A DNA stretch of 34,900 bases from Euryarchaeota archaeon UBA36 (GTDB taxonomy: Archaea > Thermoplasmatota > Poseidoniia > Poseidoniales > Thalassarchaeaceae). How positions within the stretch are numbered: position 1 is the stretch's first letter; each line of letters starts with the position of its first letter. The DNA lies in NCBI GenBank assembly GCA_002496485.1, contig DAJW01000119.1, positions 1-34,900 on the forward strand, in the 5' to 3' direction. The notes under the pieces are model-generated. The model ran no database searches and was not told where the DNA came from. It saw only the letters and a program-made list of their open reading frames with translations. Positions 1 to 34,900 of the stretch are shown here, one piece after another. A program made the translations under genes and the position numbers.

Positions 1-1
1 T

Positions 2-733
2 TCTGCAGCCGGATTGGGCTCCTCTGCAGCACTCTCAAATGCTTTCGGTGCTGCCTTATCTTTTCATATGAATCATGTCGATGATATCGACAGAATTAGA
101 CTTGCTAAATATGCTCATTCAGCGGAAGCTAATGCGCAAAAAGGCCGAGCTAGTCCAACAGATACTGCTACAAGCTCATTGGGTGGTTGTGTTGTTGTCT
201 CGGGGACGCACGTTCCAGGGACAAAACATATTTTCGATACTGAATTATTAACTCCTGAAGGACTAAGAGAATGGTCAGTAAATATAGTAGAACTCCCACC
301 CTCAATCCGAGATTCTTACTTAGTCTTAGGATTTACAGGAGAAGGATCGCCTACTGGAATTATGGTTGAAAAGGTAGCTAAACTATTGAGAGAAAAACCC
401 CAAAAATTAATTGAAATGGATGCAATTGCTAATATTACCAAAGCCGGACTAACTGCTCTTTCTGCAGGGAATCTAGAAGCATTAGGAATTGCTATGAATG
501 CTTGTCATGAAAGACTAAGAAGTTTAGAAGTTAGCACTAGAGAGTTAGATGATTTAGTTGAAGTATCTAGGCCCCATTCTTATGGTGCGAAGCTTACTGG
601 AGCAGGTGGTGGAGGCTGTATGGTAGCACTAGCAAGAAATCCTGATAGGGTCGCCGAAGCTATAGAAGTAGCCGGTGGAAAACCGCTTATTACTAGACTT
701 GGAAGTGATGGAGTAAGAATAATCAAGAGATAA
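2..733 (+). CDS. mvk: mevalonate kinase (GHMP kinase family), 5'-truncated by the window edge
   Basis: The reading frame is open from the window edge, so the track's M at 14 is an internal TTG. GHMP motif [11 protein letters not shown] is at the start of the fragment. [16 protein letters not shown] loop and motif [17 protein letters not shown] are present. [16 protein letters not shown] matches the MVK pattern L-GVS-ld-lv. Confidence 0.85.
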
Positions 734-743
734 TCTCCAATCA

Positions 744-750
744 TTTTTTT
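744..750 (+). terminator. oligo-T tract (T7), candidate archaeal terminator for mvk
   Basis: A run of 7 T begins 11 nt after the mvk stop codon. Archaeal RNA polymerase terminates at oligo-T tracts. Confidence 0.3.
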
Positions 751-768
751 AAAAATCAGAAACTATTC

Positions 769-776
769 TTTATAAG
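769..776 (+). promoter_or_regulatory. TATA-box candidate for tbp (leaderless transcript)
   Basis: TTTATAAG is centred about 25 nt upstream of the ATG at 798. A second TATAAAGG copy follows at 782-789. Confidence 0.4.
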
Positions 777-797
777 GGCATTATAAAGGCGAATGAT

Positions 798-1517
798 ATG
801 CTTACCGACGAAGAAAGATTAACAGTAGTGAATGTAGTTGCCTCTACTCGCGTTGCAGAAGAACTTGACTTACCTGATATTGCAATTCAACTTAATTGTG
901 AATATGAACCAGAACAATTTCCGGGTGTTGTTTACAGAGTAGTAGATCCAAAACTTGCTATACTAATGTTCCGTTCTGGCAGGGCTGTATGTACAGGCGG
1001 AAAAAATGAAGATAACATCGAAGTAGGTATCGAGAGAATGATTGGAGATCTTAGAGCAGCTGGAATTGAAACTTGGGATCAGAAAGATGTAGAAATAGAG
1101 GTCCAGAATATGGTAGCCACATACTCATTATTCTATCCAGAAGATTATGCTGGAACAGCTAAAATGGATGACATTAATACTAAGGTAATAGAAGAAAATG
1201 GTTCAATCAGGGCCGCAACTGATGAAGAAGTAGAAGCCAATGACGATAGAATTAGGGGAGTTCTACAAGGAGAGCCATTAGCTGCATTACCTAGGAAATT
1301 AAATCTTAACAATTTGACATTCCACTTACCATTTGACAAAGTTGAATATGAACCAGAACAATTTCCAGGATTAATTTACAGATTAGACTATCCTAGAGTA
1401 GTTTGTCTGATATTTGGGAGTGGAAAGATGGTAATTACTGGAGCCAGGCACAAAGACGAGATTCTAGAAGCTGTGGAACAAATTAAAGATGAATTAGCCG
1501 ATTTACTGTATGAGTAA
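798..1517 (+). CDS. tbp: TATA-box-binding protein (TBP) with an unusually long second repeat
   Basis: Two TBP pseudo-repeats are present. Each carries EYEPEQFPG(V/L)(V/I)YR followed by (F/I)(R/G)SG(R/K)-V-TG. VVNVVAS and VQNMVAT form the first strand of each repeat. Length is 239 aa versus about 180-190 aa for typical archaeal TBPs. Confidence 0.95.
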   Translation: MLTDEERLTVVNVVASTRVAEELDLPDIAIQLNCEYEPEQFPGVVYRVVDPKLAILMFRSGRAVCTGGKNEDNIEVGIERMIGDLRAAGIETWDQKDVEIEVQNMVATYSLFYPEDYAGTAKMDDINTKVIEENGSIRAATDEEVEANDDRIRGVLQGEPLAALPRKLNLNNLTFHLPFDKVEYEPEQFPGLIYRLDYPRVVCLIFGSGKMVITGARHKDEILEAVEQIKDELADLLYE

Positions 1518-4500
1518 TAAGACATATATTCTTCAATTAGTATCCCCTCTTGTGGCTATGGCTTCTCTTCGCACATGCACTCTACTGGTGGTAATTTTTC
1601 TCATACAACCAATGTCATATATTCTCGTTGATATAAGTGTGAGTAAAGAATTAAAATATGAGAAAAGAGATAAATTTTCTAGCTCTATTCATTCAAATAG
1701 TATCACAGACACTCCGAGCTGGTTAATAGGAGATGTTTGGGAATATGACGGATATCTAGATGTATCGAGTTTTGTAGCAAGTTCGGGTGCTAGCACTAGT
1801 GTAGATGTAGTTTATGGTGTATTGGATCGAACTGTTACTGATATGTATTTATTAGAAATTGATAATTCCTCAACTCTTGTATATGAGGTAATTTCACAAG
1901 GGACATATCAGACTAATGGAGCAATAGATGTTGAAGGTCAAACAGGATGCCTTATTGCAAATATAGAGATTTTTGAAATCGTTCTAGCTTCAGACCTTTC
2001 AACGTATAGTCAGGAAGCAGAAATTGAAGTTTTTGTCGATCCAGCTCTTTTTGGTATATGCTTTCCAGCACTTAGAATTGATCTAGCAGAATTAACAGTA
2101 AAAAATACATTCAACCCACCAATGGAGTGGTATGATTTCCCATTATCTGTTGGAGAGTCTTGGAATACAAATTATTCTCAATCAATTGAATTTAGCGGAA
2201 CTACAAACGATTTGATAACTATACCAATACCTGAAAATACAACCGAAGATAATTCGTCTAGTTGGGAAGTAGTTAGCAGAGGTTACTCCGGAGTCTCCTA
2301 TACTGGCTGTCTTCAATCTTATAATATCACAAGTTATGATAGAGATGGAAATATGGCAGGTTATAGATGGTATTGTCCTGCAATTAGAGGCGACATTAAG
2401 ACTTCGTTGGTACAAAGTTTTGGATTCACTCTAGTCAACGAGCTAGTCTCATATAGTCCTTCGACTAGGCAAACCATAATTTCCATCGAATTAGAGACTC
2501 CTTTATCCCCATTAGACATCGAAACATCGGCATGGATTAATGTTACAAATAATGGTCAACCAGTCTCAGGAAAGATATTACAATTCAGATACGAAAAAGA
2601 AGAATTTTTCCAAAATATAACCACCAATCAAGATGGTTCTGCATATGTAGAGTTTAATTCTGGAGAATCAAGAGATAACTCAGATGGATATAACGAGTAT
2701 GGGAGCCATGGAATTTTGGCTTGGATACAATCAGAAAATATAATTGGAGTTGAAACTATAGTTATAGATCCAGAGGTTTTTGCTGTCGATTTGGTGACTA
2801 GCTCATCAGGCGTTACAGTATCTAGAAATAGGGGAAATAATACTCTAACATTAAATCCCTTGATTGGATTTAATGCTGTATCCGGAGATTCGCTAATATT
2901 TTCAATACCCGTAATTAACAGAGGAGTTCAAACATCACCACCATCAATAATTGAGATTCAGGCCCCTGATGGAACCATAATCAATGGCCAAGTTCCAGAA
3001 CTAAATAGCCTCGAAGAGGCCAGAGTTGAACTTAATTGGACAATACCTGCATCTCAAGTATTTGGAAATATATCATTGATATTTGAAGTCGATCCATCAG
3101 AGGAGATATCCGAAGATGGCAATAGGTCGAATAATTTCGGATTCTTCAATCTTTACATAGGATCTTTGCCAATGGCCATAATGTCTCTTCCACCAACTAT
3201 CTTGACTATGAATGAACTATTCATTGATGGCACCAACTCTAGTGATCCAGATGGGGGTTCTATAATATGCGATTTTACAATCGTAGCAGACTATGGTTCA
3301 TCAGTTTTTGATGAATTTACATCTTTAGAATCTGATTGTACTTTAGAGTGGATTCCACAAGACGATGGAATTATCCTGATTTCCATGACCGTAATAGATC
3401 AAGAAAATGATCAATCCACAATTTCTGATACATTAATGGCGATTAATAGACCTCCAATCCTTACCATAGGTTCAGATAATGAATCGGTTGAAGTACTGTC
3501 TCCTGTAACATTCCGAGTTTTGAATGCAAGTGATTTAGACTCCAATAATCCTTCAAGTCCAGTTGATATATTGTGGAAATCAAATTGTGCAGAAGGGCAA
3601 GTTGGAATTACTTGCACTGTCGTTCCTACAGATGAAGGAGAATTCAAAATTGAAGCTGTAGCTACAGATGATGATGGAGAAACAACAACATCAAACTACT
3701 CAGTAAATGTTACAAATATTGCCCCATTCAATCCATTAGCCGAAGTTTGGCTAGGATCAATGAAGCTAATTCCAGACAATAGGGGGTTGTACTCAATTCA
3801 AGAAGGAGATAATTTTACTTTGTACGGGCAAGCCTCAGACTCATTAAATGACATTAATAGTTTAGAACATCATTGGCAACCTAATGCTGAAAGTTTCCCC
3901 AATCTTAATTTTACAACTGTGGGAGAAATAAGTACAGTTTCTAATTTCTCATATAACTATTCAGGAATTAAATTTGCAATACTTACTGTAACGGATGATG
4001 ATGGGGAGGAAACCGAACCTTTGACCTTACTAATACAAGTTGTTAACTTTGAGCCTCAAATTCTACCCATCCCGCAGATACCACAAATTTCTGAAGATGA
4101 AGAAATAGAAATAGTGGCAGAAGTGGTTGATTCCTACAATGATATGGAATCACTGATTTATTGTTTCGATTTAAATCCAGAAATAGATTCAGATGAAGAT
4201 GGGGCAGCAAAAAATGACTGTGATATAAATTCGAATGTGTTAGTACATTCATGGCCAGATGCTTCTACTTCTCCAGACTTTATTATATTCCATGTTAGTG
4301 ATAATGATGGCTCTACTGATTTCACAGAAATTGAAATAGATGTAGTGAACACTCCACCTGTAGCATTGGCCTCAGTTAATGCCCTAAATCCGACAGAAGG
4401 AGATAAAATAATTCTTTCAGCTAATGGATCCATAGACTCTGTGAATGACATGGAATCTCTTACATTTCATTGGGATTTAGATATATCATTAGACTCTGAT

Positions 4501-4989
4501 GGAGATGGTAACCCATCAAATGATATTGATATGATGGGACGCTGGATTGAGGCCTCATACGATTCTGAAGGGCTGAAACAAGTGAAACTAACAGTAATTG
4601 ATGAATCCGAATCGCATTCTGTTACAATGGATATTAATGTAGCAACCGCTCCATCGATGTTAATTCAACATTCTACATCAATATTTGGAATTATTATTGT
4701 GGCAATAATTTCCTTATCGGGCTATATTTACTACACGAGAAGAATGATGACTGAGGACGGAAAAGATATGGGTAATGATGAATTAAATGTTATTGACTTC
4801 GATGATACGTTTAGTAAAGATACCAATCCAGATTCCTTAATTAATAATCTCCCAGCCGCCCCAGATTTATTACAAGAACATGACATTATTGAGAATAAAA
4901 AGGAGCCCGATATTGCAACTCCGGACGATAATGAAAGGTTACAAAACGCAGGTTTGGATATTGAAGACATCGAAGCACTCTTTGAGTAG
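1510..4989 (+). CDS. large cell-surface protein: CARDB-like plus multiple PKD/Ig-like repeats, C-terminal TM anchor, acidic tail
   Basis: N-terminal hydrophobic segment CTLLVVIFLIQPMSYILV. CARDB-like stretch NRGVQTSPPSIIEIQAPDG...EVDPSEEISEDGNRSNNF. Repeated modules end in VATDDDGETTTSNYSVNVTN, LTVTDDDGEETEPLTLLIQVVN, FHVSDNDGSTDFTEIEIDVVN and LTVIDESESHSVTMDINV. TM helix IFGIIIVAIISLSGYIYY is followed by an Asp/Glu-rich tail. There are many N-x-S/T sequons. The start is uncertain: ATG 1510 overlaps the tbp stop (ATGAGTAA), and ATG 1558 is an alternative. Confidence 0.8.
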   Translation: MSNKTYILQLVSPLVAMASLRTCTLLVVIFLIQPMSYILVDISVSKELKYEKRDKFSSSIHSNSITDTPSWLIGDVWEYDGYLDVSSFVASSGASTSVDVVYGVLDRTVTDMYLLEIDNSSTLVYEVISQGTYQTNGAIDVEGQTGCLIANIEIFEIVLASDLSTYSQEAEIEVFVDPALFGICFPALRIDLAELTVKNTFNPPMEWYDFPLSVGESWNTNYSQSIEFSGTTNDLITIPIPENTTEDNSSSWEVVSRGYSGVSYTGCLQSYNITSYDRDGNMAGYRWYCPAIRGDIKTSLVQSFGFTLVNELVSYSPSTRQTIISIELETPLSPLDIETSAWINVTNNGQPVSGKILQFRYEKEEFFQNITTNQDGSAYVEFNSGESRDNSDGYNEYGSHGILAWIQSENIIGVETIVIDPEVFAVDLVTSSSGVTVSRNRGNNTLTLNPLIGFNAVSGDSLIFSIPVINRGVQTSPPSIIEIQAPDGTIINGQVPELNSLEEARVELNWTIPASQVFGNISLIFEVDPSEEISEDGNRSNNFGFFNLYIGSLPMAIMSLPPTILTMNELFIDGTNSSDPDGGSIICDFTIVADYGSSVFDEFTSLESDCTLEWIPQDDGIILISMTVIDQENDQSTISDTLMAINRPPILTIGSDNESVEVLSPVTFRVLNASDLDSNNPSSPVDILWKSNCAEGQVGITCTVVPTDEGEFKIEAVATDDDGETTTSNYSVNVTNIAPFNPLAEVWLGSMKLIPDNRGLYSIQEGDNFTLYGQASDSLNDINSLEHHWQPNAESFPNLNFTTVGEISTVSNFSYNYSGIKFAILTVTDDDGEETEPLTLLIQVVNFEPQILPIPQIPQISEDEEIEIVAEVVDSYNDMESLIYCFDLNPEIDSDEDGAAKNDCDINSNVLVHSWPDASTSPDFIIFHVSDNDGSTDFTEIEIDVVNTPPVALASVNALNPTEGDKIILSANGSIDSVNDMESLTFHWDLDISLDSDGDGNPSNDIDMMGRWIEASYDSEGLKQVKLTVIDESESHSVTMDINVATAPSMLIQHSTSIFGIIIVAIISLSGYIYYTRRMMTEDGKDMGNDELNVIDFDDTFSKDTNPDSLINNLPAAPDLLQEHDIIENKKEPDIATPDDNERLQNAGLDIEDIEALFE

Positions 4990-5006
4990 AATGTCGTGCG
5001 GACACT

Positions 5007-5459
5007 ATGGTTAGTATTTTCAGTATACTTGGTCTACCCAATCCCAAAACACTACTAAAACGTGAAAATAGTAAAAGTAAGCTTAGTACTAGACCAGGTC
5101 CAAAGGCAGGAAATAATAAATTCCATGATTTGGGCGAAAATAGATGGAGTGATAGAACTAAAATAATATCACAAAAGCCTGTTAGATCAGTAATATATAT
5201 CACTCCCGATAAATTACATAGATTGCCATTTGAAGGGGTTGAGCATCAATTGGCATTAGGAGATATGGCAATTTTTGATATAAATTCCTTAAATCATATA
5301 TCACATCAGCAATCTATCTGCGCTAGAAAAATTCGTGAATTAGGAGATCGGACTGGATTGCCCGTATTTTCAATCAATGAGAATGAAACCTTATTGATGA
5401 TTCCAGGTGCAAAGATGAGAGTTGATACCAAAAAACATAGGTTAGGCGTGTCAAGATGA
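5007..5459 (+). CDS. sepF: SepF-like cell division protein
   Basis: Short amphipathic N-terminus MVSIFSILGL, a basic disordered linker, then a C-terminal domain: LALGDMAIFDINSL...ICARKIRELGDRTGLPVFSINENETLLMIPGAKMRV. This matches the archaeal SepF pattern as I remember it (G-ivi-di...i..l......GdI.....d.......P.g....). Recognised from memory of the pattern only. Confidence 0.55.
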   Translation: MVSIFSILGLPNPKTLLKRENSKSKLSTRPGPKAGNNKFHDLGENRWSDRTKIISQKPVRSVIYITPDKLHRLPFEGVEHQLALGDMAIFDINSLNHISHQQSICARKIRELGDRTGLPVFSINENETLLMIPGAKMRVDTKKHRLGVSR

Positions 5460-5470
5460 CAAATATCGAC

Positions 5471-5674
5471 CTAATCTTCCTCTAGCCAAGCATCCAAATC
5501 TCCAGATTCAATTTCCATTATAGCGTGTTCAGTGAAATCTCTGTAAGCTATCCATTTGTTTATCTCCGATTCTTCATCTCCCCGTTTTATCTTTCTTTCA
5601 ATAGATGCATTAGCATAGATCACACATCGTTCTAGGAAAAGTTGCACAACTTCTCTACGTTTCTTCTTGTCCAT
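5471..5674 (-). CDS. small acidic hypothetical protein (67 aa), last gene of the minus-strand operon
   Basis: ATG start overlaps the bcp 3' end by 20 nt, suggesting translational coupling. The sequence is helical-looking and charged, and I recognise no family. Confidence 0.45.
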   Translation of the reverse strand: MDKKKRREVVQLFLERCVIYANASIERKIKRGDEESEINKWIAYRDFTEHAIMEIESGDLDAWLEED

Positions 5675-6158
5675 AAAATCCCTCTAAACCGAGAATTTGC
5701 ATAATTTCTTCGACATTATTCTTAGCCTTGACTCCATATTTTACCCATATAATTGAACCCTCAGTATCGATAACAAAAGTAGATCTCAAGGTACCCATGT
5801 ATGTATTGCCCCTGAACTTTTTTTCTCTCCATGTTCCAAATTTTTCATGTAATCTAGAATCTTCATCAACAATCAAGTCAAAGGGAAGATTGTGTTTTTG
5901 TATAAATTTCTCATGGGAATTTGCACTATCAGATGAAACTCCAAAAACATCCCAACCATTTTCTTGAAATATTTTGAAATTATTCCTAAAATCGCATGAT
6001 TGATATGTACAACCGGGAGTATTATCTCTAGGATAGAAATATAGAATTACTCCATTTCCATTCGCAAGAATCTCAGATAGCCTTATTTTGCTACCATCAG
6101 AAATCTCCGCTTCAAAGTCTGGGGCTTTCATTCCTTTTACTAACTCGGTATATTCCAT
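5655..6158 (-). CDS. bcp: thiol peroxidase / peroxiredoxin, BCP (PrxQ) type
   Basis: KAPDFEAE...G..I.LSE, then YFYPRDNTPGCTYQSC carrying the peroxidatic Cys and a resolving Cys 5 residues later, then HEKFIQKHNLPFDLIVD. This is the canonical BCP layout. Confidence 0.9.
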   Translation of the reverse strand: MEYTELVKGMKAPDFEAEISDGSKIRLSEILANGNGVILYFYPRDNTPGCTYQSCDFRNNFKIFQENGWDVFGVSSDSANSHEKFIQKHNLPFDLIVDEDSRLHEKFGTWREKKFRGNTYMGTLRSTFVIDTEGSIIWVKYGVKAKNNVEEIMQILGLEGFYGQEET

Positions 6159-6195
6159 ATATGGGCGACCGACTACTTACTCATCAAGCCTATGA

Positions 6196-6759
6196 TTAAC
6201 CAATGTAAGATTTCAGAGTTACAGAAGAGGGCCATTTTGGCGGTTCACTAAAACCAAAACATGCATCTATTTCGAAATTTACTGACTGTCCTAAATCAAT
6301 GCCATCAATTTTACATTCACCATGAACAACTTTAGATATCCCTCTAATTGAATACCATTCTTTTCTTCCATCACGCGTAATTCCGAATGTAGAGGTATTG
6401 AAAAACTTCTTAGCAATGGTATTTTCGAATGTGGAGATAAACCATTTAGGCCTCCAAAGTGGAATTGGAAAAGATAAACTCCAAACCATCTTAACTTCCA
6501 AACTACCAGCTTTGACGGAAATTTCTTTTACCCCCCTATTTACTTCAATAGGGGTGATTTTCACTTCCTCAAAAGAATATAGAGAGGACACATATTCAGC
6601 TAAGTTTTTATTCGGAGAAAGTAACACTCTCACTCCATCAGATTTAGCCCACATTATGTTCGTGAAGCTGCCAAATGGTGAATATTTCCAGTCCCCAATA
6701 ACAATTCTATCTCCACTGGAGAAGCCAGAAGAAGTTATTCTACCCGAAAATATATCCAT
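6196..6759 (-). CDS. hypothetical protein (187 aa), family not recognised
   Basis: Long ORF whose ATG lies 1 nt after the nth stop, so it is in the same operon. No TM segments and no motif I can name. Confidence 0.6.
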   Translation of the reverse strand: MDIFSGRITSSGFSSGDRIVIGDWKYSPFGSFTNIMWAKSDGVRVLLSPNKNLAEYVSSLYSFEEVKITPIEVNRGVKEISVKAGSLEVKMVWSLSFPIPLWRPKWFISTFENTIAKKFFNTSTFGITRDGRKEWYSIRGISKVVHGECKIDGIDLGQSVNFEIDACFGFSEPPKWPSSVTLKSYIG

Positions 6760-6760
6760 C

Positions 6761-7414
6761 CTATTTCATCCTCTCATCCTTAATTCTTTTTTTACTCGCT
6801 GCCCACGAACAAATAGGACATTTTTCTAAATCATGCCTCAGTGCAGGACAATATTCCCTCCCGAAAAAAATAATTTGTAAATGCCTCTTATTCCAAGTTT
6901 CCTTATCAAAAACCTTTTTTAAATCTCTTTCAGTTTTTTCAACATTTTTGCCATCAGAAAGTCCCCATCTTGAAGCTAACCGATGAATATGGGTATCAAT
7001 AGGAAAAGCTGGAATTCCAAAGGCTTGAGACATCACCACTCCAGCAGTCTTATGCCCGACCCCAGCCAAAGATTCTAAAAAATCCCAGTCAGGAAAAATA
7101 TCTCCACCAGCGTCAATTATTTGATTAGCCATTTTTTTTAGATTCTTAGATTTAGTTGGAGCAAGACCTATTTCCTTTATGATTTCAAGAATTTCACTCT
7201 CTTTCAATCTTGACATTTCTTGCGGGGTACTAGCAATTTTGAATAATTTAGGAGTAACTTCATTGACCTTTTTATCTGTAGTCTGAGCAGATAACATTAC
7301 AGCAACTAATAATGTATAGGGATCAGAATGAGATAGGGGTATTGGTGTTTCAGGATATAACTCATCTAGTTTAAGGCCGATTTTTTGAGCCTTCTCAAGG
7401 CGCCTCAAGCTCAA
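6761..7414 (-). CDS. nth: endonuclease III (HhH-GPD DNA glycosylase/AP lyase)
   Basis: LVAVMLSAQTTDKKVN, helix-hairpin-helix LAGVGHKTAGVVM, FPIDTHIHRL, and a C-terminal Cys cluster YCPALRHDLEKCPIC. The whole protein contains only three Cys. Confidence 0.9.
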   Translation of the reverse strand: MSLRRLEKAQKIGLKLDELYPETPIPLSHSDPYTLLVAVMLSAQTTDKKVNEVTPKLFKIASTPQEMSRLKESEILEIIKEIGLAPTKSKNLKKMANQIIDAGGDIFPDWDFLESLAGVGHKTAGVVMSQAFGIPAFPIDTHIHRLASRWGLSDGKNVEKTERDLKKVFDKETWNKRHLQIIFFGREYCPALRHDLEKCPICSWAASKKRIKDERMK

Positions 7415-7617
7415 GCCTCCAAAATTACTTCATTATTTCCCCTGATTCCAAGAATAAATGCCCATCCAACAGTTACAAAAAAAGGAACATAACAAGCCAA
7501 GAATGACTGACTAGTCCACTCTTCCGGCATTCCAATAATTGTCCATCCAATAACTGCAAACAATAAGCCCGGAAATGCTGCTAGAAATGAAAATAAAATA
7601 GCTCTAGTTAGTCCCAA
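7411..7617 (-). CDS. small membrane protein (68 aa, 2 predicted TM helices)
   Basis: Two hydrophobic stretches: AILFSFLAAFPGLLFAVIGWTIIG and FLACYVPFFVTVGWAFILGI. The stop overlaps the nth start by 4 nt. Confidence 0.5.
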   Translation of the reverse strand: MGLTRAILFSFLAAFPGLLFAVIGWTIIGMPEEWTSQSFLACYVPFFVTVGWAFILGIRGNNEVILEA

Positions 7618-7621
7618 TTAA

Positions 7622-8173
7622 TCACCACGGAAATTTATATGTCCAGAGTATCCAATCATTTAGTATACACTGAATCCCTAACATAATAGAACCAGTCAAC
7701 ATTATTCCTGCATAATCTACGCCATCTTTGTATGCCGCATATGCCAGTAAACCCATCATAACATTTCCTATCGAGACCAAAGTCAAGATCCCAATAACTA
7801 GTATTGGAGTCCATGAATAATCTGAATTAATATGGAATAGAGTACTTTCAAGCCATAATGCCGAAGGTATCATCACTAAAGCAAATGAAGCCAATAATCT
7901 AGTGTTTCCTAAACCATCAGATTCCACCCAAGGCCACCTCAGTTCCCCCAAAGTTTTTTCATCCAGCTTAAAGAAAATTACATACCAATATGCCATGAAT
8001 CCCGCCGCAGCTATGAACATGAATGGAACTATAAAGCTCCACCAAGTTTCTGGAATTCCACCCCATAATTCACTCGGATCTTCTGAATGTGAAACGCCGT
8101 ATACATAAGATAAAAGTACAAGAGGTCCAAATATCAATGTGAATATTAGAACAGCTTGGCGTGTGACATCCAT
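7622..8173 (-). CDS. integral membrane protein (183 aa, about 5 TM helices), unknown family
   Basis: Alternating hydrophobic segments rich in Trp and Tyr. First gene of the minus-strand operon 8173->5471. Confidence 0.6.
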   Translation of the reverse strand: MDVTRQAVLIFTLIFGPLVLLSYVYGVSHSEDPSELWGGIPETWWSFIVPFMFIAAAGFMAYWYVIFFKLDEKTLGELRWPWVESDGLGNTRLLASFALVMIPSALWLESTLFHINSDYSWTPILVIGILTLVSIGNVMMGLLAYAAYKDGVDYAGIMLTGSIMLGIQCILNDWILWTYKFPW

Positions 8174-8245
8174 AACACCCCCTGTAGTTTCACAGTCATA
8201 ATATTCTGTATTTTAAATATCAATATTATTTCATAATAAGCGTGA

Positions 8246-8254
8246 TTTTATAAA
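8246..8254 (+). promoter_or_regulatory. TATA-box candidate for the SpoU-family gene (leaderless, GTG start)
   Basis: TTTTATAAA is centred 26 nt upstream of the GTG at 8276. Confidence 0.4.
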
Positions 8255-8275
8255 TGAAATAACAATTCTAAACTC

Positions 8276-8992
8276 GTGCAAAGATGTGGCATCGAAGAAG
8301 TCCGAAATGCTCTCGAGAATGAGAAAGTCTCGATGTTGCTGGTACTCAGAGATGTAATGAATGCAGAGGTAGATGAATTAACAGAATTAGCACTCCAAAG
8401 AGATATTCCCGTGAAAAAGAGTTCAGAAAGTGATATTTGGCGGATGTCTAAATCTACAGAAAATAATAAGATTCCGCCTATTCTGGCATTAGTTGGCAGA
8501 AATCCTAATGCAAACATAGATCAAATTTTAGAAGATGGCGGAATAATCTGGCTATTGGCTGGGGCCCAGTATCCCGTAAATATCGGATATACAATTAGAA
8601 CAGCGGAAGTGAGCGGCGCCAATGCAGTTTTTGTCGATGGAAATCTTTCTCATAAACAAAAAAAGGCAGCGAAGCGAGCTTCAATGAAAGCTCATAGGTT
8701 CATGCCCGTTCATTGGGTAGAAGGATTTGATTTTGTACGACTAGCAAAAGAAAAAGGTTTCAAAATCATCTCGATAGAAGATACAGGAAATTTACATCCT
8801 TGGGAGTCAAAGCTGACTGATGATGTCTTACTGGTAATTGGTGGTGAGCATTATGGAATATCAGAAGAGATACTTTCTATTTCAGATCAAATTATAAGAA
8901 TTCCAATGGCAGGTTTTGTCCCTTCTTATAATTTACAGGCACCGATGGCTATTATGGCATCAGAAGCTCTACGCCAAAGAAATATTCTATAA
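8276..8992 (+). CDS. SpoU/TrmH-family RNA 2'-O-ribose methyltransferase
   Basis: The N-terminal substrate-binding-like segment GIEEVRNALENEKVSMLLV requires the GTG start. SPOUT motifs are NIGYTIRTAEVSGANAVFV, LLVIGGEHYGISEEIL and IRIPMAGFVPSYNLQAPMAI. Confidence 0.8.
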   Translation: MQRCGIEEVRNALENEKVSMLLVLRDVMNAEVDELTELALQRDIPVKKSSESDIWRMSKSTENNKIPPILALVGRNPNANIDQILEDGGIIWLLAGAQYPVNIGYTIRTAEVSGANAVFVDGNLSHKQKKAAKRASMKAHRFMPVHWVEGFDFVRLAKEKGFKIISIEDTGNLHPWESKLTDDVLLVIGGEHYGISEEILSISDQIIRIPMAGFVPSYNLQAPMAIMASEALRQRNIL

Positions 8993-8997
8993 ACAAA

Positions 8998-10161
8998 TTA
9001 GAAACTTTCCCCAAGTTCTCTACTGATTATTAATCTCTGAATTTGGCTTGTTCCTTCAAAAATTTGGTATATCTTAGCCCCCCTCATTCTCCTAGCAACC
9101 GGGTACTCTTCCGAATAACCATATCCACCCAAAATTTGTACAGCATCAGTAGTAACTTCCATACAAATATCTGCAGCAAATCTCTTAGCATGAGCAGCCT
9201 TCAAAGTAGCTCTTTCTCCATTATCAAGTGAGCTCGCTGCACTATAGGTCAGAAGTCTTGCAGCTTCTATCTTAGTAGCCATATCTGCGAGCATAAAAGA
9301 AATTGATTGGTGCTTTGATATTGGCTTTCCGAAAGTTTTTCTTTGATTTGCATATTTCCATGCTTCTTCCATTGCACCTCTGGCATTTCCAACCGCCGCC
9401 GCAGCCACTGCTGGCCTAGAATGATCGAAAGCCTTCATTGCATTCATCCAACCACCATTTTCCTTTTCTCCTACCAAATTTTTAGCAGGAACTCTAACAT
9501 CAGTAAAAGTCACTCCCCTTGTATCAGAACATCTCTGACCCATATTTTCTTCTTTCTTACCCAATTCTACTCCTTTGGTATCGGCATCTACGATAAATCC
9601 ACTCAAGCCCCTATATCCTGCATCTTTGTCAGTATATGCTAAAACAAAAAACCAATCAGCATATCCTGCTCCAGAAATCCATGCCTTAGTCCCATTAATG
9701 ATATATTCTTCACCATCTTTTTTCGCTTCAGTAGTTAATGCTTGTACATCAGATCCCGCATCAGGTTCTGTTACACAATAAGCAGCTAATTTACCATTTG
9801 ATACCCTGCCCAGATATTCCTTCTTTTGTTCTTCAGTACCTCCAGTCAAAATTGGATAAGAAGCTAACATTGTATGATAAGTTGCCGTTCCAAATCCAGC
9901 ATCCCCTCTAGATAATTCTTCACATATTATCATTTCATCCATTGCCGACATTCCCGGCCCTCCATATTTTTCAGGAATTGTTACATTTAGTAGTCCTAGT
10001 TGATGAGCTTTATTTATCGCCTCTAATGGATAAATTCCATGCTTATCCCATTCTTCTGCATTTGGTATTACTTCTTCATCACAAAACTCTCTCGCCATGT
10101 CGCGAATCATCTTTTGTTCTTCACTCAGTCTAAAGTCAACCATGCGTCTCGGAAGGACCAT
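8998..10161 (-). CDS. acyl-CoA dehydrogenase (short/medium-chain type)
   Basis: YCVTEPDAGSDV, WISGAGYADWF, QRKTFGKPI, and C-terminal IYQIFEGTSQIQRLIISRE carrying the catalytic-Glu motif. Confidence 0.9.
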   Translation of the reverse strand: MVLPRRMVDFRLSEEQKMIRDMAREFCDEEVIPNAEEWDKHGIYPLEAINKAHQLGLLNVTIPEKYGGPGMSAMDEMIICEELSRGDAGFGTATYHTMLASYPILTGGTEEQKKEYLGRVSNGKLAAYCVTEPDAGSDVQALTTEAKKDGEEYIINGTKAWISGAGYADWFFVLAYTDKDAGYRGLSGFIVDADTKGVELGKKEENMGQRCSDTRGVTFTDVRVPAKNLVGEKENGGWMNAMKAFDHSRPAVAAAAVGNARGAMEEAWKYANQRKTFGKPISKHQSISFMLADMATKIEAARLLTYSAASSLDNGERATLKAAHAKRFAADICMEVTTDAVQILGGYGYSEEYPVARRMRGAKIYQIFEGTSQIQRLIISRELGESF

Positions 10162-10304
10162 ACATTTGAGTAGTTTCTGAATTTATTCATCGAATATAGA
10201 AGAAATTCAATTTTTTCATCCGGATAAAAATTAATCTGTACAATTCAACAATAATTTAGTCAAATAATAAGTGCATTCAAGAGTAACTAGTTAGGGAGAA
10301 TATC

Positions 10305-12044
10305 GTGAACATCCCAGATGAACTCCAATTTATGTTAGATGGAAATATTGGCCCAACTAAACAAAAGGCAGCTCGATTAGTCGTAGATTTAGCAGTAACT
10401 GCTAGAGTTAACGAGTTTATTAGGGTAGACAATGCTCATGTTTCCGGAGTTAGTGTCATTACTGGCGGGCATGGTCTAAGACGTTTTTTGAAAGATATAT
10501 CCAATGATCCGGATGGACAGGTCACTATACCCACAACTCTAAATTCTGCAGGTTGTGATAGTGAAAAGATTGAGGAGATGAATATTGATTATCCCGACTT
10601 TTTAGAACAACAATTTGAGATTATAGAATCTTATTCTAAATTAGGAATCGATGCGATTTTATCATGTACTCCATATGACAAAGATACTGAGACACTAAGT
10701 GGTATTGGCTCATGGGCCGAATCAAACGCAGTTTGTTTTTCTAATTCTTATACCTCTTTGACTACTAATAGGGAATCAGGGCTTTCGGCACTCGCTACGG
10801 CAATAACTGGATGGGCTCCAAAATGGGGATTACATATACAAAAAAATCTACTTCCAAACATCTTAGTAGATGTCAAGTGTGAAATGAATGATCCTACAGA
10901 TTGGAGTATATTAGGGGACTGGATTGGAAAAAATATCAACCCTAGCTGGAATCTACCATGGGGCCCTATGCCACAAATAGTTGGACTTTCTGGAGCTAAC
11001 TTTGAAAAGAAAAAGGCATTAACTGCATCCGCTGCAAATTATGGATGTCCAATTTTATGGATTGACGGTATTACTAACATTCCGCCGTCCAATAAATATG
11101 AAGGCCAACTAATTTTTGATAAATCCGATTTAGAATCAAGATATTCTGAACTTTCTCCAATTGGACAAGTAGATTTAGTTGTGATTGGATGCCCTCAAGC
11201 TAGTGTAGGTGAGGCTAGAGCCACTGCAGCAGCAGTAAGAACGCAAATGGAATTAGGGAATCGAATTCCAGATAATAGACTATGGCTATTTATGAGCGGA
11301 CAAAATTATCTTTCAATCGAAGCCGATGGCACCTTAGAACTTCTCGAAGAAGCGGGGGCGCTAGTTCTCAAAGATACATGTCCCGAAGTTACGCCTTATA
11401 ATCGAGAAAAATATAATCATTTACTAACAAACTCTCTTAAGGCTGAACATTATTTAACCAGTGGATTAAATAATATGCCAACTAGTGTTTCTAAAATTCA
11501 AGATTGCGTCGCTCATGCGTTCAATCCATCTTTATCCAAAGGCCCCCGACCAGAATTACATTCAAAAAAACCCAAACAAATTATTTCTACAAAAATAGCA
11601 AAATATGGAAATTTTCAATCCCAAGGAAAAGGTATTCCTAGCCAGAATCATTGGACTTTATCCGGGAAGGCTTTGGTCACCGATATTCCGATTACCTACT
11701 TGGGATATGTAAACAGGGATTCAGGAGTCATTGAGGAGCCTGGTCACCCACTGGATGGGAAATCAATTTCCGACACCATTCTAATTTATCCCAAAGGATC
11801 AGGATCGACAGTAGCTCCATTTGTGCTTATGGGATTGATATATACAAATAAGGGCCCTAAGGCCATAATAAACAGGGATGTCTGCCCCTTAACTCTTCCA
11901 GCAGTTTCTTTGCTTGATGTTCCTTATGCACACAACTTTGAAACAGACCCAACAATGGAGATTAATACCGGAGATGATATTACCATGTCACTAAAAGATG
12001 GAGAAGTGACTATTTCAGTAATTTCAAGAGTAACCGAGGTTTGA
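10305..12044 (+). CDS. aconitase X (AcnX) family dehydratase, fused large (DUF521-like) and small (DUF126-like) domains
   Basis: N-terminal part: IRVDNAHVSGVS, SCTPYD, GSWAESNAVCFSNSYTSLTTNRESG, AITGWAPKWGLH, VIGCPQAS, KDTCPEV. C-terminal part: GKALVTDIPITYLGYVNRDSGVIEEPGHPLDGKSISDTILIYPKGSGSTVAPFVL...GPKAIINRD. GTG start. The stop overlaps the next gene's start. Confidence 0.75.
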   Translation: MNIPDELQFMLDGNIGPTKQKAARLVVDLAVTARVNEFIRVDNAHVSGVSVITGGHGLRRFLKDISNDPDGQVTIPTTLNSAGCDSEKIEEMNIDYPDFLEQQFEIIESYSKLGIDAILSCTPYDKDTETLSGIGSWAESNAVCFSNSYTSLTTNRESGLSALATAITGWAPKWGLHIQKNLLPNILVDVKCEMNDPTDWSILGDWIGKNINPSWNLPWGPMPQIVGLSGANFEKKKALTASAANYGCPILWIDGITNIPPSNKYEGQLIFDKSDLESRYSELSPIGQVDLVVIGCPQASVGEARATAAAVRTQMELGNRIPDNRLWLFMSGQNYLSIEADGTLELLEEAGALVLKDTCPEVTPYNREKYNHLLTNSLKAEHYLTSGLNNMPTSVSKIQDCVAHAFNPSLSKGPRPELHSKKPKQIISTKIAKYGNFQSQGKGIPSQNHWTLSGKALVTDIPITYLGYVNRDSGVIEEPGHPLDGKSISDTILIYPKGSGSTVAPFVLMGLIYTNKGPKAIINRDVCPLTLPAVSLLDVPYAHNFETDPTMEINTGDDITMSLKDGEVTISVISRVTEV

Positions 12045-14191
12045 TGTCTAAAAACCCTCACCATGGCAATATGGCAACCCGAACCGAGCCAGAGAAATGT
12101 AGAGATCAAGACCTAGGTTTATTTGAAATAATATCTAGAGATTCTTATGCAAGAATAGGTAGATTGCATACAGCACATGGATTGATGACAACTCCAATGT
12201 TACTTCCAGTTGTTAATCCAAATATCAGAACAATCGAACCCAGAGAAATGTGGGAAAAGTATGGTATTGAGGCATTAATTACTAATTCATATGTCATTTG
12301 GAAACATGATGATTTAAGGACGGAAGCAAAGAAAAATGGCATCCATCAGCTAATAGATTTCCCAGGAATAATTGTAACTGATTCTGGAACATTCCAATCA
12401 TATATTTACGGAGATGTGGAAGTGGGAGTGGAAGAAATCATTCAATTCCAAAAAGACATTGGAGTAGATATAGGAACTATTCTCGATGTATTCGGAAGGC
12501 CTGATATGCCTTTTGATGAATTAGATAAATCCGTAATCGAAACATCGTCAAGAGCAAAAAAATCTTTAGAAGTTTCGGGTGAAAAGCTACTATTGAATGG
12601 ACCAATTCAGGGTGGCACTTATCAAGAATTAAGGATTAAGTCAGCTCAATTGATGAGCGAATTACAAGGACCATTCAGGGGATTTACTATTCATCCGATT
12701 GGCGGAATTGTCCCCCTGATGGAACAACAAAGGTATAAGGAACTTTTTTCAATATTAATAGCATCTAAATCATCTCTACCACCAGATAGGCCAATTCACC
12801 TATTCGGTTGCGGTCATCCCTTACTTTTCCCCCTCTCAATAGCTCTTGGCGTGGATATTTTTGATAGTGCTGCATATGCAATTTTTGCTAGAGATGATAG
12901 AATCTTAACCCCTACTGGAACTCTGAAACTTGATGACCTAAAAGAATGGCCATTTTCATCAAATGCACTATTTGGGACCACTCCAGCTCAAGTTCGTTCC
13001 ATGAACAAAGAGGAAAAAACAATTCTCCTATCCCATCATAACTTAGAAGTGACACAGGCAGAATTAGCACGATGTAGAGAGGCCATAAGAATGGGTACAA
13101 TTTGGCAACTTGCTGAACAAAGAAGCCATTCATCTCCACAGTTGAGAGAAGCATTTGAATGGATACTAGATCAACTAGATAATCCGGAAGAAGGACCTAT
13201 TGGTGATACAATATTAGAATTAATGGGTAGTAGTAATCCAATAAGGAGTGGCGGGGAGCAAATTAGTGAGGATATCGAATTCAGACCTCATATATTACAT
13301 ATCCAAGCACTTCTAGCTACTAGGTGGCGGTTTCCAGGATCTTGGTGGAATGGTAAAAGTGGACCACCAGAGAGAGTGATTATTCTGGAAGGATTCCAAC
13401 CACCATGGCGAAATTCAGCCAAAGAAAAAATTATTCAATTACTAGATGAGATACCGGAAACAGTCATTCTAATATTAACTCCGTTAGGGCTAATTCCCTA
13501 TACTATCGAGGATTTATCTCCTTGGTGCCATCTAAATGGACCTAATGATATGTGGAATGATTCGTTATTTGACTATGAGGTGGAAGAATTACTATCTGAA
13601 CTTGGATTATCAAGCTACTCTTATACAATAATAAACAAAAATGATGAAGATATATCTGAAGTAAAAACATCTCCAGAAATCAGAAAATGGCTAGATAGAT
13701 GCTCAATTGTTGATAAACTTTCAATTTTATGCGGACTCCATCCACTAGAAGGTTGTAAATTTACTGAAAATATGACCTCTAGAAAATCAAGTACTGATAG
13801 GATGGTGAATATCTTTTCAGATGAAAAGCATGTACTCTCACCGAGATTAACTGATGGCGGTATTTCACTAACCATCGATGGAGCAAAGAAATTACTCGAT
13901 CTCAATCAAAACCCCCTGCCAGATTTTAATCAACTTCCCTCAGATGAGATCTTTCCGGGAATCCCAAGGGTTAGGATTGTTGACGATGCAATCCCATTTG
14001 TTGGTAAGGGTAGGAATGTTATGCATGGATATATTCTGGGGGCAGATCCCCATTTAATTCCAGGACAACAATGCATAGTAATATCTTCTTCAGGAGAATT
14101 AATTGCACATGGAATAGCAATTACTACATCTTTAGAAATGAGGTATATGAAAAAGGGAATTGCTGTAAAGGTCAAGAATGGAAATTTATAG
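12044..14191 (+). CDS. tgtA: archaeosine tRNA-guanine transglycosylase (ArcTGT) with C-terminal PUA domain
   Basis: FEIISRDSYARIGRLHTAHGLMTTPMLLPVVNP, catalytic-Asp contexts IIVTDSGTFQ and HLFGCGHPLLFPLSIALGVDIFDSAAY, and a PUA-like C-terminus GKGRNVMHGYILGADPHLIPGQQCIVISSSGELIAHGIA...KGIAVKV. ATG 12044 is preferred over the adjacent TTG at 12041. Confidence 0.9.
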   Translation: MSKNPHHGNMATRTEPEKCRDQDLGLFEIISRDSYARIGRLHTAHGLMTTPMLLPVVNPNIRTIEPREMWEKYGIEALITNSYVIWKHDDLRTEAKKNGIHQLIDFPGIIVTDSGTFQSYIYGDVEVGVEEIIQFQKDIGVDIGTILDVFGRPDMPFDELDKSVIETSSRAKKSLEVSGEKLLLNGPIQGGTYQELRIKSAQLMSELQGPFRGFTIHPIGGIVPLMEQQRYKELFSILIASKSSLPPDRPIHLFGCGHPLLFPLSIALGVDIFDSAAYAIFARDDRILTPTGTLKLDDLKEWPFSSNALFGTTPAQVRSMNKEEKTILLSHHNLEVTQAELARCREAIRMGTIWQLAEQRSHSSPQLREAFEWILDQLDNPEEGPIGDTILELMGSSNPIRSGGEQISEDIEFRPHILHIQALLATRWRFPGSWWNGKSGPPERVIILEGFQPPWRNSAKEKIIQLLDEIPETVILILTPLGLIPYTIEDLSPWCHLNGPNDMWNDSLFDYEVEELLSELGLSSYSYTIINKNDEDISEVKTSPEIRKWLDRCSIVDKLSILCGLHPLEGCKFTENMTSRKSSTDRMVNIFSDEKHVLSPRLTDGGISLTIDGAKKLLDLNQNPLPDFNQLPSDEIFPGIPRVRIVDDAIPFVGKGRNVMHGYILGADPHLIPGQQCIVISSSGELIAHGIAITTSLEMRYMKKGIAVKVKNGNL

Positions 14192-14233
14192 GAAAATTTA
14201 TTTCAGCTTTTTAGGGATTGCTTCAAGTGATTA

Positions 14234-15301
14234 GTGCCTAACCGTTACACATTATTGAAGGAGCTGAGGCGCCACTTGATTGAAAATCACCAAGATTCAT
14301 CATCCAAAAATGGGGATAATTTATCACAAGAGAATTTTGTAATTGAAGCCAAAGGGCTAAGAAAAATGTATGGCCCTCATTTAGCCCTTGATGATGTGAA
14401 TTTGAGTATTCCATCTGGAGCAATTGGCATTCTCGGACCAAATGGTGCTGGAAAGTCAACCCTATTCAAATGTCTATTGGGACTTATTGGTACCACTTCA
14501 GGCGAGGGAACAGTTTTGGGTTATGATATTAAGACTGAAGGAGAAAAAATTAGATCAAGAATTGGATATATGCCAGAGTATAATGCCTTAGATTCTGGGT
14601 TAATTGCTATCGATCAGGTTAGATATTGTGGCGAGTTACTCGGAATGAATTCAAAGGTTGCAGCACAGCGCGCTCACGAAGTTCTTGAGTACGTAGGACT
14701 AAAGGAACAAAGGTATAGAAAAATCGAGACATTCAGTACTGGGATGCTTCAAGCAACTAAATTAGCATGCGCTTTAATCCATGACCCCGATATCCTAATT
14801 TGTGATGAGCCAACTAATGGGTTAGATAAAAGGGCGAGAAAATTCATGTTAAAGACATTAAAAAGAACTGTCCAACAAGGAAATAGAACCGTGTTGATGA
14901 GTAGTCACGTAATGGATGATGTCCAAGAGGTTTGTGATAGAATAGTTCTCATACATAAGGGCAAAATAGTGGTACAAAGAAGTATTGGTGAATTAGTTAA
15001 CCAAGTAGAAAGAGAAATTGAAATTATGATTTGGGGTGGTGCCAGTAAAATGGAAGAATCATTAATTTCCAAAAATCTATCAGTCAGAAGATTAGGGAGA
15101 ATTATTAGAATAAAGATTGAAGATGAAGAAACAATAAAAAAAGTACTGGAGTCAGCCGTAGAATCCGAAGTACAAATAAGACAATTAAAAGAATATGAGC
15201 CCGATTTAGAAGATATTTTCTTACTAATAATGGATAAACTCGGGTCAGAAATTAAAGGTAGTTCAGAATTAATGACTCCAGATCATAAAGGTGGATTTTA
15301 A
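14234..15301 (+). CDS. ABC transporter ATP-binding protein (ABC-2/CcmA-like), gene 1 of a 5-gene operon
   Basis: Walker A GPNGAGKST, signature-like FSTGMLQ, Walker B ILICDEPTNGLD, H-loop SSHVM. A C-terminal extension of about 110 aa follows. GTG start. Confidence 0.9.
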   Translation: MPNRYTLLKELRRHLIENHQDSSSKNGDNLSQENFVIEAKGLRKMYGPHLALDDVNLSIPSGAIGILGPNGAGKSTLFKCLLGLIGTTSGEGTVLGYDIKTEGEKIRSRIGYMPEYNALDSGLIAIDQVRYCGELLGMNSKVAAQRAHEVLEYVGLKEQRYRKIETFSTGMLQATKLACALIHDPDILICDEPTNGLDKRARKFMLKTLKRTVQQGNRTVLMSSHVMDDVQEVCDRIVLIHKGKIVVQRSIGELVNQVEREIEIMIWGGASKMEESLISKNLSVRRLGRIIRIKIEDEETIKKVLESAVESEVQIRQLKEYEPDLEDIFLLIMDKLGSEIKGSSELMTPDHKGGF

Positions 15302-16312
15302 GTGGAAGATAGCGTAGATTTAGGTGGTGGCCAAACAAGGATGGAAGTGGCCTTTGGGGCTGGAGATGGTGATGAAGAAGCATCTGCTGTTGTTACAAAA
15401 TCGGACACAAAATTAGGGTCAATTTTCAATCAACAATACAGGACATGGGAAGGGAGTTTGGGGCCAAGATGGGTAAGAAATTATGCAATCTATAGGCACC
15501 ATGTCTACGGCCTTTTGACTAGCAAAGGTCACAGATATTATCATCCGATGGTAAGATTATTGATTCTAGTAATTTTTATCGGTGCATTAACTCCAGTTCC
15601 AATGTTGTTCCTATCATCCTTACTGGGTGGTGAAGATGGAGGTTTCATATCAAAAATGTGGGGCATAAACAGATATAATCTATGGGGCCAAGTTTTGGGT
15701 TATTTTCCAAGAAATATGTGTTTTTGGCCACTCCTAACTGCATTAGTAGTGGGTGGAATGATTTCAGATGACAGAAAGAATGGCACTAGTGCGATATATT
15801 TCTCTAGGCCCGTAACCCGTTTTGATTACACTTCAATGAAATATCTTAGTGTGGCTGTTATTTTGGGTTTTGTTATAGTTTTCTCATATTTCTTATACTA
15901 TACTAGTGCTATTGTTTTCAGGGGGGAAGGATGGGCATTTCTAGCCGATACTCTCCCAATTTTCATCGGTGGGATGATAGCAGGAATAATATTGGTGATT
16001 ACATACACATCAATCGGCCTAGCTCTATCTAGCATAAGTCAGAGTAGATTTTTTGCTGCAATTGGATTCTTAAGTGTAATTTACGGTACAAAATTAGTAT
16101 CACTATTAGTTGAACTACAATTCGAAAACACTATTCTTTACATTATCAGCCCCTATGATTGCCTTGCTCACGTAGGACAATTCTTAGTAGGTTTACCACC
16201 AAATTATGATCATCCACTATCATTTTCAATACTTTCATTACTATTAATAAATACACTTTCATTAGGACTATTAATTTCTCGTGTTTCTTCTTTGGAGGTT
16301 ACCAGAGAATGA
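15302..16312 (+). CDS. ABC-2 type permease
   Basis: About 6 TM helices. The ISDDRKNGTSAIYFSRPVTRFDY motif is typical of ABC-2 (NosY/COG1277-like) permeases. The gene starts directly after the stop of gene 1. Confidence 0.7.
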   Translation: MEDSVDLGGGQTRMEVAFGAGDGDEEASAVVTKSDTKLGSIFNQQYRTWEGSLGPRWVRNYAIYRHHVYGLLTSKGHRYYHPMVRLLILVIFIGALTPVPMLFLSSLLGGEDGGFISKMWGINRYNLWGQVLGYFPRNMCFWPLLTALVVGGMISDDRKNGTSAIYFSRPVTRFDYTSMKYLSVAVILGFVIVFSYFLYYTSAIVFRGEGWAFLADTLPIFIGGMIAGIILVITYTSIGLALSSISQSRFFAAIGFLSVIYGTKLVSLLVELQFENTILYIISPYDCLAHVGQFLVGLPPNYDHPLSFSILSLLLINTLSLGLLISRVSSLEVTRE

Positions 16313-17262
16313 CAATACAAAATCAACCTATACCAACCGTACTATTGGATAAAGTATCAAAATTATATGGCCAGGTTATAGGAATAAATGAAGTCTCACT
16401 AGCCATAGATGGTGGAGTTACAGGTATTTTAGGTGCGAACGGAGCAGGAAAATCAACGCTATTCAAATTATTAATGGGTAGATTGAAACCCACTCAGGGC
16501 TCAGTAAGATTATTCGGAATCAATCCATGGAGTAACTCCGCTCCCTACAGGAAGATTGGTTATGTTAGCGAATCAGAAAGGCTTTACGATTGGATGACTG
16601 CATTAGATTTCGTTTCAACTCTAGCTAGGCTACATGGAATGACACGAGATGAGGCCAGAGATAGAACTGAGCATGTACTTAATTTTGTAGGACTTGATGA
16701 TGTAATGCATAAAGAAGTAGGAAAATATAGTAAAGGGATGAGGCAAAGAGTAAAAATTGCTCATGCACTTGTACATGACCCCGACTTAATAGTATTAGAT
16801 GAACCTCTCCATGGCTGTGACCCAATTGCAAGAACTAGTATTATGAGTGTAATTAGAGAATTAGGAAATCAGGGAAAAACCGTATTAGTATCAAGTCACA
16901 TATTACAAGAAATAGAAAGGATTACAGAACAAATAGTTATCATACATAATGGAAAACTTCTAGCTATTGGAAATCTACATGCTATTAGGGATTTGCTTGA
17001 TAACCACCCACATAGAATACTAATAAAATGTGAAAATCCTAGGTCACTTGCAGCCCAATTTATTGAGAGAGATCCAGTATACGGTGTAAGATTTCCGAAT
17101 GAAGGCGAGTTAGAAATTCAAACAAATAATTTATCTAAGGCCCATTCGATTCTGCCATCAATAATTTTACAATCAAATCAAGAAATATCTTCAATCGAGA
17201 ATCCTGATGATAACCTAGATTCTCTACTTGGTTACTTAATAGGAGATGCAAATAATGGATAA
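16309..17262 (+). CDS. ABC transporter ATP-binding protein (second ATPase)
   Basis: Walker A GANGAGKST, signature YSKGMRQR, Walker B LIVLDEPLHGCD, H-loop SSHIL. ATGA overlap with the preceding gene. Confidence 0.9.
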   Translation: MTIQNQPIPTVLLDKVSKLYGQVIGINEVSLAIDGGVTGILGANGAGKSTLFKLLMGRLKPTQGSVRLFGINPWSNSAPYRKIGYVSESERLYDWMTALDFVSTLARLHGMTRDEARDRTEHVLNFVGLDDVMHKEVGKYSKGMRQRVKIAHALVHDPDLIVLDEPLHGCDPIARTSIMSVIRELGNQGKTVLVSSHILQEIERITEQIVIIHNGKLLAIGNLHAIRDLLDNHPHRILIKCENPRSLAAQFIERDPVYGVRFPNEGELEIQTNNLSKAHSILPSIILQSNQEISSIENPDDNLDSLLGYLIGDANNG

Positions 17263-18955
17263 AAAAATACCAACTCTAGCCGATACAGTATGGACCAGAC
17301 TCGATAGAAAAGCGGGAGCAATTATTGAATTAACTGCTAGACAATTAAGAAATCGAATATCTACTTGGGTAGTACTCGGTATGGGAATGGCTCTAATGGC
17401 ATTATTATTGCTGTTCTATGTAGATTCGATTAGACAATCATTTGAACCGATTGATAATGATGGCGACAGTGTCGATGAAGATAATGATGGCTACCCATTA
17501 GGTCAAGAATTGAAGTATGGAACTAGTGATTTCGATGCATCGTCTTATCCTGGCTCTGGTTTTTATATTCCTGAAGATGAGATTGACTGGAACGATGATA
17601 CCAGATCATTTTATGGAAATAAAACTTGGAATGGAGCGGCATTTTTCGAGTATGAATGGATTGATTACTCATATAGCGGAGATTGGTGGGATGAAATAGT
17701 AGATTGGGAATCGGAAATATCCACATGCCCTGATGGGCAAGTATTCATCGATTGGCAACCAAGATATGCTGAGGCATGCATAGTGGCCGATGATGAATAT
17801 TTCATTTACGGGAAGTGGAAAGGAAAAGGTCGAGCCACCGTTCCTGAGGATTGGGAACTTCGATGGGGATATTATTCACAATCATTCGATGTAGTTCCAG
17901 ATCCACCTGAGATGTATATCGATGAAGATGATATTGATTGCTTTGATACAGACGGAAATAGGGTCGATTGTCCATCCGGAACAAAATTAGGCGGATCACA
18001 TGGATTCGACAATGATGGAGACTGCTTAAGAGATGGATATCAATTTTCAGAAAACTATGGCTTCATCTATGATTATAACTATTATCAATTTCAAGATGAT
18101 AGAAATGGAAATGGAGTTAGATGTGATGTTTATTGGTATGTGGATGCAGACGGAAATGAAGTTATGGGCATTTCTGCGGATGATAATGTAGATGAGGATC
18201 CAGATGATGAAAGATATGTGGGTGAATTAAGTCATAGAACATTCATAATTGGCGTAGGTAAGATGGCATTTATCATACTATTAGGACTCTTCATTCCTTT
18301 ATTTCTTTCTTTGGGCCTTGTTAGGGATGAAACTGAAAATGGAACTTTACATTTCTTATTATCAAAACCTATTCATAGAGGGGAATTCATTCTATATCGA
18401 TTACTAGGATATCTAGCAATTGTTGCATCTTATGTAATAGTTTTAGCGTTAGTCGTCGGACTAATTACAGCTACTTTAGGCCCAGGAGATCAGTTTTTTA
18501 GATTCTCAGACTTACCAGTATGGCTAGGAATAGGAATTTCAACTACGTTTGTACTAGCAGCATATGGTGCATTATTCAATACAATGGGACTAATTTCACC
18601 AAAATATGGCGTTTATTTTTGTATAATTTTCGGAATTTGGGAATTTATGATGGGGACATTTTCTATAATTAACCCCAATTGGACAGTCTCTAGTATTTCA
18701 ATTACTCATTGGGCTTTACAAATGATTGATGCAATTGTTTTGATGGCTTGGCCAGATACTTTACAGTGGGCAGAAATAGGCGAGGCCTTCAATATTGAAA
18801 CCGGCCTTTCTTTTTTCTGGCATCCACCGGTCCATACTTTAGGCACCCAGTCTCCGGGAGTAGCGTTATTAATTAGCACAATAGTTCTATTGTTAGTCTC
18901 ATTCTCTATGATAGGAATTGGCCAATCAGTATTTAGCAAGAGGGAAATAATGTGA
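17246..18955 (+). CDS. ABC-2 type permease with a large extracytoplasmic Asp-rich loop between TM1 and TM2
   Basis: TM1 is WVVLGMGMALMALLLLFYV. A roughly 270-aa acidic loop follows. Then comes VRDETENGTLHFLLSKPIHRGEF (ABC-2 motif) and about 5 more TM helices. Confidence 0.75.
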   Translation: MQIMDKKIPTLADTVWTRLDRKAGAIIELTARQLRNRISTWVVLGMGMALMALLLLFYVDSIRQSFEPIDNDGDSVDEDNDGYPLGQELKYGTSDFDASSYPGSGFYIPEDEIDWNDDTRSFYGNKTWNGAAFFEYEWIDYSYSGDWWDEIVDWESEISTCPDGQVFIDWQPRYAEACIVADDEYFIYGKWKGKGRATVPEDWELRWGYYSQSFDVVPDPPEMYIDEDDIDCFDTDGNRVDCPSGTKLGGSHGFDNDGDCLRDGYQFSENYGFIYDYNYYQFQDDRNGNGVRCDVYWYVDADGNEVMGISADDNVDEDPDDERYVGELSHRTFIIGVGKMAFIILLGLFIPLFLSLGLVRDETENGTLHFLLSKPIHRGEFILYRLLGYLAIVASYVIVLALVVGLITATLGPGDQFFRFSDLPVWLGIGISTTFVLAAYGALFNTMGLISPKYGVYFCIIFGIWEFMMGTFSIINPNWTVSSISITHWALQMIDAIVLMAWPDTLQWAEIGEAFNIETGLSFFWHPPVHTLGTQSPGVALLISTIVLLLVSFSMIGIGQSVFSKREIM

Positions 18956-20157
18956 GTAGTAATTTGAGTGATTACCCAGACAAATTCGGTGGAGATTTTT
19001 CATCTCTTTGGAAACTAGATGTAATGCCACCTATTCACCGTCTTTCGTGGTGGTGGTATTGGGTAATAATTTTCATTCCAGACCCCAATAATCCTAAGAG
19101 ATCAAGGCAATTAATGACTTTATGGTCAACTAAGGAAACTGAAGCAATTCGAGTAAGTGGCTATTGGTGGAAACCAGGATCTAGGATGTACAAAGATGAA
19201 AATGAAGGTTTCGTAATTCCTGGAATGGTTTGTGCATGGTGGTATGATGGTGAGAATATGTTCGAACCAATGACCATGAAAGAATGCCGAATGGGAGTTT
19301 TTCCAGATACTCACCCACTATATCCGGGAGAAGGTACTGGAGAAGGGGCCGGGGCAATTGTACCTTTGAATAGAGAAGATATGTCTTTTGGAATGAGGCC
19401 AGGTAATTCTTCATTTTGGCTTAGAGTTTCCAGTGATCAGGAATCTAGAACTAAGGGAGCTCCATCTATTTTTGAAGCTGAATTAACGCCATGGTGGGGT
19501 CCACCAAGTTCTCTAACTTACAAAAATAATATTCTTTTGGCAAATGGTATGGGTTATGATATTTTGAGACTTCAAGGGACGCTATGCAAAATTAAAGTAG
19601 ACGATGAAGAATTCCATGGTTCAGCTTATTTTCAGAAAGTTACTGTTCAGTCTCCCGCATTTCCATGGTTTTGGGGAATGCTCCATTTCAACGATGGATC
19701 TTACATAGATTGGTTCATGCCCCATGTTTCACCTCTATGCACTACCATTGATGATATACCTTGGAAAAGAAGAGATTTCATTCGATCGCCCAATATTGGA
19801 TCTGGCATTTTTCACGATAGGAAGTTGGATAGAACTGAAAATTTTGAAAAATGTGAAGTCGAACTAACAGAATCCGACGAAGGACTTAGAGATGAAATGG
19901 GCAATCTATTACCAAAGTTCAGAGTAAGAATTTGGAATCCCCAAACGAAAATTTCTATTGCAGTAAAAGCTGTAAGCAGAGCCAGATGGACTTTTGACCA
20001 ACCCACTAGAGGTGGAATGGTAAGCCATTTAACTTACAATGAATATCCATTTGAAGTTGAAGGAATTAGAATTGAAGATGATACTGGAGTTAGAAATTTA
20101 GAAGATTATGAGTGGATCCATGGAAATGCAGAACATGCTTGGGGAATTTTGCATTAG
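18952..20157 (+). CDS. Trp-rich soluble protein, possibly of the AttH / CrtC / tocopherol-cyclase-like superfamily
   Basis: GTGA overlap with the preceding permease. Motifs are LSWWWYWVIIF near the N-terminus, AYFQKVTVQSPAFPWFWGMLHF mid-protein and HGNAEHAWG at the C-terminus. They resemble the (E)WWY ... FP.KWFW ... H.WG landmarks of that superfamily. The family call is tentative. Confidence 0.6.
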   Translation: MSSNLSDYPDKFGGDFSSLWKLDVMPPIHRLSWWWYWVIIFIPDPNNPKRSRQLMTLWSTKETEAIRVSGYWWKPGSRMYKDENEGFVIPGMVCAWWYDGENMFEPMTMKECRMGVFPDTHPLYPGEGTGEGAGAIVPLNREDMSFGMRPGNSSFWLRVSSDQESRTKGAPSIFEAELTPWWGPPSSLTYKNNILLANGMGYDILRLQGTLCKIKVDDEEFHGSAYFQKVTVQSPAFPWFWGMLHFNDGSYIDWFMPHVSPLCTTIDDIPWKRRDFIRSPNIGSGIFHDRKLDRTENFEKCEVELTESDEGLRDEMGNLLPKFRVRIWNPQTKISIAVKAVSRARWTFDQPTRGGMVSHLTYNEYPFEVEGIRIEDDTGVRNLEDYEWIHGNAEHAWGILH

Positions 20158-20210
20158 AGTAATTTAATTACCAGTAATCTCATGAAGGCACTCACTTTCG
20201 CAAAGTAATA

Positions 20211-21161
20211 ATGGATGAGTTTATTGCTAAGTTCAAGTCCAAGGTTAATGACGATTTAATTCGTTCAAATTTTCCAGAAATCACTGATTCAGAAACTCCA
20301 GTTTGGCACGGAAGCCCATCCACCATTTCTATGGCCGATAGGTATATTCTTGCTATGGTCGTTTTTTCAGTTCATGTAATTTTCTTTTTCGGAGAGTGGT
20401 TCGAAAACCCAGAAAATTCTACTAATAATCAACTAATATCTGTTATAATAAGATTAGTTGATTTTACAGGAATTTTCGGTTTCGTTTTCATTATGCTATT
20501 GCTTACAAAGCTTAACCATTATGCAAATTTTTCTACATCTGGCAGATGGACTACCATCTTCTTATTTTTTTCAGGAATTTTTCCATTGTTATGGCAGCTA
20601 CTAGATTTTATCGAATGGATTTCTGGGTTTTTGGATTTCGGCATCACCAACCCACTGCCAAATTGGAATCTACTTTGGTTCCTTCCACTCGGCATTACTT
20701 CTTCATCAATAATGATAATATTCACTATTCTTTATCAGAAATCGTTTCAATATGCAATAACCGATAAACGAATTCATATTCGTAAACAGTTTCTATATTT
20801 CGACACTAGTGTCCACGGAATTTCCCTACAAAAAGTTGAGAACTTGAAAGCTGATCCAACAATATTAGGTAAAATATTCGGTTTTGGAAATGTGCATATA
20901 GTCACAGGTTCTGGAGTTGGATTACAAGTGGAATCATTAGGAGTTTCAGTCGGAATTTCAGATGACGGAGAAGATGAAAATACTCATACAGGAATTAGAA
21001 GATTTTTTTCTATTCTTTTTGGATGGTTATCCATACAAAGATCTAGGAATGTAATGGCCACCGATCCTTCAAACTGCCTCTATGGAATAAAAAAACCCAT
21101 GGAAAAATACAGATTAATCAATGAACTAATGGATAAAAATGTAGGTTCAGTTATTGAATAA
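20211..21161 (+). CDS. membrane protein with bacterial-type PH domain (bPH_2 / YdbS-YdbT-like)
   Basis: ETPVWHGSPS followed by TM helices. Then YAITDKRIHIRKQFLYFDTSVHGISLQKVENLKADPTILGKIFGFGNVHIVTG, which is the bPH_2 signature arrangement. Confidence 0.7.
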   Translation: MDEFIAKFKSKVNDDLIRSNFPEITDSETPVWHGSPSTISMADRYILAMVVFSVHVIFFFGEWFENPENSTNNQLISVIIRLVDFTGIFGFVFIMLLLTKLNHYANFSTSGRWTTIFLFFSGIFPLLWQLLDFIEWISGFLDFGITNPLPNWNLLWFLPLGITSSSIMIIFTILYQKSFQYAITDKRIHIRKQFLYFDTSVHGISLQKVENLKADPTILGKIFGFGNVHIVTGSGVGLQVESLGVSVGISDDGEDENTHTGIRRFFSILFGWLSIQRSRNVMATDPSNCLYGIKKPMEKYRLINELMDKNVGSVIE

Positions 21162-21247
21162 TTGTTATCATTAATTCCTAATAATTCTAACATTTCATCC
21201 GCACCGTTCATAAACAGAACCCATCCACTTCGAATCGAGGAATAGTA

Positions 21248-21793
21248 ATGACAGAAGTAGATCTGATGACTCAAGCAGCACAATGTATAACCCAGGGAGA
21301 TTACATGGGGGCAATGACAATTTTTGAAGGCCATATAAAGGAAAATCCTGATGACCCTATGGGCTATCATGGTTGGGCTGAGTCCGCACTATTCGAAATC
21401 CAAGAAAATGGAAACTTCGATGAAAAAGGAAATGATAGAATAAATGAAGGGCAAGTTCAAGGTTATTTCAAAAAAGCAGCTGCCTTAGATCCAGATAGTA
21501 CTGAGTTTCAAGCGGCATATGCAAATGCACTAATAGAATTCGATAGAATTCCTATGGCAATTAGAGAATTAAAGAAATTAAAGGAACTAGGAGATTCTTC
21601 AGATGATTTCGATGTTACTCAGGACTTATATCAGGCGGCTAAAATGCTAATTGATAATATTGATTTCAAGACTAATTTTGATCGTAGTGAAATGTTCGCC
21701 AAACAATTTTTACCTACTGCCGTAGAGTTTGCACTTTTGGGGATGGGTTTCACTTCGGCAGAAGAAGCTCTCGAGTACTTACAGACTGAGTAA
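21248..21793 (+). CDS. TPR-like helical repeat protein with UBA-like C-terminal tail
   Basis: GDYMGAMTIFEGHIKENPDDPMGYHGWAES and YFKKAAALDPDSTEFQAAYANALIE look like TPR units. The C-terminus is EFALLGMGFTSAEEALEYLQTE. A GAGG lies 8 nt upstream of the ATG. Confidence 0.55.
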   Translation: MTEVDLMTQAAQCITQGDYMGAMTIFEGHIKENPDDPMGYHGWAESALFEIQENGNFDEKGNDRINEGQVQGYFKKAAALDPDSTEFQAAYANALIEFDRIPMAIRELKKLKELGDSSDDFDVTQDLYQAAKMLIDNIDFKTNFDRSEMFAKQFLPTAVEFALLGMGFTSAEEALEYLQTE

Positions 21794-21794
21794 T

Positions 21795-22685
21795 ATGGTT
21801 AAATCGGTAGGCAGTAGTCGCTACCTAATATCGATTGGCTATCACGGTGATGCATTTCATGGCTCTCAAATTCAACCAGATGTAAGGACTGTAGAAGGAT
21901 CCCTCGTACAAGCCCTAAAGAGACTAAAATGGTGGAATAAAAACTGCCTTGAACTTTCAAGTAGAACCGATTCGGGTGTTAGAGTTAGGATGAATTTAGC
22001 AAGAATCGATTTGCCCTCAGCCGTCTCATCAGTGATTAAGGAAAAATCATTAGTTAGAGCTCTAAATGATCATCTACCAGTGGGAATGACAGTCATTTCC
22101 GCGAGAAAAGTCAATCAAAACACTAGAGTTAGATTCGCATACTTTAGACATTACCTATATCGATTAGATATGATAGAGGAATGGCCCGAAAATGTTAGTA
22201 ACTCTCAAATTAGCGAAGCATGCTCAATTTTTGAGGGAACTCATAATTTCTCCAATCTTTCAAAATTTGAAGAAGACAAAGATCCGGTTAGGACAGTAGA
22301 TGAGTGTATACCATGGATTCATTCTGGTACGGTAATCGGTTTTTCAATTAAGGCTCAATCTTTTCTATGGAATCAAGTTAGAAGAATTGCTTCAGCCTTA
22401 TCCGGGATAGCAAGTGGCAGAATTTCAATGGAAGAACTAAAGTCTGCATTATGTGAACCAGAAAAGAAAGTAGATTTTGGGAGAGCAATTTCAGATGGAC
22501 TAATTCTATGGGCGATTAATCATCCAGATTTTCTATTAGATGAAGATAAAGTATTCCCAAGTGATAATTTATTTTCGATAAGAAATCATAAAACTAGGGA
22601 CTATAGGAGATGGATTTCTCTATGTAATTTCGAAATGAGCTCGTTAATTGAGAGAGAATGGCTCCAACTAATCAATTCAGATTAA
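21795..22685 (+). CDS. truA: tRNA pseudouridine synthase A (TruA/Pus1 family)
   Basis: YLISIGYHGDAFHGSQIQP, the catalytic-Asp motif SSRTDSGVRV, FEGTHNFSNL and FLWNQVRRI. ATG 21795 lies 1 nt after the upstream stop and is preferred over the track's 21729 start. Confidence 0.85.
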   Translation: MVKSVGSSRYLISIGYHGDAFHGSQIQPDVRTVEGSLVQALKRLKWWNKNCLELSSRTDSGVRVRMNLARIDLPSAVSSVIKEKSLVRALNDHLPVGMTVISARKVNQNTRVRFAYFRHYLYRLDMIEEWPENVSNSQISEACSIFEGTHNFSNLSKFEEDKDPVRTVDECIPWIHSGTVIGFSIKAQSFLWNQVRRIASALSGIASGRISMEELKSALCEPEKKVDFGRAISDGLILWAINHPDFLLDEDKVFPSDNLFSIRNHKTRDYRRWISLCNFEMSSLIEREWLQLINSD

Positions 22686-23112
22686 TTTCAACCATGTCTC
22701 CGTCTTTGCATGGTAAAATCTCTCGTAAAAAAGACTTTGAGATAACTTCTGCTATTTTAGTATGCCTTGTCAAATCCGGAATCAATAGGGCGCATTCAAA
22801 TTCCTGACCTCCCTGCTTCGAGATTGTACCTTTGAATGCAGTTGCTCCACCAAAGGATTTCCCATCCCTTTCGAATCCATTAATTTTAGAAAATCTAATC
22901 GATTCTTGAAAATCTCCTTCTTCTAGTCCCGATAAAATCCTAAGTCCATAATAGTCGTCTAAACTTTGTGTATCCAAATCTACATTTAGAGTTCCCGGCC
23001 ACGCTCCCGAACCAAGAATCAATTTGAATTGATTCTGGTAATGATTCTGAGACATGAAAACATGAGCTCTACCCAGGCCACTCGACACAACTCCGAACAG
23101 GCGCATGCCCAC
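22672..23112 (-). CDS. ribK: CTP-dependent riboflavin kinase (archaeal RibK, DUF120 family)
   Basis: GVVSSGLGRAHVFMSQNHYQNQFKLILGSGAWPGTLNVDL matches the archaeal RibK N-terminal signature (G.V.sG.G.g........Y..qf...lG..p.PGTLN). The 3' end overlaps the truA 3' end by 14 nt (convergent). Confidence 0.8.
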   Translation of the reverse strand: MGMRLFGVVSSGLGRAHVFMSQNHYQNQFKLILGSGAWPGTLNVDLDTQSLDDYYGLRILSGLEEGDFQESIRFSKINGFERDGKSFGGATAFKGTISKQGGQEFECALLIPDLTRHTKIAEVISKSFLREILPCKDGDMVEINLN

Positions 23113-23147
23113 CGCCTAGGATGACACTTCATAATTGTCCGCATCTA

Positions 23148-23996
23148 TCACAATGAAAAAGTAGAACCTTGTGAAGCTACTCCCCAGCCCATTGAATTGA
23201 TTTTTTTACGTTGATCCGAAGACTCTTCATTAGCAGGATTAGTATGATTTAGATGAATAAAATATATTTCCGGATCGCCAAATCTCCTTTTTCCAAGAAG
23301 CTCCAGAGATTCAGAGATAGTTGGATGTGGAATTTTCTCTATTTTTCTATTTTTTAATTCATTTTTATCCCAAAAAGTTCCATCAATCAATGCAATGTTA
23401 ACTCTTATCTTTTTTAGAAAATCTCTAATATTCTTAGCCCCAATTTCATTCAATGTTTCACTCCATGAATCATGATCTGGTAGGAAGAGTAGTGCTTTTT
23501 TTGGACCTCTAATTATAACCGCATGTGTATCCGTTTCTTCATCTCTGTGAGGAACTTTCAAAAATTCAATGTAAAATCCACAGCCATTGGTTGGTTCCAC
23601 TTCATGGTTAGGAGATAATTCATGACAGATAAATGATTTAACTAACTCCCTTTTTGTAAGAAAATTAATAACTTTTTTACTCGAAATCAAAGGTATTTCT
23701 TTCACGTCCATCACTTCTTTGCCAAACAAACCCAATCCATCAATATGGCCCAAGTGACCGTGAGTAATAATTATCGAATCAGGCTTTCTAAGAAAAGATG
23801 GGCCATAAATATCAGATACGATTTTTAATTGCTCAGATAATTTCCTACTCACTTCAATCAAATGGAAACTATTGTCAACTCCAATAATTCCACAAGAAAC
23901 TGGAAACATCCTCAAATCCAAATTTTCATGCGCATTCAAGCATGTTCTGCAATTACAACCCGCTTGCGGGATTCCACCATCCTGAGCAATACCCAA
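23148..23996 (-). CDS. metallo-beta-lactamase-fold protein, PqqB-like
   Basis: N-terminal GIAQDGGIPQAGCNCRTC (PqqB-like GGG.PQ.nC.C..C) and the MBL motif ITHGHLGHIDGL. TTG start, with no in-frame ATG or GTG upstream before a stop. Confidence 0.7.
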   Translation of the reverse strand: MGIAQDGGIPQAGCNCRTCLNAHENLDLRMFPVSCGIIGVDNSFHLIEVSRKLSEQLKIVSDIYGPSFLRKPDSIIITHGHLGHIDGLGLFGKEVMDVKEIPLISSKKVINFLTKRELVKSFICHELSPNHEVEPTNGCGFYIEFLKVPHRDEETDTHAVIIRGPKKALLFLPDHDSWSETLNEIGAKNIRDFLKKIRVNIALIDGTFWDKNELKNRKIEKIPHPTISESLELLGKRRFGDPEIYFIHLNHTNPANEESSDQRKKINSMGWGVASQGSTFSL

Positions 23997-24058
23997 AATC
24001 GATACATTAATTCCCTTAATTCAAGGCCCCCCCGGAAAGGTGTAAACTATATTATTGA

Positions 24059-24079
24059 TTTAAATATCCCTTTAAATAT
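24059..24079. promoter_or_regulatory. duplicated TATA-like boxes in a divergent intergenic region
   Basis: TTTAAATAT occurs at 24059-24067 and again at 24071-24079, between the divergent genes 23996(-) and 24124(+). Confidence 0.35.
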
Positions 24080-24123
24080 AGAAACTATTATTCGTGCATC
24101 GCTCTTAACCATGTAAGATTATT

Positions 24124-25887
24124 ATGGAAAATTCAGCCATTGAAACCCTTTATCGGCCAAAAAGATATGCTTCAATAGACTTCCTTAGAGGTATGGCAAT
24201 ACTAACAATGCTATTACTTCATACAGTTATGGATACGTTTGAAGTTGATAGATATGTGAATGAATTGAGCAATATCAGCTCCATAAATTTACTAGCACTT
24301 CTAATTATGCCATATTTAGGCGGATTAGCTGGATTATTCCTAATGACATCAGCAACTGGAAATATGATAGGAATGAGAAAAAATCTAGAAAAGGGGCAAT
24401 CTCCAAATTCTGTAATTAGGAAGCAAGTGGTTGGCGGAGCTCTAATAATAATTTTTGCACACTTTGGTGAGGCTTTCTTAGGCTATCATGGTGGTTTTGG
24501 TCAGGTGACAAAAAATCTGAATAATATCCCCGGTATTTTATCAGGAGAAGTTGTTATTCATCACTGGAGGACTCAAGGCTATCATTTTGAAACACTCCAT
24601 ACTATTGGATGGTGTGTTTTAGTTAATGGAGCGATTCAAGGTATGATTTCAAAGAGATTTGATTTATCTACTGATTCAAGAACAGTAATTAGAATTTATT
24701 TCTTGATGGCAGGAGTGGTATTGCTCACTACTCCAATAGTTTGGGCTGCTGTTGAGGCACTAATTCCCGGATATCCATGGGGGATTAACGGAGATGAAGC
24801 CATGTGGAGGGTGGTAATTGGGGAATCTCCGCCACAAGATTATATCATTTATCTATTCATAAACCCCCTAGCGGCTGAAGTAGAACCAATTTTCCCATAT
24901 CTTGCGACTAGCTTTATTGGAAGTATTATCGGAATATATATGTCCAATCCGAAAGAATTAGATTTCGATAAATCATTTGTAAAGAAATTTTTCTGGGTTG
25001 GAACACTCTGCTTCTTTGTAGGATTTATTGGAGTTGGTATAGTTCTAGGCGATCTTGGGGACTTTGATGCAGCAATTGATAAGTACAGAACTATCTATAA
25101 TCATAGAGCGTGGGTTCCTGAAAAGGGACTTACAGCTTTAGGGGGTTCTGGTTGGTTCTGGCAATTCATGACTCTAAATGGTATGACAGTAATGATTACA
25201 ATGACTGTAATTAGAATTTCAGAATTTAGAGGTAAAGGAGAACAATTCGCCAAAGCTACACAATTCGTAAGAAGATTCGGCTTTATTGCCTTCACGATAT
25301 ATATTACTCAATGGGTGTACTATATTATGCAGTTCTTTGTTTCTTCAGTTTATCCAGACTATACATTCTTCGGAGAAAATGTTACTGTAGATGCCTATAG
25401 TAGAATGCCATGGCCAGGAGTTTGGGCCATTGTAATTCTAACAATTTTAACTTTCCATTTCATAATGAAGGCATGGGAGAAGAAGGGATACGTAGGATCA
25501 TTTGAGTGGATGATAATTACTCTTTCAGGATTATTCTCTCCAGTGAGGAAACAGGTTGCAAATCCCGATTCAAGCCAAGATAAATGGTGGCAGTCTGGAA
25601 TGTTGAATGTCGATGGTATATTTTACAACCCTGAATGGCAGAATTTCCCTGTAGATGACATAATCCAAGAAGAAAGAAGATTAATTAGAAATTATTCTAT
25701 TGCTGGATTCTTTGTGGCTCCATTTTCATTCATAGCATTCTTAATTGCTAGAGATTTTGAGAAGGATAATCCTTCAGAAGATATTAAAAATCTGAAAAAT
25801 GCTAGCATTGCTGGAATCATCTTCTTCGTAATTTGGTTTTTAGCTCTGAATATATTTTCACTTAGTGATTTTGGAATTGAACTCTGA
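24124..25887 (+). CDS. polytopic membrane protein with N-terminal DUF1624 / heparan-alpha-glucosaminide N-acetyltransferase-like domain
   Basis: RYASIDFLRGMAILTMLLLH at the N-terminus is the typical opening of this family. There are more than 10 hydrophobic segments. Confidence 0.6.
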   Translation: MENSAIETLYRPKRYASIDFLRGMAILTMLLLHTVMDTFEVDRYVNELSNISSINLLALLIMPYLGGLAGLFLMTSATGNMIGMRKNLEKGQSPNSVIRKQVVGGALIIIFAHFGEAFLGYHGGFGQVTKNLNNIPGILSGEVVIHHWRTQGYHFETLHTIGWCVLVNGAIQGMISKRFDLSTDSRTVIRIYFLMAGVVLLTTPIVWAAVEALIPGYPWGINGDEAMWRVVIGESPPQDYIIYLFINPLAAEVEPIFPYLATSFIGSIIGIYMSNPKELDFDKSFVKKFFWVGTLCFFVGFIGVGIVLGDLGDFDAAIDKYRTIYNHRAWVPEKGLTALGGSGWFWQFMTLNGMTVMITMTVIRISEFRGKGEQFAKATQFVRRFGFIAFTIYITQWVYYIMQFFVSSVYPDYTFFGENVTVDAYSRMPWPGVWAIVILTILTFHFIMKAWEKKGYVGSFEWMIITLSGLFSPVRKQVANPDSSQDKWWQSGMLNVDGIFYNPEWQNFPVDDIIQEERRLIRNYSIAGFFVAPFSFIAFLIARDFEKDNPSEDIKNLKNASIAGIIFFVIWFLALNIFSLSDFGIEL

Positions 25888-25929
25888 TTTTTCCGATGAA
25901 ACAATGAACGATGCCCGCCTCAGGCAGTC

Positions 25930-27108
25930 ATGAGTGCCGACCTGTCCTGGATGGAAGATGAAATTAACAACCTTAGAAATCAGGGATTGGAATGGAATCC
26001 GCCCACATTGGAAGGTGCCAGTCAACCAAGGTGTATCATCGATGGAAAAAAAATGTTGATGCTCTCCTCAAATAATTATCTAAATCTTACAACGCATCCC
26101 AAAGTCATTCAAGCCACTGTAGAAGCAACAAAAAAATATGGTGCAGGATCTGGTTCAGTGAGAGCGATTTCAGGAACAATGGACATACATTTGGAAGCCG
26201 AAAGATTATGTGCAAATTTCAAAGGAGTAGAATCTTCCTTAATTTACTCTGCAGGATATACAGCTAATGTAGGGCTGATTCCAACTTTAGTCAGGGGAAA
26301 GGATGATATCATAATTTCAGACGAGTTAAATCATGGTTCAATAATTGATGGAGTAAGACTAACTAAGGCAAATAGAGCAGTTTATCAGCACAATGATATG
26401 AACGCCCTCGAACAAATACTCAAAGATAACAAAGATGCTGAGAGAAAACTAATCATTACTGATGGAGTATTTAGTATGGATGGAGATATTGCACCATTAC
26501 AAGATATTTCTAAATTAGCTGAAGAATATGGTGCTATGACTCTAGTGGATGATTGTCATGGAGAAGGAGTATTAGGGGAAGGAAGGGGTATTGTCTCCCA
26601 TTTCTCATTACAAGGAAAAATAACCTTTGAGATCGGCTCCTTTTCAAAAGCTCTAGGAGTCCAGGGCGGCATTCTAGCTGGTAGCAATCATGTAAGAACT
26701 TACGCACTTAATAATAGCCGTTCATGGCTTTTATCTGGAAGCCAACCACCAGGGGTAGCAGCAGCGCAAAAAGCAGCTATTGAAGTACTAATGAGTGAAC
26801 CAGAGCATGTTTCTAGACTATGGAAGAATACTAAGTACTTTCGTTCTGAATTGAATTCATTGGGCTTCGATACTGGAGTCAGTGAAACTCCAATAATTCC
26901 CGTAATGTGCGGAGAAAGTAAAAAGGCTAAAGAATTTTCCAAACTTCTGAAAAATCAAGGGATTATGGTAGGTGCAATAGTTTTTCCGATGGTATCTAGG
27001 GATAAGGCAAGAGTAAGAACCCAAATGTCTTCAGGATTATCAATTGATGATTTAGACATGGTCTTGCAATCTTTTGAATCTAGTGGGAAAAAATTAGGAT
27101 TAATTTGA
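25930..27108 (+). CDS. kbl: 2-amino-3-ketobutyrate CoA ligase (glycine C-acetyltransferase) / 8-amino-7-oxononanoate synthase family
   Basis: SNNYLNLTTHP, SDELNHGSIIDG, VDDCHGEGVLG and the PLP-lysine motif GSFSKALG. Length is 392 aa. Confidence 0.85.
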   Translation: MSADLSWMEDEINNLRNQGLEWNPPTLEGASQPRCIIDGKKMLMLSSNNYLNLTTHPKVIQATVEATKKYGAGSGSVRAISGTMDIHLEAERLCANFKGVESSLIYSAGYTANVGLIPTLVRGKDDIIISDELNHGSIIDGVRLTKANRAVYQHNDMNALEQILKDNKDAERKLIITDGVFSMDGDIAPLQDISKLAEEYGAMTLVDDCHGEGVLGEGRGIVSHFSLQGKITFEIGSFSKALGVQGGILAGSNHVRTYALNNSRSWLLSGSQPPGVAAAQKAAIEVLMSEPEHVSRLWKNTKYFRSELNSLGFDTGVSETPIIPVMCGESKKAKEFSKLLKNQGIMVGAIVFPMVSRDKARVRTQMSSGLSIDDLDMVLQSFESSGKKLGLI

Positions 27109-27117
27109 GATGAATAT

Positions 27118-27555
27118 ATGTACCTAGAAAATCATCTACGGAACTGGCCAATTTCCTGCGAATTAGATGTTCAATGGGGAGATTTAGACTCTATGAATCA
27201 TGTAAACCATACAGTATTCCTTAGATGGATGGAACATGCAAGGATGCATTACTTCAATTCCTGTGGGATGATGGAGTATCTCGAATCAGAGAAAAAAGGG
27301 CCTATTCTCGCAAGAATTGAAGCCAATTACTTATCACCCGTAAATTTTCCAGATAAGGTAACAGTTTATTCTACAGTATCTAGAATAGGCAACTCATCAT
27401 TTGATATGGAATATGAGATTATTAGCCAATCGGAAATGCAAAAAGTTGCCAATGGTAAGGTAACAGGAGTTTTTGTAAACTATATTAGTGGAAAAAGTAT
27501 TAAAATTCCTAATGAAATTATAGATAAAATCGTAAAACTAGAGTCCAAGGATTGA
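27118..27555 (+). CDS. acyl-CoA thioesterase, hotdog fold (4HBT/YbgC-like)
   Basis: VQWGDLDSMNHVNHTVFLRWMEHAR is the catalytic Asp/His region typical of 4HBT thioesterases. Length is 145 aa. Confidence 0.8.
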   Translation: MYLENHLRNWPISCELDVQWGDLDSMNHVNHTVFLRWMEHARMHYFNSCGMMEYLESEKKGPILARIEANYLSPVNFPDKVTVYSTVSRIGNSSFDMEYEIISQSEMQKVANGKVTGVFVNYISGKSIKIPNEIIDKIVKLESKD

Positions 27556-27622
27556 CATTATCTAGAATCATCTTACGGATAGATTATCAAACAGAGGTCA
27601 TCAGCCTAACCATGTCGATAGT

Positions 27623-28810
27623 ATGGGAGAGGATAAAGACATTTTTTCTATCTCAAAAAATCATTTAGATACCGGAATGCGAGGTATTCCAGTTGGAACT
27701 TGCAAAACGTCCTATGTAGATCCGATTGAAGGAGTACATTATGTGGGCTATCCAGTAGCAGATCTAGCTAATTTAGAAGAAGAAGATGTAATTTATTTGT
27801 TATTTCATAAAGAATTGCCCACAAAGAAGCAATCAGAAGATTTCAGGAAGGAATTAGCGCATAGAGGAGAAGAAATACCAACAGGGGCTTTGCGTGTTTT
27901 AGAAAGTTTAACTCCCGGAAGTGGCCATCCAATGGATTGGCTATCTATCGGTATAATGGCTATGGGGGCAGCCGAAACTACTGGAGATGTAAGGGTCGAT
28001 AGCATGAATTTAATTGCTAGAATGCCCGAATTGATGGCAAGAATATTCTTGCTTAGAGGTGGTCATGCAAATCGATCAACTTACCCTCCAACACTTAGAT
28101 CTCGAAAGCCAGAGCTAGGATTAGTAGAGAATTTCGTCCATATGCTTGGTCTAGAAGGTGAAAGTGCCGATATCATGAATCGAGTTTTGAGATTCTTTTT
28201 CATTCTTCATATGGATCACGGTGGTGGGAATCTATCCACATTTACCGGAAAAGCTGTATCTTCCGGAAGAGCATCAGTATATTCGGCTATTAGCAGTGCT
28301 ATGAATGCCCTATCCGGACCTCTTCACGGTAGAGCAAATCAAGCTTGCTTGGAATTCGTGCAAAGAGTTGGTACATCAGACCCGGAAGAAATCGAAAAAT
28401 TTGTTAGATCTGAAATGGAAGCTAAAAGACCAATATATGGGTTTGGACACGGGGTGTTACGTGCAGAAGATCCCCGAGCTAGCCTATTAATTGAGCTAGG
28501 CTCAGAAATCTGTCCAGAAGACGAATATTTTCAAATTGTAAAAACATTGAGAGAAGTTGTCCCCCCGATTCTAAAAGAATACCCCAAGATAAAAAATCCG
28601 TTTCCTAATGTAGATTTGGCCAGTGGAAGCTTACTTCATGCAGTAGGTTTCAGAAAGCCACATTATTATACAACATTCTTTGGATGGGCAAGAGTTGCAG
28701 GAATTTGTGCTCAGATTATAGATGAGAGAAATGCAAGAGATGGAAGGGGAGTTCCTATCTACAGGCCGAAATATATAGCTAGAGAGCAGAAATTAAGAAG
28801 ATTGGATTGA
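27623..28810 (+). CDS. citrate synthase
   Basis: Citrate synthase signature GFGHGVLRAEDPRA, LHMDHGGGNLSTF, and N-terminal GIPVGTCKTSYVDPIEGVHYVGYPVADLA. Confidence 0.9.
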   Translation: MGEDKDIFSISKNHLDTGMRGIPVGTCKTSYVDPIEGVHYVGYPVADLANLEEEDVIYLLFHKELPTKKQSEDFRKELAHRGEEIPTGALRVLESLTPGSGHPMDWLSIGIMAMGAAETTGDVRVDSMNLIARMPELMARIFLLRGGHANRSTYPPTLRSRKPELGLVENFVHMLGLEGESADIMNRVLRFFFILHMDHGGGNLSTFTGKAVSSGRASVYSAISSAMNALSGPLHGRANQACLEFVQRVGTSDPEEIEKFVRSEMEAKRPIYGFGHGVLRAEDPRASLLIELGSEICPEDEYFQIVKTLREVVPPILKEYPKIKNPFPNVDLASGSLLHAVGFRKPHYYTTFFGWARVAGICAQIIDERNARDGRGVPIYRPKYIAREQKLRRLD

Positions 28811-28812
28811 AA

Positions 28813-29928
28813 CTACCATCCATGAGTTTTCCCAGACCCCCTATGTCCAACAATTCTAACACTTTCCCAAGGTAAGCTATTTTCAGATACCTCTCCAAGT
28901 ATATCTTCCTCTTTCCTCTTCCATCCCCATCTTTTTATCCAGTCTTTGGTGATTGCTATTCTTTCAACATCAGAAAACTCGTACCACGGAGTAACTTCTC
29001 TTTTCATCTCACTGAGTCTTTCGGCATGATGTTCTGTTGGTGTAGAATCCAGTTTTTCCAATTCTTCTTCAGATAAAGGTTGAGTTGCGGGCCTTGACCA
29101 TCTAGCATGGCCTGATGGAAGAGTAACTAATTCAGGAGAAAAATCATCCGATAGTCCAGTCAACCCTGCTTCCCATATTTTTCTTTCCAACTCAGGTTTT
29201 GCAGGCCAGACATAAACCGGAAATCCACCTCTAATTCTGTTTAATTTCTCTAAATAACTTCCATGAATTCCTACGGTAGTCCCTAGGTTGAGAAATCTTG
29301 TATAGCCATGTAAATATTCTAAAGCACAAGGTAGCATTGGCGAACCATTTTTCTTATTTTTATTCATTAATCTAGGTAAGGAATTCATAACATAAGATGG
29401 AACTGCTAGTGCCCTCTGAGTAAATTCATTCCCCCATTGCCTAAGGTATGGCATCAATCTTGAAACTTTTAGGTTACTGTTTTTCTGTTTAGTTTGTAGA
29501 ATTTTTTTTTCGAACGAATATATCACAGCACTTGTAGGATTGATATCAAAACCCTCTAGTGATTCATTAACTAAATCAACCATTTTTTGCATGTGCTCCA
29601 ATCTTTTCAACCCCCTAATCCAACCTCCGGCTTTACCACTATTTGGATGAGGAGGTTTTAACTCAATACATACAAATTTTCCCCTTTCTGTAAACTCTCT
29701 AGTGAATTCTTTTTTGGATAAGAGCTCATCAAAAGTTTTGATATAGTCGGGCAATTCATCTGCTAACTCGCACTCTGGAAATCTATTATCATCGGTTATT
29801 GAATTATGGTATAGGACTAATTGCTCATCTTCACTAAGTCTCAAATCCAATTCGACCCCATCAGAGAAATTTATTCCATGAACAAGACTTTCAATAGTAT
29901 TTTCTCTAGGTTTTTCCCAACTCGACAA
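28813..29928 (-). CDS. glycerophosphodiester phosphodiesterase (GDPD) family protein with atypical motif order
   Basis: The N-terminus starts at PRENTIESL...GVELDLRLSEDEQLVLYHN (ENT / E-D / H-D-like motifs). FVCIELKPP and VYVWPAKPELERKIWEAGLTGLSDDF match later GDPD strands. The HRG motif (RIVGHRGSGK) is found only at the extreme C-terminus. TTG start with GAGGT 7 nt upstream. Confidence 0.6.
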   Translation of the reverse strand: MSSWEKPRENTIESLVHGINFSDGVELDLRLSEDEQLVLYHNSITDDNRFPECELADELPDYIKTFDELLSKKEFTREFTERGKFVCIELKPPHPNSGKAGGWIRGLKRLEHMQKMVDLVNESLEGFDINPTSAVIYSFEKKILQTKQKNSNLKVSRLMPYLRQWGNEFTQRALAVPSYVMNSLPRLMNKNKKNGSPMLPCALEYLHGYTRFLNLGTTVGIHGSYLEKLNRIRGGFPVYVWPAKPELERKIWEAGLTGLSDDFSPELVTLPSGHARWSRPATQPLSEEELEKLDSTPTEHHAERLSEMKREVTPWYEFSDVERIAITKDWIKRWGWKRKEEDILGEVSENSLPWESVRIVGHRGSGKTHGW

Positions 29929-30095
29929 GATATCAACCTCACAGATAAATTACCCGATTCTTTTCAACTATTTAATTCACAACTTCACCGGAAAACTAAT
30001 TATCGTATAGTTCAAACATGTTAAAGTAATTATTTTACTACCTAGTATCTGTAACAACACTGATACAATAAAACCTCTCCGTTCAATTGATTTGA

Positions 30096-31892
30096 ATGGC
30101 GGCTGAAACAGTAAAAATAACAAAAAGAAAAGAAGTAAGAGGGTTTGCACTTTATGATTGGGCCAAGTCAGGATTCGAAACTAGCATTACTGCAGGAGTA
30201 TTCCCCTCATGGTTTGCAATTTTATTCCTTTCAGCCAACGGCTTGAATATTGAAATTGCCAATCTTGAGTGGGATGCAGACACTGTTATGACACTCGCAA
30301 TTACATTTGGAGCATTGATAATAGCAATTCTTAGTCCATCCCTGGGCATAATTGCAGACAGAAAACCAATCAAGAAGAAAATGCTAAGATTTCTAACTAA
30401 TCTCGGACTAATTTCTGTATCACTAATTGCTCTAGCGCCATATTTACCAGTTTCAACAAAATGGTCATGGGCCTTAGTATTCTTTGTACTCGCGACTTGT
30501 GCTAATAATCTCGCAAGTGTTTTCTATAATTCTTTGATTCCTCATATAGGTTCAGAAGATGAAATGAATGAAATTTCAAATTTCGGATTTGCAGTGGGTT
30601 ATTTAGGTGGTTGTGTTTTACTAATTATTCATTTAATTATACTCATGGGATCAAATTACGCCGATTGGGCATTTAGCTTAGTTATGGCAACCACGGGAAT
30701 TTGGTGGTATGGTTTCGCAATTTTCTTGTTTTGGTGGATTCCTGAGCCAGAATTAGAAAATGAAATGGAAGATGTTGGAATTATTGAAAGCAGCAAGATA
30801 GCATTCTCCGAAGTATGGAATACACTAAAAGAATATAATAATTTTAGAACTTTATTTCTGTATATTTTTGCTTATTTCCTATTCATCGACGGCATAAATA
30901 GTGTGCAAACTGTAGGGGCTATATATGCTGTAGTCGTTTTAGGACTTGGTACAGTGGATCTAATAATCGTAGTTCTTGCACTAAATTTGTTCGCAGCACC
31001 TATGGCAATGCTATTTTCTAGAATGGCTGACAGAGGTACAACTAAGGGAGTACTTCAGTTGGTTTTAGTTATTGGGACACTAGTTATATTCCTCGGCCTA
31101 ACTTTCGCACCTCTAGAGCCCGATACTAGAGATGACTATGATATACAATTTACATCAAATGAAGATGGTTCATATGATGTTAATGTTAGAAGCGGCATTA
31201 AAGAAATAGCTAAAGATCCGGGGGGAGATGAACAAACTTGGGCAAAAAACTACGTTGAAATTCTTCCACTAGAACAAGATTCAACATCTCCTGATGACGT
31301 ACTTAAGTGGAAAATTTCAGAAGAAGTAGATGGTGAAGTTATCACCTTCGTAAAGAAAGTAACTGATACTTCATCCATTTCAGATTTTATTCAGCAACTT
31401 GAAGATAGTAGATTCAGTATTTACGTTTCAGGCGGAGTAGTTGGTGACACCACTATGGTAGGGACAGGCAACCCCTCGAGTCTTGGAGATGAACCTCTAG
31501 ATCAAATCGCAATGACCATGAGGGATTTAGTATGGGCCCCGTTGGGAATTGCAGTAGGAATGCAATTTCTCCTTCTAGGATTAATGTTTGGATCCATACA
31601 AGGAGCATCTCAAGGATTAGCTCGAAGCCTTTTTGGAAAAATGATTCCAGAATCCCGTTCAGCTGAATTTTTCGGATTTTTCGGATTTTTCGGTAGAGTA
31701 GCTGCAATAATTGGACCTGCCATGTATACATTCTTTTCACTAACAATAAGTAGTAGAGCCGGCATACTATCAATAGGATTTTTAATTCTTGGTGGACTAT
31801 TACTTTTGTATCGTGTAGATGTTGATGATGCAATTAGAGTTGCCGAGGAATATGAGGCCGGATTAAAAAATAATAAATCAGAATCAGAATAG
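30096..31892 (+). CDS. MFS transporter, Atg22/UMF1-like
   Basis: N-terminal RGFALYDWAKSGFETSI is the family hallmark (WalYDwAnSaf). There are about 12 TM segments. A roughly 138-aa hydrophilic insertion lies at residues 341-478. Confidence 0.75.
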   Translation: MAAETVKITKRKEVRGFALYDWAKSGFETSITAGVFPSWFAILFLSANGLNIEIANLEWDADTVMTLAITFGALIIAILSPSLGIIADRKPIKKKMLRFLTNLGLISVSLIALAPYLPVSTKWSWALVFFVLATCANNLASVFYNSLIPHIGSEDEMNEISNFGFAVGYLGGCVLLIIHLIILMGSNYADWAFSLVMATTGIWWYGFAIFLFWWIPEPELENEMEDVGIIESSKIAFSEVWNTLKEYNNFRTLFLYIFAYFLFIDGINSVQTVGAIYAVVVLGLGTVDLIIVVLALNLFAAPMAMLFSRMADRGTTKGVLQLVLVIGTLVIFLGLTFAPLEPDTRDDYDIQFTSNEDGSYDVNVRSGIKEIAKDPGGDEQTWAKNYVEILPLEQDSTSPDDVLKWKISEEVDGEVITFVKKVTDTSSISDFIQQLEDSRFSIYVSGGVVGDTTMVGTGNPSSLGDEPLDQIAMTMRDLVWAPLGIAVGMQFLLLGLMFGSIQGASQGLARSLFGKMIPESRSAEFFGFFGFFGRVAAIIGPAMYTFFSLTISSRAGILSIGFLILGGLLLLYRVDVDDAIRVAEEYEAGLKNNKSESE

Positions 31893-31915
31893 AATAAATT
31901 ACTGTAATAAATAAA

Positions 31916-33229
31916 TCATTCTTTTCTTAATTCGCCCAGGGCCTCTATTACTGCAGCCTGAGTGATTCTTCCACCCCTCTCCCTGAGCTTACTGGCAACA
32001 ATATCTACTTCTTTTCCTTCCGCTCCCGCAGTAACAGCCATATTTCTGACATGTAATTTCATATGTCCAGCTTGAATTCCTACGGTAGCCAAAGCCCTCA
32101 AGGCTCCTAAATTCTGAGCTAATCCAGATGCAGCCATAACTTTGGCTAATTCATCCGCAGTCTCTATGCCCAGTAGCTTCACATTAGCCTGAGCAGCAGG
32201 ATGTACTCTTACTGCCCCCCCGACTAAACCTACAGCCATTGGCAACTCAATAGATCCAACAAGATTACCGTCACCATCTTTCCACCATTTGGTTAATGAT
32301 CCATATTCTCTACCATATGAAGCGAAACTATGTGCGCCCGACTCTATTGCCCTCCAGTCTTGTCCACATGCTATGGCCACCGCTGAAATTGCATTCATGA
32401 TTCCCTTGTTGTGTGTCGTTGCTCTGAATGGATCTGCCTTGGCAAAATGATATGCTTGTATGACTCCCTCAATCACTTCTCTTCCACTTTCCGAATCATT
32501 TCCGGAATCTGACATTTCTCTAGGAGTAAATATTGCACTAACCCTGGCCAATCTGTGAATAGCTAAATTACTAATAATCCTGAGAATAACTGTGCCACCA
32601 GTAATTTCTTCTATTTTAGGGGCTATGGATTCTGCCATAGTATTTACTGCGTTTGCCCCCATTGCATCTCTACAATCAACAAGGATATGCATAATTACCA
32701 TCTGACCTGAATCCGTATCAATTATCTTCACTTCAATATCTTTACAACCACCTCCAAATTTTACCAAAATCGGATCCACTTCATTACACATCTTAATCAA
32801 ATTATTTTTTTCCCTAATAATTGAATCCCGTGCACTTTCTGGATTTTCACAATTAACAATTTGTATTTGCCCAATCATAATTGGATCATCATTATCCGAT
32901 TTAAATCCTCCATTATCTAGGCAGCGCTTGGCCATATTACTAGCAGCAGCAACTACACTCGGCTCTTCTAAGACGAAAGGAATGACAAAATGCTCATCAT
33001 CTATAACAAAATTAGTCGCTACCCCAATTGGAAGGGAGTATGTACCAATCACATTCTCTATCATTCTATCTGCGGCATCTTCGGACAATTCTCCCGAATC
33101 CGCCAATGCTAGGATATGCTCCTCAGATAAGCCGCCTATTTCGGCAATTTTCTTCCTTCTCTCAGCTACTGACAATTTATAGAATCCTTCAATCCGACTA
33201 TTTTCGACAGACATGTTTCTCAAACTCAT
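31916..33229 (-). CDS. hmgA: HMG-CoA reductase, class II
   Basis: ENVIGTYSLPIGVATNF, EEPSVVAAASNMAKR, DAMGANAVNTMAE, THNKGIMNAISAVAIACGQDWRA and GIQAGHMKLHVRN. These are class II (Pseudomonas/Thermoplasma-type) landmarks. Confidence 0.92.
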   Translation of the reverse strand: MSLRNMSVENSRIEGFYKLSVAERRKKIAEIGGLSEEHILALADSGELSEDAADRMIENVIGTYSLPIGVATNFVIDDEHFVIPFVLEEPSVVAAASNMAKRCLDNGGFKSDNDDPIMIGQIQIVNCENPESARDSIIREKNNLIKMCNEVDPILVKFGGGCKDIEVKIIDTDSGQMVIMHILVDCRDAMGANAVNTMAESIAPKIEEITGGTVILRIISNLAIHRLARVSAIFTPREMSDSGNDSESGREVIEGVIQAYHFAKADPFRATTHNKGIMNAISAVAIACGQDWRAIESGAHSFASYGREYGSLTKWWKDGDGNLVGSIELPMAVGLVGGAVRVHPAAQANVKLLGIETADELAKVMAASGLAQNLGALRALATVGIQAGHMKLHVRNMAVTAGAEGKEVDIVASKLRERGGRITQAAVIEALGELRKE

Positions 33230-33281
33230 CAGGTGACATCAGGCTTCTAACCTTTTTCAAAGCTGTAAAACTTTAGAAATT

Positions 33282-33453
33282 AAGCGTTAATTAATACATT
33301 AACGCTTTATTAACGCTTTTTATAAACGTTAACATAGCGTTAATCATCTAAAACAATAAACGTAATACTACATGATATTTTAGTAAATTTAACGAATGGG
33401 TTTTCTGAAAAACCTAGAAATTAACGTTTCTAGACACGTAAATAAGCGTGAAT
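33282..33453. repeat. array of about 9 copies of AAGCGTTAAT / ATTAACGCTT in both orientations within the hmgA-ATPase divergent intergenic region
   Basis: Copies read directly: 33282-33291 AAGCGTTAAT. 33298-33307 ATTAACGCTT. 33309-33318 ATTAACGCTT. 33324-33333 AAACGTTAAC. 33335-33344 TAGCGTTAAT. 33358-33366 AAACGTAAT. 33388-33397 TTTAACGAAT. 33420-33429 ATTAACGTTT. 33444-33453 AAGCGTGAAT. Confidence 0.8.
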
Positions 33454-33459
33454 ATTAAG
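33451..33459 (+). promoter_or_regulatory. TATA-like box for the downstream ATPase gene (leaderless)
   Basis: AATATTAAG is centred about 27 nt upstream of the ATG at 33483, and it overlaps the last motif copy. Confidence 0.3.
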
Positions 33460-33482
33460 AGTTCGACCAGTCACTCAAGAAT

Positions 33483-34900
33483 ATGGTTGTGGCGGAGATG
33501 CCTTTGTTAGATACACCAGCACTCAGAGGTAATCCGTTTGATATGAGGCCAATCGAAAGATCAAGGAGCCATGAGATAGTAGCCAGAGATGAAATACTGA
33601 TTGAATATAGGGAACACATACATTCCTATTCACCACGAATGAAATTAATAGTAGGAGATCATGGCTCAGGAAAATCTTCTCTAATAAACGTACTTTCATC
33701 CTTTACGGATCGATTCTATGTGGGGCAATATTGGCATGAAGAAGAAGTTTTAAGAAAAGTATTAACAGAAATACTTGTTACTTTTGGAGACTATGAGGTC
33801 CCTAGAACTATGAATTTAACGATCGACAAACTAGTCGAAAAATTAGAATCTGAAAATGGCCCATTGCCACTCATTGCTCTAGATTACCCGTCCACTGTCC
33901 CTCTATCCGAATTTCTTTCGCTAATATGCCCAATTTTTCAACGTCTTAGGGCATTCATTGTTATTTCTCTTAATCACTCACAACTAAACTCATTAGATGA
34001 ATCCGTAATCAAAATATTCGACCCACCTTTTGAACTTAAACCACTAAAAGAAAATGAAATCCAGAAACTTTGCGATAAGAGGATTATGAAGATGGCCAAT
34101 GAAAGATGGAAGTTAAGTACAATTCTACTAGAATCAATCCAGAAAACCTCTGGCGGTAATGTGGGCTCAATTATTAGGATACTTAGGGATATTATAGATG
34201 AAAAAAGAGGACTAGGTTGCGAGGGCACCTATCAAAGAATTATTTCATGGAACAAGCCAAACATAATATCCCAAGACGGCAAAAAAAATACTGATCAATC
34301 ACCATACAAAGAAGCAATATCACCAGAGAGAAAGAATGAAGATATATATCTAGAATCAGATGAGGAAAAAGATGAAGAAAAATTAACAAAAGGATATGAT
34401 GATAGTCCGACAGAATTTGAACAATATCTTTCTCAAACTATCAAAATGGAAAGCCATCAAAATACAGGAAATTATGAAGAATTCCAAAATCAAATTGAAG
34501 AAGATGAGGAAGAAAGAATCTTACGTTTAAATTTAGAAAATATAGATAATCAAAAGATAACAGAATGGACAGAAAATCATAAAAAACTTCAATCTGATAA
34601 TAAAAAAATAATACTTACAAATACTCCAAATAATGGTTTTTCAGGTTTGATGAATAGATCAAGAAATGCTTCAAAAGATATGCCGTCAGGAGATCCAGAA
34701 AATATTCCAGTAATGGACTCAGATTTTCCGGCTAACATAGATAGAAAAAAAGAAAAAATATATCCAATAAAATCCGGTTTCAAAAACCAAACTTCTAATC
34801 AGTATCGACTCGATAATCTCCCATCTAAAATCGATATAGACGATAAGAGTGTATTCTCATCGGAAGGAGAACAATGGACAGTAGATTCAGCATTCGAGGA
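33483..34900 (+). CDS. AAA+ / Orc1-Cdc6-like P-loop ATPase with a long low-complexity C-terminal region, 3'-truncated by the window edge (not in the supplied ORF track)
   Basis: I translated this frame codon by codon from ATG 33483 to the window end and found 472 codons with no stop. N-terminus: NPFDMRPIERSRSHEIVARDEILIEY...KLIVGDHGSGKSSLINVL (Walker A). LPLIALDY is Walker-B-like. AFIVISLNH is sensor-1-like. FDPPFELKPLKENEIQKLCDKRI and GGNVGSIIRILRDI correspond to the lid and sensor-2 region of Orc1/Cdc6. About 220 aa of K/E/N/D-rich sequence follow. Confidence 0.7.
   Translation, partial: MVVAEMPLLDTPALRGNPFDMRPIERSRSHEIVARDEILIEYREHIHSYSPRMKLIVGDHGSGKSSLINVLSSFTDRFYVGQYWHEEEVLRKVLTEILVTFGDYEVPRTMNLTIDKLVEKLESENGPLPLIALDYPSTVPLSEFLSLICPIFQRLRAFIVISLNHSQLNSLDESVIKIFDPPFELKPLKENEIQKLCDKRIMKMANERWKLSTILLESIQKTSGGNVGSIIRILRDIIDEKRGLGCEGTYQRIISWNKPNIISQDGKKNTDQSPYKEAISPERKNEDIYLESDEEKDEEKLTKGYDDSPTEFEQYLSQTIKMESHQNTGNYEEFQNQIEEDEEERILRLNLENIDNQKITEWTENHKKLQSDNKKIILTNTPNNGFSGLMNRSRNASKDMPSGDPENIPVMDSDFPANIDRKKEKIYPIKSGFKNQTSNQYRLDNLPSKIDIDDKSVFSSEGEQWTVDSAFE

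Follow-up and report, generated by a model that had tools for sequence, protein, structure and literature searches.

A compact array of short DNA boxes lies 5' of an uncharacterised AAA+ gene in Marine Group II archaea (Poseidoniales), and it is most likely the control and assembly site of the protein encoded by that gene rather than the main replication origin of the chromosome. More specifically, we propose that the array is a cooperative operator and assembly site through which the adjacent protein controls its own leaderless promoter, a reading to which we give about an even chance. Among the archaea of the surface ocean, Marine Group II is one of the most abundant groups; to our knowledge none of its members has been cultured, and we know of no experimental work on how they regulate their genes, where their replication starts or how their chromosomes are organised. 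A search of the literature for Poseidoniales origins, for GC skew and for a TTAACGC-type motif likewise found nothing. The locus provides a sharply defined pair for such work, consisting of a 200-bp DNA module and an uncharacterised protein family of about 600 aa.

The window, i.e. the whole stretch of 34,900 nt that was analysed, belongs to an archaeon of Marine Group II (Poseidoniales) and was compared with about 80 species genomes and 98 metagenome contigs, to which the arrangement of hmgA, array and AAA+ gene is common. The array was found 5' of the AAA+ gene in 80 of the 80 retrieved species genomes and in two distant GC-rich relatives, and its conserved neighbours include hmgA, DUF357, PIN, eIF2-gamma, S6e and cdc6. 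In the window, the class II HMG-CoA reductase gene hmgA (31916-33229, minus strand), which is divergent from the array gene in 81 of 84 sequences, is separated by 253 bp (33230-33482) from the ATG of the AAA+ gene at 33483. The gene for the AAA+, acidic-linker and winged-helix protein is represented by its 5' part (33483-34900, plus strand; 472 of about 594 codons); it runs past the end of the window, and the winged-helix domain falls outside.

Positions 33282-33453 contain nine copies of ATTAACGCTT, five of them strong and four weaker; all boxes are given here on the plus strand. The distal cluster is preceded by an A-rich tract and opens with b1 (AAGCGTTAAT, 33282-33291) in the GCGTTAA orientation, followed in the opposite orientation by b2 (ATTAACGCTT, 33298-33307), the two forming a perfect 10-bp inverted repeat with a 6-nt spacer. 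Box b3 (ATTAACGCTT, 33309-33318) repeats b2 directly 11 bp, or one helical turn, further on; b4 (AAACGTTAAC, 33324-33333; consensus AAGCGTTAR) has the GCGTTAA orientation and is itself repeated directly at 11 bp by b5 (TAGCGTTAAT, 33335-33344). The spacer between b5 and b6 (33345-33419) keeps its length, about 77 bp in the family, and is variable in sequence apart from the small conserved islands tACTG and cGGAA; in the species group of the window it contains an extra TTAACG at 33389-33394. The proximal boxes are b6 (ATTAACGTTT, 33420-33429), which in the window and in its 84%-identical relative L004 is flipped and shifted with respect to the family consensus AACCCGTTAAT, the degenerate b7 (CACGTAAAT, 33435-33443) and b8 (AAGCGTGAAT, 33444-33453). 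In the family b7 and b8 are phased at 11 bp with the consensus AAGCGTGAG-N3-GCGTGAA, in which GCGTGAA is nearly invariant. The family array comprises eight boxes in 172 bp with the box consensus RTTAACGCWT, only b2 and b3 being oriented opposite to the rest, and is conserved in at least 76 genomes. The nine copies that the original prediction had placed in these 172 bp were confirmed in coordinates and sequence, as were its perfect inverted repeat of b1 and b2 with the 6-nt spacer and its direct repeat of b2 and b3 at 11 bp.

In 69 of 77 orthologous loci, 198-201 nt separate b1 from residue 1 of the protein, and the distance from hmgA to b1 ranges from 47 to 216 nt depending on the lineage. 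The order of the boxes is fixed across relatives, and a 68-nt alignment of 76 genomes is gapless except for one 1-nt indel and has 29 invariant columns. CGTTAAT of b1 and TTAACG of b2 are each invariant in 76/76 aligned genomes, as is GTTA of b4 in the same set, and the motif singled out by the original prediction was present in every orthologous spacer examined.

Matches to TTAACGCTT with at most one mismatch number ten in the window, seven of which lie inside the 172-bp stretch; the same stretch holds seven of the 12 exact TTAACG words. When the window was simulated 300 times with a first-order Markov model, the densest 172 bp contained three matches. The earlier claim that the motif exceeds chance stands for its clustering (seven copies against a simulated maximum of three); the window-wide total is unremarkable at 10 observed against 6.7 expected. 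The modules contain TTAACGC at 15.8 per kb and their flanks, 1.2 Mb in all, at 0.013 per kb, with no paired TTAACGC outside the modules. A regulon of scattered motifs was rejected, as the 16 isolated copies in these flanks equal the Markov expectation, with the motif neither enriched nor avoided, and are never paired; the scatter over many promoters that the original prediction had named as favouring a transcription-factor site was not seen at other promoters in the 1.2 Mb either. In metagenomes, 98 of 120 matches to the three-box pattern lie in the context of the AAA+ gene, making the three-box core almost diagnostic of the lineage, and the remaining 22, which are non-orthologous, represent tandem repeats, bacterial DNA or a eukaryote-like repeat family. 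A mobile-element or viral origin was also rejected: the seven viral-contig matches to the three-box pattern belong to four unrelated phage families and come with neither protein domain.

The proximal end of the array meets a promoter-like element. Box b8 sits at the BRE position and abuts ATTAAG (33454-33459), the start of the TATA-like element ATTAAGAG (33454-33461, plus strand), whose family consensus is ATTAAGAA or ATTATGTA. The position of this element is observed, and archaeal promoter geometry suggests its role as a promoter; it is centred 26.5 nt 5' of the ATG, implying a leaderless mRNA. Between -45 and -18, other genes show an excess of TAAGAA- and TTATAG-like words, which is weak evidence given the imprecision of ORF starts. 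A separately conserved element, GGCTTCTAAC (GTTAGAAGCC on the hmgA strand; 33242-33251, minus strand), is the putative promoter of hmgA.

The AAA+ gene encodes a protein of about 600 aa that occurs throughout the Poseidoniales and is laid out as an Orc/Cdc6-like AAA+ module, an acidic disordered linker of about 265 aa and an ArsR-like winged helix. The AF2 model of the N-terminal part (pLDDT 78) has an AAA+ base-plus-lid fold of the initiator or clamp-loader type, and its best Foldseek matches are RFC, ORC/Cdc6, MuB and TnsC (E 1e-8 to 1e-6, TM about 0.6), all of which oligomerise on DNA. Two helices placed by the model between beta2 and beta3 would be compatible with an initiator-specific motif, and hhalign against the Poseidoniales Cdc6 gives an E value of 3.4e-5 over 215 collinear columns. 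Signatures of the Cdc6 lid and Cdc6_C (PF22703, PF09079) matched 0 of 25 members; the C-terminal domain aligns with the Cdc6 winged helix at E 0.21, and its profile matches the winged helices of ArsR, HlyU and BigR at E values from 2.9e-4 (best) to 3e-3. The Walker A Lys is replaced by Arg (GSGRTS) in 61 of 65 members, the window copy reading GSGKSS, and the Walker B motif LIALD[YF]P has its Asp without a following acidic residue, i.e. the Walker B glutamate is missing; the AAA+ module is probably catalytically crippled. On the basis of fold and profile alignment, the protein is a member of the ORC/Cdc6-like AAA+-wHTH class and not a canonical Orc1/Cdc6. The label "Orc1/Cdc6-like ATPase" in the original prediction was accordingly right about the class and went too far in that the Cdc6 lid and winged-helix signatures, and usually the Walker A lysine, are missing. 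Conservation along the protein is highest in the winged helix, where VGRPRLSQIYN or a close variant occurs in 65/65 members, and this near-invariance parallels the invariance of the boxes. The linker contains the conserved short motifs GFxGLxxRS, EGxxWTVDS and PxWExD, which from their sequences look like partner-binding peptides.

The linkage of the boxes exclusively to this gene and the presence of a DNA-binding domain in its product make the adjacent protein, rather than another factor, the candidate that reads them. We propose that the winged helix would read a 7-10-bp box, (A/G)TTAACGC(T/A)T, and that the 11-bp phasing of b2-b3, b4-b5 and b7-b8 would place protomers on one face of the DNA, where they may contact each other via the AAA+ modules. 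The complex would nucleate on the five-box distal cluster and, across the 77-bp spacer of conserved length, would reach the weaker proximal boxes; since these overlap the BRE position beside the TATA-like element, the expected outcome would be autoregulation, most simply repression, the promoter assignment and the sign of regulation both being what we infer from this layout. As a rule, one partner of a conserved divergent gene pair is a transcription factor that regulates its own gene. The lock of 198-201 nt (69/77 loci), the boxes abutting the TATA-like element and the conserved winged helix favour the cooperative operator that the original prediction had named as its alternative. For an Orc1/Cdc6 paralogue working as a transcription factor, Sulfolobus Orc1-2 is a precedent (PMC6061795). 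Several points speak against the operator: eight sites over 165 bp are lavish for plain autoregulation, the proximal GCGTGAA, which is consistently unlike the distal GCGTTAA, could simply be the BRE, and b6 is rearranged in the species of the window. As boxes and recognition helix are both nearly invariant, they provide no usable protein-site co-variation.

The array stays close to cdc6 and, in many lineages, also to smc-scpA-scpB, which may point to a role at the level of the chromosome in addition to transcription. Array and protein might together form a chromosome-level system specific to Marine Group II, either a non-canonical replicator-initiator pair, in which a degenerate Orc-like protein encoded beside the true cdc6 would read origin boxes dissimilar to every ORB, or a parS-like centre that would recruit SMC-ScpAB by means of the conserved linker motifs, which we put forward only tentatively and consider rather improbable. 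The proposal that replication in Poseidoniales starts at the array, as the origin or as one among several, with TTAACGC as lineage-specific origin boxes bound by the adjacent Orc/Cdc6-like protein or by the genuine Cdc6 4.3 kb away, appears unlikely. In its favour, boxes in both orientations lie directly 5' of an AAA+-wHTH gene of ORC/Cdc6-like fold, and a genuine Orc1/Cdc6 (PDB 1fnn 1.7e-33, 2qby_A 1.4e-30) is encoded downstream of the array in relatives, mostly between +4.2 and +4.6 kb among the 57 loci reaching cdc6, and at up to +7.6 kb in four. The spacers flanking cdc6 in locus L001 are merely 50-80 nt, which also points to the array; a 760-bp gap near cdc6 in that locus was considered as an origin and turned out to be the eIF2-gamma ORF. 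Some other loci have spacers of 400-1050 nt upstream of cdc6, in which no repeats, ORB-like ones included, were found, and canonical ORB cores form no clusters within 10 kb on either side (55 single matches in 1.2 Mb), so that if an origin does lie near cdc6, the array is the only repeat-bearing spacer in the 10 kb searched on either side. The GC skew at four-fold sites nevertheless opposes an origin here: each of the eight 2.5-kb bins between -10 and +10 kb gives a negative strand component, and so do 35 of 39 loci to the left of the array, 31 of 32 to its right, and the 33 kb to the left in the window, a range (-33 to +10 kb) over which the link between skew and replication is uncalibrated in this lineage and a minor or dormant origin would give no signal. 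Genes point toward the array, not away from it. The boxes have neither the ORB dyad (TCCA..GGAA) nor a G-string, as the original prediction had itself cautioned and as the RTTAACGCWT consensus bears out. The spacer between b5 and b6 is 63% AT against a locus background of 49%, with the two box clusters at 62.5% and 60.5% and no distinct peak, and the array region contains no conserved distinct AT-rich duplex-unwinding element; the very AT-rich DNA that the boxes were said to flank is, at 63% AT, no richer than the surrounding intergenic DNA. A rigid register with a promoter is not known as a feature of origins, and the adjacent protein has a Walker A Arg in 61/65 members and lacks the Walker B glutamate. 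The oriC interpretation that headed the original prediction is thus disfavoured by a skew of the same sign throughout -33 to +10 kb and by the lack of ORB boxes and of a distinct unwinding element.

Alternatively, the array might be a centromere-like site that is coated by the wHTH protein, whose linker motifs would recruit SMC-ScpAB or a segregation machine, autoregulation being a by-product; we regard this as doubtful. As seen from the array, the next genes past hmgA are smc-scpA-scpB in 44 of 84 loci and likewise in the distant relative L084, iterated 11-bp-phased boxes around the gene's own promoter would match the logic of plasmid R1 parC, linker motifs resembling partner-binding peptides would fit such recruitment, and the number of boxes exceeds the needs of autoregulation. 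The SMC linkage, however, is missing from the clade of the window, which itself contains no smc, no ParA-, ParM- or SegA-type partner is present among the conserved neighbours of the array, we know of no archaeal precedent for a centromere-like protein family of this kind, and the evidence is wholly circumstantial. Little weight can also be given to the proposal that the array is chiefly a bidirectional control region by which the wHTH protein regulates hmgA and hence isoprenoid membrane-lipid synthesis. Conserved divergent pairs often consist of a regulator and its target, the divergent triad of hmgA, array and gene recurs in 81 of 84 sequences and in distant relatives, and in the clade of the window b1 and the promoter-like element of hmgA are about 30 nt apart; yet the distance between array and hmgA drifts (47-216 nt), hmgA keeps its own conserved promoter-like element, and lineages with long spacers have no boxes near hmgA. 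Regulators in archaea usually work from no more than a few turns away from the BRE/TATA. That the inverted boxes form an RNA hairpin, a terminator or a cruciform deserves almost no credence. Boxes b2-b3 and b4-b5 are able to pair (92% of cells paired) and Rfam returned a single weak, sub-threshold miRNA-like match, but compensatory changes are absent, the A/G of b4 and the box ends vary uncompensated, b1 and b6-b8 lack a pairing partner, and the sequence itself is conserved in both arms. Covariation in the would-be hairpin is 0.081 against a shuffle mean of 0.099, 500 of 500 shuffles being at least as high. With no compensatory change or covariation and no Rfam family, the hairpin is effectively refuted and the boxes are to be read as protein sites rather than as RNA or DNA structure.

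Compared with archaeal oriC (Sulfolobus oriC1, Pyrococcus oriC), the locus shares bidirectional short boxes 5' of an AAA+-winged-helix gene, sites that overlap the putative promoter of that gene and a genuine cdc6 nearby; it differs in lacking the ORB sequence, a distinct unwinding element and a skew inversion, in its rigid promoter spacing, and in an adjacent protein that is without the Cdc6 lid and Cdc6_C signatures, mostly without the Walker A lysine, and carries a disordered insert of 265 aa. The domain logic of the protein mirrors Orc1/Cdc6, but with an arginine P-loop and a long acidic linker. DnaA boxes (oriC and the dnaA promoter) and the ParR-bound iterons of R1 parC offer functional analogies: both use 9-11-bp boxes, partly phased at one turn, that seed a cooperative higher-order complex and autoregulate the adjacent gene. 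These systems are bacterial or plasmid-borne, and their proteins are unrelated, or distantly AAA+-related, to the array protein. Sulfolobales Orc1-2, a genuine Orc1/Cdc6 paralogue, is a transcription factor in the DNA-damage response (PMC6061795); it resembles our case in combining an initiator-lineage AAA+-wHTH protein, a short motif and promoter control, the last being putative here. Orc1-2 recognises a hexanucleotide at many promoters, i.e. a regulon (PMC6061795), whereas the locus described here has one eight-box array, with no other sites seen in the 1.2 Mb of flanks. If the protein is an autoregulator, the locus would show cleanly how an initiator-like AAA+ scaffold has been turned to promoter control. 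Were the array an origin or a centromere-like site, it would be of a new type for Archaea and would provide a landmark for growth-rate estimates from metagenomic coverage, and a parS-like organising centre would be the first in archaea.

The nearest sequence outgroup of the protein in a search of 1.84 billion proteins consists of archaeal ATPase_2 / AAA_16 proteins (PF01637-type) with a MarR-, TrmB- or ArsR-type wHTH. They have the same order of AAA+ module and wHTH, but are 340-430 aa long and lack the long acidic linker; their P-loop lysine appears intact. Members of the Poseidoniales family are labelled "hypothetical" or "ArsR-like" in databases, and the IMG entry for one of them reads "ArsR family regulator".

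The array occupies 33282-33453, between the divergent hmgA and a gene (ATG at 33483) that encodes an Orc/Cdc6-like AAA+ module, an acidic linker and a winged helix (the AAA+-wHTH gene). In its distal five-box cluster, b1 (AAGCGTTAAT, 33282-33291) and b2 (ATTAACGCTT, 33298-33307) are perfect 10-bp inverted copies of each other, separated by 6 nt; another ATTAACGCTT (b3, 33309-33318) follows 11 bp after b2, and b4 (AAACGTTAAC, 33324-33333) and b5 (TAGCGTTAAT, 33335-33344) complete the set. Weaker copies are an extra TTAACG at 33389, b6 (ATTAACGTTT, 33420-33429), b7 (CACGTAAAT, 33435-33443) and b8 (AAGCGTGAAT, 33444-33453), the last of which abuts the TATA-like ATTAAG (33454-33459). Coordinates and sequences agree with the dense array described in the original prediction. 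The whole window holds 10 box matches with at most one mismatch, an unremarkable number against 6.7 expected; seven of them are packed into 172 bp, compared with a cluster maximum of three per 172 bp across 300 Markov simulations.

An alignment-based scan, taking one genome per species, yielded relatives in 134 genomes; the best 80 of these are all Marine Group II/Poseidoniales MAGs, mostly Thalassarchaeaceae, the sole exception being a contig (L060) that had been assigned to an Acidimicrobiaceae MAG. Of the TTAACG cores present within 10-20 kb, nearly all fall, at every locus, in the 450 bp that precede the gene. The 68-nt array alignment of 76 distinct genomes is ungapped apart from one 1-nt indel and has 29 invariant columns. 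The family distal layout is AAAGCGTTAAT - 6 nt - RTTAACGC - 3 nt - RTTAACGC - about 7 nt - GCGTTAR - 3-4 nt - GCGTTAA; a segment of variable sequence, whose length of 77 bp is conserved, leads to the proximal layout, (C/G)CGTTAAT, about 11 nt, AAGCGTGAG - 3 nt - GCGTGAA, followed directly by ATTAAGAA or ATTATGTA. In 69 of 77 loci, 198-201 nt separate the first box from protein residue 1; on the other side, the distance between array and hmgA ranges over 47-216 nt. Conservation upstream of the ATPase orthologues, raised in the original prediction as a matter for comparison, is thus found in relatives. Further clusters, for which it had proposed a genome-wide search, were not seen in the flanks: TTAACGC density is 15.8 per kb within the modules versus 0.013 per kb outside, where the count equals the Markov expectation, and no TTAACGC pair occurs in the flanking sequence of the loci.

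Synteny and TTAACGC boxes are both retained in two distant relatives of high GC content (L084, L085). JGI metagenomes contain 120 exact matches to CGTTAA-N8-TTAACG-N5-TTAACG, of which 98 adjoin the gene or hmgA, the others being unrelated DNA without the protein. Variation is local. The proximal part is remodelled in the window's species group, b6 being flipped and a box added at 33389, and the same two changes occur in a locus 84% identical to the window (L004). Several lineages (L009-L035 clade) carry an extra forward GTTAAC/GTTAAA box that follows b3 in exact 11-nt register and overlaps b4 (alignment A4, columns 40-52); five loci (L066, L075, L077, L078, L083) have a rearranged array of two forward and three or four reverse boxes, with b1 absent. 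Separately, three to six TTAACG boxes in the same inverted-plus-11-bp-tandem geometry were observed in viral contigs (L086-L092) and metagenome sequences (L102, L137, L138, L142, L197). These unrelated DNAs include four phage families (38-65% GC) and a eukaryote-like repeat family of very low coding density; no homologue of the Marine Group II protein was found in them, and the geometry there reflects either chance or convergent operator designs.

A hairpin was considered and rejected: the arms could pair, but variable positions are uncompensated, covariation is 0.081 versus 0.099 in shuffles, and 500 of 500 shuffles score at least as high as the real alignment. No Rfam family matches the array. 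On the sequence evidence, the boxes are protein sites rather than structure.

The window copy of the AAA+-wHTH gene (33483-34900) is cut by the window end and gives weak AAA_16 matches only. At full length it is a single ORF in 63 of 65 complete loci (569-691 aa, median 601); at two loci (L001, 6849-6949; L070, 11121-11338) the AAA+ part and the linker-wHTH part are separate ORFs, probably through assembly frameshifts, which explains truncated 'ATPase-only' database entries and why a first homology search returned only 10 relatives. The N-terminal 260 aa are predicted to form an AAA+ base plus lid (AF2 model, pLDDT 78), with RFC small subunit, ORC/Cdc6, MuB, TnsC and NB-ARC as the best Foldseek matches. 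The original prediction called the adjacent gene Orc1/Cdc6-like; the likeness stands for the fold and for hhalign against Poseidoniales Cdc6 (215 collinear columns, E 3.4e-5, probability 72%; GRD..L, P-loop, Walker B and a sensor-2-like TGGNPR aligned), but the protein departs from the Orc1/Cdc6 family in defining respects, and its N-terminal module matches only AAA_16 and AAA_22 in Pfam. Walker A has Arg for Lys (GSGRTS) in 61 of 65 orthologues (L004 948-2732 and 64 other loci), the window copy retaining Lys (GSGKSS), and Walker B (LIALD[YF]P) lacks an acidic residue after the Asp, so classical ATPase activity is doubtful and the module may be a pseudo-ATPase. The disordered linker (about 265 aa, 27.5% Asp+Glu) bears short conserved, mostly Trp-acidic motifs (EPDDxW, GFxGLxxRS, EGxxWTVDS and PxWExD in alignment A2 of full-length proteins) that look like docking peptides for putative partners. 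Best conserved are the C-terminal 80 aa (REISPSDxELQARLEVGRPRLSQIYNxLxKSGILSVRKQGRxRLFKLS), whose profile hits the winged helices of ArsR, HlyU and BigR (E 2.9e-4). About 87 representatives (E below 1e-10) occur among 1.84 billion proteins, under names such as 'hypothetical protein', 'ArsR family regulator' and 'HTH domain-containing'; the nearest outgroup comprises archaeal ATPase_2/AAA_16 proteins of 340-430 aa with a C-terminal wHTH.

The conserved gene order is hmgA(-), array, AAA+-wHTH gene(+), DUF357(+), PIN(-), eIF2-gamma(-), S6e(-) and cdc6(-), with smc-scpA-scpB preceding hmgA in many lineages; in L084 an extra 357-aa ORF without Pfam matches (7193-8266) separates the AAA+-wHTH gene from DUF357. 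The cdc6 gene, starting about 4.3 kb past the start of the AAA+-wHTH gene, is genuine (PDB 1fnn, 1.7e-33; Sulfolobus Orc1-1, 1.4e-30; Pfam Cdc6_lid and Cdc6_C). That it lacks a repeat-bearing spacer of its own, that no canonical clusters of origin recognition boxes (ORBs) lie within 10 kb either side, and that the array precedes an ORC/Cdc6-like gene would all suit a replication origin, a reading we nevertheless consider quite improbable. The boxes have nothing in common with ORBs, the array departing from an ORB-type oriC in several defining respects; gene orientation converges on it, and the 77-bp spacer is just as AT-rich as the box clusters (63%, versus 49% background). GC skew at four-fold degenerate sites, split into a coding-strand and a strand term, likewise shows no switch of the kind first envisaged near the array. 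The strand term keeps one sign on both sides of the array and of cdc6: each of the eight 2.5-kb bins between -10 and +10 kb has a negative value, as do 35 of 39 loci to the left and 31 of 32 to the right, and so does the 33-kb part of the window left of the array (plus-strand genes -0.24, minus-strand genes +0.11). For the loci this covers 10 kb either side; the asymmetry need not be replication-driven, and a minor origin would leave no trace. On both sides of the array, the strand with the AAA+-wHTH gene is rich in C and slightly rich in A at these sites, a pattern common to nearly all species (L001-L083) even though that strand bears 19 of 28 window genes. Should leading strands be G-rich here, most genes of the region would run head-on to replication.

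The operator-array alternative is favoured instead, and the data point to the protein most likely assembling cooperatively on the eight boxes. The key feature is the fixed register between the array and the TATA-like element; further pointers are the box pairs phased at 11 bp, the AAA+ scaffold, of an oligomerising kind, and the winged helix, which is conserved to the same degree. The TATA-like element is centred 26.5 nt before the ATG, implying a leaderless mRNA. We propose that the protein would oligomerise cooperatively across the eight boxes, and that its binding to the proximal boxes, which are weaker and coincide with the BRE position, would feed back on its own transcription; we infer both the adjacent protein as binder and the sign of autoregulation. 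The array would thereby work like an autoregulated operator array, resembling DnaA boxes at dnaA/oriC and ParR-parC as a self-regulating box cluster and echoing Sulfolobus Orc1-2, which works as a transcription factor (PMC6061795). No literature was found on the box motif, the protein family or Poseidoniales origins. A larger chromosomal role could still fit the number of sites, the conserved length of the spacer and the neighbourhood (cdc6, with smc-scpAB as well in many lineages); a non-canonical origin or centromere-like site is rather unlikely and would, if true, be of high interest.

To the left of the array, hmgA encodes a class II HMG-CoA reductase (TIGR00532, 5e-133) and has its own conserved 10-nt element, GGCTTCTAAC at 33242-33251 (minus strand GTTAGAAGCC), which precedes the annotated ATG by 14-24 nt and hardly varies among 80 genomes. 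This element probably serves hmgA as TATA/BRE, in which case the gene would truly begin at its second ATG (33214). Mevalonate-pathway genes are scattered in the window: a GHMP kinase fragment (14-733), aconitase-X (AcnX, 10305-12044), a type of gene that serves as phosphomevalonate dehydratase in the archaeal mevalonate pathway, and class II hmgA (31916-33229). The window also carries a TBP gene (798-1517) and encodes a CARDB/PKD surface protein of 1159 aa (1510-4989).
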